Positions 1-64,000 are shown, numbered from the stretch's first letter. The stretch: 64,000 bases of DNA from Dehalococcoidia bacterium (GCA_040877915.1 JBBDNA010000012.1:41102-105101); one strand, 5' to 3'. Made by a program: numbers and translations. The notes: generated by a model not told the origin, from the sequence alone.

Positions 1-418
1 ACTCCCCGGGCTGGACCGTGTGGACGATGAAGGCGGGCTGCGGCTCCGGAGTGGGCTCGGGCGTGGCGTCCGGCGTGGGCTCAGGGGTCGGGGTGGCCTC
101 GGCCTCCTGACCCTCCGGCGTGGGGTTGACGAAGTACATCCCGGGCGAGGTGGCCAGCACGACCGGTGGCCGCAGGTATCCGGCCTCGTCGGTTTCGGCG
201 ACGGCCTCGGCCTGGGGATCGTCAGCGGGGAGGAGGGGCGAGGCGACGCGTCCCAGCGCGCCGGTTGCGGAGAAGATGACGGCCACAGCGGCGAGGAGGA
301 AGAAGACGCCGTGTAGATAGAGGCTTCGGTATTCGGTTAGCGGCCTGCCCGAGGGCCGCGGGTCCGACTCGCCGTGATCCCGGCTTGACAGCCGGTGCGG
401 GGCGTGCGGGTCCCGAAT
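1..418 (-). CDS. partial membrane-anchored protein with Pro/Thr/Glu linker and a possible LysM beginning (runs off the window)
   Basis: Absent from the ORF track because it has no stop in the window. The minus frame reads IRDPHAPHRLSSRDHGESDPRPSGRPLTEYRSLYLHGVFFLLAAVAVIFSATGALGRV...TPEPTPDATPEPTPEPQPAFIVHTVQPGE. It has one TM helix, a low-complexity linker, then HTVQPG (LysM-like). There is an in-frame TGA at 434-436 and AGGAGG at 426-431. No ATG/GTG/TTG precedes the TM helix. ATT at 416-418 lies 7 nt after the SD, so the start is uncertain. Confidence 0.4.
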   Translation of the reverse strand, partial: MRDPHAPHRLSSRDHGESDPRPSGRPLTEYRSLYLHGVFFLLAAVAVIFSATGALGRVASPLLPADDPQAEAVAETDEAGYLRPPVVLATSPGMYFVNPTPEGQEAEATPTPEPTPDATPEPTPEPQPAFIVHTVQPGE

Positions 419-508
419 AAGCTTACCTCCTGCTCAATCCTCCATTTGCCAAGACAGCGCCCCTTTCCTGGCGCCGTCCCAGAAGCTTGCTCGTAGCAAA
501 TCGGACGA

Positions 509-538
509 ATTATACCCCATTTGTCAAGTTCATCACAA
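509..538 (-). promoter_or_regulatory. sigma70-like promoter for the partial gene at 1-418
   Basis: The minus strand reads TTGTGA (538-533), an 18-nt spacer, then TATAAT (514-509), in an AT-rich patch between the rho stop and the AGGAGG at 426-431. Confidence 0.4.
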
Positions 539-614
539 ATTGACGCATTATACGGGGCAGCGTGACGCCATCGTGGGTGAATACGGAGCGGGATGGGCCA
601 GATCGTATCTGGCG

Positions 615-1880
615 CTAGACGGCGTCTTTGATCGTGGCCAGGAACTCTTCGTTGTTAGCCGTACGGGTCAGCCGGTTGAGGATAGCCTCGGTGGCCTCCG
701 TCGGGTTCTGCGAGTTCTGGGAGACCATGGCCGTCATGCGCCGCAGCAGCAGCACCTTCTGGTAGGTCTGCTCGTCCAGCAGCAGGTCATCGCGACGAGT
801 GCTGGAGCGCTGGATGTCGATCGCCGGGAAGGTGCGCTTCTCGGCCAGGCGGCGGTCCAGGAACAGCTCCCAGTTGCCGGTGCCCTTGAACTCTTCGAAG
901 ATCACCTCGTCCATGCGGCTGCCGGTGTCGATCAGGCAGGTCGCGATCATGGTGAGGCTCCCGCCCTCCTCCATGCAGCGGGCGGCGCCGAACAAGCGCT
1001 TGGAGGGGTGCAGGGCTACCGGGTCGATGCCGCCGGACAGGGTGCGACCGCTGGGCGGCAAGGCCAGGTTGTAGGCGCGGGTCAGCCGCGTGATGCCGTC
1101 CAGCAGGACGATGATGTGGCGTCCGCACTCGACGAGGCGGCGGGCACGGTCGATAGCCATCTCCGCGACGCGGGTCTGCTCCTCCACGGGGTCGTCGAAG
1201 GTCGCGGCCAGGACCTCGGCCTGCTCCACGGAGCGGCGCCAGTCGGTGACCTCTTCCGGACGCTCGCCGATGAGCAGCACGATGATGTGGATGTCCTCGT
1301 AGTGCTCGGCGACGGCGTTGGCGATGGCCTTGAGGAGAACGGTCTTGCCGGCCTTGGGCGGAGAGACGATGAGCCCTCGCTGGCCCCGCCCGATTGGGGC
1401 GATCAGGTCGATGATCCGCGTGGACAGGTTGCTGGAGCCGGCCTCCAGGTCGATGAGCTCGTTGGGGAATATCGGCGTCAGCTGTTCGAAGTAAGGGCGC
1501 CTCTTCGCGGCCTCCGGGTCCAGCCCGTTGATCGCGTCGACGCGGAGGAGGCCGTAGTACTTCTCGGAGTCCTTGGGCGGGCGCACGGTGCCCATGACGT
1601 AGTCGCCGGTGCGCAGGGCGAAGCGCCGGATCTGGGTCTGCGATACGTAGACGTCGCTGAGGCTGGGGCGCAGGCCGTTGGAGCGGAGGAAACCGTAGCC
1701 GTCTGAGGCCATCTCCAGGATGCCGCCGGCGAAGTAGTTGCCCTCCGCCTCCGCCCTGGCCTGCAGTATCTTGAACACCAGGTCAGCCTTGCGCAGGGAG
1801 GTGGCGCCGCCGACGTTCATCTCTTTGGCGACCTCTACGAGGTCGTCTCTTGTCTTGGTTTCGAGTTCTATAAGGTTCAA
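615..1880 (-). CDS. rho: transcription termination factor Rho
   Basis: [23 protein letters not shown] matches the canonical Rho N terminus. Also present: RFALRTGD (RNA-binding), Walker A PPKAGKT, and [12 protein letters not shown] near the C terminus. I chose TTG at 1878-1880, preceded by GGAG with a 6-nt spacer. The ORF stays open to a GTG at 1982 that has no SD (track ORF 615-1982). Confidence 0.95.
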
Positions 1881-2112
1881 CGATGACTCCGGGGATGATC
1901 GTAGGGTCTGGCCGTCTTCGACCAGTTCGGTGGGTTGAGAGTTGCCGGCGTCTTGGCCGGGCAGCGTGCGTCTACGTGCCACGATTCAAATGTGGGGAAG
2001 TAGGAACAACATACATCATTAGGTTCAAGACGCGCAAGGGGCATCCGGCGTTAACGGGCCGGACACGGCTTTCTTGCGTCCGAGCGATTTCGGGGTTCAT
2101 CTGGGTTCCTTA

Positions 2113-2586
2113 CTACGGCCTGAACACTGCCAGGCAAGCCATAACCGGCAAGAGCAACGTCGCGATGCCGCTAAATACGATCGGGACGTTGTCTGCGAGC
2201 GCCTCTTCCAGCTCCGGTGTCACCTCTCCGGTCTTCTCGGCACGGAGGGCAGCTATCCGCGCTCTTCGCAGTCCCAGCCCTATCAGGGGCAGGCACACCA
2301 GCAGGCTGACGATGTACAGGGCTTCCAGCGCGATGAGCCAGCCGGTGGTAATTAGATTGTAGTCCATCTGCGTCCACATGAAAACCCCGCTGATACCGGC
2401 GGCGATGACCCCGGGCACCAGCAGCAAGCCCTGGTAGTGCGAAGCCTCGTCGAAGGCGGCGACCCGCAGCCTCAGCTCTTCCAGGCGCCAGCCTCGGATC
2501 AGGGGAAACTGCACTGCCGCCAGCCCCATGACGTACCAGAACACGGCGACGATGTGCAGCCAGGTCAGCGTGTCGTCGACGATCAC
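2113..2586 (-). CDS. 4-TM integral membrane protein (DUF2269/CopD-like by recall)
   Basis: This is the C-terminal 157 codons of track ORF 2113-3426. GTG at 2584-2586 overlaps the pyrG stop (GTGA). The product VIVDDTLTWLHIVAVFWYVMG... has four hydrophobic helices. The upstream part of the track ORF overlaps pyrG out of frame and is Arg/Pro/Gly-rich junk. Confidence 0.6.
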   Translation of the reverse strand: MIVDDTLTWLHIVAVFWYVMGLAAVQFPLIRGWRLEELRLRVAAFDEASHYQGLLLVPGVIAAGISGVFMWTQMDYNLITTGWLIALEALYIVSLLVCLPLIGLGLRRARIAALRAEKTGEVTPELEEALADNVPIVFSGIATLLLPVMACLAVFRP

Positions 2587-4265
2587 GCACGAGCGGTGGA
2601 GGAGCGCTTTTCGCGCCCGGCGACGGCGGCGGGGTGGGCGCCGCGGCCGCGCGGCCGCGGCGGTCGAGCGCGCGCCAGCGCCGCGCTCACAAAGCCGTCG
2701 AACAGCGGGTGCGGGCGGTTGGGACGGGAGCGCAGCTCGGGGTGGAACTGAGTGCCCACCATCCAGGGGTGGTCGCGCAGCTCGCAGATCTCGACCAGGG
2801 AGCCATCGGGCAAGGTGCCGCTGGCGACGAGACCGGCCTGCTCCAGCGGCGCCTTGAACTCGTTGTTGAACTCGTAGCGGTGGCGGTGGCGCTCCACTAC
2901 CTCGTCGACGCCGTAGGCGGCGTGCGCCTTCGTGCCGGGCACCAGGCGGCAGGGGTAGCCGCCCAGCCGCATCGTGCCGCCCTTCTCCTGCACGCCCTCC
3001 TGCTCCGATAGCAGGCTGATCACGGGGTAGGCGCTCTCCGGGTGGAACTCCGTGGAGTTGGGCTCGTCGCTGTCGAACACCTTGCGGGCGAGCTCGACGA
3101 CCATGACGTGCAGGCCGAGGCAGAGCCCGAGGTAGGGAACGTTCTTCTCGCGGGCGTACTTCGCGGCCTGGATCTTGCCTTCGAACCCGCGCTCGCCGAA
3201 GCCGCCGGGGATTACGATGCCGTCGGCGCCGGCCAGGATTTCGGACACGTCCGGGCGGTCCGTGTCCTGAGAGTGGATCCAGCGGATGTTGATGCCGGCG
3301 TTGTGCTTGACGCCGGCGTGGATCAGCGCTTCCTTCACCGAGAGATAGGCGTCCGGCAGCTCCACGTACTTGCCGACCACCGCCACCTCCAGCTGCCGCT
3401 GCGGGCTCTTCAAGCGCTCCACCCACTCCCGCCAGTCGTCCAGGTCGCCGGCGCCGGCGGGAAGGTTGAGCTTGTCGACCACGAAATCGCCGAGGCCGGC
3501 CTCTTCCAGGACAAGCGGCACCTCGTATATCGAAGGCATCGTCAGCAGCGGTATGACGGCGTGGGGCGGGACGTCGCAGAACAGCGATATCTTCTCGGCC
3601 AGGTCCGGCGACATCGGCCTATCGCTGCGGCAGACGATAACGTCCGGCTGGATGCCGAACGATCGCAGCTCGCGGACGCTGTGCTGCGTGGGCTTCGTCT
3701 TCAGCTCGCCTGTAGTGCCGATGTAGGGCAGGAGCGTAACGTGGATGGACAGCGTGTTGCTGGGGCTCTCCTCGTTGCGCATCTGGCGGATCGCCTCCAG
3801 GTGCGGCTGGCTCTCGATGTCGCCGACGGTGCCGCCGACCTCGACGATGACGACCTGCGCCCCGGTGTTCTGGCCGATGCCGCGAATGCGCTCCTTGATC
3901 TCGTTGGTGACGTGGGGGATGGGCTGGATCGTGCGGCCCAGGTAATCGCCGCGGCGCTCCTTGCCGATCACCGCCTGGTATATCTGGCCGGTGGTCACGG
4001 AGGAGCCGCTGGTCAGGTCCTGGTCCAGGAAGCGCTCGTAGTGGCCGAGGTCCAGGTCGGTCTCGGCGCCGTCATTAGTGACGAACACCTCGCCGTGCTG
4101 GTAGGGAGACATCGTGCCCGGATCCACGTTGAGGTAGGGATCGAGCTTCTGGATGACGACGGGGACGTTGCGGGACTTGAGGATTCGGCCGATGGCGGCG
4201 GTGGTGATGCCCTTGCCTACTGAGCTTACGACACCGCCGGTCACGAATATGTATTTGGTTGCCAT
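2583..4265 (-). CDS. pyrG: CTP synthase
   Basis: N terminus MATKYIFVTGGVVSSVGKGI, glutaminase Cys in GLCLGLH, HRHRYEFN near the C terminus. GGAGG lies upstream of the ATG. The Arg/Pro-rich C-terminal tail is about 25 aa longer than I expect. Confidence 0.97.
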   Translation of the reverse strand: MATKYIFVTGGVVSSVGKGITTAAIGRILKSRNVPVVIQKLDPYLNVDPGTMSPYQHGEVFVTNDGAETDLDLGHYERFLDQDLTSGSSVTTGQIYQAVIGKERRGDYLGRTIQPIPHVTNEIKERIRGIGQNTGAQVVIVEVGGTVGDIESQPHLEAIRQMRNEESPSNTLSIHVTLLPYIGTTGELKTKPTQHSVRELRSFGIQPDVIVCRSDRPMSPDLAEKISLFCDVPPHAVIPLLTMPSIYEVPLVLEEAGLGDFVVDKLNLPAGAGDLDDWREWVERLKSPQRQLEVAVVGKYVELPDAYLSVKEALIHAGVKHNAGINIRWIHSQDTDRPDVSEILAGADGIVIPGGFGERGFEGKIQAAKYAREKNVPYLGLCLGLHVMVVELARKVFDSDEPNSTEFHPESAYPVISLLSEQEGVQEKGGTMRLGGYPCRLVPGTKAHAAYGVDEVVERHRHRYEFNNEFKAPLEQAGLVASGTLPDGSLVEICELRDHPWMVGTQFHPELRSRPNRPHPLFDGFVSAALARARPPRPRGRGAHPAAVAGREKRSSTARA

Positions 4266-4302
4266 TTACCCCCTTTGGGGGGGCCTCCTCAGCCCGATGA
4301 TA

Positions 4303-4333
4303 ATAATACAGGATTGCCCGCTCCTAGTGTCAA
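4303..4333 (-). promoter_or_regulatory. candidate pyrG promoter
   Basis: The minus strand reads TTGACA (4333-4328), then TGTATT at a 17-nt spacing or TATTAT at a 19-nt spacing, 40-60 nt upstream of the pyrG SD. Confidence 0.35.
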
Positions 4334-4408
4334 TACGACACGAACCGTTAACGGCGAAAAAGCGAAAATCGTTTAGCGGTTCTCGTGTGGAAAACCGGCG
4401 GGGCGTGC

Positions 4409-4437
4409 TTGACACCTCATAGGACGCAACGTACTCT
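4409..4437 (+). promoter_or_regulatory. sigma70-like promoter, near-leaderless, for the 4447 gene
   Basis: TTGACA (4409-4414), a 17-nt spacer, TACTCT (4432-4437). The ATG follows only 9 nt after the -10 and there is no SD. Confidence 0.55.
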
Positions 4438-4446
4438 CAGCCTGAA

Positions 4447-4998
4447 ATGAGCCGCAACTCATACGATCTCGCTGCCGCAGTTCTGTCGTGCCTCGCCGCA
4501 TCGCTCCTGGTTGGAGCGTGTGCTGGCCAGAGCCCAGGCGCTTCGACCCCCACCGGCGCACCTAACCGAGCGAGGGTCAGCGACGAGAGCGACGGCCTCC
4601 GGTTGGTTCTGCAACTGCCAGCTCGCGTCAGCGCGGGCGAACCGGCTTCGGCCACAGTCGAGCTCATCAATGAAAGAGACAAACCAGCACGTGTAACAGG
4701 AACTTCCTGCACCCCCGAGTTCGGGTTCTGGATCACGGACAATCAACAGGAAGAGGCGGTATTCAGCTGGGTTGAGTATTGGGCGGAGACTGTACTCGGT
4801 CCTGGTGAACACTTCTGTTCTGACGAAGCGCATTTCATTGACCCTGGCCAGTCGATCGCGAACAACATCACCTTTGTATTGCCGAATGCTGGCGGCTTCG
4901 ATGTCTTCGCGACCATCGAACTGACTGAAGGCGCCAGCTTGACTCTGGGCACGCCCATCCCACTGGAAGTACGCTCCACGCTTAACGCACGCGAGTAA
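4447..4998 (+). CDS. hypothetical lipoprotein
   Basis: Signal peptide with a lipobox-like LLVGAC, then a beta-rich domain. LRLVLQLPARVSAGEPASATVELINERDKPARV recalls Ig-like/BsuPI-type folds (unverified). GC is lower than the flanks. Confidence 0.6.
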   Translation: MSRNSYDLAAAVLSCLAASLLVGACAGQSPGASTPTGAPNRARVSDESDGLRLVLQLPARVSAGEPASATVELINERDKPARVTGTSCTPEFGFWITDNQQEEAVFSWVEYWAETVLGPGEHFCSDEAHFIDPGQSIANNITFVLPNAGGFDVFATIELTEGASLTLGTPIPLEVRSTLNARE

Positions 4999-5074
4999 AC
5001 CACGAGCCGCCAACTCCTTGGCCTCTAGGCCTTGGTCTGCTTTCGCGAGAATTAGGCGCTGGCCAAATAAAGGG

Positions 5075-5103
5075 TTGACAAGCGGTCACCCTCGGACTAT
5101 TCT
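5075..5103 (+). promoter_or_regulatory. sigma70-like promoter for the 5146-5984 gene pair
   Basis: TTGACA (5075-5080), a 17-nt spacer, TATTCT (5098-5103). Confidence 0.55.
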
Positions 5104-5145
5104 CTACCCGCTGCAAGCGAAGGACACCGTTCCTTCGGGGGTCCA

Positions 5146-5460
5146 ATGCCAGATATCGGTTCTCTCACAACTTTCTCGGGCCTCATGGCCTTCTTCGGAA
5201 CGCTATGTCTCCTGTCCCGGCAGTTTACTGGAGCCGGACTTCTCCTTCTTATCTCTGGCGCCGCCGGCACCGGCATATTCTGGGACCGCTGGTCCGAGCG
5301 TGCGGGCGATCAAGTCCACGTGACGGCGCTTTTCGCCGGTCATCCGCCGTCGCCTGACGAGACGGCGATGCTGGCTACTCACCTGCCCTTGCTAATTCTC
5401 GGCGGCTCGCTGGTGGTGGCCGTCGCCTGGCGGAACTACAGGCAAGGTGCGACGAAATGA
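5146..5460 (+). CDS. small membrane protein (about 3 TM), hypothetical
   Basis: 104 aa with hydrophobic segments LMAFFGTLCLL, LLLLISGAAGTGIF and LPLLILGGSLVVAVAW. Its stop overlaps the next start (ATGA at 5457-5460). Confidence 0.5.
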   Translation: MPDIGSLTTFSGLMAFFGTLCLLSRQFTGAGLLLLISGAAGTGIFWDRWSERAGDQVHVTALFAGHPPSPDETAMLATHLPLLILGGSLVVAVAWRNYRQGATK

Positions 5461-5984
5461 GGTCACGTGCTGGCAAGACGATGCGGGCCGTCGTCTCCCT
5501 TGCGGTGGCTTCGACCGTGGCCTTCCTCGTCGGGACGCCGGGCACAGGCGGCGGAGGGGGTGACATACCCCACATCGCGTTTTCAGGAACGAGGGCGATG
5601 CAGACCTTTGCGAACGAGGTCGACTTCTTTGCCTATCAGAACGTCGAGTACATTGGCCAGACAACCACTGGTATCTACATCGACAGGACCCGAATGCACC
5701 TGAATGTCTACTGGCAGGATCCCGGCAGTCTCGTATGTACGGGGAACCCCGTGGATCCCCCACGCCCATCGGATGGTGCAAACTGGGGTTATCGTGATTT
5801 AAGCAACAATCCCGTAACGAAGTACAACTCGCCACGGTTCGTGTCGGTGTACTGGCAGTCGCACTTCGACAAGACCGAGGGACAAACTACGGTGGCTGGT
5901 ACTCCCGCCACGCGGCCGCCGATGCGCTCGAATACAATGGGTTTGGCCTCGGGCCAACCTGCCTTCCAACGTTCGGTGGGCTGA
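5457..5984 (+). CDS. secreted hypothetical protein
   Basis: Signal-like N terminus MRAVVSLAVASTVAFLVG followed by a Gly run. I recognise no motif. Translationally coupled to 5146-5460. Confidence 0.5.
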   Translation: MRSRAGKTMRAVVSLAVASTVAFLVGTPGTGGGGGDIPHIAFSGTRAMQTFANEVDFFAYQNVEYIGQTTTGIYIDRTRMHLNVYWQDPGSLVCTGNPVDPPRPSDGANWGYRDLSNNPVTKYNSPRFVSVYWQSHFDKTEGQTTVAGTPATRPPMRSNTMGLASGQPAFQRSVG

Positions 5985-6103
5985 ACCCGTTTGTGCCGCG
6001 GATAGGTTCGCTTGCCTCCCTCGGTCTGACCGGCGAGCTAGCTTGGTCTCATGATTTCTGCGTACGTGCCGAACTGCCGTTCGGCTGTCACTAAGGCGGA
6101 CCC

Positions 6104-7363
6104 GTGAGCAGGTCACGAAAGGCGTTGATAGCAGTATTGGGAATAGTCGCAGCCTTTGCGCTCGCCGCATTCACTCAGGCGGCGATGGGCGGTGGCTTGG
6201 TCTCGAGGGTTATTTGGCCCGATGACGAACAGAGCCCCGCTCATACGGTTTCCGTGGATCAGACGGTGACCTCCGGCCCGCTTACAATTAGACTGACCGA
6301 GGTGGATCTCTCGGCGACCCGTACACGTGCGTCCCTGGAGATCTCGAACGCTAACCTTCCCGATGCCAAGCAGCGCTCGGTCATGTTGCACCAACATCTC
6401 ATAAGGGTCGATGGGGTCGAGAGCAGGGGGGATGATCTGGTCATCTCTTATCGCATGGCAGACGCCGACACGGTGCTGTATACACTCGAATTCGGGCCGG
6501 CGTCCAGTCCCAACACGCCCATCACGATCACGATCGATAAGATATGGGCTCTTGAGAGCGAGTCGTCGGGATCGTATGTTGATGGCCCATGGGTCTTCCA
6601 ACTGACGCCCGGCGGCGCTGCCGTGGATCCGCTGGCTCGAGTCATCGAGGTTGATCGCTCGAAGTCCGCTGACCAGAAGACAATATTCTTCGATCAAGTT
6701 CGTACGTCGTCCGACGAAGTAATCGTTGCTTATAACTTCTCTTCGCCCGAGAACCTGTTGGGGCCAGCCAGCGCCCCTGCTCTAATGGTTTTCCCCGACG
6801 GTTCGTTTGCGCCTGGGCTGCCGCTAAACCGCGCTCCTGATGACACCGGCAGTCTGCTCCTATCGTTTCCACCCCTCCCCAACGGGGCCACGACATTCGA
6901 GATCCGCTTCGGGCCCTACCTCACGGACACGCCTGGCTCTTACACATTTGAAATCGATCTACCGCCCACGGTCAGGTCGGCGGATCCTTCTGAAGAGGCC
7001 ACGTTGATCGTTGGCCAACAGTTCGAGATCCGGAACGAAAGTGTGGAGGTAAGCGACATTCGCATTGAACCGGATGGCTTCACGCTGCGATTCGCGCCCC
7101 CGTCAGGCACCTCAGTGGAATATGCCGGAATGTCCCAAGCTGACAACATCTACGCGGTAGACGACCTAGGGAACACGTACTTCCCGGAGATCGTCGAGGG
7201 TGGCTTCGGTAAGGACGACCAGGGCAACGTGTTTTTCAGGGAAGACGTAGTACGCTTCGCGCCGGCTCTCGATCCCCAGGCGGAGAGCCTGAAGGTGCGG
7301 GTGTCCAGTTTCGCGGCACTCGACTACGGGCCCTGGGACTTCCAGGTTTCAGTCGCGGAGTGA
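6104..7363 (+). CDS. membrane-anchored/secreted hypothetical protein
   Basis: GTG start. N-terminal anchor ALIAVLGIVAAFALAAF. Segments such as GPLTIRLTEVDLSATRTRASLEIS and VEVSDIRIEPDGFTLRFAP recall extracytoplasmic domains of anti-sigma-type proteins (DUF4179-like, unverified). No sigma factor gene is adjacent. Confidence 0.6.
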   Translation: MSRSRKALIAVLGIVAAFALAAFTQAAMGGGLVSRVIWPDDEQSPAHTVSVDQTVTSGPLTIRLTEVDLSATRTRASLEISNANLPDAKQRSVMLHQHLIRVDGVESRGDDLVISYRMADADTVLYTLEFGPASSPNTPITITIDKIWALESESSGSYVDGPWVFQLTPGGAAVDPLARVIEVDRSKSADQKTIFFDQVRTSSDEVIVAYNFSSPENLLGPASAPALMVFPDGSFAPGLPLNRAPDDTGSLLLSFPPLPNGATTFEIRFGPYLTDTPGSYTFEIDLPPTVRSADPSEEATLIVGQQFEIRNESVEVSDIRIEPDGFTLRFAPPSGTSVEYAGMSQADNIYAVDDLGNTYFPEIVEGGFGKDDQGNVFFREDVVRFAPALDPQAESLKVRVSSFAALDYGPWDFQVSVAE

Positions 7364-7376
7364 CCAGGGCACCCCT

Positions 7377-9314
7377 GTGATCCGCTCATCTCTGGTTCGC
7401 CTCGCAATCCTGTTCGGCCTGACGGCTGGCTCGGTCGTTGCGTTTCAAGCGATTGAGGTTCGCTCGTCTCATACTCCGGGGTCACCTCGGTTCGAGCCTG
7501 TCACCGATTATAGGCTCTGCAACGCTCTGTCTAGCGGCTTTGACGGCCCGGAGCCCTTGTCTCTTGGATCGAGTTCAACGTGCCAAGAGGTGACGGACCA
7601 GGGCGCCAATCCCGATCTCTCGTTCAAATTCGAACTCCCGATCGGGCATCTTAACCTCTCTCCCGATACTCTCGTTATGACTCTGTCGGAGGGCTTCAGC
7701 GTGGCGAATGACGCCGCGTTCCCGGATGGCACAGTCGTGGGTGGGGTTGAGGCTGACTTGAGAATTGGGCTGATTAACGGCCCGTGCAATACACCTATAT
7801 CCGCTGACTTTATTCTGTATGACAGCACAACTGATATCGACAATGTCCTCGTCATGCAGGATTATCCACCAACAGTTATCGCGTATGACGGGGACGACCC
7901 CTACTCAGGTAAGGCCGACAGTGCGTCCCCGCCCGTCCATTTCTACCCTGACGTCAACAACCAGATCTTCGATCCCGACGGTTCAGGGGACGCGAGCGGC
8001 GGGTATGAGCCCGTGGCACCCTACGCCCGCTATTCGGGAGCCACTGAGGTTTGGGGGGAGTGGCAGTTGCTTCAGGTCTTCATATTCCAACCAGGGGCCA
8101 TTAAGGCCGCGTTCGACGCCAACCCCGCCAACGCCACCCACCCCTTCAGCCGCCTCCACTCCACCCTCGGCTGGACTAGCGTTGCGCTTATCAACTTCCC
8201 GATTGGGTTCGGCAAGACCCCTCTCGAGGTTACTGATACCTGCTCCTCGCTGGGTGCAACGCTGGTTTTCCTGGGGCGAGTCGATACCAACGGTGATGAG
8301 GTGCCCGACGCGGATCGCCTCATCAGCCCCTCCGCCGTTGGTGGCATAGATGGCGAGGGGACGCACCTGGCCCAGCACTATACCCTCAGCTTGCGGGACA
8401 CTGACGAGGACGGAGTCGACAATGGTCTTGATAATTGTCCCAACGCCGCGGACCAGGAGGATGCCTGGTTGAACAACGGCCCAGACTCAGATGGCCTGGA
8501 CTCGGTGTGCGACCCGGCACCCAGCACAACAAGCACGGCGGCCCCACCACCGAACGGCGTCGACAACGATAGCGACACTTTTGTTGACGAGGACCCCACG
8601 GATGGTCTCGATAATGATGGAGACACGGCGACTGACGAAGATGGAAATTGCCCCGTCACCGCCGCCCTTCCAGACGAGGATCAAGACTGCTACTCCAACC
8701 GCCAAGACAATTGTCCGATCTCTTTCAACGCCGGCCAGATTGAGAGTGAATTCCTGACAACCAGGATCCTAGCCGCTCCGGACGGCGGCCCCTGGAATGA
8801 TGAGATAGGCGACGCCTGCGACTCCCAGCCCACCGTGGCCAACGGGCGCTTCTTCCACTTCTTCGACTCCGACGCCTTCTGCATCAACGATACGCCCGGC
8901 GCGGACGGGGACGGCGACGGCTGGTGTCACATCGCCGCCGGCGCCGACCCGGACGACAGCGACGCCAACAAGACCGGTCGCAAGCTCCAGGACGCCGACA
9001 AGTACCTGTTCGGCGTCCAGCCCGGGCACGCCCACTCGAACTACAACGAGGTCTGGATGCAGACGGACCCCCTCGCCGACTGCCCCGAGGTCGTCGGCAA
9101 GCACGACGCCTGGCCCCCGGACTTCACGAAAGACCGGCTGGTAAACACCGGCGACACGATTGCCGGTTTCGGCCAGGGCCAGTTGCTGACGTCCGAGGGA
9201 CAACCGGGCTACGACAGGCGCTCCGACGCCAACGCGGACGGCCAGATAAACGTGGGCGACGTCACCGTGCTGATGGGCGGCGGCGTAATGCTCACGTCCT
9301 GCAGCCCGTCGTAG
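7377..9314 (+). CDS. secreted protein with thrombospondin type-3-like Ca-binding repeats and a C-terminal dockerin/EF-hand-like motif
   Basis: Signal peptide LAILFGLTAGSVVAF. Asp-rich Cys-containing repeats include DTDEDGVDNGLDNCPNAADQED, DSDGLDSVCD, DNDSDTFVDEDPTDGLDNDGDTATDEDGNCP and DEDQDCYSNRQDNCP. The C terminus carries DANADGQINVGDVTVLMGG. Confidence 0.7.
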   Translation: MIRSSLVRLAILFGLTAGSVVAFQAIEVRSSHTPGSPRFEPVTDYRLCNALSSGFDGPEPLSLGSSSTCQEVTDQGANPDLSFKFELPIGHLNLSPDTLVMTLSEGFSVANDAAFPDGTVVGGVEADLRIGLINGPCNTPISADFILYDSTTDIDNVLVMQDYPPTVIAYDGDDPYSGKADSASPPVHFYPDVNNQIFDPDGSGDASGGYEPVAPYARYSGATEVWGEWQLLQVFIFQPGAIKAAFDANPANATHPFSRLHSTLGWTSVALINFPIGFGKTPLEVTDTCSSLGATLVFLGRVDTNGDEVPDADRLISPSAVGGIDGEGTHLAQHYTLSLRDTDEDGVDNGLDNCPNAADQEDAWLNNGPDSDGLDSVCDPAPSTTSTAAPPPNGVDNDSDTFVDEDPTDGLDNDGDTATDEDGNCPVTAALPDEDQDCYSNRQDNCPISFNAGQIESEFLTTRILAAPDGGPWNDEIGDACDSQPTVANGRFFHFFDSDAFCINDTPGADGDGDGWCHIAAGADPDDSDANKTGRKLQDADKYLFGVQPGHAHSNYNEVWMQTDPLADCPEVVGKHDAWPPDFTKDRLVNTGDTIAGFGQGQLLTSEGQPGYDRRSDANADGQINVGDVTVLMGGGVMLTSCSPS

Positions 9315-9347
9315 CTCGTCGCTTTCCCCACGGGCTTCTCCTCCGCC

Positions 9348-9375
9348 GTGACCCTCACAGCGCGAGCCGATATAC
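9348..9375 (+). promoter_or_regulatory. candidate promoter for the M16 peptidase gene
   Basis: GTGACC (9348-9353), a 16-nt spacer, TATACT (9370-9375). Confidence 0.35.
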
Positions 9376-9441
9376 TGGGTCATGGTCGCGACGACGGCAA
9401 TCGAGACCTTCCCGGCAGGCGAAGACTAGAAGGACACAGCG

Positions 9442-10716
9442 ATGAGTATCACCTGGGAGATCAGCGAGCTCGATAACGGGCTGCGCATCGTCACCACGCC
9501 CGTGCCTACGGCGCAGTCGGTGAGCGTGAACCTGTTCGTGGGCGCGGGATCGCGCGGCGAGGACGAGCGCACCAAGGGGCTGGCCCACTTCCTGGAGCAC
9601 ATGGTGTTCAAGGGCACCGAGAAGCGCCCCACGGCCATCGACATCGCCGAGGCGATCGAGGGCGCCGGCGGCGTCCTCAACGCCTACACGTCGAAGGAGA
9701 TGACCTGCTACTGGAACCAGGTCCCGTTCGACCGGCTGGAGCTGGCCGTGGACGTCGTGACCGATATGCTGATGAACCCCCTGCTCGACCAGGAAGAGGT
9801 CGACCGCGAGCGCTCGGTGGTGCAGCAGGAGATCCGTCGCGGCAAGGACCAGCCGGGGGCCTGGTGCGGCGAGCTCCTGGGCCAGGCGATGTTCGGCGAC
9901 CAGCCGCTGGGCTGGTCGACCGCGGGGACGGAGGAGACCGTCCAGGAGCTGCAGCGCGGCGACTTCGCGGCCTGGATGGACACCTGGTACGCACCCCGGA
10001 ACATGGTGCTGGCCGTGGCCGGCAACGCCTCCCACAAGGACGTCGTCGCGCTGGCCGAGGCCTGTGTCGCCAACGGCAACCGCGCGGCGGCGCCGGACGT
10101 CCTCCCGGTCAACGGCAACCTGCCCGCCCAGCGGGTGATCTCCGAGAGCCGGCCGATCGCACAGGCCAACCTGGCCCTCAGCGTGCCCGGCCTCCAGCGC
10201 GACGACCCCGACCGCTACGTGTTGCAGGTCCTGAATTCGGTGATGGGTCGCGGCATGAGCTCGCGGCTGTTCAAGGAAGTGCGCGAGAGGCGCGGGCTGG
10301 CCTACTCGGTATCGTCGTCGGTCAGCCGGCACAAGGACATCGGGGCGTTCACGGTGACGGCCGGCGTGTCGCCGGAGAAGCTGGACGAGGCGATCACGGT
10401 GATCCTCGAGGAGCTGGCAAAGCCCACCGAGGAGCCGGTGCCCGCCGAGGAGATGACCAAGGCCAAAGACTACACCGTCGGCAGCTTCCGCCTCAGCCTG
10501 GAGACGCCCATGGCGCTGGGCCAGCGCACGGGCGAGCAGCTCCTCACGATGGGCGAGATCGAGCCGATCGAGACGGTCGTCGAGAGCGTGCAGTCGGTGA
10601 CGGCGGACGATGTGATGCGCCTGGCGCGGCGGATACTGGTCCCGGAGAAGGTGGCGCTATCGGTCGTCGGGCCCGAAATCGACGAAGGTCGCCTGCGCGG
10701 GCTGCTGGCGGCCTGA
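9442..10716 (+). CDS. M16 family zinc peptidase (insulinase/pitrilysin-like)
   Basis: Inverted zinc motif HFLEH in GLAHFLEHMVFKGT. The length and two-domain layout are typical of M16B. Confidence 0.9.
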   Translation: MSITWEISELDNGLRIVTTPVPTAQSVSVNLFVGAGSRGEDERTKGLAHFLEHMVFKGTEKRPTAIDIAEAIEGAGGVLNAYTSKEMTCYWNQVPFDRLELAVDVVTDMLMNPLLDQEEVDRERSVVQQEIRRGKDQPGAWCGELLGQAMFGDQPLGWSTAGTEETVQELQRGDFAAWMDTWYAPRNMVLAVAGNASHKDVVALAEACVANGNRAAAPDVLPVNGNLPAQRVISESRPIAQANLALSVPGLQRDDPDRYVLQVLNSVMGRGMSSRLFKEVRERRGLAYSVSSSVSRHKDIGAFTVTAGVSPEKLDEAITVILEELAKPTEEPVPAEEMTKAKDYTVGSFRLSLETPMALGQRTGEQLLTMGEIEPIETVVESVQSVTADDVMRLARRILVPEKVALSVVGPEIDEGRLRGLLAA

Positions 10717-10743
10717 TGCCGCGCCGGGAGATCGCGATGTAGC

Positions 10744-10856
10744 GGAGGCCTTCAGGCCTCCACGATGCCCTTCGACTCGCCCCGACAAGCCGGGGTGGCT
10801 CAGGGCGAACGGGTGGTGGTGTGGGGCCCAAGCTGCGTCTGCCTGCCGGCAGGCAG
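10744..10856. repeat. GC-rich hairpin/palindrome cluster (REP-like)
   Basis: GGAGGCC-ttca-GGCCTCC at 10744-10761. CCCCG-acaagc-CGGGG in between. An 18-nt perfect palindrome CTGCCTGCCGGCAGGCAG at 10839-10856. Confidence 0.6.
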
Positions 10857-10901
10857 GCGATTCATCGCGCAGTACTGCCGTCCGGGCGGACGGGGCGGAG
10901 G

Positions 10902-11771
10902 ATGGCGATGGAACCATCAGAAGTCCAGCGCGCAGTTGAGGCCGGGGTGTCGGCGGCCTCCGCGCTAGGCCTTCGAGTCGAGGATGCGGCCGTTGTCCAC
11001 AACTCGAACCGCATCGCCGTTCGCCTGACCCCTTGCGACGTTCTCGCCCGGGTTGCGCCGCTCGCGCATCAGAACCATGACGACCTCGAACTCGAGGTTG
11101 CCCGCCGTCTCACCGAAACCGGTAGCCCCGTGGCCGGGCCTGAGCCTCGGGTGGAGCCGCGTGTCTATGTGCGTGACGGGTTCGCTGTCACGCTGTGGAC
11201 CTACTACGAGCCTGTGGCGTCCTCGGACATCGCACCGGCCGAGTACGCGCAGGCACTCGTCCGGCTCCACGATGGCCTGCGCCAGATCGAGGTGAGCGCA
11301 CCGCATTTCACCGACCGAGTCGCCGAAGCACAGCGGCTGGTTGCCGACCAAGAACAGACTCCAGAGCTTCCTGACGCCGGCCGGGAACTCCTCGGCGACA
11401 CTCTGAGTCGGCTGAGCACCGCGATCAGCAAACACGGCACTGCCGAGCAGCTGTTGCACGGCGAGCCGCATCTGGGCAACTTGCTTCGCACCCGAAAAGG
11501 GCTGCTTTTCATAGACTTTGAGACCTGCTGCCGTGGTCCGGTCGAGTTCGACATCGCCCATGCCCTCGGCCCGAGCGAGGACGGGCGCATGCTGTCTGCC
11601 GAAGGACTTTGCGAGCACTATCCGGGGGCTAACGAGGATCTGATTGACCAGTGCGGCATCCTCATCCGGGCGATGGTAACGACGTGGCGCTGGCAACGAG
11701 ACGACCAGCTCCCCAACGGGCGCTACTGGAGAATCGAGGGGCTCAACCAGCTTCGGGCAGCCCTCTTATAG
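10902..11771 (+). CDS. aminoglycoside/choline-kinase-type phosphotransferase family protein
   Basis: Catalytic-loop-like HGEPHLGNLL and IDFETCC (kinase Brenner/DFG-like motifs). ATG at 10902 follows GGCGGAGG. The track ORF begins 27 codons upstream with no SD. Confidence 0.8.
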   Translation: MAMEPSEVQRAVEAGVSAASALGLRVEDAAVVHNSNRIAVRLTPCDVLARVAPLAHQNHDDLELEVARRLTETGSPVAGPEPRVEPRVYVRDGFAVTLWTYYEPVASSDIAPAEYAQALVRLHDGLRQIEVSAPHFTDRVAEAQRLVADQEQTPELPDAGRELLGDTLSRLSTAISKHGTAEQLLHGEPHLGNLLRTRKGLLFIDFETCCRGPVEFDIAHALGPSEDGRMLSAEGLCEHYPGANEDLIDQCGILIRAMVTTWRWQRDDQLPNGRYWRIEGLNQLRAALL

Positions 11772-11774
11772 TGT

Positions 11775-11806
11775 AGGAGGGAGCACGTTTCATCGGACTC
11801 CCTCCT
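11775..11806 (+). terminator. hairpin after the phosphotransferase gene
   Basis: AGGAGGGAG, a 14-nt loop, CTCCCTCCT (9-bp stem), starting 4 nt after the stop. The downstream tail TGGGTTCG is only weakly U-rich. Confidence 0.4.
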
Positions 11807-11889
11807 TGGGTTCGTGTAGAGCCACGCCGCGCCGGCCAGGGCGATGTACCACTGGCAGCCTAACCGCCATGTGGCCAGCCCCCAAATAC

Positions 11890-11926
11890 GATGAGGCCCT
11901 CATTGCCTCCCGGCGAGGGCCTCATC
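11890..11926. repeat. 12-bp perfect stem hairpin
   Basis: GATGAGGCCCTC, a 13-nt loop, GAGGGCCTCATC. Confidence 0.6.
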
Positions 11927-11965
11927 GCCGCACCCATGATGCCCACGAGTGTTGGCGAAATTCAG

Positions 11966-12052
11966 TAGGGGAGATGTGCACGCACCCCGAGTCCTTGCGG
12001 ACGTCTCACCAGCCCCGCAACTGGTGAACTTGAGCTATTCACATCTCCCCTA
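11966..12052. other. 87-nt element closed by a 13-bp inverted repeat, with internal hairpins
   Basis: TAGGGGAGATGTG (11966-11978) pairs with CACATCTCCCCTA (12040-12052). Inside are GTCC-ttgc-GGAC and CACCAG-ccccgcaa-CTGGTG. It lies upstream of the crotonase promoter, so it is not part of that 5' UTR. Confidence 0.45.
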
Positions 12053-12117
12053 ACCCCAGAACAGCCCCCCTTCGGCGCTATTACGCCCGTTCACCCAACG
12101 TTTACTTTTCGGCCCCC

Positions 12118-12126
12118 TGTTATACT
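12118..12126 (+). promoter_or_regulatory. extended -10 promoter for the enoyl-CoA hydratase gene
   Basis: TGtTATACT. There is no good -35. About 60 nt of leader follow, ending in GAAGGAGGAG before the GTG start. Confidence 0.35.
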
Positions 12127-12191
12127 GATTCGCGCCCCGACGGGCGCCCGTCTGGGCGCATCTGACCCAGCCGCTTCGCGAAGGAGGAGCC

Positions 12192-12980
12192 GTGCCCGCG
12201 TTCCAGAACATCCTGTACGAGAAGAAGGGTCGCCTGGCCTACGTCACCCTGAACCGCGAGGAGCGCCGCAACGCCATCGACCCCGCGACCTCCAAGGAGC
12301 TATTGGAGGCGTTCAGCGACTTCAAGGACGACGACGACGTCTGGGTGGCCATCGTGACCGGCAGCGGCGACGTGGCCTTCTCGGCCGGGGCGGACCTCGT
12401 GGCGATGTCGCAGGCGTTGCGCGGGGAGGGCGGCGACCCCGGCTTCAGCGTCCCCTTCGCCGGCATCACCCGCGGCTTCGAGTGCTGGAAGCCGATCGTC
12501 GCCGCGATCAACGGCTATTGCCTGGCTGGCGGCCTGGAGCTGGCCCTTACCTGCGACGTCCGCATCGCCGCCGAGCACGCGACCTTCGGGCTGCCCGAGC
12601 CGAAGCGGGCCATCATCCCCGGCGCGACCGGCACCCAGCGTCTGCCCCGCGCCATCCCCATCGCCTACGCGATGGAGCTGCTGCTCACCGGCGACAGGTT
12701 CGACTCGGCCTGGGCGCTGCGGGCCGGCCTGGTGTCACGCGTCGTCCCCAAGGACGAGCTGACGCCGACGGTCGAGGACGTGGCCCGTCGCATGCTGGAG
12801 TGCGGGCCGCTGGCCGTGCGCGCGATCAAGCAGGCGGCGCTCCAGGGCCGCGACCTGCCGTTCGAGGAGGGGCTCAAGCTGGAATCGAAGCTGGCCGGTC
12901 AGATCTTCCGCACGGAGGACGCCCGCGAGGGCCCCACGGCGTTCGCGCAGAAGCGCAAGCCGGAGTACAAGGGGCGCTAG
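12192..12980 (+). CDS. enoyl-CoA hydratase/isomerase (crotonase) family protein
   Basis: Oxyanion-hole motifs FSAGADL and CLAGGLELALTCD. GTG start 6 nt after GGAGGAG. Confidence 0.9.
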   Translation: MPAFQNILYEKKGRLAYVTLNREERRNAIDPATSKELLEAFSDFKDDDDVWVAIVTGSGDVAFSAGADLVAMSQALRGEGGDPGFSVPFAGITRGFECWKPIVAAINGYCLAGGLELALTCDVRIAAEHATFGLPEPKRAIIPGATGTQRLPRAIPIAYAMELLLTGDRFDSAWALRAGLVSRVVPKDELTPTVEDVARRMLECGPLAVRAIKQAALQGRDLPFEEGLKLESKLAGQIFRTEDAREGPTAFAQKRKPEYKGR

Positions 12981-13489
12981 TCGTCGCGGCTGCGCCAGCA
13001 GTAGTAGGAGTAGTCGATCTCGCCGGGGCTGTGGCCCAGCTCGGTCAGGATCATCGCCGCCTCGCCCCGGTGCTGCATCGCGTGCGAACCCAAGCTCAAC
13101 GCCACCTGCCAAGCCGGCCGCTGCCAGGTTCGCCACTTCCCGTCCTTGGTCGGGTTATGCATCTCCATCGACGCGTCCAGGCTCTCGTCCGTCAGCGAGT
13201 CCACCAGCTCGCGCAGCGTCGCGTGCACCCGCGAGTAGGACTCGCGCATCGCCTCCGCGGCCTTCCCGGACTCGACCTTCGCCAGCGCCGGCGGCTGCAT
13301 CTTCCATGTCGCGATCGCCACCAGATGCGAAGCCAGGATGTGCATCAGGATGTCCTGCAGACTGCCGCAGTCCGGGCCGCGTACGCGCGTTAGCTCCTCT
13401 TCGCTCACCTGCGAGGCAGCGTCGAGCAGACGGTCGTTCGCCCACTCGTTGTGCTCGAACAGCGCGCGTATGAGCTCAGCCTTGCCCAC
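12977..13489 (-). CDS. DinB family (four-helix bundle) protein
   Basis: N terminus LIRALFEHNEWANDRLLDAA and His-containing helices (HILASHL, HAMQHRGE) typical of DinB/DUF664. Confidence 0.85.
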   Translation of the reverse strand: MGKAELIRALFEHNEWANDRLLDAASQVSEEELTRVRGPDCGSLQDILMHILASHLVAIATWKMQPPALAKVESGKAAEAMRESYSRVHATLRELVDSLTDESLDASMEMHNPTKDGKWRTWQRPAWQVALSLGSHAMQHRGEAAMILTELGHSPGEIDYSYYCWRSRDD

Positions 13490-13500
13490 GGGCAGTCCTT

Positions 13501-15243
13501 CTAGTTCGCCGCCGCCAGGGCCTTCGCGTCCAGCGGCTCGTATCGGGTGACCGGCGCGAACAGGTCCAGTACCGAGCGGTCGCCGGAGATGCCGCGCAGA
13601 CGGCGGTCGGTGAGGTGCTCGCGCACGAACAGTTGCGCCACGGCCGCCTTGCGGGCCGAGCCGTCGCGTTCAAGCTCGTCGGCGGCGGCCTCGGCCAGCA
13701 GCGCGGCCTGAGCCAGGTCGGCCAGCAAGCCGGTCAGCCGTCGCGCGTTCAGCAGCTGCAGCTCCTGCGGCATGGACGCCATCGCCGACAGCGCCTCCAC
13801 CGCCTCCGCGCGCGCCGACTGCACCGCCCCAACGACGCCCGACAGCTCGGGCCGGTCGGCCCTGGCCAGCGCCTCGTCCACGCGGCCCAGCAGGGCGTCG
13901 TGGGCCTGCTCCTTGCCGATGGCGCGCAGCACGTCCAGCGAGAGAATGTTCTCCGTGCCCTCCCAGATCGTGTGGCACTGGGCGTCGCGGAACTGCCGGG
14001 CCAGCGGCCAGTTCTCGATGTAGCCGTTGCCGCCCAGGACTTCCAGCCCCTGGCTGGCGATCTCCAGGCCACGGCGGGCGCCGCGGAACTTGGACAGCGG
14101 CACCAGGATGCGGTACAACCGTCGCGCCTCCTCATCGCCGGAGCGGCCGGCCAGCGACGACGTCTCGAACGCCATCGCCGACGCGGCCTCGACCTCGACC
14201 GCCATCTGGAGCAGCGTCTCCTGCACCAGCGGCAGCTCGTCCAGCCGTCGGCCGAAGGCGGTGCGGTGAGCGGCGTAGATCGAGGCCTCCAGGAAGCAGC
14301 GCCGGGCGATACCGAGCCCCATGAACGCCACCCCCAACCGCGAGCCGTTGACCATGCTCATCATGCGGTTCAGGCCGCGCGACTCGGACGAGTCCGATTT
14401 GGGGTTGCTCAGGATGTAGGCCTCGGCGTCCACGAAGTCGACCTCGGCCGTAGGGACGGATCGCGTGCCCAGCTTGTCCTTCACCCGCTTGATGCGAACG
14501 CCGTTGGGCGAGCCGTCGGCGCGGGTGACGGGGACCAGGAACAGGGCGAGGCCGCGCAGGCCGGGGTCGGCGCCCTCCGGCCGAGCCAGCGTGGCGATGG
14601 CGCTGGCGTCGACGTTGGAGCAGAACCACTTCGCCCCGTTCAGCAGCCAGCGCTTCTCGTCGACGGGCGTGGCCACCGTCTCCGACGACGCCAGGTCGGA
14701 GCCGCCGCGGATCTCGGTCATGAACATCGCGCCGTCCCAGCCGTCGTCGTAGGACGGCGCCATCAGGTGCGACATCAGCTCCTCGCGAACGCCGGCGGGC
14801 GCGTAGCGGTCGACCAGCGAGATGACGCCGCCGGTCATGCCGGTGGCGCAGACCATCCCCGTGTCGGACTGCGAGAGCAGGTACGTGAAGGCGGAGCCCA
14901 GGACGGCGGGGATGTCGCGGCCAGCCGCCTCGTCGGCGTGGGGGCCCTCCTCCCAGATGTAGCGCTTCGTCTCGATGGCGCTGGGGTGGTGGACCACGCG
15001 GTTCGTCTCGTTGCCCCACTGGTCGTAGCGCTCCAGACGCGGCGGGTTGCGGTCGATGACCTCGGCGTTGGCGGCGATGGGGCCGCCGCAGATCTCGCCC
15101 CAGCGCTGCAGCCGCTCCTCCGCCCAGGCGCGGTCGCCGGGCGAGAGGTGGCGATCCATGAGGGATCGCAAGTTGGGGTCGGCCTCGTACCAGTTGAGGC
15201 CGATGGCGGAGTCTAGCTTGGCGTAGTCGATAGGTTCGGTCAT
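13501..15243 (-). CDS. acyl-CoA dehydrogenase, long AidB-like type
   Basis: 580 aa with WFCSNVDA, GGNGYIENWPLARQFRDA and the extra N/C-terminal helices seen in AidB-like ACADs. Confidence 0.9.
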   Translation of the reverse strand: MTEPIDYAKLDSAIGLNWYEADPNLRSLMDRHLSPGDRAWAEERLQRWGEICGGPIAANAEVIDRNPPRLERYDQWGNETNRVVHHPSAIETKRYIWEEGPHADEAAGRDIPAVLGSAFTYLLSQSDTGMVCATGMTGGVISLVDRYAPAGVREELMSHLMAPSYDDGWDGAMFMTEIRGGSDLASSETVATPVDEKRWLLNGAKWFCSNVDASAIATLARPEGADPGLRGLALFLVPVTRADGSPNGVRIKRVKDKLGTRSVPTAEVDFVDAEAYILSNPKSDSSESRGLNRMMSMVNGSRLGVAFMGLGIARRCFLEASIYAAHRTAFGRRLDELPLVQETLLQMAVEVEAASAMAFETSSLAGRSGDEEARRLYRILVPLSKFRGARRGLEIASQGLEVLGGNGYIENWPLARQFRDAQCHTIWEGTENILSLDVLRAIGKEQAHDALLGRVDEALARADRPELSGVVGAVQSARAEAVEALSAMASMPQELQLLNARRLTGLLADLAQAALLAEAAADELERDGSARKAAVAQLFVREHLTDRRLRGISGDRSVLDLFAPVTRYEPLDAKALAAAN

Positions 15244-15365
15244 GGCGTTCCTCGCTGGCTGGTCGATTTCGGCTCTGCTAGGTTAGCAGGCAGAGGGAGA
15301 GTTGGAAAGGGCGCGCCCGCCGGGCGGAAGTGCTGGCGGTGGGGAAGGGAGTGCTGCCGGTAGTA

Positions 15366-15393
15366 GTAGGGGCGCATCGCGATGCGCCCCTAC
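15366..15393. repeat. 28-nt perfect palindrome of the GTAGGGGCGC...GCGCCCCTAC family
   Basis: GTAGGGGCGCATCGCGATGCGCCCCTAC. The same arms recur at 30667-30694, and the same 3' arm with an imperfect 5' arm recurs around 30789-30814. It lies 40 nt downstream of the stop of the repeat-protein gene. Confidence 0.7.
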
Positions 15394-15434
15394 GGCTTCC
15401 GCATCCGCCGGCTTTTGAGGGGCTGCGGTCGCCT

Positions 15435-16811
15435 CTAGCCGATGCCGCGCCAGCGGCGTCTCCGGAAGTACCAGACACCCATGCCAAGGCAGGCACCAAG
15501 CGCGGCGACGCCGAGCGCCACGACGGAGACAGACTCCCCATCGCCGCTGGCCTCCTGGCGGTCCGAAGAGCCAGGCTGTGGCGCCAAGAGCTCGACGATT
15601 CCGCCAACAGCCATCGGCGTGGGGGTCGCCGGCGGCGCGGCGCCGCAGTAGGGGTCGCCGCAGTGCAGGACCTTCAGGTCGGCGTTGGTGACGTCGAAGT
15701 AGCTAACGACGGGGTTCCCGGAAGGATCGAGCGCGAGCGAGGTGAAGAAGCCGACATCGCCTGCCGTGTCGGGTGAACTGATGACGTTGCCCGAGCTGCA
15801 GCTGGCGTCGCCGCAGTGCAGCACCTTGAGGTCGGCGTTGGTGTTGTCGAAGTAGCTGACCACGGGATTGCCGCCACCGTCCAGAGCCAGCGAGGTGAAG
15901 AAGCCGACATCGCCTGCGGTGTCGGGGGAGGTTATGACGTTGCCCGAGCTGCAGTTGGCGTCGCCGCAGCGTAGAACCTTCAAGTCCAGGTTGGTCTGAT
16001 CGAAGTAGCTGACGACCGGCTTGCCGCTACCATCCAAAGCCAGCGAGGTGTAGAAGCCCACCGCGCCGGTCGTGTCCGGAGACGTTATGACGTTGCCCGA
16101 GCTGCAGTTGGCATCGCCGCAGTGCAGCACCCTCAGGTCGCCGTTGCTGGCGTCGCCGAACGTGTAGCTGACGACGGGGTTGCCGCCGCCGTCTAGGGCG
16201 AGCGAAGTGTACTCACCAACGCTGAGAAGAGTGTCCGGCGAGGTGATGGAGTTGCCGGAGGTGCAGTTAGGATTGCCGCAGTGAAGCACCTTCAGATCCT
16301 GGTTGCTGGCGTCCCGATAGCTGACGACGGGGTTCCCGGAGGCGTCGAGGGCGAGCGAGTTGTACCGGCCGACATCGCCGGCGGTGTCTGGCGAAGTGAT
16401 GGAGTTGCCGGAAGTGCAGTTGGGGTTGCCGCAGTGAAGCACCTTGAGGTCCCCGTTGGTGCTGTCGAAGTAACTGACGACGGGGTTCCCGGAGGCATCG
16501 AGGGTGAGCGAAGTGTACTCGCCAACGGTGCCGGCGGTGTCTGGCGAGGTGATGGAGTTGCCCGAGCTGCAGTTGGCATCGCCGCAGTGCAGCACCTTCA
16601 AGTCGCCATTGCTGTTGTCGAAGTAGCTGACGACGGGGTTGCCGGAGCCGTCCAGGGCGAGAGATGTGTGCCGGCCCACGCTCCCGGCGGTATCTGGCGA
16701 GGATATCACGTTGCTCGCCGCTCTCGACTTTGGGGCGGTTGACAGCACCCCCACGGAAAGCGCCGCTACGAGCAGCACGATAGCAACAGAATAACGCGGA
16801 ATGCTCCGCAT
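15435..16811 (-). CDS. cell-surface protein with a 7 x 51-aa Cys-containing repeat (beta-propeller-like), signal peptide and C-terminal TM/Arg anchor
   Basis: Repeat unit [51 protein letters not shown] occurs seven times. N-terminal signal [15 protein letters not shown]. The C terminus is a PATPTP linker, [20 protein letters not shown], then [11 protein letters not shown]. Confidence 0.8.
15645..16700 (-). repeat. in-frame tandem DNA repeat (about 153 bp x 7) inside CDS 15435-16811
   Basis: Near-identical stretches recur every 153 nt, for example gacgacggggttcccggaggc(g/a)tcgagggcgagcga. Confidence 0.85.
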
Positions 16812-16847
16812 GTCCGCACCCCCTTTGGTTCGATCCGCAGTGGGGTT

Positions 16848-16876
16848 ATCATGGGCCTAGGGGCCCTAGTTGTCAA
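16848..16876 (-). promoter_or_regulatory. candidate promoter of the repeat-protein gene
   Basis: The minus strand reads TTGACA (16876-16871), a 17-nt spacer containing the palindrome CTAGGGgCCCTAG, then CATGAT (16853-16848). Confidence 0.4.
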
Positions 16877-16902
16877 CAATCCGTGACAGCGCGCCCCACC
16901 CC

Positions 16903-16931
16903 TTGACCCGCCGCCACTAGCCCCCTATACT
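16903..16931 (+). promoter_or_regulatory. sigma70-like promoter for purA
   Basis: TTGACC (16903-16908), a 17-nt spacer, TATACT (16926-16931). Confidence 0.55.
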
Positions 16932-16954
16932 CCCTGCGGAATCCGGAGGAAGGA

Positions 16955-18280
16955 GTGCCCCGACACGGTCGGGGTTATTGTATGCCAGTCATCGTAGTGG
17001 TGGGCGGCCAGTGGGGGGACGAGGGCAAGGGTCGCGTCGTCGACCTGCTGGCCCAGAAAGCCGACCTCGTCGCCCGCTACTCCGCCGCCAACAACGCCGG
17101 TCACACCATCGTCAACGAGCTGGGCGAGTTCAAGCTCCACCTCGTGCCCGCCGGCATCTTCTACCCCGATAAGGTCTGCGTCATCGGCAACGGCGTCGTC
17201 GTCGACCCCGCCGTCCTCCTCGAGGAGATCGACCACCTCGAGTCGCGCGGCGTCTCCGTCCAGGGCCGGCTGTTCCTCAGCGACCGCGCCCAGGTGCTGA
17301 TGCCCTGGCACCCGATCATCGAGCAGGGGGACGAGGAGATGCGCGGCAAGGGCGCCATCGGCACCACCGGCCGCGGCGTCGGCCCCGCCTTCGTCGACAA
17401 GGTCGGCCGCAGCGGCGTCCGCGTCGCCGACCTGCTGGACGGCGAGTCGCTACTCCAGCTGCTGTCGTTCCTCGTGCCCTACAAGAACGCGATGATCGAG
17501 AAGCTGTACGGCGGCGCGCCGCTTTCGCTGGACGATGTGCACGCCGAGTTCGTGGACTTCGGCAAGCGCCTGGCGCCCTACGTCGCTGACACGACGACGC
17601 TGGCGCAGGACGCGATCGCGCAGGGGGAGACGGTGCTGCTGGAGGGGGCGCAGGGCTCGCTGCTGGACCTCGACTTCGGCACGTACGAGTACGTGACGTC
17701 GTCCGTGCCGTCGTCGCTGGCCGGGGGCGCGACTATCGGCATGGGCGTCGGCCCGACGCAGATCGACGCCGTGCTCGGCGTGTACAAGGCCTACAACACT
17801 CGCGTCGGCAACGGCCCGATGCCCACGGAGCTGAACGACGAGACCGGCGCCCTCCTGCGCGAGGGCGGCCCGCGACCGGAGTACGGCTCGACGACCGGCC
17901 GGCCCCGCCGCTGCGGCTGGTTCGACGCCGTCGCCGCCCGCTACACCGCGCGAATCAACGGCGTAACGGCGATTGCCCTGACGCGGCTGGACGTGCTCGA
18001 TGCGCTGCCGGCGATCAAGGTCTGCACCTCCTATCGCGTGGACGGCGCGATCACCGACTCGCTGCCGGCCAGCGGCGCCGCCCTGGCGCGCGCCGAGCCG
18101 CAGTACGAAGAGCTGCCCGGCTGGCGACAGGATACCTCCGGCGCGCGACGCTTCCAGGACCTGCCGGCCAACGCGCAGGCCTACGTGCGCCGCATCGAGG
18201 AGCTGCTGGAGGCGCCGGTGCACCTCGTGTCGGTCGGCCCGGAGCGAGACCAGGCGATCCCGATGAAGGCGCTGCTCTGA
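16955..18280 (+). CDS. purA: adenylosuccinate synthase
   Basis: GGQWGDEGKGR P-loop and GTTGRGVGP. GTG at 16955 follows GGAGGAAGGA. An alternative ATG at 16982 (MPVIVVVGGQWGDEGKG) would give the more usual N terminus. Confidence 0.95.
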   Translation: MPRHGRGYCMPVIVVVGGQWGDEGKGRVVDLLAQKADLVARYSAANNAGHTIVNELGEFKLHLVPAGIFYPDKVCVIGNGVVVDPAVLLEEIDHLESRGVSVQGRLFLSDRAQVLMPWHPIIEQGDEEMRGKGAIGTTGRGVGPAFVDKVGRSGVRVADLLDGESLLQLLSFLVPYKNAMIEKLYGGAPLSLDDVHAEFVDFGKRLAPYVADTTTLAQDAIAQGETVLLEGAQGSLLDLDFGTYEYVTSSVPSSLAGGATIGMGVGPTQIDAVLGVYKAYNTRVGNGPMPTELNDETGALLREGGPRPEYGSTTGRPRRCGWFDAVAARYTARINGVTAIALTRLDVLDALPAIKVCTSYRVDGAITDSLPASGAALARAEPQYEELPGWRQDTSGARRFQDLPANAQAYVRRIEELLEAPVHLVSVGPERDQAIPMKALL

Positions 18281-18792
18281 TGTCTGACGCCATCACCCCC
18301 TGGATCCACATCGTCGCCGTGGCCGTCTGGCTCGGCCCCCAGTTCTTCCTCTTCCTCGTCGCCGTGCCGGCCGTGCGCATCATCGAGGACGCGCAGGTGC
18401 GGATGAAGGTGATGCGGGTGATCACGCAGCGCTTCGGCTGGCTGGCCTGGGGCGCCATGGCGGTGATCGTTCTCAGCGGGATATCCAACCTGTTCCAGGT
18501 CGGCGGCGACGTCGCCATCGACATCAGCAGCACGGACTTCCGCTACTACCACCTGTTCTCGCTGAAGATGGTCATCCTGGGGATAGTCGTAGCGCTGACC
18601 GCCGCCCACAGCTTCTGGATCGGGCCGCGACTGCTGGCCATCCAGGAGGACATGGGCAGCGACGCCCCGGAGGCGGTGCGGCTGCGGCGCGTATCGATCA
18701 TCCTGAGCTCGCTGGCGCTGCTGGGCAGCATCGCCGTGGTGTACCTGGGCGCGCTGCTGGCCAACCACGACTACTCGCTCCAGCCGACGTAG
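18280..18792 (+). CDS. 4-TM integral membrane protein (CopD/DUF2269-like by recall)
   Basis: The ATG overlaps the purA stop (TGATG). N terminus ITPWIHIVAVAVWLGPQFF resembles LTWLHIVAVFWYVMG of the 2113-2586 product. Confidence 0.7.
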   Translation: MSDAITPWIHIVAVAVWLGPQFFLFLVAVPAVRIIEDAQVRMKVMRVITQRFGWLAWGAMAVIVLSGISNLFQVGGDVAIDISSTDFRYYHLFSLKMVILGIVVALTAAHSFWIGPRLLAIQEDMGSDAPEAVRLRRVSIILSSLALLGSIAVVYLGALLANHDYSLQPT

Positions 18793-18801
18793 GCCGAGCG
18801 G

Positions 18802-19077
18802 TTGGCGGCTCCCCGCGTCGAGATCCGCTATTGCACGCAGTGCCGGTTCATGCTGCGCGCGGCTTACATGGCGCAGGAGCTGCTGATCACGTTCGAGAAG
18901 GAGCTGGGGGAGGTGGCGCTGGTGCCCGGCGCCGGCGGGATATTCGAGATCGCCCTGGACGGCGAGGTGCTGGCCACCAACCGCGAGACGAAGCGCTCGC
19001 CGGAGGTGGCCGAGGTGAAGCGCCTGCTGCGCGACCGCATCGCCCCCGAGCGGCCGATCGGCCACGACAGCCACTAG
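18802..19077 (+). CDS. SelW/SelT/Rdx-family thioredoxin-fold protein (Cys form)
   Basis: VEIRYCTQCRFMLRAAYMAQELL carries the CxxC redox motif, and GGIFEIALDGEVL is typical of Rdx proteins. TTG start. No in-frame TGA. Confidence 0.7.
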   Translation: MAAPRVEIRYCTQCRFMLRAAYMAQELLITFEKELGEVALVPGAGGIFEIALDGEVLATNRETKRSPEVAEVKRLLRDRIAPERPIGHDSH

Positions 19078-19154
19078 CTGTCCGCTGGCCCCAGGCGGCC
19101 TGGCCCGATAAGCTAGAGCCAGCCCATCGTCCCGGACCTAGAGGAGGCCGCAGT

Positions 19155-19559
19155 ATGGCAGCAACGCTGTCCGAAGGCGTCAAGAAGCTCTTCCTGGAGC
19201 GGAACTTCGCTCACCTGGCCACGCTCATGGCCGACGGCTCGCCGCAGGTCACGCCGGTATGGGTGGACCAGGAGGGCGAGCGCATCGTGGTGAACACGGC
19301 CGAGGGCCGCGTCAAGCCGGCCAACGTCCGCCGCGACCCCCGCGTGGCGATCTCCGTGTACAACCAGGAGAACCCGTACTCCGCCGCGTTCGTACGCGGC
19401 CGCGTGGCGGAGGTACGGTCCGGCGGCGCCGAGGCCCACATCCACAAGATGGCCCAGAAGTACATGGGTCAGGAGCGCTACCCCAACCTGCAGCCGGGCG
19501 AGCAGCGGCTGCTGCTCATAATCGAACCGGAATACGTCGGCACGATGATGGTCGACTAG
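19155..19559 (+). CDS. pyridoxamine 5'-phosphate oxidase family (PPOX class, possibly F420-dependent) protein
   Basis: FAHLATLMADGSPQVTPVW and PRVAISV are typical of the split-barrel PPOX family. The ATG lies 8 nt after GAGGAGG. Confidence 0.85.
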   Translation: MAATLSEGVKKLFLERNFAHLATLMADGSPQVTPVWVDQEGERIVVNTAEGRVKPANVRRDPRVAISVYNQENPYSAAFVRGRVAEVRSGGAEAHIHKMAQKYMGQERYPNLQPGEQRLLLIIEPEYVGTMMVD

Positions 19560-19571
19560 AGCAGTGCGAGC

Positions 19572-19724
19572 GTCATTGCGATGAGCGAAGCGACGCGGCA
19601 ATCTCACGAATGACTGGACGCTCCGCATTCTCATGGATGGATGGCGTGAGGAGGTTCGCGATATTGCTTCGCTCCGCTCGCAATGACCGTCATAGCGAGG
19701 GGCGAGGCTACGCGGCAATCTCAC
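19572..19724. repeat. three copies (+, -, +) of a 30-36 nt repeat
   Basis: GTCATTGCGATGAGCGAAGCGACGCGGCAATCTCAC (19572-19607). Its relative in inverse orientation, GCGATATTGCTTCGCTCCGCTCGCAATGAC (19658-19687). GTCATAGCGAGGGGCGAGGCTACGCGGCAATCTCAC (19689-19724). Confidence 0.7.
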
Positions 19725-19730
19725 GTGGAC

Positions 19731-20234
19731 ATGACCGCCAACGGCATTACCGGCAACCGTAACCAGGGCGCCGGGGGCGACATCTTCTCCGAACGCCTGC
19801 TGGGCCTGCTGGACGACGTGATCGAGGGGAAGGCCCCCAACGCCGGCCGGTTCTGCGCCCGCTGCTACCACCCGCTGACCGGCGAGGTCGACGACTGCCC
19901 CCACTGCGGCACGTCGACGGGTGAGCGGGCAGCGGTCACCCGCATCCCCGACGACGTGTTCGCCATGTACCGGGCGCAGCGTTCGCGCGAGGGGCTGGTG
20001 GTGCGCGGCATCGCCTGGGGCGGGCTGACCGCCGGCGTCGTCCTGGGGCTGCTGCCGCTGGCCTTCTACGATGTCACCTGGTGGTCGGTCGCCGCCTTCT
20101 TCGGGATCATGGCCCTGTTCTACGTGGGCTCGGCGAACCTGGCCAACAGCGTCGGCGACTCGCTGGGCTACCGCTGGGGGCAATCGGAGCTGCGGCGCCG
20201 CTGGGCGGCGTTCGAACGCGGGCGGGAGGGCTAG
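19731..20234 (+). CDS. zinc-ribbon membrane protein, hypothetical
   Basis: CARCYHPLTGEVDDCPHCG (CxxC...CxxC) followed by two TM helices. I chose ATG at 19731 because the upstream part of the track ORF is made of the repeat elements. Confidence 0.55.
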   Translation: MTANGITGNRNQGAGGDIFSERLLGLLDDVIEGKAPNAGRFCARCYHPLTGEVDDCPHCGTSTGERAAVTRIPDDVFAMYRAQRSREGLVVRGIAWGGLTAGVVLGLLPLAFYDVTWWSVAAFFGIMALFYVGSANLANSVGDSLGYRWGQSELRRRWAAFERGREG

Positions 20235-20689
20235 CCGCTCTTCTTGCGGCGGCGCGGGCGCGGTCGGGAGTTGGCGGCGGCGGCCACCGCCTCCCTCTTC
20301 GGCTGCTCGGCGATGTCCGTCGCCTTTCCCAGAGCCGCGATGAAGTCCCGCGGGTCCTCGATCGACACGTACAGCCGGCTGCAGTTCAGCGGGAAGAACA
20401 TCCGTACCCGCTGCGGCTGCTTGAACCGTATCTCGACGATGTTTACGTAGGTGCCGATCAGCCCCACGTTCCCCCGGAAGTTCGTGCGCCAGCCGATCCC
20501 GCCCAGCACCGGCCAGTGCGAGGGTGACGCGCCCTCGACCTCGTCCAGGGGAAAGCTTTGCTTGAACGGCCAGCCGAAGCGGACGTTCAGCTCTCCGTTG
20601 GCGATCTCCACGAACGCCCGCTCCGCGTTGGCGCCGAGAGGCAGCAGGAAGTACCGCCAGAACGGGCTCGTCAGTATGTTGAATCGCAT
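20231..20689 (-). CDS. hypothetical protein
   Basis: 152 aa with normal-looking composition, ending in a basic tail RPRPRRRKKSG. No motif recognised. Its stop overlaps the convergent gene's stop (CTAG). Confidence 0.5.
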   Translation of the reverse strand: MRFNILTSPFWRYFLLPLGANAERAFVEIANGELNVRFGWPFKQSFPLDEVEGASPSHWPVLGGIGWRTNFRGNVGLIGTYVNIVEIRFKQPQRVRMFFPLNCSRLYVSIEDPRDFIAALGKATDIAEQPKREAVAAAANSRPRPRRRKKSG

Positions 20690-20699
20690 GCGGGTCCTC

Positions 20700-21596
20700 C
20701 TAGACGCCTACGGCCAGGTCGATGTGGTGGCGGCTCAGCTCGGCACGGACGCGCTCGGCGGCCTCCGCCGAGGGTTCGACGAGCGGGAGACGCGGTTTGC
20801 CAACGGGGAATCCAGCTTCGTTGAGCGCGAACTTCACGGGCATCGGGTTGCTGGCGACAGTCATAATCGTCTCGATCAGCGGCAGCAGCGCGCGGTGGAT
20901 ACGCGCGGCCTCGTCGACGCTACCGTCGACGTAGGCGTCGATCATGCGACGGACCTGCGTGCCGGTGAGGTGCGATACGACGGCGACGGCGCCGTAGCCC
21001 CCGAGCGACAGGATAGGCAGGGTCAGCTGGTCGTCGCCGCTCCAGACCCGGAACCCCTCGTCGCACTCCTCGATGATGCGCGATATCTGGACCAGGTCGC
21101 CGGAGGCCTCCTTGATGCCGACGACGTTCGGTATCCGCGACAGGCGGACCGTCGTCTCCGCGGTCATGTTGACGCCGGTGCGAGACGGTACGTTGTAGGG
21201 CACGCAGGGGAGGTCCGTGGACGCCGCTATCGTCTCGAAGTGGCGGTACAGCCCCTCCTGCGGCGGCCTGTTGTAGTACGGCGCCGTCAGCAGCAGGCCG
21301 TGCACGCCGACGCGGGCGGCCTCGGCCGATAGCTCGACGCTCTCGGCCGTGCTGTACGTGCCGCTGCCGGCCAGGACGGCGCCGCGCCCGCCCACGGCCT
21401 CGACCACGGCGGCGAACAGCTTCAGCTTCTCGTCGTGGGTCAGCGTGGGCGATTCGCCCGTCGTCCCGGCAACAACGAGTCCCTCGCTGCCGGAGTCCAG
21501 CAGGGCTACGGCCAGTCGCTGGGCCTGCTCGTAGTCCACCCGCCCTTCGCCGTCGAAGGGGGTGACCATGGCGGTTATCAGTCGTCCTAGCTCCAT
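20700..21596 (-). CDS. dapA: 4-hydroxy-tetrahydrodipicolinate synthase
   Basis: MVTPF, GTTGESPTL, YNVPSRTG, and the Schiff-base Lys in GIKEASGD. ATG at 21596 gives the usual N terminus MELGRLITAMVTPF. Confidence 0.93.
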   Translation of the reverse strand: MELGRLITAMVTPFDGEGRVDYEQAQRLAVALLDSGSEGLVVAGTTGESPTLTHDEKLKLFAAVVEAVGGRGAVLAGSGTYSTAESVELSAEAARVGVHGLLLTAPYYNRPPQEGLYRHFETIAASTDLPCVPYNVPSRTGVNMTAETTVRLSRIPNVVGIKEASGDLVQISRIIEECDEGFRVWSGDDQLTLPILSLGGYGAVAVVSHLTGTQVRRMIDAYVDGSVDEAARIHRALLPLIETIMTVASNPMPVKFALNEAGFPVGKPRLPLVEPSAEAAERVRAELSRHHIDLAVGV

Positions 21597-21694
21597 AATG
21601 GCAGTCCTATTATTGCCACAAATCGGCACAGATGAACACTACCAGGCCAGGAAGGACAATTCTGTGATCTGTCTGTGCTCATCTGTGGCCAGTC

Positions 21695-22714
21695 CTATAA
21701 CAGGCCGCGGTTGATCATCTCCTCCGCGATCTGGATAGCGTTCAGGGCGGCCCCCTTGCGCAGGTTATCGCTGACGATCCACATGGCGATGGCGTTGGGG
21801 CTGGACACGTCCTGCCGGATGCGGCCGACGTACGTGTCGTCCTTGCCGGCGACGCTCCAGGGCGTGGGGTAGAGGTTGACCGAAGGCTCGTCCTGAACGG
21901 TCACGCCGGGCGCGTCGTGGAGGATGTCCTGCACCTCCTCCGGCGTTATCGTGCGGGTGAACTCCACGTTCACCACTTCCGAGTGGCCAACGTAGACGGG
22001 CACTCGGATGCAGGTGGCGGATATCCCGATGTCCGGCGCGTGCATGATCTTTCGCGTCTCGTTGATGATCTTCCATTCCTCTTTCGTGTAGCCGCTGCCC
22101 AGGAACACGTCGACGTGGGGCAGCAGGTTGAAGGCGATCTGGTGGGGGAAGACATGCGCCTTGGCGCTGTTCCCGTCCAAGACGGCGCGGCTCTGGTCCG
22201 TCAGCTCCTGCACAGCCTGCGCGCCGTGGCCGGAAACCGACTGGTACGTCGCGACGATGATCCGTGTCACGGGATTGGTGACGTGGATCGGCCAGAGGGT
22301 CTGCACCAGCGGCGTTGTCGGGCAGTTGGGGATGGCGATTATTCCTTTGTGGCCCTCGAGGTCAGCGGCGTTCACCTCCGGCACCACCAGCGGCACGTCC
22401 GGCTCCATGCGCCAGGCGGCGCTGTCGTCTATGGCCACGGCGCCCGCCTTCACGGCGGCCGGTATCATCTGCTTCGAGACCTCGGTCGTCGCCGAAAAGA
22501 AGGCGAGGTCGACTCCGGCGAACGACTTGTTCGTCGCCTCCTCGACCTCCAGCTGCCACTCGCCGACCGTGACCTTGCGCCCGGCCGAGCGGTGCGAAGC
22601 CAGCAGGCGCAGCCCCTTTACGGGGAAGCCACGCTGCAGCACGATCTTGAGGAACTCCTGCCCCACGATCCCGGTCGCGCCGACTACGGCTACGTTGTAC
22701 TGCTGCCTGGACAC
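21695..22714 (-). CDS. asd: aspartate-semialdehyde dehydrogenase
   Basis: VAVVGATGIVGQEF Rossmann motif and the active-site Cys in IAIPNCPTT. GTG start 9 nt after GGAG. Confidence 0.95.
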   Translation of the reverse strand: MSRQQYNVAVVGATGIVGQEFLKIVLQRGFPVKGLRLLASHRSAGRKVTVGEWQLEVEEATNKSFAGVDLAFFSATTEVSKQMIPAAVKAGAVAIDDSAAWRMEPDVPLVVPEVNAADLEGHKGIIAIPNCPTTPLVQTLWPIHVTNPVTRIIVATYQSVSGHGAQAVQELTDQSRAVLDGNSAKAHVFPHQIAFNLLPHVDVFLGSGYTKEEWKIINETRKIMHAPDIGISATCIRVPVYVGHSEVVNVEFTRTITPEEVQDILHDAPGVTVQDEPSVNLYPTPWSVAGKDDTYVGRIRQDVSSPNAIAMWIVSDNLRKGAALNAIQIAEEMINRGLL

Positions 22715-22827
22715 TGGAATACGCTCCGAACGTGTGCCGCAGCCCCAAAATCGGGTTGCGGCCCGACCATCTTATCCGATTCGCCGCAGCCGTCGCAACG
22801 GACGGACGCCTATCTGCTGGGCCGGCG

Positions 22828-23979
22828 CTAGAACCAGCGCCAGAGCCAGCTGCGGATGAACCCCTCCTTGGCCCAGCGCCAGAAGCGGCCGGGCGGGCGC
22901 AGGCTGACCTCCGGATCCGGCTCGGCGAAGAACTTGCCGGTCACGTAGGCGGCCTTGCCGTAGCCGGTCTCCAGGAAGCAGGCGCCCTCGCCGCCGAACG
23001 CCCAGGCCTCCGTCCCGCCTCGGATCTCCGCCGCCAGGTTGCGGGCCACGACCTCGGCCTCACCGTGCGCGAACACGCCCGCCTTCGGCAGGCTCATGCC
23101 GTTGGCCAGGGGAACACTCGTGATGTCGCCGATGGCGTACACGTTCTCGAACGACGTCTGCAGCGTGTCGCGGTCCACGGCCACCCAGCCGCCGGCCTCG
23201 GCCAGCCCGGCCTCGCGGACGACGGTGGGGACCTCGTGGAAGGGGACGGCGATGAGCAGGTCGTAGGCGGCCTCCGCCCCGTCCTCGAACTTGAGCGTTC
23301 GCTTCTCGGGGTCGACTTCACGCAGGCGGGCGCCGGGGCTGAACCAGACCTGGCGGTGGGCCAGCAGCTCCGTGACCTCGTGTCCCACGGCCGGCCCGGC
23401 CACGGGCAGCGGCGACGGCTCCGGCGTGAACAGCCGTATGTCCACTGCCTCGCGGAGACGCTTACGGCGGAGGTAGTGGTCGAGGAGGAGCGCGCCCTCG
23501 TAGGGGGCGGCCGGGCACTTGTAGGGCGCGCCCGGGACGACGATGGCGACGCGTCCGCCGGCCAGCTTCGATATCTCCTCGTGCAGCGCCTCCGCGCCCT
23601 CCAGCGTGTAGAAAGTGTAGGCGGTGGCCAGGCCGGGGACGCCGCCGGCCGAGTACTGCGCCCCCATGGAGACGATGAGGTAGTCGTAATCCAGGTCGCG
23701 GTCGCTAAGGTGGACCTTGTTCTTGGACGGCTCGATGGCCGTAATCTCCGCGGCCACGAACTCGATGCCCTTGCGCTCCAGCCGGCGCAGGTCGCGGCTG
23801 ATGTTGGCCGCGCGCTTGTCGCCCAGCATGACCGACGTGTATCCCGGGGCGAACGTGTGCAGCACGTTGCGGTCGACGAGGACGACGCGGTGCTCGCTCG
23901 GCAGGAGGCGTCGCAGCCGGTTGGCGGCGACGAGGCCGCCGACGCCGGCGCCGAGGATGACTATCGTCTTGCCCGCCAT
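22828..23979 (-). CDS. FAD-dependent pyridine nucleotide-disulfide oxidoreductase, sulfide:quinone oxidoreductase-like
   Basis: IVILGAGVGGLVAA FAD motif, YKCPAAPYE Cys motif, AIGDI, and a Trp/Arg-rich amphipathic C terminus WRWAKEGFIRSWLWRWF. ATG at 23979 follows GGAGCAGG. Confidence 0.85.
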   Translation of the reverse strand: MAGKTIVILGAGVGGLVAANRLRRLLPSEHRVVLVDRNVLHTFAPGYTSVMLGDKRAANISRDLRRLERKGIEFVAAEITAIEPSKNKVHLSDRDLDYDYLIVSMGAQYSAGGVPGLATAYTFYTLEGAEALHEEISKLAGGRVAIVVPGAPYKCPAAPYEGALLLDHYLRRKRLREAVDIRLFTPEPSPLPVAGPAVGHEVTELLAHRQVWFSPGARLREVDPEKRTLKFEDGAEAAYDLLIAVPFHEVPTVVREAGLAEAGGWVAVDRDTLQTSFENVYAIGDITSVPLANGMSLPKAGVFAHGEAEVVARNLAAEIRGGTEAWAFGGEGACFLETGYGKAAYVTGKFFAEPDPEVSLRPPGRFWRWAKEGFIRSWLWRWF

Positions 23980-24004
23980 CACCTGCTCCAGCCCCGCGCC
24001 AGAC

Positions 24005-24358
24005 TCAGAACGATAGCACCCTGTCGGAGTCCGCAATCCAGGCGACAAGGTCCTTCATCCCCGCGGATTGCGCCTCCGGCATCGTCTCTCCCGCGCCGAT
24101 GCCACAGCGGTTGAGACAGGTCTGGCAGAGCCGAACCTCCGCCCCGTCCGCTATCAGCCGTCGCAGCATCTCCGGCAAGTCGAACTCCGCGCCCTCAGGG
24201 GCGGCGCCCTGCCGCGCCAGATCCACGCCGTCGTTCATCAGGAACATCCTCACCGCCATACCGGCCTCGCGGGCCGTGCCGGCCAGCCGCAGGGCGTTCC
24301 AGACGACGTCCGTCCCATCGTATGGAGCGTGACTGATCACGAGGAGCAGGGTGGTCAC
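24005..24358 (-). CDS. DsrE/DsrF-like sulfur-relay family protein
   Basis: TLLLVISHAPYDGTD and a C-terminal Cys cluster RLCQTCLNRCGI. GTG at 24358 lies 8 nt after GGAG. The rest of track ORF 24005-24841 overlaps dapB out of frame. Confidence 0.8.
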   Translation of the reverse strand: MTTLLLVISHAPYDGTDVVWNALRLAGTAREAGMAVRMFLMNDGVDLARQGAAPEGAEFDLPEMLRRLIADGAEVRLCQTCLNRCGIGAGETMPEAQSAGMKDLVAWIADSDRVLSF

Positions 24359-24375
24359 GTCGCGCTCCGCATCCT

Positions 24376-25170
24376 TTACTCTATCCCGAGGAGCGGTTCC
24401 AGGCCGAGCACCAGCTCTTCGCGCTTCATGACCTCTCGTATCGCCAGCAGCACGCCCGGCATGAACGACTCGCGGCTCGTGGAGTCGTGGCGGATGGTCA
24501 ACGTCTCGCCGGGGCCGCCGAAGATCACCTCCTGGTGAGCGACGAGGCCGGGCAGTCGCACGCTGTGGATCGTCACGCCGTCCACGGCGCCGCCACGCGT
24601 GCCCTCCACCGTCTCGCTGCCGGAGGGCGGGCGGTGGAAGGGGTCGTCGCGAGCGCCGGCCATCTTGCGGGCGGTGGCTATGGCCGTCCCCGAAGGGGAA
24701 TCGGCCTTGCCCTCGTTGTGCATCTCGATGAGCTCCGCGCTGTCGAAGAAGCGCGCAGCGATCCCGGCCAGGTGGGCCATGACCACGGCGCCCAGCGCGA
24801 AGTTGGCCGCGACGATCGCGCCCAGCTTGCGCTCGCGGCACTCGCCCTCCAGCTCGTTGACGAACGCCTCGGACAGGCCCGAGGTGCCGATAACCAGGCG
24901 GGCACCGGCCTCCAGCGCCTCACGCGAGACGCCCGGGGTGTACTCGGCGTTGGTAAAGTCGACGACGACATCCGGCCGTGTGCGCGAGAACAGGGAGGCG
25001 GCGTCAGCGCCGAAGGGGATGAGGCCAGAGCCGTCCGGCAGCGACAGGTACTCCTCGCCGGCGTGGCGAGAAACCACGCCGACCGGTTCCATGTCCGGTT
25101 CCGCTGACACGGCGGCCAGGACCTGCCGCCCCATCTTACCCGTGCCCGTCACCAGGACCTTAATGGGCAT
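24376..25170 (-). CDS. dapB: 4-hydroxy-tetrahydrodipicolinate reductase
   Basis: VLVTGTGKMGRQV and EMHNEGKADSPSGTA (E-x-H-x3-K-x-D-x-PSGTA signature). Confidence 0.93.
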   Translation of the reverse strand: MPIKVLVTGTGKMGRQVLAAVSAEPDMEPVGVVSRHAGEEYLSLPDGSGLIPFGADAASLFSRTRPDVVVDFTNAEYTPGVSREALEAGARLVIGTSGLSEAFVNELEGECRERKLGAIVAANFALGAVVMAHLAGIAARFFDSAELIEMHNEGKADSPSGTAIATARKMAGARDDPFHRPPSGSETVEGTRGGAVDGVTIHSVRLPGLVAHQEVIFGGPGETLTIRHDSTSRESFMPGVLLAIREVMKREELVLGLEPLLGIE

Positions 25171-25191
25171 GGGGCCGTTCCGTATTCGGGT

Positions 25192-27666
25192 TTACCAGCG
25201 CCGCTCGGGCGGGCTGGGCGGGGGAGGCGGGGGATCGCCGGGCTCGCGTCGGAAGCTCGTGCCGCCGGGGCCGGGACCGCCGCTGCCACTGCGGCCGCCG
25301 TAGCCACCGCCGGGGGGGCCACTCCGCCGGGGGCCGCCGCCACCACCACCGCCACCGCGGTATCCGCCGCCACCGCCGCCGCCGCCACCGCCACCGCGTG
25401 GCCGGTTGTTGCCGCCGCCACCGCCACCACCGCTGCGACCGCCGAAGCCACCGCCGCCGCCGCCACCACCACGGCCACCGCCGCCGCCGTAGCCGCCACC
25501 GCCACGAGGACGCCGGTCGCGCTCACCGCCGCGGTCCCCACGGTCACCCACTGACGCCATCTGTCCCTCGCGGGAAGCTTCGCGGGCCTGCTCCAGGGTC
25601 AGGCCTTCGAGGACGGCGCGGCGGGAGAGGTTGACGCGGCCCAGGTCATCGATCTCGATGACCATGACCATTATCTCGTCGCCGATGTTGACCACGTCCT
25701 CGGGACGCCGGACCGGCGTCTCTGACAGATCGGGGAGCCGCACCAGGCCGTCCTTGCCGGGCAAGATCTCGACGAAAGCGCCGAAGGAGGTGAGACGGCT
25801 GACCTTGCCGTTGTAGGTCTCGCCCAGCTCCACATCCTTCACCAGGTCTTCGATGGCGGACATCGCCTTGCTGGCCTGCTCCTCGTTGGGTGAGCCGATG
25901 AACACGGTGCCGTCGTCCTCGATGTCGATCGTGCAGCCCGTCTCCTCGATGATGGAGCGGATCATGCGACCGCCGGGGCCGATGACGATACCGATCTTTT
26001 CGTGGGGGATGGTCATGCGGTACATGCGCGGCGCGTAGGGCGAGAGTTCCGCCCTGGGCGCGGCTATGGTGTCCTGTATCTTGCCCAGGATGTACAGACG
26101 CGCCTCGCGGGCCTGGGCCAGCGCCTCCTTCAGGATCTCGAAGGTCAGGCCCTTGATCTTGATGTCCATCTGGAGCGCGGTCACGCCCTTCTCGGTGCCC
26201 GCGACCTTGAAGTCCATGTCGCCCATCGCGTCCTCAAGGCCGGCGATGTCGGTGAGGATGCGGTAGTTGTCGTCGCCCTTGATCAGGCCCATGGCGATGC
26301 CGGCCACGGCAGCGCTAATGGGAACCCCCGCGTCCATCAGCGAAAGGGTGCTGCCGCAGACGCTGGCCATGGAGGTGCTGCCGTTACTGGACAGGACCTC
26401 CGACACGAGGCGGATGGTGTAGGGGAACTCCTCTTCGTCGGGGATGATCGGGAACAGGGCCCGCTCGGCCAGGGCGCCGTGGCCGATGTCGCGCCGGCTG
26501 GGGCCGCGCAGGAATCGCGCCTCGCCCACGGAGAACGGCGGGAAGTTGTAGTGGTGGAGGAAGCGCTTGCTCTCCTCCGGCTCGATGGTGTCCATCCTCT
26601 GGCGATCGCCCACGGAGCCCAGGGTGGTGATGGCGAGGACCTGGGTCTCGCCGCGGGTGAACAGGCCGGAGCCGTGGGTGCGCGGCAGCAGGCCGATCTC
26701 GCAGCTGATGGGCCGTATCTCGTCGCTGGCGCGGCCGTCCGCCCGCTTGCCCTCCTCCAGGATGCCGGAGCGAACGGAGGCCTTCATGACGTCCCGAAGG
26801 GCGGACTTGATGTGCCCCTCCTCGTGCCCGTCTCCCAGCGCCTCGATAAGCTCCTGTTCTCGCTCGCCGACGACGGCGTCGCGTTCGTTCCTGGCGGCGC
26901 CGATGAGATCCCAGTCCTGGGCCTGTACGAACTCCCGCACGGCGGCCAGTGTCTCTTCGGGCAGGGAAGCGATGTGGGGCTCCGCCTTGGCCTTGCCGAT
27001 GCGTTCCGCCATCTCCTGCTGCAGCGCGATGAGGTCGGCGTTGGTGTCCTGTCCGATGCTCAGCGCCTCCAGGAGCAACGGCTCGTCCATCTCGGAGGCG
27101 CCGGCCTCGACCATAACGATGGCCTCTCGGCTTCCCGCCACGACGAGGTCGAGTTCGCTATCGTTGAGCTGGGCGAAGGTTGGGTTGATGATGAACTCGC
27201 CGTTGACGTAGCCCATCCGCGTAGCCGCGATGGGTCCCTCGAACGGGATGTTGGAGATGGTGAGGGCGGCGGACGCGCCGGCGATCATCAGGATGTCGGG
27301 GTCGTTCTCCTGGTCGGCGGAGAGCACCGTGCCGATGACCTGCACCTCGTCCCGCATGCCCTTGGGGAACAGCGGGCGCAGCGGCCTATCGGTCAGGCGG
27401 CAGGTGATGATCGCCTGGCTGCTGGGCCGGCCCTCGCGGCGGAAGAAGCTGCCGGGGATCTTACCGGCGGCGTACAGCCGCTCCTCGTAGTCCACGGTCA
27501 GGGGGAAGAAGTCCGTGCCTTCCCGGGGCGGCCCCATGACCGCCGTCACCAGGATCATGGAATCGCCGTATCGCACGACGACGGCGCCGTTGGCCTGACC
27601 GGCCACGCGCCCCACCTCCATACTCAGCTCTCGGCCGCCAATCGTACGGCTGAACGTCTCTATCAT
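25192..27666 (-). CDS. pnp: polyribonucleotide nucleotidyltransferase (PNPase) with a C-terminal Gly/Arg-rich extension
   Basis: Two RNase PH domains, KH (GPGGRMIRSI), S1 (GKVSRLTSFGAFVEI), then a 122-aa RGG-type tail. I chose ATG at 27666 (MIETFSRTIGGREL). The ORF stays open to a GTG at 27693. Confidence 0.96.
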   Translation of the reverse strand: MIETFSRTIGGRELSMEVGRVAGQANGAVVVRYGDSMILVTAVMGPPREGTDFFPLTVDYEERLYAAGKIPGSFFRREGRPSSQAIITCRLTDRPLRPLFPKGMRDEVQVIGTVLSADQENDPDILMIAGASAALTISNIPFEGPIAATRMGYVNGEFIINPTFAQLNDSELDLVVAGSREAIVMVEAGASEMDEPLLLEALSIGQDTNADLIALQQEMAERIGKAKAEPHIASLPEETLAAVREFVQAQDWDLIGAARNERDAVVGEREQELIEALGDGHEEGHIKSALRDVMKASVRSGILEEGKRADGRASDEIRPISCEIGLLPRTHGSGLFTRGETQVLAITTLGSVGDRQRMDTIEPEESKRFLHHYNFPPFSVGEARFLRGPSRRDIGHGALAERALFPIIPDEEEFPYTIRLVSEVLSSNGSTSMASVCGSTLSLMDAGVPISAAVAGIAMGLIKGDDNYRILTDIAGLEDAMGDMDFKVAGTEKGVTALQMDIKIKGLTFEILKEALAQAREARLYILGKIQDTIAAPRAELSPYAPRMYRMTIPHEKIGIVIGPGGRMIRSIIEETGCTIDIEDDGTVFIGSPNEEQASKAMSAIEDLVKDVELGETYNGKVSRLTSFGAFVEILPGKDGLVRLPDLSETPVRRPEDVVNIGDEIMVMVIEIDDLGRVNLSRRAVLEGLTLEQAREASREGQMASVGDRGDRGGERDRRPRGGGGYGGGGGRGGGGGGGGFGGRSGGGGGGGNNRPRGGGGGGGGGGGYRGGGGGGGGPRRSGPPGGGYGGRSGSGGPGPGGTSFRREPGDPPPPPPSPPERRW
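25195..25560 (-). repeat. coding low-complexity (GGN)n tract forming the PNPase RGG tail
   Basis: The plus strand shows long ccgccgccacc runs. Translation gives GDRGDRGGERDRRPRGGGGYGGGGGRGGGGGGGGFGGRSGGGGGGGNNRPRGGGGGGGGGGGYRGGGGGGGGPRR...PPPPPPSPPERRW. Confidence 0.9.
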
Positions 27667-27712
27667 TGTGTTTTGGTTCCTCTCCTCACTCACTCTGGAG
27701 TGGTTGTGCGCA

Positions 27713-27730
27713 CCCCGGCCTCGGCCGGGG
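27713..27730 (-). promoter_or_regulatory. GC hairpin in the rpsO-pnp intercistronic leader
   Basis: CCCCGGCC-tc-GGCCGGGG. Its position parallels the pnp leader hairpin that is processed for autoregulation in E. coli. Function here is inferred only. Confidence 0.4.
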
Positions 27731-27799
27731 AGGCTATATCTATACCGGTCCTATGGTCTGAGCGAGGAGCGCCGCTTTGGGCGGGCGGAGCGTGTTCCG

Positions 27800-28066
27800 C
27801 TACTTGCGGATGCCAAGCGAGGCGATGAGCGCCTTGTAGCGCTCTGGCTCTGTCCTGCTGAGGTAGCGCAGGAGCCGGCGTCGCTTTCCCACGATCTTCA
27901 TCAGGCCGCGCTGCGAGTGATGGTCCTTGCGGTGCTCCCGCAAGTGATCCGTCAGCTGCCTTATCCGCTCCGTCAGGAGTGCTACCTGAATACCGGTGGA
28001 GCCGGAGTCCGTAGCATGCAGACGATGCGCACCGGTGATGTCTTCCTTCGCGGTCTTGGTCAGCAT
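27800..28066 (-). CDS. rpsO: 30S ribosomal protein S15
   Basis: GSTGIQVALLTERIRQLTDHLREHRKDHHSQRGLMKIVGKRRRLLRYL is the conserved S15 core. 88 aa. Confidence 0.97.
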   Translation of the reverse strand: MLTKTAKEDITGAHRLHATDSGSTGIQVALLTERIRQLTDHLREHRKDHHSQRGLMKIVGKRRRLLRYLSRTEPERYKALIASLGIRK

Positions 28067-28119
28067 GCTCGCGTGGCCAGTGCCTTACGCGTCTTTCCTC
28101 CTCTTTCTCTTTCGCGGCG

Positions 28120-28149
28120 AGTATAGCACAGCCAAAGTGACCCTTGCAA
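28120..28149 (-). promoter_or_regulatory. sigma70-like promoter for rpsO
   Basis: The minus strand reads TTGCAA (28149-28144), an 18-nt spacer, TATACT (28125-28120), followed by an AGAGGAGGAAAG SD. Confidence 0.5.
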
Positions 28150-28210
28150 TTGGGCCGGGGTATACTTGACCGGGAATAACCACCCGCAGGCAATCATCGA
28201 TCTTACATAT

Positions 28211-29698
28211 ATGGCCAAGGTTGCGCTCGTAACCGATAGTTCATCGTGCCTTCCGGCTGAATTGCTGGCGGCGCACGAGATCACCGTCGCGCCGCTGGCT
28301 ATCCTGTTCGACGGCGAGATGCGCCAGGATGGGACCCTCAGCGGACGCGAGTTCTACTCCCTGCTGCGAGGCGTCCGCGAGTTCCCGACGACGGCCTCGC
28401 CGGCGCCCGCCGCCTTCCTCGATGCCTTCCGCGACGCCTCCCGCCGGGCCGAGTCCGTCCTCTGCGTGACGATGTCCTCCCGGTTCAGCGGGACCTACAG
28501 CTCGGCGCTGACCGCCGCCGACATGGCGCGACAGGAGTTGCCGGAGTTATACGTCCGCGTGATCGACTCGCGCAGCCTGGCCATGTGCCACGGCTTCGCG
28601 GTGCTGGCAGCGGCGCGGGCGGCGCAGGCCGGCGCGGACATCGACGAGGCGGAGGCCGTCGTCCGCGACGTCGCCGCCAGGGCCTACCTCATCGGCGTCA
28701 TCGATACGATGCGCTACCTGGCCAAGAGCGGCCGCGTCCCCCTGGTCATGCACTGGGCCACGTCGCTCCTGCAGATCAAGCCCATACTGGAGGCCCGCGG
28801 CGAGGAGGTCCACGCCGTCGGCCGGTCCCGCACGATGCCCCGCGCGCTGACCCGCCTGCTCTCGCGCCTGGGCGAGGGTATGGCGGTGGAGAGGCCGCTG
28901 CGCATGGCGGTGATGCACGCCGACGCGCCGGAGCGGGCGCAGGAGGTGGCGGTAGCGCTGCGAGACCGCTTCCAGCCGGACGAGTTGCTGGTAACGGAGT
29001 TCACCAGCGTAATGGGCGTGCACGCCGGCCCCGGCTTCGTCGGCGTGGCGCTGGTCGCCGGCGATCCGGCGCCCGCGATGCCAGTCGGGACGGCGGCGTC
29101 GGCGCAGGGAGAGGACGTCGCCAGGCTCGAGGAGTCTCTCGGCGACCTGCCGGCCCCCGCCGGCAGGCCCTCGCTCGTCGTCGTCGCCGGGCTGCCCGGA
29201 AGCGGCAAGAGTCACTTCAGCCGCGAGCTGGCCCAGCGACGCCCGCTGGCCCACCTGGACAGCGACGCGTTGCGACGAGCCCTGTTCGAGCGGCCCACCC
29301 ACAGCGCCGAGGAGAGCGCGCGCCTGTTCGCCGCCGTGCACGCCCTGATCGAACGGCTGCTGGCGCGGGGAGCGAGCGTCATCGTGGACGCGACCAGCGC
29401 CAGGAAGGCCCACCGCCGGCTGCTGTACGAGATCGCCAAGCGGGCGGGCGCGGGGCTCGTCGTCGTCGAGACGGAAGCGCCGCCGGACGTGGCCATCGAA
29501 CGGCTGACGGCGCGAACGCGACGGGCTGACCCCGGCGACGCGTCGGACGCGACGGTGGCGGTCTATAATAGGATGCGAGCGGCCTGGGAGCCGATCGAGC
29601 GGCCCCATGTGCGCGTAGACACTTCGAAGGACCTTGCGCCAGCGATCGAGGAGGTGCTGCGGCGGCTGGAGAACGTAGGCCAGAGCGTGGCCGGTTGA
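28211..29698 (+). CDS. DegV-family fatty-acid-binding domain fused to a P-loop (AAA_33/zeta-like) kinase domain
   Basis: N-terminal VALVTDSSSCLP and a DegV-length domain of about 280 aa. A linker follows, then VVVAGLPGSGKSH (Walker A) and a domain of about 170 aa. ATG at 28211. The TTG at 28166 overlaps a TATACT box (28161-28166). Confidence 0.85.
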   Translation: MAKVALVTDSSSCLPAELLAAHEITVAPLAILFDGEMRQDGTLSGREFYSLLRGVREFPTTASPAPAAFLDAFRDASRRAESVLCVTMSSRFSGTYSSALTAADMARQELPELYVRVIDSRSLAMCHGFAVLAAARAAQAGADIDEAEAVVRDVAARAYLIGVIDTMRYLAKSGRVPLVMHWATSLLQIKPILEARGEEVHAVGRSRTMPRALTRLLSRLGEGMAVERPLRMAVMHADAPERAQEVAVALRDRFQPDELLVTEFTSVMGVHAGPGFVGVALVAGDPAPAMPVGTAASAQGEDVARLEESLGDLPAPAGRPSLVVVAGLPGSGKSHFSRELAQRRPLAHLDSDALRRALFERPTHSAEESARLFAAVHALIERLLARGASVIVDATSARKAHRRLLYEIAKRAGAGLVVVETEAPPDVAIERLTARTRRADPGDASDATVAVYNRMRAAWEPIERPHVRVDTSKDLAPAIEEVLRRLENVGQSVAG

Positions 29699-30225
29699 GG
29701 CTTGCGGCGCTCGCCCTAGCGGCGGCCATCATTGTGGCGCTGGCCGGCTGCAGCAGCGGCGGCGGACGTCCGGAGTATGCCTACGAGGTCCAGACGTTCG
29801 AGGACAAGGGACGGGAACACCTGCCTCAGGGCCAGGAGTACAGCTTCTACAACAGCAACCCGCCCACCTCCGGCCCGCATGCGCCCGCCCCGGCCCCCTG
29901 GGGCGTCAGCGATACGACCCTCCCCAAAGAGGTGCCCGTCCACAACATGGAGCACGGCGGCGTCGTCATCTGGTACGACTGCTCGGCGGGCAGCGCACCT
30001 CTGGACGAGGCGGGCTGCGGCGAGCTGCGCGACCAGCTCAGAGGCGTGACCGAACGCAAGATCGACGAAGGGAAGCAGGTTCTGACCGTGCCCTTCTCTA
30101 GCCTCGACCACCGCATCAACCTGACGGCGTGGACGACGCTCGACGGCTTCGACGAGTTCGACCAGGAGCGGGTGGAAGCGTTCATCGACGCCTACGACCG
30201 CTGGTTCAACCCGGAGGGGTTCTAG
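29695..30225 (+). CDS. DUF3105-like lipoprotein
   Basis: Lipobox LAGCSS. PPTSGPH and HNMEHGGVVIWYDC match my recollection of DUF3105. The TTG start overlaps the previous stop (TTGA). Confidence 0.75.
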   Translation: MRLAALALAAAIIVALAGCSSGGGRPEYAYEVQTFEDKGREHLPQGQEYSFYNSNPPTSGPHAPAPAPWGVSDTTLPKEVPVHNMEHGGVVIWYDCSAGSAPLDEAGCGELRDQLRGVTERKIDEGKQVLTVPFSSLDHRINLTAWTTLDGFDEFDQERVEAFIDAYDRWFNPEGF

Positions 30226-30560
30226 TGCTTGGCTTAAAGCCCTACCTGATCGTGCGGGCCAGCGTGGACCCGTCCGTGATGGACGACTTTTACCGGTGGT
30301 ACGAGCAGACGCACCTGCCGCACGTGATGGAGATCCCGGGCATCGTCAAGGCCTATCGCACGAACTGGGGGCGCGGCCCGGCCAACTGGACGGCGTTGTA
30401 CGAGTTCGACAACGAGGAGTCAGTACAGCGGGCGCTGAACAGCCCCCAGGCCACGGTGGCGCGGCAGGACTGGGAGCGCTGGCTGCCCCACGTCAGCGAG
30501 CTGACGGTAGAGGTGTACGCCGTGCTGGGCCCCCTGCCCACGTACCACCACTGGAACTAG
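30225..30560 (+). CDS. small alpha/beta-barrel-like protein (EthD/DUF4286-like), hypothetical
   Basis: GTG overlaps the previous TAG (TAGTG), 5-6 nt after GGAGGGG. 111 aa, sequence YLIVRASVDPSVMDDFYRWYEQTHLPHVMEIPGIVKAYR. Confidence 0.55.
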   Translation: MLGLKPYLIVRASVDPSVMDDFYRWYEQTHLPHVMEIPGIVKAYRTNWGRGPANWTALYEFDNEESVQRALNSPQATVARQDWERWLPHVSELTVEVYAVLGPLPTYHHWN

Positions 30561-30561
30561 G

Positions 30562-30880
30562 CCACGTATTCCTACGTGCGGTGTAGCGCAGCCTCGTAGG
30601 TTGGGGGCTTCAGGCCCCAACTTGCGGGGGTCTTGAGACCCCCGCCTACGTTGCCGGGAGACAGGTGTAGGGGCGCAGCGAGCAGCGCCCCTACAATCGT
30701 GGATCCGCGGGCGGGCGACCCGAAGGTCGCCCTTACGTGGGTCTGGGACGCCCCCTAAGGGGCCGCTAGCCCCCGATGCTTGGCTCGGGAGGGCGCAGCG
30801 AGCAGCGCCCCTACAATCGTGGATCTGCGGGCGGCCTACCTCTAGTGCCTGCCCTGAGCCTGTCGAAGGGTCGCCCTTAC
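30562..30880. repeat. dense cluster of GC-rich hairpins including a 43-nt direct repeat (REP/BIME-like)
   Basis: Hairpins CACGTA..TACGTG, GGGGGTC-ttga-GACCCCC, GTAGGGGCGC-agcgagca-GCGCCCCTAC (30667-30694) and GGGCGACC-cgaa-GGTCGCCC. The 43-nt direct repeat GGCGCAGCGAGCAGCGCCCCTACAATCGTGGATC(C/T)GCGGGCGG sits at 30672-30714 and 30792-30834. CCTGAGCCTGTCGAAGGG at 30853 recurs at 59560. Confidence 0.8.
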
Positions 30881-30902
30881 GTCTGACGCGGGCCAGCCAG
30901 CG

Positions 30903-31823
30903 CTAGCCCCGGCTCAGGCCAGCCTCAGCCTCCGCGCCCGGTTCGGAAGCCTCGCCGGTGTCGGCGGGGAGCCAGCCCCGCAGGGCCGGCCAGGGGGAGC
31001 GCTCCATCGCCTCGATCATCGGTGGGTATGCCCAGCGTCGCAGCGCGAAGGCCACGCCCAGCCCGGCCAGCGCCACGACCCCGCCGGCCGCCGCGTCGAG
31101 GAAGAAGTGGTTCGCCGTCGCCGATATGGCCGGGATCTGGCTCAGCGGCAGGAATACCCCGATGGGCAGCGTGATCCACATCCAGGGCTGCTTCCAGGAC
31201 GCCCAGACGATACCGATCCCCAGCAGCAGGTCCCAGCCGAAGTGCAGGCTGGGCATCGCCGCGTAGGGGTTCACGAACGCCTTCGTAGACTGCGCCTGGT
31301 AGCCGTAGCCCAGGTACTCCAGCATCGTATCGAAGAAGCCCTGGATGTAGACCGGACCGCCGTTGTCGAACTCCGCCGCCAGCTCCGGCAGCACCCGCGG
31401 CGGCGCCACCGGGTACAGCCAGTAGATGACCAACGCGATCGCGCCCGAGGCCAGGAAAGCGTCGCGCATGAGCGTGTACTTACGCCGCTGGCCGTAGTAC
31501 AGGTATATCCCGAAGGCGATGATCAGCGGGAAGTGCAGCCAGAAGTAGACGATGTTCGCGGTCTGGGCCCAGAATCGACGCTCCTGTATCCACTCGTTCA
31601 TGTCGTCTTCCCAGAAGATGCCCAGCCAGCGCTGGGCGTCGATCACGTCCAGGGCGTGGCGGTAGGCGACTTCGGGACGGTCGATGACGGCGCCGCGGAC
31701 CGCGAAGTACAGGAGAAATCCCAGGCCGACGATCAGGGCCTCGACGAGGTCACGCCGGCTGAACAGGCCGACGAAACGGCTCCAGGCTGACCGGGCGCGA
31801 GAGGGCAGGCTCAGGTCAGACAC
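30903..31823 (-). CDS. PAP2-superfamily membrane protein (phosphatidic acid phosphatase / IPC-synthase-like)
   Basis: Six or more TM helices. AMPSLHFGW and a downstream H..D-type motif region are typical of the PAP2_C branch. Confidence 0.75.
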   Translation of the reverse strand: MSDLSLPSRARSAWSRFVGLFSRRDLVEALIVGLGFLLYFAVRGAVIDRPEVAYRHALDVIDAQRWLGIFWEDDMNEWIQERRFWAQTANIVYFWLHFPLIIAFGIYLYYGQRRKYTLMRDAFLASGAIALVIYWLYPVAPPRVLPELAAEFDNGGPVYIQGFFDTMLEYLGYGYQAQSTKAFVNPYAAMPSLHFGWDLLLGIGIVWASWKQPWMWITLPIGVFLPLSQIPAISATANHFFLDAAAGGVVALAGLGVAFALRRWAYPPMIEAMERSPWPALRGWLPADTGEASEPGAEAEAGLSRG

Positions 31824-31958
31824 GGCATTGTAATACTACACCCCGCGACCAGAGTCTAGGCCGAACGAGGATACGTTTCAAGATGGCGCGGGCGGCTTTG
31901 ACCCTCGGCGAGGCGCTCGGCTATGATTGCCATTACATCGCCGGGAAAGGGGACAATC

Positions 31959-33473
31959 GTGGACATTACTGTCGAAAGAGGTGACATCGCCGGCAGCGAC
32001 GCCAGCGCGGTTATCGTCAACCTGTTCGAGGGCGTCAAGAAGCCCGCCGGCGCCACCGCCGCCGTCGATGCCGCGCTGGACGGGGCGATAGGCCAGCTCA
32101 TCGCCGACGGGGAGATCAAGGGCAAGCGCGGCGAGGTGACGCTCATCCACACCCTGGGCAAGCTAACGGCCCCGCGCGTCCTCGTCGCCGGCCTGGGCAA
32201 GCAGGACGACTTCAACGCCGACGGCGCCCGTGACGTGACCGGCACGGCGCTGCGGCGCGCCCGCGGCCTCGGCGCGACGACGGTCGCCACCGTCGCCCAC
32301 GGGGCCGGCGTCGGCGATCTCGACCCCGCCACCTGCGGCCAGGCGATAGCGGAAGGCGCGATCATGGGGCTGTACCGCTTCGACCGTCACAAGAAGCCCG
32401 ACGAGAACAAGAAGGATATCGAGTCGGTCGCCATCGTCGAGATGGACGGTCCGAAGCTGCGCGGACTGCGGCGTGGCGTGGAGCGCGGCCTCATCCTGGG
32501 CCAGGCGGCCAACCACGCCCGCGACATGGCTAACGAGCCCGCCAACCTGCTCACGCCCACGGACATGGGCCGCCGCGCCCAGCAGCTGTGCAAGGACGCC
32601 GGCGTCGAGTGCCAGGTGCTGCTCAAGGCCGACATGCAGAAGATGGGGATGGGCGCCCTGCTGGGCGTGGCCGCCGGCTCCGTGGAACAGCCCCGGTTCA
32701 TCATCATGCGCCACAAGGGGCGTCGCGGCCGCGCCACCGCCGGCGGCATCGGGCTACTGGGGAAGGGGATTACGTTCGACTCCGGCGGCATCTCGATCAA
32801 GCCGGCGGCGGGGATGGAGGAGATGAAGGGCGACATGTCCGGCGGCGCCGCCGTCATCGCGGCGATGTGGGCGCTGGGCAAGCTCAACGCGCCGGTCAAC
32901 GTCACCGGCATCGTGCCCACCACGGAGAACATGCCCTCGGGCTCGGCGACGAAGCCGGGCGACGTCCACACGGCGATGAACGGCAAGACTATCGAGGTCA
33001 TCAACACCGACGCCGAGGGCCGCCTGGTCCTGGCCGACGCGATCTGCTACGCCAAGGAGCAGAAGCTCTCGCCCCTGATCGACGTGGCGACGCTCACCGG
33101 GGCGATGCAGATCGCCCTGGGGCCGGGCGCGACCGGCTTCATGGCCACCGACGACCGCCTGGCGGCGGCGATCACAGAGGCGGGCACGGCCTCCGGCGAG
33201 AAGATGTGGCGGTTCCCGCTCCTCGACGAGTACAACGAGGCGCTGCGCAGCAACGTGGCCGACATCAAGAACATCGGCAACCGCTACGGCGGCGCCATCA
33301 GCGCGGCGATGTTCCTGAAGTTCTTCGTGGAGGACACGCCCTGGGTGCACATCGACATGGCGCCCACGGACCACGTGAGCAAGGACAAGGGGGCCTGGGT
33401 GAAGGGCGCCACCGGCATCCCCGCTCGCACGCTGGTCAACGTGGCGCTAGCTCTGGGCCGAGGCCGGCGGTAG
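31959..33473 (+). CDS. pepA: leucyl aminopeptidase (M17)
   Basis: NTDAEGRLVLAD signature and GITFDSGGISIKP. GTG at 31959 (VDITVERGDI) follows GGAAAGGGGA and gives the usual N terminus. The ORF stays open to an ATG at 31923. Confidence 0.93.
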   Translation: MDITVERGDIAGSDASAVIVNLFEGVKKPAGATAAVDAALDGAIGQLIADGEIKGKRGEVTLIHTLGKLTAPRVLVAGLGKQDDFNADGARDVTGTALRRARGLGATTVATVAHGAGVGDLDPATCGQAIAEGAIMGLYRFDRHKKPDENKKDIESVAIVEMDGPKLRGLRRGVERGLILGQAANHARDMANEPANLLTPTDMGRRAQQLCKDAGVECQVLLKADMQKMGMGALLGVAAGSVEQPRFIIMRHKGRRGRATAGGIGLLGKGITFDSGGISIKPAAGMEEMKGDMSGGAAVIAAMWALGKLNAPVNVTGIVPTTENMPSGSATKPGDVHTAMNGKTIEVINTDAEGRLVLADAICYAKEQKLSPLIDVATLTGAMQIALGPGATGFMATDDRLAAAITEAGTASGEKMWRFPLLDEYNEALRSNVADIKNIGNRYGGAISAAMFLKFFVEDTPWVHIDMAPTDHVSKDKGAWVKGATGIPARTLVNVALALGRGRR

Positions 33474-33481
33474 GGCCAGGG

Positions 33482-33868
33482 CTACCGGCGCCGGAAGACA
33501 GCGCGCACGATCATCCAGGCCCCAAAGACTGTCAGCCCGGTGGTGACGATCCGCGTCCAGTCCATGATCGGCACCAACCGCGTCTCGTCCGGCGTGATCT
33601 CCAGGACTCCGACGGGCTGGACGCGAACGCCGCCACCACCACCGCCGCCGCTGCCGGCCCCGCTCTTTGCGCCGTTGCCGCCCGGCTGCTCACCGGCGCC
33701 CGAGCCGGCGCCCGCGCCGAAGCCGTAGGCCACGGCCGCCACCGGGATCAGCGTCTTTTCGCCGATCTCCCTGGGCTCGCCGAACACGACCTCCACCTTG
33801 GCCGACCCTCGGATGCGATCGGCCAGGTCCGTGACAATGCGCTCTCCGTAGGCGCTGGACTCCTGCAT
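33482..33868 (-). CDS. GerW/YtfJ-family protein with a C-terminal TM helix
   Basis: EVVFGEPREIGEKTLIPVAAVAYGFGAG, a Gly-rich loop, then VRVQPVGVLEI, as in the Spore_YtfJ family. Confidence 0.75.
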   Translation of the reverse strand: MQESSAYGERIVTDLADRIRGSAKVEVVFGEPREIGEKTLIPVAAVAYGFGAGAGSGAGEQPGGNGAKSGAGSGGGGGGGVRVQPVGVLEITPDETRLVPIMDWTRIVTTGLTVFGAWMIVRAVFRRR

Positions 33869-33910
33869 GGCGGGGACCTCCTTCTTCGACAGGCCGGACG
33901 GGGCGGGCCG

Positions 33911-34729
33911 TTACTCTTTGCTGGCGACTACGAGCAGCCAGTTACGGGGCGAAGTCTGCAGCTCCAGCTCCTTGAACGCCTCGCGGGCGCCGTGCTTCAG
34001 GGCCGCGCTGCCCTTGTCCAGGGGCACGCCGGGCAGCGCGCCTTCGATGAACAGGCTGTACTCGCTGATGTCCTCGAACCCCTTAAGGGTCATGGGCACG
34101 GGGATCACTTCGTTCTCGCGGATCCGGAAGCCGTTCGCCTCCAGCAGACCCACGTACTCCTCCCGGGTGAGCGGCTGGCGGGCCATCGCCCGGACCTGTC
34201 GGTCAGGCGAGAGGCCGTACTCCTGCCGGGTGTAGCGCAGCGCCTTCGTCATCCAGCGCCGGTAGAACTGCATCGACTCCGGGGGCTCGGCGCCCATGAA
34301 AAACGACGTGTTGAAGGAGAACGTGCCGCCCTCCCGCAAGGAGCGATAGATCTGCTGCATCACCGCGGTCTTCTCCCTGACCAGGTGGATGGCGTTGCAG
34401 AAGAAGACGGCGTCAACCGGCTTGCTGACGAGCTGGGAGAAGCGCTCGGCGCCCCCCTGGACGAAGCGGACGACGGCGTCGCCGATGTTCTCAAGGTTAC
34501 GGCGGGCCACCTCGATCGCCGACTCCGAGGGCTCGACGGCGATGACTTCCGTCCTGGAGCCGTTCGCCCCCACCTCAGCGACGATCAGTTGCGTCACCGC
34601 GCCGGTGCCCGCGCCCAGGTCTACCACGCGCAGGCCCGGCGTCAGGTGGGCAAGCGCGACAAGCCGCTTGTTGACCTCCTGGTAGAAGGGGTTCTGGGAG
34701 AACTTCTCAAGCGTGAAGGCATCGGTCAT
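33911..34729 (-). CDS. class I SAM-dependent methyltransferase
   Basis: Motif I VVDLGAGTGAV and post-I/II spacing typical of the Methyltransf_11/25 type. Confidence 0.85.
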   Translation of the reverse strand: MTDAFTLEKFSQNPFYQEVNKRLVALAHLTPGLRVVDLGAGTGAVTQLIVAEVGANGSRTEVIAVEPSESAIEVARRNLENIGDAVVRFVQGGAERFSQLVSKPVDAVFFCNAIHLVREKTAVMQQIYRSLREGGTFSFNTSFFMGAEPPESMQFYRRWMTKALRYTRQEYGLSPDRQVRAMARQPLTREEYVGLLEANGFRIRENEVIPVPMTLKGFEDISEYSLFIEGALPGVPLDKGSAALKHGAREAFKELELQTSPRNWLLVVASKE

Positions 34730-34762
34730 GGCAGACTCCTCCTCTTCAGGCAGGCGCCGCCG

Positions 34763-35959
34763 CTATCTTCGGGCAATAGCGGCCACGCGGTCAAGGATTC
34801 GCTGGGCCACATCATACTTGCCCATCAGGGGCAGCTCCTCCTCGCCGTCCCTGTCGATGAGGGTGACGCGATTGGTGTCGGCGCCGAAGCCAGCGTCGCC
34901 GGCCGTAATATCGTTAGCGGCGATCAGGTCCAGCCCCTTGTCGTCCAGCTTCCTGCGAGCGTTGGCCAGCAGGTCCTCGCTCTCGGCGGCGAAACCCACC
35001 TTAACCAGGCCCTCGCGGCGGGCCACCTCGGCGATGATATCCGGCGTGTGCACCAGCGAGAGGCTGAGCCCTTCGCCGCGGCGCTTGATCTTCTGTCCTA
35101 TCGGCTCCGCCGGCTGGTAGTCGGCCACGGCTGCGGCCATGATCAGCACGTCCGCGTCGGCGGCCTCGGCCAGGACGGCGTCGCGCATCTCGGCCGCGCG
35201 GCGGACGGGGACCAGGCGAACGGCGTAGGGCTCCGGCAGCGCCGTTTCGCCGGCGACGAGGACGACCTCGGCGCCGCGGTCCCGCGCCGCCTCCGCCACC
35301 GCGTAGCCCATCTTTCCCGATGAGTAGTTGCCGATGAAGCGGACGGGGTCGATGGACTCGCGGGTTCCGCCGGCGCTGACCACCACCTTTTTGCCCGCTA
35401 AGTCCCCTCCCACACCCAGCACGTATCTCAGCGCGCCCATAATCGTGTCAACCTCAGACATTCGCCCGGCGCCGCTATGACCCGACGCCAGCCGCCCCAC
35501 TTCCGGGCCGATGATGTGGACGCCGCGATCGCGCAGAGTCTGAAGGTGGCCCTGCGTCGCCGCGTGCTCATACATCTGTGGGTCCATCGCCGGACAGACG
35601 GCGATCGGCGCTCGGGTGGCCAGCGCCGTTAGGCTGACCATGTCCTCGGCCAGACCGAGGGCCAGGCGGGCAATCGTCGTGGCGCTGGCGGGGGCGACGA
35701 CCAGCACGTCGGCGCGGCGGGCCAGCTCGATGTGCAGCTCGGAGGCGCCGGAGGCCGTGTCGAACATGTCCACGTAGGCGGGGCGGCCGGTCAGGCTCTG
35801 GAACGTCAGGGGCGAGACGAACTTCGCGGCCGCCGGCGTGAGCACGGCATCCACGGCGGCGCCAGCCTGCGTCAGCTTGCTGGCCAGGCCGGCGGCCTTG
35901 TAGGCGGCGATGCTGCCGCTCACGCCCAGGACCACGTTCTTATCGGTCAGGTTGTACAT
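34763..35959 (-). CDS. coaBC: bifunctional phosphopantothenoylcysteine decarboxylase / phosphopantothenate-cysteine ligase
   Basis: Flavoprotein N terminus LGVSGSIAAYKA. CoaB motif NYSSGKMGYA. Confidence 0.95.
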   Translation of the reverse strand: MYNLTDKNVVLGVSGSIAAYKAAGLASKLTQAGAAVDAVLTPAAAKFVSPLTFQSLTGRPAYVDMFDTASGASELHIELARRADVLVVAPASATTIARLALGLAEDMVSLTALATRAPIAVCPAMDPQMYEHAATQGHLQTLRDRGVHIIGPEVGRLASGHSGAGRMSEVDTIMGALRYVLGVGGDLAGKKVVVSAGGTRESIDPVRFIGNYSSGKMGYAVAEAARDRGAEVVLVAGETALPEPYAVRLVPVRRAAEMRDAVLAEAADADVLIMAAAVADYQPAEPIGQKIKRRGEGLSLSLVHTPDIIAEVARREGLVKVGFAAESEDLLANARRKLDDKGLDLIAANDITAGDAGFGADTNRVTLIDRDGEEELPLMGKYDVAQRILDRVAAIARR

Positions 35960-35966
35960 TCGTCCA

Positions 35967-36737
35967 TCAGCCTCGGTTCATCTCATAGATTATACGCAAC
36001 CCCTGCAGCGTGAGGTCAGGATCGACGATATCGATGACCTGCGTTTCGCTGGCGATGAGCGCGGAGTAACCTCCGGTGCCGATGACGCGGGTCTTCGGCC
36101 CCAGCTCCTCCTTGAAGCGGGCCACGATCCCCTCGACGAGGCCGACGTAGCCAAAGACGATGCCGGCCTGGATGGCCGTGACGGTGTTGCGCCCGATGGC
36201 CGCCGGCGGGCGGACGAGCTCCACTCGGTGCAGCTTGGCGGCGCGCCGGAACAGCGCCTCCATGGCGATGCCCAGGCCGGGAGCGATGGCGCCCCCCACG
36301 TAGTCGCCGTCCTTGCTTATGCCGTCGAACACGGTGCCGGTCCCCAGGTCGACCACCACCAGCGGCGGCGGACCGTGAAAGTGCATGGCGGCCACGGCGT
36401 CGGCCACGCGGTCCACACCCACGTCGCGGGGGCTATCGTAGAGGATGCGCAGGCCGGTCTTGACCCCGGTGCCGACGATCAGCGGGTGGACCTTGACGAA
36501 GCGCTCGCACACGGCCTCGAACGTCGGGTCCAGGTCCGGCACCACGCTGCCCATGACCGCCCCATCGATGTCGCCCGCCGCTATCCCATCGTGAGCGAGG
36601 AGACTGGCCATGAGGACGCCGTACTCGTCGGGCAGTTTGCCCACATCGGTGGAGAAGCGCCAGGTTGCCCGGAGAGAGGCGTCGTTGAAGACGCCCATGG
36701 TGACGGTAGTGTTGCCCACATCCAGCGCTAGGAGCAC
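35967..36737 (-). CDS. coaX: type III pantothenate kinase
   Basis: LLALDVGNTTVTMG, VVDLGTGTVFD and IGTGGYS match the ASKHA-fold CoaX motifs. Confidence 0.93.
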   Translation of the reverse strand: MLLALDVGNTTVTMGVFNDASLRATWRFSTDVGKLPDEYGVLMASLLAHDGIAAGDIDGAVMGSVVPDLDPTFEAVCERFVKVHPLIVGTGVKTGLRILYDSPRDVGVDRVADAVAAMHFHGPPPLVVVDLGTGTVFDGISKDGDYVGGAIAPGLGIAMEALFRRAAKLHRVELVRPPAAIGRNTVTAIQAGIVFGYVGLVEGIVARFKEELGPKTRVIGTGGYSALIASETQVIDIVDPDLTLQGLRIIYEMNRG

Positions 36738-36977
36738 TTGAAGCCTCTCACGTCCACAACAGCCAGGCCATTATAGCAGGCGTCCAGCGCTGTTGACGGG
36801 CGCATTTTTGGGGCCGCGTAGGGCGGTAAGGAAAGGGAAAACTTTCCACCCCGGCGGGGCGGTTTTCCCCCGTACACTTGTCATAATAACGTTGACCGCC
36901 CTGCCAGCGAAGTTGTACCGTTCCGCCATCCGCTCCCTTCGAGTCGCCCCGACAATTGATGTGACGGAGGGAAACCC

Positions 36978-38372
36978 ATGGAAGACCCGGCAGCCATCCG
37001 AGCATGGCGCACTGCCCTCGGCCAGCTGCAGCTGCAAGTCACACGTCCCAACTATGAGACGTGGCTCAAGGATACCGTAGGACTGCGCGCTGAGAACGGA
37101 ACCTTCGTCGTCGGCACACCCTCCGACTTCGTAAGCGAATGGCTCGGCGCCAAGATGGGCCCCGTCATCGCCAAGACCGTCGCCACCATCCTCGGCCGCG
37201 AGGTCGAGATCCGGTTCCAGGTCATCGGCACCAACGGCAACGGCCACTCCAACGGCGACGGCGACGCGGCGGCCGCGCGGACCACCCTCGATCAGTCTCC
37301 CAACGGCGCCCGGACCCCGTCACCCGTCCCCTTCGGCCAGCCGGTTCACCGCCGCCTCAACCCCAGGCTCACCTTCGAGCGCTTCGTCGTCGGCGAGTCC
37401 AACCGCCTGGCCTGGGCGGCCGCCACAGCCGTCGCCGACAAGCCGGCGGAGGCCTACAACCCGCTGTTCATCTACGGCGGCTCCGGCCTGGGCAAGACCC
37501 ATCTCCTCCAGGCCGTCGCCCACCGCCTCACCAACGCCAACCTCCAGGTTACCTGCACCACCAGCGAGCAGTTCACCAACGAGTTCGTGGCCGCCATCGG
37601 CCAGGGCCGCCAGGACGAATTCCGCCGCAAGTACCGCACACCCGACGCCCTCCTCATGGACGACATCCAGTTCCTCGGCGGCAAGGAACGCACTCAGGAG
37701 GAGTTCTTCCACACCTTCAACGACCTCCACCACGACGGCCGCCAGGTCATCGTCACCTCTGACTGCAGCCCGCTGGAGATCGCCGGCCTGGAGCGGCGGC
37801 TTTGCTCCCGCTTCAACTGGGGGCTCATCGCCGACATCCAGCCGCCCGATGCCGAGACTCGGCTGGCCATCCTCCGGCGCAAGGCCAGCGAGCAGGAGCT
37901 GGAGGTCGCCCCGGAGGTCGAGGCCCTCCTCGTCGACCTCGCCCAGGACAGCGTGCGCGACCTCGAGGGCCTGCTCAACCGCGTCGCCGCCTACGCCCGT
38001 CTCATCAACGCCCCCATCACCAGCGACACGGCGTCGCGTGCCCTCAGCGCCCTCACCCCGGCTCTCCCCAGCACGCCACCCCCTCCCAACGTGATCATCG
38101 AGGCCAGCGCCCGCTACTTCAACGTCACCACGGAGGCCCTCGCCGGACCTTCACGGGCCAAGCCTAACGCCGAGGCCCGACACGTGGCCATGTACCTCCT
38201 CCGCCACGACGCCCAGCTGGCCCTGAAGCAGGTCGGCCACCTCCTCGGCAACCGCGACCACTCCACAGTCATCCACGCCTGTCGAAAAGTCCAGGCGCTC
38301 GCCAACACCGTCAAGGGCCGGCAGCAGCTCAATGACATCCGCCGCCAGTACTCGCCCAACACCCGCTCGTAA
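36978..38372 (+). CDS. dnaA: chromosomal replication initiator protein DnaA
   Basis: Walker A GGSGLGKTHLLQA, VIVTSD, a sensor region, and the C-terminal DNA-binding signature RDHSTVIHACRKV. The ATG lies 5 nt after GGAGGGAAA. Confidence 0.97.
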   Translation: MEDPAAIRAWRTALGQLQLQVTRPNYETWLKDTVGLRAENGTFVVGTPSDFVSEWLGAKMGPVIAKTVATILGREVEIRFQVIGTNGNGHSNGDGDAAAARTTLDQSPNGARTPSPVPFGQPVHRRLNPRLTFERFVVGESNRLAWAAATAVADKPAEAYNPLFIYGGSGLGKTHLLQAVAHRLTNANLQVTCTTSEQFTNEFVAAIGQGRQDEFRRKYRTPDALLMDDIQFLGGKERTQEEFFHTFNDLHHDGRQVIVTSDCSPLEIAGLERRLCSRFNWGLIADIQPPDAETRLAILRRKASEQELEVAPEVEALLVDLAQDSVRDLEGLLNRVAAYARLINAPITSDTASRALSALTPALPSTPPPPNVIIEASARYFNVTTEALAGPSRAKPNAEARHVAMYLLRHDAQLALKQVGHLLGNRDHSTVIHACRKVQALANTVKGRQQLNDIRRQYSPNTRS

Positions 38373-38552
38373 AGGCTTGTCGTGGTCATCCCACCCCCGC
38401 CAACAGCCAGCGCCTGAAACCCCCACACACTCCACACCCAAACGCGCTCTATCGCCGCTACACTCTCCACACCGCCAACACCCCTACGTACTACGACTCT
38501 CACTCTCACTTCTCCTGTCGCATTACAATTAGTTCTCGGGAGAGCATGTACG

Positions 38553-39821
38553 TTGATAGATCGAGTGCGGATTAAGGCAATCGGAGGTGGAGGTGGAAAC
38601 GGCTGCGTGAGCTTTCGCCGGGAGAAGTATGTGCCGCGTGGCGGGCCGGCCGGAGGGGATGGCGGGTCGGGCGGCAACGTTGTGATCGTGGCCGACGGGT
38701 CGGTGAGGACGCTGCGGGAGCTGGGGCGTAAGAGGATGCATAAGGCGGAGAGGGGGACGCACGGGCAGGGGTCGGGGAAGCACGGCGCGCGAGGAAGCGA
38801 CACGGTGATCCGGGTGCCGGTGGGCACGGAGGTCCGGCGTCCGGATACCGATGGCGTGCTGGCCGACCTCGACCAAGTGGGCGCGAAGGCGGTCCTGGCG
38901 CGCGGCGGCCTGGGTGGCAGAGGGAACACGTGGTTCGCGCGGGCGGAGTACCGGGCGCCGCGGATCGCTCAGCGCGGGCAGCCCGGCCAGGAGGTGGAGG
39001 TCCAGCTGGACCTGAAGCTCCTGGCCGACGTCGGCATCGTGGGGCTGCCCAACGCCGGTAAGTCGACCCTGCTGGCGGCGATATCGGCGGCGCGGCCCAA
39101 GGTCGCGGAGTACCCGTTCACGACGCTGGAGCCGGCGCTGGGCGTGGTTGAGGCCGGCTGGGAGCGGTTCGTCGTGGCCGATATCCCGGGGGTGATCGAA
39201 GGGGCGCACGAGGGCGCCGGCCTGGGCCTGGACTTCCTGCGCCACATCGAGAGGACGAAGGTGATCGTGCAACTGGTGGACGGCAGCGGCGACGACCCTC
39301 TGGCGGACCTCGACGCCGTTGGCCGCGAGCTCCAGGAGTACGGCCACGGCCTGGCCGAGCGTCCGAAGCTGATCGTCGTCAACAAAGTCGACCTGCAAGA
39401 GGTAGCGGCGCGCGCCGATGAGCTGGCGTCCGCGATAGAGGGCCGGTTCGGGGAGCGCCCGCTGGTCATCTCAGCGGCGGCAAGAGTCGGGGTTGACGAG
39501 CTGGTGACGCGGATGACGCAGGCTCTCTCCCAGGCCGAGGGGCAGCCGGCGCCCGCGGCGGAGGGTGAGGAGCTGCCGGTGCTCCGGCCGCAGCCGCTGG
39601 CCCGCCGGTTCGAGGTGGAGCGGGAGGGCGCCGGATTCCGGGTCATCGGGCAGAGAGTCGTGGCGTTCGCGGAGATGATGCCCACGGGCGTGGAAGAGGG
39701 CCGCCAGGAGCTATGGTGGCGGCTGGGCCGCTGGGGGGTCAGCGGAAGGCTGCGCAAGGCCGGCGCGCGGCCCGGCGACCGGGTGCGGCTGGGCAGCGTG
39801 GAGCTGGAGTGGCCGGGGTGA
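38553..39821 (+). CDS. obg: GTPase Obg/CgtA
   Basis: Obg fold GGGGGNGCVSFRREKY, G1 GLPNAGKST, NKVD, and a C-terminal OCT-like domain. TTG start. Confidence 0.95.
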   Translation: MIDRVRIKAIGGGGGNGCVSFRREKYVPRGGPAGGDGGSGGNVVIVADGSVRTLRELGRKRMHKAERGTHGQGSGKHGARGSDTVIRVPVGTEVRRPDTDGVLADLDQVGAKAVLARGGLGGRGNTWFARAEYRAPRIAQRGQPGQEVEVQLDLKLLADVGIVGLPNAGKSTLLAAISAARPKVAEYPFTTLEPALGVVEAGWERFVVADIPGVIEGAHEGAGLGLDFLRHIERTKVIVQLVDGSGDDPLADLDAVGRELQEYGHGLAERPKLIVVNKVDLQEVAARADELASAIEGRFGERPLVISAAARVGVDELVTRMTQALSQAEGQPAPAAEGEELPVLRPQPLARRFEVEREGAGFRVIGQRVVAFAEMMPTGVEEGRQELWWRLGRWGVSGRLRKAGARPGDRVRLGSVELEWPG

Positions 39822-40417
39822 GGCTCGGCGTGCTGGGCGGCACGTTCGACCCGGTGCATCGGGGTCACCTGGCGCTGGCCGCGGCGGCCCGCGACGAGCT
39901 GGCCCTGGACGAGGTACTGTTCGTGCCCGCCGGCCGGCCCTGGCGGAAGGCTGACAGCGAGATCAGCTCTCACACGGACCGGTTGGAGATGCTGCGGCTG
40001 GCCCTGGCGGGCGAGGACGCGTTCGCGGTCTCGACGGTGGAGCTGGAGCGCGAGGGACCGTCCTACACCGCGGACACGCTCCAGGCGCTGCACGACGAGC
40101 GCCCGGACGCCGAACTCTACTTCATCGTCGGGGCGGACGCGCTGGCGGACCTGCCGAACTGGGTGCGGCCGGAGCGCATCCTGGAGCTGGCCCGGCTGGC
40201 CGTGGCCCGTCGCGACGACGTCGACGACGAGGCCGTGCGGGAGGCCGAGCGGCGATTGCCGGCGCTCGCGACGCGCGTGGTCTGGCTGTCGATGCCGGTG
40301 CTGCCGGTGAGCGCGACCGAGATCAGGGAGCGGGTGCGCCGCGGCCAGCCGATCGAGGAGCTGGTGCCGGCGGCCGTGGCCGCCTACATCCGCGAGCGCG
40401 GGCTGTACCGGGACTAG
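39818..40417 (+). CDS. nadD: nicotinate-nucleotide adenylyltransferase
   Basis: GGTFDPVHRGHL. GTG overlaps the obg stop (GTGA). Confidence 0.9.
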   Translation: MRLGVLGGTFDPVHRGHLALAAAARDELALDEVLFVPAGRPWRKADSEISSHTDRLEMLRLALAGEDAFAVSTVELEREGPSYTADTLQALHDERPDAELYFIVGADALADLPNWVRPERILELARLAVARRDDVDDEAVREAERRLPALATRVVWLSMPVLPVSATEIRERVRRGQPIEELVPAAVAAYIRERGLYRD

Positions 40418-40422
40418 CGGGC

Positions 40423-41304
40423 TCAGCCCGAGGAGAGCGCGGCCATGATCTGCTTCGCGCGTTCGCGGTCCAGGATCAGGAAGTGCCCCTCGTCGGCGTA
40501 GAACCGGGCGTCGCAATCGGGTATGGCGCCGGCCAGGTAGTGCGCGGCGGCGGACGGTACCAGGGTGTCGGCGTCGCCGTGCCAGAGGTGTACTCTCACC
40601 GGAATCTCCTCGACGCGGAAGCCCCAGGGCCTGGACAGCATGCCCAGGTCCCAGTTCGGGCCGCGGGTGCCGGTCCGGAACGCCTCCCTGAGGTCGTCGG
40701 CGAGAGCAGTCATGACCTCAGGGCGGCGGAGGAGCGCCCCGTCCGCGGGCGGCGACCTGGCCGCTAGCCGTGCGATCAGACGCTCGGGGTTACGGCGGGC
40801 TTGCCTTTCCAGCCAGTACAACGACAGGGCACTGGTCAGGGGCGTGTAACGAGCGATGCGGAGGAAGGTGCGAGCGCGCCGGGTCAGGGACGCCGCTACC
40901 CCCGGCCCGTCCAGGGGGGCGATGCTGCTGATCGCGGCGACGCCGGTGAGGCGTTGGGGGATGCTTTGGGCGCAGGCAAGGGCGTAGGGCCCGCCGCCGG
41001 AGAAACCGGCTACGGCGAAGCGATCGATTTCCAGCGCGTCGGCGGCCTCGGCAACGTCGGAGGGCCAGTCGTTGATCCGGCGACCTCGCTTGTAGTCCGA
41101 TAGCCCGAAGCCCGGACGGTCGAGCGATATGACGCTGGCGCGGGAGCGCGAGGCGGCTTCGTACAGGACGTGTGCCTGTAGCCGGGAGCCGGGGAAGCCG
41201 TGGAAGAAGAAGAGCGGCCTGCCGTTAGGGTCGCCGCCGACGGCGTAACCGAGGGACCGGCCGTCGGCCAGGCGGAGGGTGCGACCCGAGGTGCTGTCCG
41301 GCAC
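40423..41304 (-). CDS. alpha/beta hydrolase
   Basis: Nucleophile elbow GFSGGG, HGFPGS oxyanion region, and a C-terminal His (EGHF). Confidence 0.85.
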   Translation of the reverse strand: MPDSTSGRTLRLADGRSLGYAVGGDPNGRPLFFFHGFPGSRLQAHVLYEAASRSRASVISLDRPGFGLSDYKRGRRINDWPSDVAEAADALEIDRFAVAGFSGGGPYALACAQSIPQRLTGVAAISSIAPLDGPGVAASLTRRARTFLRIARYTPLTSALSLYWLERQARRNPERLIARLAARSPPADGALLRRPEVMTALADDLREAFRTGTRGPNWDLGMLSRPWGFRVEEIPVRVHLWHGDADTLVPSAAAHYLAGAIPDCDARFYADEGHFLILDRERAKQIMAALSSG

Positions 41305-41321
41305 GCGGCGAAGCTAGCAGG

Positions 41322-41759
41322 CTACAGGGCGTAGGTCAACCGCACGCGGGCCCCGCGCGCGGCGGCCCAGTCCGCCATGGCGGCCAGCTCGCGCAGGCGG
41401 GCGGGGAGCTCGGGAAAGTCGGACGCCAGGTCGCGCAGCTCGTCGGAGCCCTCGAAAGCCTCGGCGACGGCGCGGGCGGCGCGGGCCAGCGGGGCCGGGT
41501 CCTGCCACACCGTCTCCAGCGCTCGCTCCTCCTCGGAGCTCTCGGTGCGGGCGTCGGCGAAGGTCAGCAGCGGGCCGAGGTCCAGTCGCAGCTTGTGCTT
41601 GAGGATGCGAGCGGCTTTGGCCAGCGGGTGGGCGGCGCCGTAGCGCTCGGAGTGGGCCATCGATATGAAGTAGACGACGTCCGAGCTGGGGCCGTAGAAC
41701 TCGACCGGGCAGTCCTCGTCGGCCGTCGTCTCGAAGAGGAGCGCCGTCGGGCTGGTCAT
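41322..41759 (-). CDS. hypothetical acidic protein
   Basis: 145 aa with coding-like composition. Its ATG overlaps the upstream gene's stop (ATGA at 41756-41759). No motif recognised. Confidence 0.5.
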   Translation of the reverse strand: MTSPTALLFETTADEDCPVEFYGPSSDVVYFISMAHSERYGAAHPLAKAARILKHKLRLDLGPLLTFADARTESSEEERALETVWQDPAPLARAARAVAEAFEGSDELRDLASDFPELPARLRELAAMADWAAARGARVRLTYAL

Positions 41760-42436
41760 CCCGTGCGGACCGCCAGCCCCAGCCAGGCCGGCTCCATGAT
41801 GAACGAGATGTGCAGCCGCGGGTGGCGCGAGAGCTTCTCCGCATAGGCCTGGACGTCGGTCGCCCAGTCCGGGCCGGCAAACTGTGACCAGTCCGTCGTC
41901 GCGTCGCCGGCGAGGGCGTGCCGCAGCAGGAACCAGTTCGACATGACGAGCAGTCCGCCCGGCCGCAGCAGGTCGACTGCTCGTTCCAGGTACGGGGGCT
42001 CGCGGGCGAACCAGCCGTCGTCGTGGATCAAATCGTACGGCCCTGGGAGCGTCTGGAGAAGCTGCTCCCCCTCGCCGACCAGGACCTCCAGCCGCTCCGC
42101 CAGGCCGGCCTCGGCGACGAAGCGGCGGGCCACTTCGGCGTGCTCGGGGAAGCGGTCTATCGTCTCGACACGTGCCTCAGGCCCGGCGGCATCGGCGAGC
42201 CAGAGGGCGCTATAGCCCAGCCCGCAGCCGATCTCGAGGATGCGCCTGGATGCGGTGGCGCGAACGAGGGTGGAGATGAACCGCATCTTGACCGGCGCGC
42301 CCGGGTAGACCTCGCAGTCCGGGCCGTGGGCTTCGCGGTGCTCGTTGGACGCGCGGTAGACGTGGGCGAAGGGGTCGCCGCCGTAGAGGTCGAGGAGAAA
42401 AGAGGAGATGAGCTCGGCGTCGGATGATTTCGGCAT
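41756..42436 (-). CDS. class I SAM-dependent O-methyltransferase (caffeoyl-CoA OMT-like)
   Basis: ILEIGCGLGYSALWLA motif I and DLIHDDG, typical of Methyltransf_3/24. Confidence 0.85.
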   Translation of the reverse strand: MPKSSDAELISSFLLDLYGGDPFAHVYRASNEHREAHGPDCEVYPGAPVKMRFISTLVRATASRRILEIGCGLGYSALWLADAAGPEARVETIDRFPEHAEVARRFVAEAGLAERLEVLVGEGEQLLQTLPGPYDLIHDDGWFAREPPYLERAVDLLRPGGLLVMSNWFLLRHALAGDATTDWSQFAGPDWATDVQAYAEKLSRHPRLHISFIMEPAWLGLAVRTG

Positions 42437-42474
42437 CTGTCCTCGATTCTAGAGCGTCCCGTCGGCCCGCCAGG

Positions 42475-43134
42475 CTAGACCACGTAGGCGGCGACGAGGG
42501 CGAAGTGGAGAGCGCTGCCGGCGACGACGAGCAGGTGGAACACCTCGTGGTAGCCGAAGACGCGGGGGAACGGGTCCGGCCGTTGGGCTGCGTAGACGAT
42601 GCCGCCCAGCGTGTACATGACGCCGCCCAGGGCCAGCAACGCCAGCGGGAGGATAGTAAACCAGTCGAGGAGTTCCGTGGTGGCGACGAGGGCCACCCAG
42701 CCCACGCCGACGTAGAGCGCGACGCTGAGCCAGCGCGGCCCGTCCGGCCAGACCAGCTTCAGCGCGACACCGGCGCCGGCCAGCCCCCAGACCACGGCCA
42801 GCATGCTGATCCCCCAGGCCGTGTCGAGTACCGCTAAGCAGAACGGCGTGTACGTCCCGGCGATGAGCAGGAAGATCGTCGAGTGGTCCAGCCGCTTGAC
42901 GATGTCGCGGAGGCGCGGCGTCCAGGTGATGCGGTGGTAGGCAGCGCTCGTGGCGTACAGCAGTACGAGGGATGACGCGAAGATCGCGCCGCCGACGTAG
43001 GCCGCGGGCGAACTGGCCAGCAGCACGAGGACCACGATGCCGACGACTGCGGCGAACGCGGCGACCAGGTGGAAGACACCACGGAGGAGGGGGCGCTGCT
43101 CGGGGCTGAGGAGGGCCTGGTCGGGAGCAGGCAT
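42475..43134 (-). CDS. hemolysin III / PAQR family channel protein
   Basis: Seven TM helices. HLVAAF near the N terminus and HEVFHLLVVAGSALHF at the C terminus. I chose ATG at 43134. The upstream part of the track ORF overlaps the gyrB 3' end. Confidence 0.85.
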   Translation of the reverse strand: MPAPDQALLSPEQRPLLRGVFHLVAAFAAVVGIVVLVLLASSPAAYVGGAIFASSLVLLYATSAAYHRITWTPRLRDIVKRLDHSTIFLLIAGTYTPFCLAVLDTAWGISMLAVVWGLAGAGVALKLVWPDGPRWLSVALYVGVGWVALVATTELLDWFTILPLALLALGGVMYTLGGIVYAAQRPDPFPRVFGYHEVFHLLVVAGSALHFALVAAYVV

Positions 43135-43157
43135 ACGGCGCGCTACCGGGCCGGGGC

Positions 43158-45107
<1,950 letters not shown>

Positions 45108-45159
45108 TATCTAAACGTATTGAGCAGCCAATAGTTTCCCTGTTCACAATAGGCGCGGC

Positions 45160-46374
45160 ATGACCGAATCGCCTCTCAGTGTCGACGATCGCGACTCGCC
45201 CGTCCCCGGCGTCAAACGCCCGGTGTTCGTTCTCGGGGTCGTCTCCTTCCTTACCGACGTTTCCTCCGAGATGGTGTACCCGCTCGTGCCTCTCTTCCTC
45301 ACGTCGGTGCTGGGGGCGCCGCTGGCGGCCGTTGGGTTGATCGAGGGGCTCGCCGAGGGTGCGGGCGCTATGTTCAAGACGCTGGGAGGCTGGGCATCGG
45401 ACCGGCTGCGGATGCGTCGGCCCCTGGTGGTCGCGGGCTACGCGCTCTCGGCGGCGGCGAAGCCCCTGCTGGCGGCGGCGAGCGCTTGGCCGATGGTGAT
45501 GGCCGTACGGTTCGCCGACCGTACGGGGAAGGGGATCCGCACCGCGCCGCGGGACGCCCTGGTGGCGGATGCCACGCCACCGGAGCTGCGCGGCCGTGCC
45601 TTCGGGTTCCATCGCTCGGCGGACACGCTTGGGGCGGTGGTCGGCCCGGCCGTCGCGCTGGGGCTGCTAGCCGCCTTCGACGACAACTTCCGGCTCATAT
45701 TCCTCGTTGCGCTGGCGCCGGCCTTAGCAGGGGTGGCGCTGCTGGCGTTAGTCAGGGAGCGACCGCCGGCCCCGCCAGCCGAAACGCCACACCGGAGCTG
45801 GCAGGGGCTGGGGCCCGGCTTCTACTTGTTCCTCGCCATCAGCCTCCTGTTCGCACTGGGGAACAGCAGCGACGCCTTCCTCTTGCTGCGGGCGAAGGAC
45901 CTGGGCCTGGGGAACAGTGAGGTAGTGCTGAGCTACGTGCTGTTCAACTGCGTCTACGCATTGGGGGCGATGCCCGCGGGCGTTGTATCCGACAGGCTGG
46001 GCCGCTGCGGCGTGATAGCCGGCGGGTTCGGGGTGTTCGCTGCCGTGTACCTGGGCCTGGCGCTGGCCGGGTCCAGTACGCCCGTGTGGCCCCTGTTCGC
46101 GGTCTACGGGCTGCACATGGCGCTCACGGAAGGCGTTGGCCGCGCCTTCGTCGCCGACTTCGTCCCGAGCGACCGACGGGCGACGGCATTGGGCGTCTAC
46201 CAGGGCGCCCTGGGCGCGATGATTCTGGTGTCCAGCGTGATAGCGGGCACCCTCTGGGACCTCGTGGACCCGGCGGCACCGTTTGTCCTCGGCGGTGCGA
46301 CGGCGTCTGCGGCGCTGATAGGGATGCTGATCCTGAGGCCGCAAGCCCCTGTATCCGCCGCGCGCCCCGGCTGA
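45160..46374 (+). CDS. MFS transporter
   Basis: About 12 TM helices, with a GWASDRLRMRRP loop between TM2 and TM3. Confidence 0.85.
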   Translation: MTESPLSVDDRDSPVPGVKRPVFVLGVVSFLTDVSSEMVYPLVPLFLTSVLGAPLAAVGLIEGLAEGAGAMFKTLGGWASDRLRMRRPLVVAGYALSAAAKPLLAAASAWPMVMAVRFADRTGKGIRTAPRDALVADATPPELRGRAFGFHRSADTLGAVVGPAVALGLLAAFDDNFRLIFLVALAPALAGVALLALVRERPPAPPAETPHRSWQGLGPGFYLFLAISLLFALGNSSDAFLLLRAKDLGLGNSEVVLSYVLFNCVYALGAMPAGVVSDRLGRCGVIAGGFGVFAAVYLGLALAGSSTPVWPLFAVYGLHMALTEGVGRAFVADFVPSDRRATALGVYQGALGAMILVSSVIAGTLWDLVDPAAPFVLGGATASAALIGMLILRPQAPVSAARPG

Positions 46375-46527
46375 ACGCTCGTGCGGTAGGAACGGTGAAC
46401 GATGTCGCTCTCGTCGGCCCGGATCGGCCCATTTTTCGGCGAGAGCGTGGTTTGAATCGCTTGCTACTTTGGCAGCGAGACGAGGTGGCGCCGGTTTGCC
46501 CGGCGCAAAGCAGAGAGGAGAGTGCCA

Positions 46528-46818
46528 ATGCTCAGCGTGACCGAGAAGGCCGTCGACGCCCTCGCCCAGAGTCTGGACGAGGCTGAGGCCAAGGACGATC
46601 AGAGCCTGCGCCTGTCCCGCTCTCCCAGGGGGGAATACGGGCTGGCTATCGACCAGGAGCGCGACGGCGACCAGGTCGTGCGTCAGAAGAAGCGGCCGAT
46701 ACTGCTTATCGACCAGGAGGTCTCCAACCGGCTGGACGGCGCCGTCCTGGACCTCATCGAGGCGCCGGAGGGCATTCGCCTCACCCTGCGCACGGAGGAA
46801 GCCAGGCCGACCTCCTAG
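46528..46818 (+). CDS. HesB/IscA-like fold protein lacking cluster-ligand cysteines, hypothetical
   Basis: MLSVTEKAVDALAQSL...LRLS...ILLIDQEVSNRLDGAVLDLIE follows the IscA pattern, but the protein has no Cys. The ATG lies 7 nt after GGAGAG. Confidence 0.5.
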   Translation: MLSVTEKAVDALAQSLDEAEAKDDQSLRLSRSPRGEYGLAIDQERDGDQVVRQKKRPILLIDQEVSNRLDGAVLDLIEAPEGIRLTLRTEEARPTS

Positions 46819-46863
46819 CCTCACCTGGCATCGCCACGCCGCCCGCACTATCATGGGTGGGCG

Positions 46864-47304
46864 ATGACCAGGAAACGCCGCGGCGACCCCTGGATGCCCG
46901 CCGACCGCTACGGCCGGTCGCTGCCCGCGTTCACGATAAACCTCATCGTCGCCGACATACCGCGCGCCGTATCCTTCTACCGCGAGGTGCTGGGTGCCCA
47001 GGAGCGCTACTCCGACCCGGACTTCGCCGCGATGCATGTCCTCGGCGTCGACTTTATGCTGCACGCCGACCACTCCTACGACGGCCACCCCTGGTTCGCG
47101 CGGCTGTCCGCGGGTGAGGGCCGCGGCCTGGGGGCGGAGCTGCGGCTGCTGGGCGTCGACCCCGACGCCATCGAGGCCACGGCGCGAACCCGTGGCGATG
47201 CCGTCCTCGCGCCGGCCACGGACAAGGGCCACGGCTGGCGCGAGACCTGGGTCCAGGACCCCGACGGCTACGTTTGGGCTGCCGGAGCGGCCAGGGGAGG
47301 GTAA
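46864..47304 (+). CDS. VOC (glyoxalase/bleomycin-resistance) family protein
   Basis: FTINLIVADIPRAVSFYREVLG and the C-terminal WVQDPDGYVW are typical of VOC modules. Confidence 0.75.
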   Translation: MTRKRRGDPWMPADRYGRSLPAFTINLIVADIPRAVSFYREVLGAQERYSDPDFAAMHVLGVDFMLHADHSYDGHPWFARLSAGEGRGLGAELRLLGVDPDAIEATARTRGDAVLAPATDKGHGWRETWVQDPDGYVWAAGAARGG

Positions 47305-47307
47305 CGT

Positions 47308-47835
47308 ATGCTGGACCGATTGCGCCGAATCATATCGGGGCCGGCGACGGTGGAGCCCCCGCCGCTGGACGAGATCACCCTGCGGCCGATCGGGGTGGTG
47401 CGCAACAGCGTGAAGGAGCCAATGTCCGGCGGCTGGGAAAACGTCAAATCGCGCATCGTCCTGCGGCCGGAGCTGGCGGACGCCCTGCTGGGGCTGGACC
47501 AGTATTCGCACATCCAGGTGCTGTTCTGGCCCCACCTCATCCCGGAGGAGGTGCGCGGCTCCAAGCCCCGTCTGCACCCGATGGACGACCCGGCCAACCC
47601 CACACAGGGAGTGCTGGCCACGCGCGCCCAGATCCGCTACAACCCCATCCTGCTGTCCGTCGTGCCGTTGGAGAAGGTAGACGGGAACGTGTTGCGCGTG
47701 CGGGGCCTCGACGCCGTAGACGGCTCGCCGGTGCTGGACATCAAGCCCTACATCCCGCCCTACGACGCGGTGGCCGAGGCCACGGTACCGGAGTGGATTC
47801 TGGCCCTGCGACAGCGCCGCGACGAGCGAGCGTGA
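47308..47835 (+). CDS. trmO: tRNA (N6-threonylcarbamoyladenosine(37)-N6)-methyltransferase TrmO
   Basis: LRPIGVVRN, GVLATRAQIRYNPI and DAVDGSPVLDIKPYIP match the YaeB/UPF0066 signature. Confidence 0.88.
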   Translation: MLDRLRRIISGPATVEPPPLDEITLRPIGVVRNSVKEPMSGGWENVKSRIVLRPELADALLGLDQYSHIQVLFWPHLIPEEVRGSKPRLHPMDDPANPTQGVLATRAQIRYNPILLSVVPLEKVDGNVLRVRGLDAVDGSPVLDIKPYIPPYDAVAEATVPEWILALRQRRDERA

Positions 47836-48551
47836 CACCGGGCGAGCGCCTGCTCGACGTCTACCGCCGCTTGCTCGACGCTTACGGGCCCCAGGGCTGG
47901 TGGCCGGGCGACTCCCCGTTCGAGGTGATGGCCGGCGCTGTCCTCACGCAGTCCGCCGCCTGGGCCAACGTTGAGAAGGCGCTGGCGAACTTGAAATCGG
48001 CGGGCGCGCTGTCCCTGGAGGGCATCGAGGCGCTGAGCGAAGCGGAGCTGGCCCGGCTGCTGTACCCGGCCGGCTACCACAACGCCAAGGCCCGCAAGCT
48101 GAAGGCGCTGGCAGGGCTCGTGCGCTCGCGGTTCGGCGGCGATCTCGGCCGGATGCTCGCCACGCCGGCGGCAGAGCTGCGGCCGCTGCTGCTGGCCACG
48201 CACGGGATCGGGCCGGAGACCGCGGACGCCATCCTCCTGTACGCCGCCGGCCGGGCGTCCTTCGTCGTCGACGCCTACACACGGCGTATCTTCTCGCGGC
48301 TGGGCGTCGAGCCGGACGCCGGTACGTACGAGGCCTGGCGGGCGCTGTTCGAGTCGAACCTGGCGCCGGACGCGCCGCTGTTCAACGAGTACCACGCGCT
48401 GATCGTGCGCCACGGCAAGGACGTCTGCCGCCGGGAGCCGTTGTGCGCGGGCTGCGTCCTGCTTGACCTCTGCGAGACGGGACGGGCTCGCACACTTGGA
48501 GCGTCGGGCTCCGGCCTGACCAGGGCCCCGGCTGCTATGATCGAGACGTGA
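47832..48551 (+). CDS. endonuclease III-related HhH-GPD protein
   Basis: HhH motif THGIGPETADAILLY and the C-terminal four-Cys cluster CRREPLCAGCVLLDLC. GTG overlaps the trmO stop (GTGA). Confidence 0.85.
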   Translation: MTPGERLLDVYRRLLDAYGPQGWWPGDSPFEVMAGAVLTQSAAWANVEKALANLKSAGALSLEGIEALSEAELARLLYPAGYHNAKARKLKALAGLVRSRFGGDLGRMLATPAAELRPLLLATHGIGPETADAILLYAAGRASFVVDAYTRRIFSRLGVEPDAGTYEAWRALFESNLAPDAPLFNEYHALIVRHGKDVCRREPLCAGCVLLDLCETGRARTLGASGSGLTRAPAAMIET

Positions 48552-49057
48552 CTTCCATCAGCGACTCTCGCGGCGTCCTGGTCACCGCCGACGAAGCTGA
48601 GACCCTCCTCCTCCCCAACAACGTCACGAAACTATTCGCGGAGGGGGCGCAGACCGGCGGCGCCTTCAGCGCCATCCGCGCCTCGCTGGCGCCCGCCGCG
48701 GACGGCGCGCGCCCGCACCACCACGCCCGGGCGGCCGAGCTGTTCTTCGTCATCGGCGGCTGTGTCGACATCCTGGTCGGCGACGCGGTTGTTACGGCGA
48801 AGGCCGGCGACCTCGCCGTCGTCGCGCCGATGACGATGCACGCCTTCGCCAACGGCAGCAAGGCCGAGCCCCTCGATCTGCTTATCGTGTTCGGCCCCGG
48901 CATCGAGCGCTTCGACTACTTCCGCCTGCTCCGTGACGTGGTGGCGGGAAAGGCCAGCATGGCCGACGTCCTGGCGAACCAGGAGCGCTTCGACAACTGG
49001 TTCGGCGATAGCCCCGTCTGGACGGCGCACCGCCAATCGCGTCAAGACGGCGGGTGA
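48548..49057 (+). CDS. cupin domain protein
   Basis: RPHHHARAAELFFVIGG and the second cupin motif region MTMHAFAN. GTG overlaps the previous stop (GTGA). Confidence 0.8.
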   Translation: MTSISDSRGVLVTADEAETLLLPNNVTKLFAEGAQTGGAFSAIRASLAPAADGARPHHHARAAELFFVIGGCVDILVGDAVVTAKAGDLAVVAPMTMHAFANGSKAEPLDLLIVFGPGIERFDYFRLLRDVVAGKASMADVLANQERFDNWFGDSPVWTAHRQSRQDGG

Positions 49058-49207
49058 GCGGCCAACCGCCGCTGGTGAAACATTCGCACGATATTAGCGT
49101 CTTTATATATCGACGTGAGATGCACGAAAGACGCCGGAGAACGCGTGTAACAACACGCGTGTCCGTGCGTCTATTGTTTTGGTCCCAAACCCTCCCTTTT
49201 GGGCTCG

Positions 49208-49247
49208 TCACAGGAAAGCTACCGGCAGCTTTCCTGTGATGCTTTTA
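49208..49247 (+). terminator. strong intrinsic terminator
   Basis: TCACAGGAAAGCT-accggc-AGCTTTCCTGTGA (13-bp perfect stem) followed by TGCTTTTA. Confidence 0.7.
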
Positions 49248-49360
49248 GGGGCCTGAACACCGGCTCCTCAACCCCTCCCAACGGCCCCGCAACTCCCCTT
49301 CGCTCCCCGCTGTTGACCGCGCTCGCCTCGCCCGCATAACCTGCGCCTGAGGAGGCGCTA

Positions 49361-50437
49361 TTGGACATCGCCATCGTCGGGCCGGCGCAGTCCGGCAAGA
49401 CCGCCGTATACACGGCCCTGGCCCATGGCCACGCCCAGCAGGGCGGCGACCGTCGCGAAAGCGTGGCGACGGTCAAGATCCCGGACGAGCGGCTCGGGAA
49501 GCTGGCCGCGCTCGTCGGCTCGAAGAAGGTGACGCCGGCCGAGGTTCGGCTGTACGACCTGCCGGCTCTGTTTCAGGAGGGCCGCGCCGCTTCCGGCGAG
49601 GTGGCGGAGTCGCTGTCTCGCGCCGACGGGCTGATCCTCGTCGCGCGGGCGTTCCGCCGGCCCGACGTCCCCCACGCCAGAGGCGACGTCGACGCGGCGC
49701 GGGACATCGCCGAGTTCGAGGCCGAGATGCTCCTGCACGACCTCGACATCGTCGAGCGGCGGCTGGACAAGGTGGACACAACGGTGCGCTCGGCCAAGCC
49801 CGGCGAGCGCGAGGCCGGCCAGCGCGAGCAGGAGCTGCTCCGGCGCACCCGCGAACGCCTCTCGGCGGAGCGGCCGCTGCGCGACGACACTCCCGCCGAC
49901 GACGCCAGGGGGCTCTCGAACTACGGGCTGCTGTCGTTGAAGCCGCTGCTCATCGTCGTCAACCTGGACGAGGACGACATCGGCCGGGCGGCGGAGATCG
50001 AGTCGGAGTACGGGGAGCGGTTCGGCTCGGCGAAGACGTTCGTCGGGTCGATGTGCGGGAGGCTGGAGGCGGAGCTGGCGGAGCTGGAGCCGGACGAGGC
50101 GGCGGCGTTCCGCCGCGAGCTGGGGGCGGGCGAGCCGGCGGCGCCGCAACTGCTGTCGCGGGCCCAGGAGATGCTGGGGCTGATCACGTTCTTCACAGCG
50201 GGCGAGACGGAGGCGCGGGCCTGGCCGCTGCCGGCGGGGTCCACGGCGCTGGAGGCTGCCGGCCGCATCCACAGCGACATCGAACGCGGGTTCATCCGCG
50301 CCGAGACGATCGGCTGGGAGGAGCTGCTGCAGTTCGGCTCGGAGGCGGAGGCCAGGAAGCACGGCCGCCTACGCGTGGAGGGCAAGGGCTACGTCGTCCA
50401 GGACGGGGATGTGCTGCACGTGCTGTTCAGCGTGTAG
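49361..50437 (+). CDS. ychF: YchF-like ribosome-binding ATPase/GTPase
   Basis: C terminus RGFIRAETIGWEELLQFGSEAEARKHGRLRVEGKGYVVQDGDVLHVLF matches the YchF TGS-like domain. The G1 motif is divergent (GPAQSGKT). TTG start 5 nt after GAGGAGG. Confidence 0.85.
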   Translation: MDIAIVGPAQSGKTAVYTALAHGHAQQGGDRRESVATVKIPDERLGKLAALVGSKKVTPAEVRLYDLPALFQEGRAASGEVAESLSRADGLILVARAFRRPDVPHARGDVDAARDIAEFEAEMLLHDLDIVERRLDKVDTTVRSAKPGEREAGQREQELLRRTRERLSAERPLRDDTPADDARGLSNYGLLSLKPLLIVVNLDEDDIGRAAEIESEYGERFGSAKTFVGSMCGRLEAELAELEPDEAAAFRRELGAGEPAAPQLLSRAQEMLGLITFFTAGETEARAWPLPAGSTALEAAGRIHSDIERGFIRAETIGWEELLQFGSEAEARKHGRLRVEGKGYVVQDGDVLHVLFSV

Positions 50438-50481
50438 TCCCCTTTACCCCTCCCCCCGCGCGTCGTACGATAGCGCACGTT

Positions 50482-51516
50482 GTGAAAGCCGTCACGTTCC
50501 AGGGCGCCGGCAACGTCGAGGTCCGCGACGTCGACGAGCCCGCCCTCAAGGACCCCACCGACGTCATCGTGCGCGTGACGGCGTCCGCCATCTGCGGCAC
50601 CGACCTCCACGTCTACCACGGCCGCATCCCCATGCCGGCCACCGGCTGGGTGCTGGGCCACGAGTACGTCGGCGAGATCGTCGAGACCGGCGAGGGCGTG
50701 TCGAGCTTCAAGCCCGGCGACCGTGTCGTCGGCGCGCCCTTCTCGTCCTGTGGGGAGTGCGACGACTGCCTTCGCGGCTGGCCCAGCCAGTGCCTCAAGC
50801 AGCTGCACTTCGGCACTTTTATGCTGGCCGGCGCCCAGGCGGAGTACGTCCGCGTCCCCTTCGGCGGCTACACGCTGGTGCTCGTGCCCGGCGCGCTCTC
50901 CGACGAGCAGGCGATCCTGGCCGGCGACGTGCTCTCGACGGGCTACTTCGCGGCCGAACGGGGCGACATCAAGCCCGGCGACAGCGTCGTCGTCGTCGGC
51001 AGCGGGCCGGTGGGGCTGGCGGCGCAGATGAGCGCCCGTCTGTTCGATCCGAGGACCGTCATCGCCATCGATTCGGTGCCGGAGCGGCTGGAGCTGGCCC
51101 GTCGCATCGGCTCCGAGCCGGTGAACTTGGCGTCGGACGACGCGATCGCGTTCGTGCGGGAGCGTACCGGCGGTCGCGGGGCGGAGGTCGTGCTGGAGGC
51201 GGTGGGCCGCGAGGACGCGCTGCGCAGCTGCTTCCTGTACGTGCGCCCGGCCGGGACGATCAGCGCCGTCGGCGTGTATTCGGAGCCGGAGTTCCCGTTC
51301 CCGATGTTCAAGGCCTATCTGCAGGACCTGACCTTCCGCATCGGCGGCTGCCCGGTGCGGGCCTACATGCCGAAGGTGCTGGGGCTCATCGAGGAGGGGA
51401 AGCTGGACCCGACGGTCATTCTCACCCACACCCTGCCCCTGGCCGAGGCCGCCCGTGCCTACGAGATGTTCGCCGAGCGAAGGGACGGCTGCGTGAAGGT
51501 CGTCCTGAAGCCGTAG
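50482..51516 (+). CDS. zinc-dependent alcohol dehydrogenase family protein
   Basis: CGTDLH, GHEYVGEIVETG, structural-Zn Cys residues CGECDDC, and Rossmann VVVVGSGPVGL. GTG start at 50482. The upstream part of the track ORF is out-of-context Gly/Arg junk overlapping ychF. Confidence 0.9.
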   Translation: MKAVTFQGAGNVEVRDVDEPALKDPTDVIVRVTASAICGTDLHVYHGRIPMPATGWVLGHEYVGEIVETGEGVSSFKPGDRVVGAPFSSCGECDDCLRGWPSQCLKQLHFGTFMLAGAQAEYVRVPFGGYTLVLVPGALSDEQAILAGDVLSTGYFAAERGDIKPGDSVVVVGSGPVGLAAQMSARLFDPRTVIAIDSVPERLELARRIGSEPVNLASDDAIAFVRERTGGRGAEVVLEAVGREDALRSCFLYVRPAGTISAVGVYSEPEFPFPMFKAYLQDLTFRIGGCPVRAYMPKVLGLIEEGKLDPTVILTHTLPLAEAARAYEMFAERRDGCVKVVLKP

Positions 51517-51556
51517 GTGGCGGCGCCTGAGAGTACGGCGGATAATACCCCTAGAT

Positions 51557-52948
51557 ATGAGACGCATCGCAGCGATAGCCGCGGCCAAGACCGCCGCGGC
51601 CTTGAGCCAGACGCTACGCCTGGGCGGGGGCACCGCGCTCCCCGGCCTCGTCGCCGAGCGCGTCGACCCGAAGATCGTGCCGGAGATGGCGGGACGGCTG
51701 GGCCAGGGCAGCGTCATCGTCACCGGCACCAACGGCAAGACGACGACCTCGCGCCTGGTCCGCAGCATCGCGCGGGCGGCCGGACTGCGGCCGGTGGCCA
51801 ACCGCGCCGGCTCGAACCTGATGCGCGGCATCGCCGCGGCGCTGGCGGAGGCGGCGCGGCTGGACGGTGGCTTCTCGCAGGCCAAGCGCTGCGTCGGCGT
51901 GTTCGAGGTCGACGAGGCGACGGTGCCGGAGGCGGCGCGGGCGCTGCGGCCCCGCGTCATCGTGTTCACGAACCTGTTCCGCGACCAGCTGGACCGCTAC
52001 GGCGAGGTGGAGCACGTGGCCGAGATCTGGCGCCAGGCCGTGCGCGAGCTGGACCACCGCGCGACGGTTGTCCTCAACAGCGACGACCCTTCGATCGCGT
52101 CGCTGGCCCGCGTCGTGCCCGGCGACGTCCTGTTCTACGGAATGGAGGACACGGAGCCGGCGCAGTACACGCTGGGCCACGCCGCCGACGCCCGCTGGTG
52201 CACCTCCTGCGGCGGCGAGCTGGAGTACTCCGCCGTGTTCTACGGCCACCTGGGCCACTGGCGCTGCCCGCAGTGCGGGACCGCGAGGCTGGCGCCGCGC
52301 GTGGCGGCGACGCGGGTTCGGCCCGACGGCGAGGGCACGGCGCTGACCGTCCAGATGCTGGGCGAGGAGGTGCCGGCGCGCCTACCGTTGACCGGACTGT
52401 ACAACGCCTACAACGCGCTGGCCGCCGTCGCTGTGGCCTCAGCCTTGGGGATCGAGCCGGCCGCCATCGGGCGCGGTCTGACCTCGGTCACGGCCGCGTT
52501 CGGGCGGCAGGAGCGGATGACCGTGGGCAAGCGGCGGGTGCAGGTCATCCTGGCCAAGAACCCGGCGGGGCTGAACGAGGTCCTGCGCACGATTACGGCC
52601 GATGGTTCGGACGTCAACGTGGCGTTGTTCCTCAACGATGACATCGCCGACGGGCGGGACGTGTCCTGGATCTGGGACGTGGACTTCGACCTGCTGGCCG
52701 GGCACGTGGGCTCGCTCACGGTGTCCGGTAACCGCGCCTGGGACATGGCGCTGCGCCTGAAGTACGCGGGGCTGGACTCGCTGCCGGACGTCGGCGAGGA
52801 CGCCGCCGCGGCGCTGCGCCAGGCCCTCAGGTCGACGCCGGAGGGCGGCGACCTGTACGTCATCCCCACCTACACGGCGATGCTGAAGGTGCGGGAGCTC
52901 CTGGCGCGCTGGGCGAAGAAACCCGCCTTCTGGGAGGAGCGGTCGTAG
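51557..52948 (+). CDS. murT: lipid II isoglutaminyl synthase, Mur-ligase-like subunit MurT
   Basis: VTGTNGKTTT, Cys4 ribbon CTSCGGEL...HWRCPQCG, and a DUF1727-like C terminus. Confidence 0.88.
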   Translation: MRRIAAIAAAKTAAALSQTLRLGGGTALPGLVAERVDPKIVPEMAGRLGQGSVIVTGTNGKTTTSRLVRSIARAAGLRPVANRAGSNLMRGIAAALAEAARLDGGFSQAKRCVGVFEVDEATVPEAARALRPRVIVFTNLFRDQLDRYGEVEHVAEIWRQAVRELDHRATVVLNSDDPSIASLARVVPGDVLFYGMEDTEPAQYTLGHAADARWCTSCGGELEYSAVFYGHLGHWRCPQCGTARLAPRVAATRVRPDGEGTALTVQMLGEEVPARLPLTGLYNAYNALAAVAVASALGIEPAAIGRGLTSVTAAFGRQERMTVGKRRVQVILAKNPAGLNEVLRTITADGSDVNVALFLNDDIADGRDVSWIWDVDFDLLAGHVGSLTVSGNRAWDMALRLKYAGLDSLPDVGEDAAAALRQALRSTPEGGDLYVIPTYTAMLKVRELLARWAKKPAFWEERS

Positions 52949-53700
52949 TGAAGGCGACGCTGCGGCTGGCCCACCTCTACCCGAAGCTGATGAACATCTA
53001 CGGCGACCGGGGGAACATCCTCTGCCTGGCGCGCCGCTGTGGCGAGCGCGGCATCGGCTTCGAGCTGACCGAACTGGAGCCCGGCGATCCGTTCCAGGGC
53101 GACGACTTCGATATGGTGTTCATCGGCGGGGCGCAGGACCGCGAGCAGCAGCGCGTGGCCGAGGACCTGGTGTCGGAGAAGGGCGAAGCGCTGCGGCAGG
53201 CGGTGGAGGCCGGCGTGACCGTTCTGGCGGTGTGCGGCGGCTATCAGTTGCTCGGCCGCTACTACCGCGCGGCGGACGGAGACGAGCTGCCGGGCGTCGG
53301 CGTGTTCGGGACCTGGACGGAGCACCCGGGCCCGGGCGCCGACCGGTTCATCGGCAACGTCGTCGTCGAGTGGAACGGCGAGACGCTCGTCGGCTTCGAG
53401 AACCACGGTGGCCGCACGTACCTGGACGATGGTGTGGCGCCGCTGGCGCGAATCGTAACCGGCATGGGCAACAACGGCCTGGACGGCGGCGAGGGTGCGG
53501 TCCGCAACAACGCCTACGGGACGTACCTGCACGGCTCGCTGCTGCCCAAGAACCCGGCCTTCGCCGACCACCTGCTACAGAAGGCGTTGCGCCGGCGCTA
53601 CAAGGGCCTGAGGCTGAAATCGCTGGACGACCGCATAGAGGAGATGGCCCACGCCGCCGCCGTGCGCCTGGCCAGCGGGCGCGGTATCATTTCCTCGTAG
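52948..53700 (+). CDS. gatD: lipid II isoglutaminyl synthase, glutaminase subunit GatD (CobB/CobQ-like GATase)
   Basis: Nucleophile Cys in LAVCGGYQLLG and the HG motif. The start overlaps the murT stop (TAGTG). Confidence 0.88.
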   Translation: MKATLRLAHLYPKLMNIYGDRGNILCLARRCGERGIGFELTELEPGDPFQGDDFDMVFIGGAQDREQQRVAEDLVSEKGEALRQAVEAGVTVLAVCGGYQLLGRYYRAADGDELPGVGVFGTWTEHPGPGADRFIGNVVVEWNGETLVGFENHGGRTYLDDGVAPLARIVTGMGNNGLDGGEGAVRNNAYGTYLHGSLLPKNPAFADHLLQKALRRRYKGLRLKSLDDRIEEMAHAAAVRLASGRGIISS

Positions 53701-53719
53701 GAGGACGCCCCCTTTCGAA

Positions 53720-54436
53720 ATGGCTGAGGACTGGCAGGCCGGCGGCTCGCTGGAGATCGACGAGGCGCCGCAGCGGCGTCGTGTCTGGCGCGGCCCCTGG
53801 CGCAGCCTGGTACTCCCGCTGCTCGTCGTCGCGGCTATCGCCGCCGCGATCTGGTGGCTGGACTACCGCGACACCGGGTCGTCGGTCGAGGGGACCCGCT
53901 ACGGGCCGGTTGACCTGCCGGCGGAGCTGGCGACGCCCGGCCTCGATATTGAGGCGAAAGAGGGGTCGCTGGCGCCGGACTTCCTGCTGGAGACGCTGGA
54001 CGGCGACGCCCAGACGGGCGGGCGCCCGCCCGAGCTGCGCTTCAGCGACCTGCGCGGCAAGGCGGTGATCCTCAACCTCTGGGCCACCTGGTGCGAGCCC
54101 TGCCGCAAGGAGATGCCGCAGTTCGTGCAGGCCTACGAGCAGTACAACGACGACGGCCTGGAGATCGTGGCCATGAACGTGCAGGAGAGCGCTTCGATCA
54201 TCCAGCCGTTCGTGGAGGACTTCGGGATGGACTTCCCGGTGGCGCTGGACACGAACGGCCGCGTCTCCGACGACTACCGCATCCTGGGCCTGCCGGTGAC
54301 CTACTTCATCGACCGCGAGGGCGTCGTTCGCGGCGTGTTCCAGGGGCCGTTCCTGGACCGGCTGCGCGGCACGCAGGTGCAGGGCGCGATCGAGGAGGAC
54401 GAGCTGTCCCGGCGCATCGAGGAGATCCTGGAGTAA
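53720..54436 (+). CDS. TlpA/ResA-like membrane-anchored thiol:disulfide oxidoreductase
   Basis: N-terminal TM helix and thioredoxin motif WATWCEPC. Confidence 0.85.
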   Translation: MAEDWQAGGSLEIDEAPQRRRVWRGPWRSLVLPLLVVAAIAAAIWWLDYRDTGSSVEGTRYGPVDLPAELATPGLDIEAKEGSLAPDFLLETLDGDAQTGGRPPELRFSDLRGKAVILNLWATWCEPCRKEMPQFVQAYEQYNDDGLEIVAMNVQESASIIQPFVEDFGMDFPVALDTNGRVSDDYRILGLPVTYFIDREGVVRGVFQGPFLDRLRGTQVQGAIEEDELSRRIEEILE

Positions 54437-54438
54437 CC

Positions 54439-56190
54439 GTGGCCAAGGAGACGGCCCTCCGTGGCTCGTCGTGGCTCAGGCTGGCCCGCGAGCTGGACCC
54501 GTTCCGCGCCACCTGGCGGCTGTTCACCAACGTCCGCTGGGCCATCGGCATCATCACCTTCATGGTGCTGGCCAGCCTCGTCGGCGTGCTGGTGCCGCAG
54601 GCCCCGGCCAACGTCCGCGGCAGCGACGCCCTGGAGGCCGGCTGGCTGGCCCGGCAGGAGGAGCGCTTCGGATTCCTCACGGACGCGATGAACAGCCTGG
54701 GCCTGTTCGACGTGTTCCACGCCCGCTGGTTCGTGTACGCGCTGGGCCTGCTCGTCGTCTCGGTCTCCGTCTGCACGGCCAGCCGTCTGCCCTCCATTTG
54801 GCGCACGGTGACCCGCCCTCGCAAGCGGGTGAACGACGCCTATTTCCAGTCGGCCCATCACCGCTACGACTACGCCACGCCCAGCGGCGCGCACGACCTC
54901 GAGGCGGCGCTGCGCAAGCGTCTGTACAAGGTCGAACGCTACGACGAGGGCGACACGTTGTACCTGTTCGCCGACCGCTTTCAGTTCGTGCAGCTGGCCA
55001 CCTTCGCCTCCCACCTGGCGCTGATCGTGCTGCTGGCGGCGGCGCTGGTCAGCCGCTTCGATGGCTTTTCCACCGGCGTCATGCTGGCCGAAGGCTCGAC
55101 GGCGCCGGTGTTCGACCTGGCCGATCCGGACCAGATGCAGGTGGAGCTCGTGGACACGGTGGGGCGCTTCACGGACAGCGGTCAGCCGCTGGAGTACAGC
55201 TCGCAGCTGGCGATCCACCGCGGCGGCGAAGAGGTGGCGCGCTGCACCTCTACCGTCAACTCGCCCTGCGGCTTCGACGGCTACCGCTTCCACCAGGCCG
55301 CCTACTTCGGCTTCGGGGCCGACGTGCGGGTGCGCGACCTGGCCAGCGGCAACGTGGTCTACCGCGAGACGCTGAGTCTGAGCGACCAGCTTCCCTCGCC
55401 GCACGTCATCGTCCGCGACGGCGACGGCGCGACGCTGCTGGACGAACGGCTGGTCCTGACCGACATCCTGAGCAACGAAGAGCTGACGTACTACGGCGCG
55501 CTTGTCGAGCTGGAGAACGGCCGCGTCCTGACCATCGGGGCGCGGAAACTGGCTGGCGAAGAGGACTGGCGGCTGGCCGTGTTCGAGCCGGGGGAGGGTG
55601 AGACGTCGCAACTCCTGCTCGCCGAGGGCGATAGCGGCTCGGCAAGCGGACTCGACGTCACCTTCGCCGGGCTGGGCTCGCTGCCGGCGGCGTTCGTGCG
55701 CGACTTCCCGCTGCCGGAGGGCCTGGAGCCCGGGGGCAGCGGCGACGCCGTCCTGGAGATGCGAAACGTGGTCTACGGGACGGACACGCCGTCCGAAGGG
55801 ACGTCCCTGGAGGCGGCCGGCGACGGCCCTCCGGAGCTGACGATCGTCGGGCTGAGACCGCAGGCGGTGACGCTGCGCGAAGGGGATAGCGTGGAGATAG
55901 GCGGCTACGAGTACACGTTCCAGAGCCAGCGGGAGTTCGCCGGGATTCAGGTCAAGAAGGACCGCGGCGATCTCCTCATCTGGATCGGCGCTGGGCTGCT
56001 CATCGGCGGCCTGCTGGCCACCTTCTGGGTGCCGAGAAGGCGACTATGGGCTAAAATAACACCGGCCCGCACGTACCTCGCCGGACACGCGGGCCACCTG
56101 GTGAACCTCCGCAAAGAGATGGAGGAGGTGGCGCGGGCCAGCGGCGCGCCGCCCGACGCGGAGGAGGTAGGGGACAGCGAACATGATTGA
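54439..56190 (+). CDS. resB: cytochrome c biogenesis protein ResB/Ccs1 (system II)
   Basis: FTNVRWAIGIITFMVLASLVGVLVPQ N terminus, a large extracytoplasmic loop, and a C-terminal TM helix. GTG start 3 nt after the previous stop. Confidence 0.8.
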   Translation: MAKETALRGSSWLRLARELDPFRATWRLFTNVRWAIGIITFMVLASLVGVLVPQAPANVRGSDALEAGWLARQEERFGFLTDAMNSLGLFDVFHARWFVYALGLLVVSVSVCTASRLPSIWRTVTRPRKRVNDAYFQSAHHRYDYATPSGAHDLEAALRKRLYKVERYDEGDTLYLFADRFQFVQLATFASHLALIVLLAAALVSRFDGFSTGVMLAEGSTAPVFDLADPDQMQVELVDTVGRFTDSGQPLEYSSQLAIHRGGEEVARCTSTVNSPCGFDGYRFHQAAYFGFGADVRVRDLASGNVVYRETLSLSDQLPSPHVIVRDGDGATLLDERLVLTDILSNEELTYYGALVELENGRVLTIGARKLAGEEDWRLAVFEPGEGETSQLLLAEGDSGSASGLDVTFAGLGSLPAAFVRDFPLPEGLEPGGSGDAVLEMRNVVYGTDTPSEGTSLEAAGDGPPELTIVGLRPQAVTLREGDSVEIGGYEYTFQSQREFAGIQVKKDRGDLLIWIGAGLLIGGLLATFWVPRRRLWAKITPARTYLAGHAGHLVNLRKEMEEVARASGAPPDAEEVGDSEHD

Positions 56191-57064
56191 CGCCGCCCTG
56201 CTCACGATCAAGATCGGCCTGGACCCGACGCTGTTCGATGTCGCGGGTCTGGAGATCACCTGGCACGGCGTGTTCACCGCGCTCGGCGTCGTCGTCGGCG
56301 TGACTATCGCCGCCGCCTTCGCCCGCCGCGCCAACATCCCCGAAGACGAGATATACAACCTCGCCCTGGCCGTCGTAGTCGGCGGCATCATCGGCGCGCG
56401 CGGCCTCTACGTCATCGAGAACTGGTCCCAGTTCGACGACAGTATCGGTGACATCTTCGAGCTGAACACCGGCGGCATCTCCATCTACGGGTCGCTCGTG
56501 GGGGCCATGGTGGCCACCTGGGGCTACGCCTACATCCGCAAGCTTCCGGACATCCCCAGGCTGGCGGACATCGCTGTGCTGGGCGGGATCATGGGCATGG
56601 CCGTGGGCCGCATCGGCGACATAATCAACGGGGAGCACTTCGCCGAGTCGACGAGCCTCCCCTGGGGCGTGCAGTACACGCATGCCGACAACCCCAGCGT
56701 TCTGGTGGGTCTGACCGGCGTGCAGCACCCGGCCGTGGCCTACGAGCTCCTGGGCGACGTGGCAATATTCGCTGTGCTTGTTCTGATCTACACCCGTGTC
56801 GGCCGCGGCGGGGTCACCTTCTTCGCGTTCTGGTTCCTCTACGGCGCCCTGCGCCTCAGCGTGAGCTTCCTGCGGCTGGACGACATCGTCTGGCTGGGGT
56901 TGAGGACGGCGCAGTTGATCGCCGTGGCCAGCATGGCAATATCGTTGCCGGCAATCATCTATCTGTTGCGCACGCCGCCCCAGGAGGTCCGCAAGAGCCG
57001 GGCCGAGCGCCGGCGGATGTCGAGGCAGGAGGAGGAGGCGAGCGAACCCTCGCAGGGGTCCTAG
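56183..57064 (+). CDS. lgt: prolipoprotein diacylglyceryl transferase
   Basis: GGISIYGSLVG and GRIGDIINGEHFA signatures. 8-nt overlap with resB. Confidence 0.92.
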   Translation: MIDAALLTIKIGLDPTLFDVAGLEITWHGVFTALGVVVGVTIAAAFARRANIPEDEIYNLALAVVVGGIIGARGLYVIENWSQFDDSIGDIFELNTGGISIYGSLVGAMVATWGYAYIRKLPDIPRLADIAVLGGIMGMAVGRIGDIINGEHFAESTSLPWGVQYTHADNPSVLVGLTGVQHPAVAYELLGDVAIFAVLVLIYTRVGRGGVTFFAFWFLYGALRLSVSFLRLDDIVWLGLRTAQLIAVASMAISLPAIIYLLRTPPQEVRKSRAERRRMSRQEEEASEPSQGS

Positions 57065-57294
57065 GGGGCGATCCCGCAGCTAGTCCCAGGCGTATTCATT
57101 AGCGGGCCACAGCCCGTCTGTGGTCGCTTCGGCTGCGTGCCTGATTGGAGGTTAAGCTGAAGTATAGATGTAGTCGATATGAGTGGCCGAAAAACGCACC
57201 AAATTCTTCTCATTAACGTCTTCCCAACCTAGAGGCCCAATGGTAGTATGTAGTTGCAGCTATCGGAAAACCAGAATCCTGCTGCTCCATTAAG

Positions 57295-57615
57295 ATGACT
57301 ATAGAAAACCACTGGTATCTCGTTTCCAGCCACGGCGCCATCCTCTTCTACGTCGCCGTCAACCCCGACTGCACGATCAAGGACATCGCCAATGCGATGT
57401 CGCTTACGCGTCGCACCGTCTGGGGAGTCATCGGCGACCTGCGGCGGGCCGGCATGCTTCACATACGCAAAGAAGGCCGGCGGCATCACTACACCGTGAA
57501 CCTGGACGCGCCGTTCAAGCACCCGGTGATCAACGGCTTCAAGCTCCGCGTGATCCTGGGCGAGCTGGTGAACGACCTGCGGCGCGAGCCGGTCGGCGCT
57601 CAGCGCTCGGCTTAG
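57295..57615 (+). CDS. winged helix-turn-helix (MarR/ArsR-like) DNA-binding protein
   Basis: TIKDIANAMSLTRRTVWGVIGDLRRAGMLHIRKEGRRHHYTV is a typical wHTH. An AT-rich gap precedes it. Confidence 0.65.
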   Translation: MTIENHWYLVSSHGAILFYVAVNPDCTIKDIANAMSLTRRTVWGVIGDLRRAGMLHIRKEGRRHHYTVNLDAPFKHPVINGFKLRVILGELVNDLRREPVGAQRSA

Positions 57616-57644
57616 ACGCGTCCCCCTCCCTGGCCGGTCCTCCG

Positions 57645-57674
57645 TTGACACTGAATCCGCGCGTGTGCTAGCAT
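57645..57674 (+). promoter_or_regulatory. promoter feeding the SAM riboswitch
   Basis: TTGACA (57645-57650), an 18-nt spacer, TAGCAT (57669-57674), about 20 nt upstream of the aptamer. Confidence 0.45.
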
Positions 57675-57696
57675 CCCATTCACAATTGAATAGGCT

Positions 57697-57812
57697 CTCT
57701 TATCCAGAGAGGTGGAGGGTACGGCCCTGTGAAGCCCGGCAACCGGCTCCCGCCCCAGGCGGGGGCAGCGGTGCCAAAGCCGACCCCGATGGCGATCGGG
57801 GCACGATAAGGG
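57697..57812 (+). promoter_or_regulatory. SAM-I (S-box) riboswitch aptamer
   Basis: CTCTTATCCAGAGAGGTGGAGGGTACGGCCCTGTGAAGCCCGGCAACC...GGTGCCAAAGCC...GATAAGGGG matches the S-box consensus. P1 pairs CUCUUAUC with GAUAAGGG. Confidence 0.9.
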
Positions 57813-57822
57813 GATTTAGGTG

Positions 57823-57857
57823 GCCTCTTCTCCGAAAGACGAAGGGGCTTTTCTTTT
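57823..57857 (+). terminator. riboswitch expression-platform terminator
   Basis: GCCTCTTC...GAAGGGGC stem followed by TTTTCTTTT. The 3' P1 strand AAGGGG can alternatively pair with CCTCTT (anti-terminator), which implies an OFF switch. Confidence 0.65.
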
Positions 57858-58014
57858 GCACACCATGTCCAGGCACGACACGAAAGCGCGACACCCGGCG
57901 GCCTCGCTCACAGCGGCGGGGACGATGGCGATGCCCCGGGCCTCCACCCCCGAACAGCCGGGGAGTGGGAGGCCCAGCGCGGCCAGGAGCTAGCAGCCGG
58001 AGGTATCGCAAGCC

Positions 58015-59265
58015 ATGTCGTTCGCCAGGAACCTTAGATGTAGAGAGTGCGGCCGGGTCTACCCCACCGACCCGATGCACGTGTGCGAGTTCTGCTTCGG
58101 CCCGCTGGAGATGTTCTACGATTACGACGCGCTGCGGCGGACGCTGACCCGTGAACGAATCGAGCGGGGTCCGCCCACGATGTGGCGCTACGCCGACCTC
58201 CTCCCCGCCGACGCCGATTCCGCCGTGGACATCGGCACGGGGATGACGCCTCTGTTGCGGGCGTCGCGCCTGGGCCGCGAGCTGGGGCTGGAGCGGCTAT
58301 ACGTCAAGAACGACTGCCAGAACCCGACCTGGTCGTTCAAGGACCGCGTCGTCTCGGTGGCCGTGACAAAGGCTCGCGAGTTCGAGTACGACACGCTGGC
58401 CTGCGCCTCCACCGGCAACCTGGCCAACAGCGTGGCCGCCCACGCCGCGCGCGCGGGGATGAAGGCCATGGTGTTCATCCCGGCCGATCTCGAAGTCGGC
58501 AAGATCGTCGGCTCCGCCGTCTACGGTCCCACCCTCGTCGCCGTCGACGGCAGCTACGACGAGGTAAACCGCCTGTGCAGCGAGCTGTCCGACAAGTACC
58601 CCTGGGCGTTCGTCAACATCAACATGCGGCCCTACTACGCGGAGGGCAGCAAGACCCTGGCCTTCGAGGTCTGCGAGCAGCTGGGCTGGCAGGCGCCCGA
58701 CCACTGCCTGGTGCCCCTGGCCAGCGGCTCTCTGTACACCAAGATCTACAAGGGGCTGAAGGAGCTGGCCTGGCTCGGCCTCGTCGAATGGCGCGCGACG
58801 CGGATGAGCGGGGCGCAGGCGCTGGGCTGCTCGCCCATCGTCGAGGCCTGGGAGCGGCAGAGCTTCGACATCAAGCCGCAGAAGCCCAGCACCATCGCCA
58901 AGTCGCTGGCCATCGGCAACCCCGCCGACGGCTACTACGCCCTCAAGATCATGTCGCAGTCGGGCGGCCACGGCGTGGCCGTGACCGACGACGAAGTCGT
59001 CGAGGGGATAAAGTTGCTGGCCCAGACCGAAGGGATCTTCGCGGAGACGGCCGGGGGCGTCGTCGTCGCCGGGCTGAAGCGGCTTGCCAGGCAGGGTAAA
59101 ATCGGGCCGGAGGAGCTGGTGGTGGCGTTCATCACGGGCGCCGGGCTGAAGACTCAGGAGGCGGTGGCCCCGGCCCTGGAGCCCTCGCTCTCCGTTCAGC
59201 CCACCATGGCGTCGTTTGAGGACGCCCTGAGCGAGCGCACCGGCGCGCTGCCGGCCACGAAGTAG
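58015..59265 (+). CDS. threonine-synthase-like PLP enzyme with an N-terminal zinc ribbon (candidate homocysteine synthase)
   Basis: CRECGRVYPTDPMHVCEFCFGPLE ribbon and the PLP Lys in NPTWSFKDR. 416 aa. Lies under the SAM-I riboswitch. Confidence 0.88.
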   Translation: MSFARNLRCRECGRVYPTDPMHVCEFCFGPLEMFYDYDALRRTLTRERIERGPPTMWRYADLLPADADSAVDIGTGMTPLLRASRLGRELGLERLYVKNDCQNPTWSFKDRVVSVAVTKAREFEYDTLACASTGNLANSVAAHAARAGMKAMVFIPADLEVGKIVGSAVYGPTLVAVDGSYDEVNRLCSELSDKYPWAFVNINMRPYYAEGSKTLAFEVCEQLGWQAPDHCLVPLASGSLYTKIYKGLKELAWLGLVEWRATRMSGAQALGCSPIVEAWERQSFDIKPQKPSTIAKSLAIGNPADGYYALKIMSQSGGHGVAVTDDEVVEGIKLLAQTEGIFAETAGGVVVAGLKRLARQGKIGPEELVVAFITGAGLKTQEAVAPALEPSLSVQPTMASFEDALSERTGALPATK

Positions 59266-59278
59266 AATCAGGAGACAC

Positions 59279-59521
59279 ATGGCGAAGCAACGAATGAAGT
59301 TCACCTTTCCCACGGAGCTGATCAAGGAGCCCGTGATCTGGCGCCTGGGCCGCGACTTCGAACTGGTCACCAACATCCGCCGCGCCGACGTGACGGACGA
59401 CCGCGGCTGGGTGGTGCTGGAGCTGGACGGCGAGATGGACGAGATCGAGCGTGGGGTGCGCTGGGTGGTGGACCAGGGCGTGCGCGTCGACCCCGTGGCC
59501 GGCGACATCGTGGAGGGATGA
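59279..59521 (+). CDS. stand-alone NIL domain protein
   Basis: 80 aa. FTFPTELIKEPVIWRLGRDFELVTNIRRADVTDDRGWVVLELDG...GVRV follows the NIL (MetN C-terminal) pattern. Confidence 0.7.
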   Translation: MAKQRMKFTFPTELIKEPVIWRLGRDFELVTNIRRADVTDDRGWVVLELDGEMDEIERGVRWVVDQGVRVDPVAGDIVEG

Positions 59522-59551
59522 GCGTGGATCGAAAGCGTGCCGGACCCAGAA

Positions 59552-59584
59552 CCGTTCGTCCTGAGCCTGTCGAAGGGCGGACGG
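59552..59584 (+). repeat. REP-like hairpin between the NIL and MoaD-like genes
   Basis: CCGTTCGTCC, a 13-nt loop (TGAGCCTGTCGAA), GGGCGGACGG (10 bp including 2 G-U pairs). The loop and core recur at 30853. Confidence 0.55.
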
Positions 59585-59612
59585 CCCCGCTAGGCGGGAG
59601 CGAGGCTGCATC

Positions 59613-59888
59613 ATGACCGTGAACGTTAGAATACCGACGCCGCTGCGCAAGCTGACCAACGAGCAGGACATCGTCAGCGGCGACGGCGGGACCCTGAAAG
59701 CCTGTATCGAGTCGCTCGACTCGCAGTTCCCGGGGCTCAAGGAGCGTCTGTGCGACGACGACGGCGAGCTGCGGCGGTTCGTCAACGTCTACGTCAACGG
59801 CGAGGACGTCCGCTTCATGTCCGGCCTGGCCACGGCCCTCAGCGCCGGCGACGAGGTGAGCATCGTGCCGGCGGTGGCCGGGGGGTAG
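59613..59888 (+). CDS. MoaD/ThiS-family ubiquitin-like sulfur carrier protein
   Basis: 91 aa ending ...DEVSIVPAVAGG (C-terminal Gly-Gly). Confidence 0.85.
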   Translation: MTVNVRIPTPLRKLTNEQDIVSGDGGTLKACIESLDSQFPGLKERLCDDDGELRRFVNVYVNGEDVRFMSGLATALSAGDEVSIVPAVAGG

Positions 59889-59913
59889 CGGCGCTTCTAT
59901 CAAGCGGCGGGCT

Positions 59914-59941
59914 GTGGGTTCGATCCCCGTCTCTCGCTCCA
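59914..59941 (+). other. tRNA 3' fragment (T-arm, acceptor 3' strand and CCA), not a complete tRNA
   Basis: GTGGG-TTCGATC-CCCGT then CTCTCGC-T-CCA. No complementary 5' acceptor strand (GCGAGAG) and no canonical anticodon arm lie upstream. The MoaD-like CDS ends at 59888. Confidence 0.45.
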
Positions 59942-60193
59942 GTTACGAATACGGTTAGCCGGGCTTGACGCGAACGCCAGCGACCGGTAACGTGACGCGT
60001 GATGATCTCCTTTGGTCACGCGCAAGGAGCCGTAGGCATCGCCGCGAGCGTATCGCGGCGTTCTTGGTGCGCGCCCTGAGGGATCAAGCCGCTAGCTACT
60101 GAACGATTTGCTCCCGCGGGCGCTGAGCCGGCGGGAGTCTTCTTTGGGACCTCCTTTCCGGCTCAACGCGGGAGCGCCAGAGGGAGGCTCGAA

Positions 60194-61270
60194 GTGCGAT
60201 CCAACACCCCACTCAGACTCGGTTTCTTCATCCAGCCTGTCCACCCCCCGTCGCGGAGTTACCGCGACGTCTTGCGAGAGGACAGGGAGGCTATCATCCT
60301 GGCGGATCGGCTGGGCTACGCGGAAGCTTTCGTTGGAGAGCATCTCACGGACTCTGCCGAGCCGATCACCTCAAGCCTGGCCTTCATCGCGAGCGTTGCG
60401 GATCAATGCGCATCGCTCACTCTTGGAACTGGAGTCCTGAGTTTTCTCAACCACCATCCTGTGGCCGTAGCGGCTCAGACGGCGATGATCGACCACCTGC
60501 TCGACGGCCGCTTTCTGCTCGGTGTCGGCGCGGGCGTCCCATCAGACGCGGAGGCGTTGGGGAACCTGGGGGCCGATCGGGACGGCAGGCTCTTGGAGGG
60601 CATCGACCAGGTCATCGCGCTGTGGTCGGAGGAGCCGCCGTACGACCTGGAGGGCAAGTTCAATCGGATCACAACGGCGTCGACGCTGACGCGCGAGATA
60701 GGCCAGGGCATTATCGTCAGGCCACTACAGCAACCCCATCCGCCAATACTGCTCTCGTGTATCCGTCCCAACTCGCGATGGCCCGGCCTGGCCGGTCGCC
60801 GCGGTTGGGCCGGGATCTCGGCGAGCTACATCCCCCTCGAGGCCGTGGGCGCACACGTCAACGCGTATATTCAAGGCAGGGAAGCCTCTGGATTCAGTGC
60901 CGATGCCGCAAGCTGGCGTGTCGCCCGAAGCATCTTCGTCGCCGATGACGAAGCGACAGCGGTGTCCTACGCGACTACGGAGAGTGGGCCACACGCCTTC
61001 TATTTCTTCAACGTCATGACAAAGTTCGCCCCTTCATCTCAGCACGCGACGCTGGTCCCGCCAACCACGGGCATCAGCGACCTGCTTCGGCAGCGGGTCA
61101 TAGCGGGGACAGTCGATCAGGTCGTCGAGCAGATCCTCCATCTCCGAAACACGGTAGGGCCTTTCGGAACACTCCTCTACACCGGCCATGACTGGATGGA
61201 CCCTCCTCTGGCGCGACGCTCCATGGAACTGATGGCGAGGGAGGTGATGCCTCAAGTGAACGCATTGTAA
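60194..61270 (+). CDS. LLM-class (luciferase-like) flavin-dependent monooxygenase
   Basis: LRLGFFIQPVHPP...ADRLGYAEAFVGEHLT N terminus, typical of the LimB-like LLM group. GTG 6 nt after GAGGGAGG. GC is visibly lower. Confidence 0.88.
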   Translation: MRSNTPLRLGFFIQPVHPPSRSYRDVLREDREAIILADRLGYAEAFVGEHLTDSAEPITSSLAFIASVADQCASLTLGTGVLSFLNHHPVAVAAQTAMIDHLLDGRFLLGVGAGVPSDAEALGNLGADRDGRLLEGIDQVIALWSEEPPYDLEGKFNRITTASTLTREIGQGIIVRPLQQPHPPILLSCIRPNSRWPGLAGRRGWAGISASYIPLEAVGAHVNAYIQGREASGFSADAASWRVARSIFVADDEATAVSYATTESGPHAFYFFNVMTKFAPSSQHATLVPPTTGISDLLRQRVIAGTVDQVVEQILHLRNTVGPFGTLLYTGHDWMDPPLARRSMELMAREVMPQVNAL

Positions 61271-61412
61271 GCGAGGCGGAGTTGTTCGACACCGACTTCC
61301 TCGTCGCGCAGCTCCAGATCGGACTTGGCCTGCCTGACTGACATTTCCATCGCGTGCACGGAATTCACGCGCCCTTCGCTTGACCCCCTCATCGCCTGCC
61401 CCCTAACGTAAG

Positions 61413-61691
61413 GTGATGGAGCTATCGCGCGGCCCGATGGCCGAGGAGGTGGTGAACGTGGAGGAGTTGGCGCTGGCCCGCATCCTGGAGGATTGCCTGA
61501 ACGGCATGTCGAGGGGGGAGACCGACCTGGATGCCCTGGCCTCTCGCTATCCGGACGCCCGCGACGAGATACGGCCGCTGCTTGATATCGCCTCGCTGCT
61601 CGGCGAACGGTCCGCTGCCGCCCCGGCCTACCCGCTACAGCTGTTCGACGACCTGAAACAGCGGCTGCTGTCGCAGCACAGCGCCGCCTGA
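61413..61691 (+). CDS. hypothetical small helical protein
   Basis: ILEDCLNGMSRGETDLDALASRYPDARDEIRPLLDIASLL recalls the N-terminal helix pair of DUF5667-type/anti-sigma-like proteins (unverified). 92 aa. Confidence 0.5.
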   Translation: MMELSRGPMAEEVVNVEELALARILEDCLNGMSRGETDLDALASRYPDARDEIRPLLDIASLLGERSAAAPAYPLQLFDDLKQRLLSQHSAA

Positions 61692-61717
61692 TCCCGTAAC
61701 CGGACACGCACCCCGTA

Positions 61718-61743
61718 GCCCCCGGGAGACCGGGGGCTTGTGG
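61718..61743 (+). terminator. hairpin terminator after 61413-61691
   Basis: GCCCCCGG-gaga-CCGGGGGC followed by TTGTGG (weak U tract). Confidence 0.5.
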
Positions 61744-61764
61744 CGTCTGCTGGCATACGGGCGG

Positions 61765-61793
61765 TTGACAGGTTTCCCGCATTCGATTATGAT
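61765..61793 (+). promoter_or_regulatory. sigma70-like promoter for the sulfite reductase/cysH genes
   Basis: TTGACA (61765-61770), a 17-nt spacer, TATGAT (61788-61793). Confidence 0.6.
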
Positions 61794-61852
61794 GTTGACT
61801 TACTGAGTCGGGAAAGTAGACTTACTCCCCGAGTCTAGACTGCGGGTGCCCC

Positions 61853-63670
61853 ATGCAGGTACAGGACAAGCCAGGCAAGACGCATCGATCTCACCCTTCG
61901 GTGCCGGCCGACCTCAAGCCGGGCCGCGTGTTCGTCACGCTCGACGAGGAGATCGACAACTTCGAGCGGGAGACGCGCCGCTACCGCTCGGACGAGGACG
62001 GCCTGCTCGACGAGTTCCGCCCCTTCCGCCTGATGCACGGCGTCTACGGCCAGCGGCAGGAGAACACCCAGATGATCCGCGTCAAGCTGCCCTACGGCGG
62101 CGTGTCCGCGGACCAGATGGACGCCTGCGCCGTCTTCGCCGAGAAGTACTCCGGCTATCGCCGCGGCCACATCACCACCCGCGAGAACTTCCAGTTCCAC
62201 TTCGTGCCCCTGGACGACGTGCCGGACGTCATGCGCCTCCTGGCCAGCGCCGGCCTGACGACGCGCGAGGCCTGCGGCAACACCGTCCGCAACATCACCG
62301 GCTGCCCCTACGCCGGGACTTGCGCCGACGAGGTGTTCGACGCCACGCCCTACCTCGTCGCCTACGGCCGGACGATGCTGCGCAACCCGATCTGCCAGCG
62401 CCTGCCCCGCAAGTGGAAGACGGCGTTCTCCAGCTGCGCCAGCGACTGCGCTGGCACGCCCTTCCACGACATGGGGTACATATCGAAGGTCAAGGTGGTG
62501 AACGGCCGCGAGGTCCGCGGCTTCGAGCTGCGCGTCGGCGGCGGACTCTCGACGATGCCCCGCCAGGCCGACACCATCTACGACTTCGTCCCCGTGGAGA
62601 ACGGCGAGTACATCCGCGTCACCGAGGCCATGCTCCGCGTCTTCGACAAGGAGGGCGGCCTGACCAACTTCCTGCGCAAGAACATGGCCAAGGCGCGGGT
62701 GAAGTTCCTGATCAAAGAGATCGGCATCGACGAGTTCCGGCGGCAGGTGGAGGAGGAGCTGGCCTACCCCTGGGCCAGGGAGCCGCTGGACATGGAGGCG
62801 CTGATACAGCTGGCGCCGGAGGGCCCTACCGCCGGCGAGCCGCCGAAGAACGGCCAGCCCGCCCCCGGCTTCGAACGCTGGCTCCAGACCAACCTCCGGC
62901 CCCAGAAGCAGGAGGGCTACGTGGCCGCCACGGTGACGGTGCCCATGGGCAACCTCTCGCCGGAGCAGTTCCGCGGCCTCGCCGACGTCATGCGCCGGTT
63001 CAGTGGCGGCACCGCCCGCACCCAGCAGAACCAGAATCTGGTGCTGCGCTGGGTGCGCGAGGACGCTCTCCCCGCGCTCCACGGCGCCCTCGTCGACCTG
63101 GAGCTGGGCGATCCCGAGGCCGGCCTCATCGCCGACCCTGTGGCCTGCCCCGGCACGGACAGCTGCAAGATGGGCATCACCTCGTCCCAGGGCATGGGTT
63201 ACGCCATTCGCGACGCCATCCTCGAGATGGGCATCGACGACCCGCTGGTCCAGGAGATGACGATAAAGGCCAGCGGCTGCCCCAACGGCTGCGCTCAGCA
63301 CCACCTCGCGGGCATCGGCCTGCAGGGGTCGTCGTTCAAGGCGGGAATGACCGCTATCCCCTGCTACGACGTGTTTCTGGGCGGCGGCAACTACATCGGC
63401 GGCGGCAAGTACGGCACCCGCGTGGCCCGCGTGCCGGCCAAGAAGGTGCCGGACGCCATCAAGAAGCTCATCTCCGTCTACCAGGCCGAGCGCAACGACG
63501 GCGAACCGTTCATCGAGTTCGTGGACCGGCGAGGCCCGAAGTCCTTCGACGAGATGCTCAACGAGTTCAAGGAAGTGGGCTCCGTGAGCGAGGAGATCGA
63601 CACCTACTTCGACTGGGGCAAGGAAGAGCTGTTCGAGGTTATCCGCGGCGAGGGCGAGTGCGCCCTGTAG
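61853..63670 (+). CDS. ferredoxin-type sulfite (or nitrite) reductase hemoprotein
   Basis: Siroheme/4Fe-4S Cys motifs CPGTDSCKMGI and SGCPNGCAQH, with the duplicated NIR_SIR layout. Confidence 0.92.
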   Translation: MQVQDKPGKTHRSHPSVPADLKPGRVFVTLDEEIDNFERETRRYRSDEDGLLDEFRPFRLMHGVYGQRQENTQMIRVKLPYGGVSADQMDACAVFAEKYSGYRRGHITTRENFQFHFVPLDDVPDVMRLLASAGLTTREACGNTVRNITGCPYAGTCADEVFDATPYLVAYGRTMLRNPICQRLPRKWKTAFSSCASDCAGTPFHDMGYISKVKVVNGREVRGFELRVGGGLSTMPRQADTIYDFVPVENGEYIRVTEAMLRVFDKEGGLTNFLRKNMAKARVKFLIKEIGIDEFRRQVEEELAYPWAREPLDMEALIQLAPEGPTAGEPPKNGQPAPGFERWLQTNLRPQKQEGYVAATVTVPMGNLSPEQFRGLADVMRRFSGGTARTQQNQNLVLRWVREDALPALHGALVDLELGDPEAGLIADPVACPGTDSCKMGITSSQGMGYAIRDAILEMGIDDPLVQEMTIKASGCPNGCAQHHLAGIGLQGSSFKAGMTAIPCYDVFLGGGNYIGGGKYGTRVARVPAKKVPDAIKKLISVYQAERNDGEPFIEFVDRRGPKSFDEMLNEFKEVGSVSEEIDTYFDWGKEELFEVIRGEGECAL

Positions 63671-63707
63671 CCGAAACGAATCGAATCATCGAAGGAGGGC
63701 AGACACG

Positions 63708-64000
63708 GTGACAAGCGAGGTAAAACCGGCGGCGTTCAGCCCCGATAAGCTGGAGTCGCTCAACAAGGAGCTGGCGGGCAAGCCGGCGGAGGAGATCATC
63801 CGCTGGGCGGCCGGCACGTTCGGCTCCGACATCACGCTGGCCAGCAGCTTCGGGGCCGAGGACGTCGTCGTCATCGACATGATCGCCAGGGTCGCGCCGG
63901 AGATCCCGGTGTTCACCCTGGACACCGGCCGCCTCCACCAGGAGACATACGACGTCATGGAGAGCGTCCGCGTGAAGTACGACCTGCCGATCGTCAGCAT
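63708..64000 (+). CDS. cysH: phosphoadenosine/adenosine phosphosulfate reductase (5' part, runs off the window)
   Basis: Absent from the ORF track because it has no stop. GTG at 63708 follows GAAGGAGGG. Translation VTSEVKPAAFSPDKLESLNKELAGKPAEEIIRWAAGTFGSDITLASSFGAEDVVVIDMI...FTLDTGRLHQETYDVM matches the CysH N-terminal region. Confidence 0.88.
   Translation, partial: MTSEVKPAAFSPDKLESLNKELAGKPAEEIIRWAAGTFGSDITLASSFGAEDVVVIDMIARVAPEIPVFTLDTGRLHQETYDVMESVRVKYDLPIVS

Follow-up and report, generated by a model that had tools for sequence, protein, structure and literature searches.

The window analyzed here, a 64,000-nucleotide stretch of a Dehalococcoidia bacterium genome, contains toward its 3' end a promoter-like site and a SAM-I riboswitch aptamer, followed by genes for a ThrC-family PLP enzyme, a stand-alone NIL-domain protein and a MoaD/ThiS-type sulfur carrier, with two sulfate-assimilation genes farther downstream. 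The predicted features are as follows.

57645-57674, plus strand: promoter-like site, TTGACA-18 nt-TAGCAT with an extended TG (consensus scan, pattern match only)
57697-57812, plus strand: SAM-I (S-box) riboswitch aptamer (RF00162, full model)
57823-57857, plus strand: candidate expression platform, a terminator-like hairpin (57823-57848) with the U-run UUUUCUUUU (57849-57857) (RNAfold, in silico)
58015-59265, plus strand: MetM-like, ThrC-family PLP enzyme, 416 aa, with a C9/C12/C24/C27 zinc ribbon and PLP lysine K109 (PALP, NinF-type ribbon)
59279-59521, plus strand: stand-alone NIL-domain protein, 80 aa, no cysteine (PF09383)
59522-59612, plus strand: 91-bp spacer between the NIL and MetO genes, an insertion relative to related locus L002 (blastn)
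59613-59888, plus strand: MetO-like MoaD/ThiS-type sulfur carrier, 91 aa, C-terminal AVAGG (PF02597, 2.1e-19)
61853-63670, plus strand: assimilatory sulfite/nitrite-reductase hemoprotein (NIR_SIR and NIR_SIR_ferr domains)
63708-64000, plus strand: PAPS/APS reductase (cysH), 5' part, crossing the end of the window (tblastn)

A first-pass annotation had proposed an S-box aptamer at 57697-57812 with a terminator/anti-terminator platform, a 416-aa ThrC-like PLP enzyme with a zinc ribbon and an SFKDR lysine, an 80-aa NIL-only protein, a 91-aa ubiquitin-fold protein ending in GG, and sulfite reductase and cysH genes downstream, and each of these was recovered in the present analysis, the platform in silico.

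The aptamer matches the whole of RF00162 (model positions 1-108 of 108) with 75.5 bits and E = 6.5e-16 against a gathering score of 44.4, and is the sole Rfam match in the 64-kb window. Of 82 related loci, 29 have a homologous aptamer on the 5' side of MetM (nhmmer), and those of L002 and a second related locus, L003, are also confirmed by Rfam. The upstream promoter-like site agrees with the consensus at 10 of 12 positions and is the only one found on the plus strand between 57200 and 60300. The predicted terminator hairpin has a 10-bp stem and, with its flanks, a folding energy of about -15.9 kcal/mol (RNAfold); when the nascent transcript is folded in silico, the terminator 5' arm pairs instead with G-rich aptamer sequence. 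The expression platform could therefore switch, with the predicted terminator competing with aptamer pairing, and when SAM is abundant the aptamer would be expected from its sequence to fold, allowing the terminator to form and transcription to stop.

The enzyme, the carrier and the sulfur assimilation genes

The 416-aa protein is a ThrC-like enzyme of fold type II, with a Pfam PALP domain at residues 74-375 (1.5e-73), a Schiff-base lysine in the SFKDR motif (K109) and a NinF-type zinc ribbon at residues 8-32 formed by four cysteines at positions 9, 12, 24 and 27. A tblastn search revealed no second ThrC-like gene elsewhere in the window. Over 403 aa it is 53% identical, across its full length, to a Nonomuraea homologue whose gene follows a SAM-I riboswitch (RF00162, 68.7 bits) and is itself followed, after 25 nt, by a gene for a 91-aa GG carrier. 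The carrier in the window has a ThiS-family beta-grasp domain and a Gly-Gly end, and is 54% identical to its Nonomuraea counterpart across all 91 aa. There is no NIL gene at the Nonomuraea locus, so the NIL protein is not needed everywhere. MetM-like enzymes from three phyla share 49-60% mutual identity. In three motifs of the active-site region the window and Nonomuraea enzymes agree with each other and differ from solved threonine synthases: NPTWSFKDRVV as opposed to NPTGSFKDRGM, NINMRPYYAEGSKT as opposed to N-SVNPYRIEGQKT, and PLASGS as opposed to PVGNAGN. Bit scores of the solved threonine synthases reach just 178-217, and the additional zinc ribbon of the window enzyme is absent from them.

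The first-pass annotation had compared the pair of ThrC-like enzyme and MoaD-like carrier with MetM/MetO of Streptomyces, and this pathway is real: GapMind 2026 (bioRxiv 10.1101/2024.10.14.618325) attributes it to Hasebe et al. 2024. The Streptomyces albulus metM gene has an upstream SAM riboswitch, and a cyanobacterial protein with 51.6% identity to S. albulus MetM has been counted as a homologue (PMC12172450). Orthology of the window enzyme was shown only through the Nonomuraea homologue, which has the same architecture as the S. albulus system. The order riboswitch-MetM-MetO is that reported for S. albulus, making this an operon of a known kind, and its sequence features indicate that it is very probably a SAM-I riboswitch-controlled MetM/MetO operon for homocysteine synthesis; the earlier proposal of a thiocarboxylate route to homocysteine draws support from the identities to the riboswitch-linked actinomycete pair and from the clade-specific motifs. 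The Gly-Gly terminus of MetO would be adenylated and thiocarboxylated by a ThiF-type E1 presumably encoded just outside the window, which in relatives is fused to or lies beside a rhodanese, and MetM, as judged by orthology, would then exchange the phosphate of O-phosphohomoserine for the carrier sulfur to give homocysteine.

The 91-bp spacer between the NIL and MetO genes is missing from L002, the closest relative. It contains the motif CCTGAGCCTGTCGAAGGG, of which a second copy is present at 30851-30871, and is no functional part of the operon.

The sulfite/nitrite reductase gene is syntenic in 17 of 80 loci, and the part of cysH within the window is 91% identical to the PAPS_reduct protein of L002 (tblastn). 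Searches of the window by tblastn with reference E1, JAMM, rhodanese, CysM-like and IscS proteins gave nothing else, in agreement with the earlier statement that no E1, rhodanese or JAMM gene is present within it. At L002, cysH is followed by genes for an ATP sulfurylase, a permease, Rrf2, a CysM-like protein, a MoaD-ThiF E1, a second carrier and a rhodanese. In a relative that keeps synteny with the window and whose NIL protein is 95% identical, E1, rhodanese and CysM-like genes lie 6-9 kb downstream, past the equivalent of the window end, with the MoaD-ThiF E1 and the rhodanese at 7-9 kb, and in other relatives E1 and JAMM genes directly adjoin the cluster. From this synteny the E1, rhodanese and CysM-like genes appear not to be missing from the system, their positions in the syntenic relative lying past the window end.

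The NIL protein and its gene neighborhoods

The NIL gene has an AGGAG Shine-Dalgarno sequence to the 5' side of its ATG and encodes a protein with a single Pfam domain (NIL, PF09383; 1.3e-12, 47.9 bits with a cut-off of 24). Its AF2 model (pLDDT 90.1) has the order beta-alpha-beta-beta-alpha-beta, and the best PDB matches are MetN C2 domains (3dhw_C, TM 0.82, rmsd 1.6 Å), to which the NIL profile also matches (E = 1e-10). Residues N32 and A36 align with MetN N295 and A299, and are conserved in 86% and 95%, respectively, of 43 diverse homologues; in MetN, the N295A substitution abolishes L-Met binding, and A299 lies on a strand pairing across the C2 dimer (PMC6233128). The arginine pair of a TNIRRA motif (strongly) and a C-terminal GDIVEG tail are also conserved, and neither has a MetN counterpart. 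NIL-NIL tandem proteins occur as well, in keeping with a dimeric unit. The window protein also gives an end-to-end alignment with the NIL portion of a NIL/ferredoxin protein (28% identity, E = 2e-14). Cysteine is absent both from the window protein and from 78 close homologues, and no alignment column of the 43 diverse homologues contains more than two.

We surveyed NIL gene neighborhoods in 80 species genomes, mostly from Chloroflexota. A MetM-like gene lies directly to the 5' side of NIL in 76 of these, at a median gap of 14 nt and within 60 nt in 59 of the 76, and MetO is to the 3' side of NIL in 62. NIL and MetO are loosely spaced, with more than 300 nt between them in 11 of the 62. Where MetO is absent from the surrounding 2 kb (15 loci), NIL remains tightly beside MetM in 13 cases. 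The linkage of NIL to the enzyme is tighter than its linkage to the carrier. An IscS-type cysteine desulfurase gene directly follows NIL in 11 of the 80 loci, abutting or overlapping the NIL stop codon in those that were read, and three loci contain NIL-IscS-IscU(-MnmA) or CysK-CysE-NIL-IscS with no MetM nearby; the NIL proteins from IscS contexts are nonetheless 66-70% identical to that of the window. We note that the NIL-IscS adjacency fits a link to sulfur mobilization as well as it fits methionine sensing.

The Thermodesulfobacteriota have a family of 558 carrier-GG-NIL fusion proteins with an invariant PAIAGG. At the four loci read (three proteins, giving three distinct contexts), the fusion gene sits between MetM and genes for ThiF plus rhodanese, JAMM and a CysM-like protein; the neighbor is always MetM, and none of these loci contains IscS. 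A JAMM-NIL fusion also exists, and E1 proteins of the same lineages likewise occur as MoaD-GG-ThiF fusions. The AF2 model of a carrier-NIL fusion (pTM 0.48) has two well-folded domains joined by an exposed, low-confidence AGG linker (residues 87-92, pLDDT below 50), and no confident packing of NIL against the carrier is seen in it. Fusion to the C terminus of a carrier is not what would first be expected of a sensor.

The co-occurrence of NIL genes with ThrC-like/MoaD-like pairs, proposed as a check in the first-pass annotation, is clearly borne out by the adjacency in 76 of 80 genomes and by the carrier-NIL fusions in another phylum. Of its suggestions for the role of the protein, a third component of the pathway finds support in these same observations, whereas sulfur transfer, if covalent, is very unlikely given the lack of a conserved cysteine.

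Candidate roles of the NIL protein

The genomic associations make it highly probable that the NIL protein is a true functional partner of the pathway, in which it would serve as a conserved third component, non-catalytic and working with MetM. Its MetN C2 fold, the retained equivalents of N295 and A299 and the precedent of the archaeal homocysteine synthase L-ASST (L-aspartate-semialdehyde sulfurtransferase) point to a sensing role, most likely as a dimeric, ACT-like sensor of methionine or of a close relative such as homocysteine. With two conserved residues and analogy as its basis, we rate a sensor of the methionine family at slightly under an even chance. Such a sensor would provide protein-level feedback on sulfur flow into homocysteine beside the RNA-level SAM sensor. 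The enzyme chemistry, the NIL ligand and the regulatory target are what we infer from these comparisons, and the explanation as a whole, a riboswitch-controlled MetM/MetO operon with a non-catalytic NIL third component for methionine-family sensing, seems to us reasonably probable.

A different role, which we consider unlikely but worth weighing, is that NIL senses no metabolite and serves the sulfur carrier as an accessory for docking or maturation, presenting MetO to MetM, E1 or JAMM and, in its fused form, serving as a C-terminal cap that is cut at the GG before the carrier is charged. The widespread carrier-GG-NIL fusions with their invariant GG and adjacent JAMM gene, the JAMM-NIL fusion, the exposed linker between two folded domains in the model, and the parallel MoaD-GG-ThiF form of the E1s all suit an accessory of this kind, and the conserved, flexible GDIVEG tail might insert into a partner. 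However, 13 of the 15 loci without a nearby MetO still have NIL close against MetM, while the spacing of NIL from MetO is loose and the AF2 model gives no confident packing of NIL on the carrier; to our knowledge the established carrier-enzyme pairs CysO-CysM and ThiS-ThiG need no adaptor, and an accessory function leaves unexplained why conservation is highest at the equivalents of the MetN methionine site. Less probable still is that NIL regulates or partners sulfur mobilization in general, acting on IscS or broadly on sulfur trafficking and not specifically with MetM. In the 11 loci noted above the IscS-type gene begins at the NIL stop or only a few bases from it, and three loci pair NIL with IscS without MetM, their NIL proteins remaining close to that of the window; against this, MetM is directly upstream in 76 of 80 loci and may be elsewhere in the genome in the three exceptions, the fusion family is found beside MetM and never beside IscS at the loci read, and other NIL domains are tied to methionine or homocysteine and not to Fe-S assembly.

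Two further readings concern the chemistry of the operon. It is very improbable that the ThrC-like gene encodes an ordinary threonine synthase with functionally unrelated neighbors, even though the protein scores above the cut-offs of two NCBIfam equivalog models for threonine synthase, NF006050 (307.2 bits against 303) and TIGR00260 (283 bits against 167), and its best solved-structure matches are threonine synthases. Its control would be by a SAM-I riboswitch and not by a threonine-responsive element, the riboswitch-enzyme-carrier arrangement is conserved in an actinomycete, a GG carrier and NIL are linked to the enzyme across three phyla, and its motifs are unlike those of the solved ThrC proteins; moreover, MetM is frequently misannotated as threonine synthase (GapMind 2026, bioRxiv 10.1101/2024.10.14.618325). 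The position of NIL between the enzyme and the sulfur-donor genes would suit a covalent relay in which it carries sulfur as a TusA-like persulfide, but because no cysteine is conserved, being absent from the window protein and its 78 close homologues and present at most twice per column in the diverse set, such a role is very unlikely and we regard it as effectively refuted.

Relationship to known systems

The S. albulus MetM/MetO system resembles the window in having a ThrC-like PLP enzyme followed by a GG MoaD/ThiS-type carrier, with a SAM riboswitch upstream. It requires an E1 of the ThiF/MoeZ type and a JAMM (Mec) protease, both of which are encoded near the cluster in relatives. Whereas the riboswitch-MetM-MetO layout is already known, the NIL protein is a new part of the operon and is not mentioned in accessible published descriptions of the pathway; unlike the S. 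albulus type, the window has NIL between enzyme and carrier, and in Thermodesulfobacteriota it is fused to the carrier. The window operon differs also in its sulfate-assimilation neighborhood beside a CysO/CysM-like cluster, and only about one third of the loci related to it have the riboswitch.

Protein thiocarboxylates likewise supply a PLP enzyme in the CysO/CysM/Mec system of Mycobacterium tuberculosis and the HcyS/HcyD/HcyF/MetY system of Wolinella succinogenes, both of which use an E1-type activator and a JAMM protease that trims or releases the carrier, the carriers being made with C-terminal extensions. The enzymes belong to different families (CysM or MetY rather than ThrC-like), and we know of no NIL component in either the CysO/CysM/Mec or the HcyS/MetY system.

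The MetN C2 domain shares the Pfam family and fold of the window NIL protein, which retains the equivalents of N295 and A299. However, MetN C2 is a domain of a methionine ABC importer ATPase, whereas the window NIL protein is free-standing rather than an ATPase C terminus, has a biosynthetic enzyme as its partner, is only 16-20% identical, and has the conserved RR after Asn-Ile and the extra conserved C-terminal tail.

A NIL module on a homocysteine-forming enzyme has a precedent in the L-ASST small subunit (MA1822, with the DUF39/COG1900 protein MA1821, and the Desulfovibrio DUF39 pathway), in which the NIL domain is described as regulatory and able to bind methionine (PMC12068725). Unlike this NIL/ferredoxin subunit, the window protein has no 4Fe-4S ferredoxin domain and no cysteines, and its partner is a PLP enzyme using O-phosphohomoserine that is not homologous to DUF39. 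No DUF39 gene is present in the window or in 88 other loci with a stand-alone NIL or a carrier-NIL fusion, the sole homologue found being that of a control locus (L086).

L-ASST, an archaeal and non-homologous homocysteine synthase, combines a NIL methionine sensor with a CBS sensor of SAM. We tentatively raise the possibility that NIL is a portable methionine/homocysteine sensor shared by three otherwise unrelated systems, namely the MetN importer, the DUF39 homocysteine synthase and MetM/MetO, here as a free regulatory subunit of the PLP enzyme and in some phyla as a JAMM-cleavable C-terminal fusion to the carrier. If so, the carrier-NIL fusion would parallel ubiquitin-fusion precursors in a bacterial setting, yielding equal amounts of carrier and regulator, and the thiocarboxylate relay would be subject to two-tier product feedback, by SAM at the RNA level and by methionine at the protein level.

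Organization of the riboswitch-led operon

From its sequence, the operon is very probably a MetM/MetO operon, in which genes for a ThrC-like PLP enzyme (MetM) and a GG-terminated carrier of the MoaD/ThiS type (MetO) lie either side of a gene for a small NIL-domain protein. The relevant features of the window are as follows.

Features of the operon and the genes downstream (coordinates, strand, description)
57645-57674, +, promoter-like TTGACA-18-TAGCAT with extended TG (pattern match), 23 nt upstream of the aptamer
57697-57812, +, SAM-I riboswitch (RF00162), 75.5 bits against a gathering score of 44.4, whole model matched
57823-57848, +, 10-bp hairpin followed by UUUUCUUUU, 10 nt downstream of the aptamer
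58015-59265, +, MetM-like ORF, 416 aa, PALP domain with N-terminal Cys4 zinc ribbon
59279-59521, +, NIL ORF, 80 aa, NIL domain and no other domain
59613-59888, +, MetO-like ORF, 91 aa, ThiS/MoaD family, C terminus AVAGG
61853-63670, +, sulfite-reductase hemoprotein
63708 onward, +, start of cysH, which continues past the window end

The first-pass annotation had described, from the sequence alone, a SAM-I aptamer with a terminator/anti-terminator platform, a ThrC-like enzyme with a zinc ribbon and an SFKDR lysine, a NIL-only protein, a ubiquitin-fold carrier ending in GG, and sulfite reductase and cysH downstream, and the searches bear it out on each of these. No other Rfam family reaches its gathering score anywhere in the 64-kb window. 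When the RNA is folded in silico only as far as the hairpin loop, the 5' arm of the hairpin pairs with G-rich aptamer sequence, and this predicted alternative pairing would be typical of an OFF switch acting on transcription. Good Shine-Dalgarno sequences precede all three ORFs. The NIL protein has an identical counterpart in an NCBI MAG, in agreement with an uncultured Dehalococcoidia bacterium as the source. Just 5' of the riboswitch promoter, and on the same strand, is a gene for a 106-aa winged-helix (MarR/ArsR-like) protein (57295-57615) that may also regulate the operon; its position is kept in 18 of the best 80 of 493 related loci.

There are several smaller differences from the closest syntenic relative (L002) around MetO. 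A 1466-bp insertion (59889-61354) lies between MetO and the sulfite reductase gene, and contains a luciferase-like monooxygenase gene (60194-61270; Bac_luciferase, 2e-37) and a terminator-like hairpin (60040-60060). At its edge, right after MetO, is a segment that looks like the T-arm and 3' end of a tRNA (59900-59945; GGGTTCGATCCCC...CTCCA), and we rejected its identity as a tRNA when neither ARAGORN nor Rfam (E up to 1) reported one. L002 also has no counterpart of the 91-bp spacer that separates NIL from MetO (59522-59612). This spacer carries the motif CCTGAGCCTGTCGAAGGG (plus CGTGGATC), which matches no Rfam family and has a second copy at 30851-30871; since the chance expectation is 0.00, this may be a small repeated element.

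The window enzyme has its zinc-ribbon cysteines at residues 9, 12, 24 and 27 and its PLP lysine at K109 within SFKDR. It passes threonine synthase equivalogs, and the carrier scores above the cut-off of the archaeal SAMP1 equivalog NF041918 (69.6 bits against 60). Solved threonine synthases align with the window enzyme at 178-217 bits, with alignments beginning at residue 53-57, so the solved enzymes are without the zinc ribbon, and the two differ at three motifs.

Motifs of the window enzyme compared with solved threonine synthases
PLP-lysine motif: window enzyme, NPTWSFKDRVV; solved threonine synthases, NPTGSFKDRGM
Second motif: window enzyme, NINMRPYYAEGSKT; solved threonine synthases, N-SVNPYRIEGQKT
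Third motif: window enzyme, PLASGS; solved threonine synthases, PVGNAGN

An actinomycete locus shares these departures. This is in the Nonomuraea gerenzanensis chromosome, filed as a plasmid and recovered by tblastn of a plasmid collection, and it has an RF00162 match (68.7 bits), a zinc-ribbon ThrC-like gene whose product shares 53% identity with the window enzyme across 403 residues, and, 25 nt after the enzyme gene, a 91-aa carrier with an AVAGG end and 54% identity over its whole length. The second and third window motif forms are nearly unchanged in the Nonomuraea enzyme, and its first motif, NPTHSFKDRVV, likewise is missing the threonine synthase Gly and GM. Across Chloroflexota, Thermodesulfobacteriota and Nonomuraea, MetM-like proteins share 49-60% full-length identity. 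We infer functions for MetM, MetO and NIL from homology and gene context, and they are best regarded as predictions. The route from a ThrC-like and MoaD-like pair to homocysteine, to which the first-pass annotation had pointed, is documented in the pathway accounts of GapMind 2026 (bioRxiv 10.1101/2024.10.14.618325) and PMC12172450. The former, after Hasebe et al. 2024, gives the components as MetO (carrier), Mec (hydrolase), MoeZ (ligase) and MetM, a MetO-thiocarboxylate-dependent homocysteine synthase, and cautions that threonine synthase is often a wrong annotation of MetM; the latter places a SAM riboswitch upstream of Streptomyces albulus metM.

Current database names are of this kind: MetM is named threonine synthase, MetO is SAMP1/MoaD, and NIL is either an 'ABC-type methionine transport system ATPase subunit' or an 'FeS-binding protein'. 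Because the genes are misnamed, this methionine route will go unrecognized when metabolism is reconstructed for Dehalococcoidia, SAR202 and related uncultured Chloroflexota, and false auxotroph calls may follow.

Sulfur-supply partners and NIL gene neighbourhoods

The first-pass annotation reported no E1, rhodanese or JAMM gene, and this stands for the 64-kb window, which also is without CysM-like and IscS genes; their absence probably reflects where the window ends. The downstream context is taken from a syntenic contig, not the window's own; the NIL protein of this contig is 95% identical to that of the window, and synteny extends from YchF to cysH. Past cysH this relative encodes ATP sulfurylase, a permease, Rrf2, a CysM-like PLP enzyme and a MoaD-ThiF E1, followed by a second GG carrier and a rhodanese. 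In other relatives there is a gapless order MetM-NIL-MetO-E1-CysM-like-JAMM. The E1 proteins of the relatives are fusions in which a MoaD-like domain ending PAIAGG is joined directly to a ThiF-type adenylyltransferase, as in L002 (17502-18611) and a further related locus, L003 (10538-11629), implying processing by JAMM. Given the CysM-like, E1, carrier, rhodanese and JAMM genes of the relatives, protein thiocarboxylates appear to be used for both cysteine and homocysteine in these organisms.

The NIL family has 882 representatives at 50% clustering (E <= 0.001), and a single peptide pattern is enough to detect it in 493 species genomes. We compared the neighbourhoods of the best 80 of these 493 genome loci, a non-random sample of those closest to the query, nearly all from Chloroflexota, with genes called by ORF-plus-BLAST annotation and not by curated models. 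Co-occurrence of NIL with the ThrC-like gene, a check proposed in the first-pass annotation, is pronounced in this sample: a MetM-like gene is directly upstream of NIL in 76 of the 80 (one more is cut by a contig end), with a median gap of 14 nt (60 nt or less in 59 of the 76). In 62 of the same 80, NIL is followed by a MetO-like gene no more than 2 kb away, with looser spacing (median ~48 nt, more than 300 nt in 11). Of 82 loci, 29 have a SAM aptamer upstream of MetM, and none was found in the IscS-type loci or in several others among the related loci. As only some NIL loci have the aptamer, riboswitch and NIL are independent add-ons.

The IscS-type loci represent a second architecture, in Dehalococcoidales-like genomes (L046, L065, L066, L074, L075 and L080-L084; for example L081, 6726-10503), with the order CysK-CysE...MetM-NIL-IscS and then IscU and/or an AIR-synthase-related protein. 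MetM is ~60% identical in these, there is neither an adjacent MetO nor a SAM riboswitch, and MetM may use a different sulfur donor there. A cysteine desulfurase gene is directly 3' of NIL in 11 of the best 80 of 493 loci, and its start abuts or overlaps the NIL stop codon in those whose sequence was read. Three of the 80 (L049, L054 and L060) have NIL-IscS with no MetM nearby; their NIL proteins are 69-70% identical to that of the window, NIL is located directly before IscS-IscU(-MnmA) or after CysK-CysE, and two of the three are labelled as Firmicutes or Desulfotomaculum MAGs.

Fusions of NIL to carriers and other domains

Several NIL representatives are carrier-NIL fusions, and a search with one of them identified 558 proteins of 170-179 aa in MAGs labelled Deltaproteobacteria or Thermodesulfobacteriota. 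PAIAGG is invariant in the 51 aligned fusions, and is followed by a linker of ~6 residues and then the first NIL strand. We read four loci, which represent three different gene contexts and derive from three proteins, and in these the fusion gene is directly 3' of a zinc-ribbon MetM-like gene and is followed by genes for a ThiF+rhodanese (MoeZ-like) protein, a JAMM protease and a CysM-like enzyme. Adenylation requires a free GG carboxylate, and so the neighbouring JAMM enzyme presumably cuts the fusions. Together the carrier-GG-NIL and carrier-GG-E1 sequences suggest that maturation of polyprotein-derived carriers by proteolysis is common in these lineages. The NIL family also includes a JAMM-NIL fusion, tandem NIL-NIL proteins, and GNAT-NIL and GFO_IDH-NIL representatives. 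A PALP-NIL fusion (P0141) and a chimeric protein (P0219) were set aside, as their linkers resemble read-through or assembly artefacts.

A metagenome scan with the carrier-NIL fusion gave a single locus (L086), which is the known DUF39 plus NIL/ferredoxin homocysteine system (4706-6399) and was used as a control. It is flanked by a ThiF-like E1, Rrf2, CysK and CysE, and has a TPP riboswitch (10241-10345) ahead of an unrelated membrane protein.

Possible roles of NIL and relationship to known systems

The first-pass annotation proposed that NIL could be a sulfur-transfer or a Met/SAM-sensing adaptor. A persulfide relay is excluded because NIL is without cysteine, there being none in the window protein or in 78 close homologues, and at most two in any alignment column of 43 diverse homologues. 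The structural data favor a ligand-binding domain. The AF2 model (pLDDT 90.1; beta-alpha-beta-beta-alpha-beta order) has 11 significant PDB matches, all to NIL (C2) domains of MetN-type ABC ATPases and most to MetN itself (best 3dhw_C, TM 0.82, rmsd 1.6 A), with remoter matches to ACT, NikR and PII regulatory domains. The family profile matches the isolated MetN C2 domain (E = 1e-10), aligning the conserved TNIRRA strand on MetN NNNIISA. In MetN the bound methionine hydrogen-bonds N295 of the other subunit, N295A abolishes L-Met binding, and A299 is part of the strand through which the two C2 domains pair in the dimer (PMC6233128). The 6CVL sequence (N295A) departs from wild type exactly at the column of window N32. 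This comparison of the methionine site covers N295 and A299 only, and their counterparts N32 and A36 are conserved in 86% and 95% of the 43 diverse homologues, respectively.

As the simplest reading that unites the data, we tentatively favor a role, at somewhat below even chances, in which NIL would sense methionine or a close relative and exert feedback on MetM or on the supply of sulfur to it. Four features sit awkwardly with this: the conserved RR of TNIRRA, a conserved flexible tail (VDPVxGDIVEG), the carrier fusion and the link to IscS. These keep alive an adaptor or maturation role, which we consider unlikely, and a broader role in sulfur mobilisation, which is more improbable still. The AF2 model of the fusion (pTM 0.48) contains two well-folded domains with no confident packing between them, and is neutral as to direct contact of NIL and carrier, neither supporting nor excluding it; the AGG junction is below pLDDT 50, as would be expected for an exposed cleavage site. 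With a structural relative whose ligand is known, the 80-aa ORF now carries a directly testable hypothesis in methionine sensing.

In relation to known systems, the riboswitch-MetM-MetO core is of a known kind, and the Nonomuraea locus has it without a NIL gene. NIL would be a conserved component, present in at least two phyla by sequence, additional to the enzyme, carrier, E1 and protease. The accounts of the MetM/MetO pathway in GapMind 2026 and PMC12172450 do not mention it, and full-text searches gave no paper that connects NIL or PF09383 with MetM/MetO, with sulfur carriers or with threonine synthase; the original Hasebe 2024 description may do so. DUF39 is absent both from the window and from the related loci. 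In the archaeal homocysteine synthase L-ASST, a NIL domain is described as methionine-binding and regulatory, acting alongside a SAM-binding CBS domain (PMC12068725), and a role for NIL here would also bear on what the domain does in the homocysteine pathway of archaea and Desulfovibrio. The NIL half of the L-ASST-type NIL/ferredoxin protein aligns end to end with the window NIL (28% identity, E = 2e-14), which looks like the same module without the ferredoxin.
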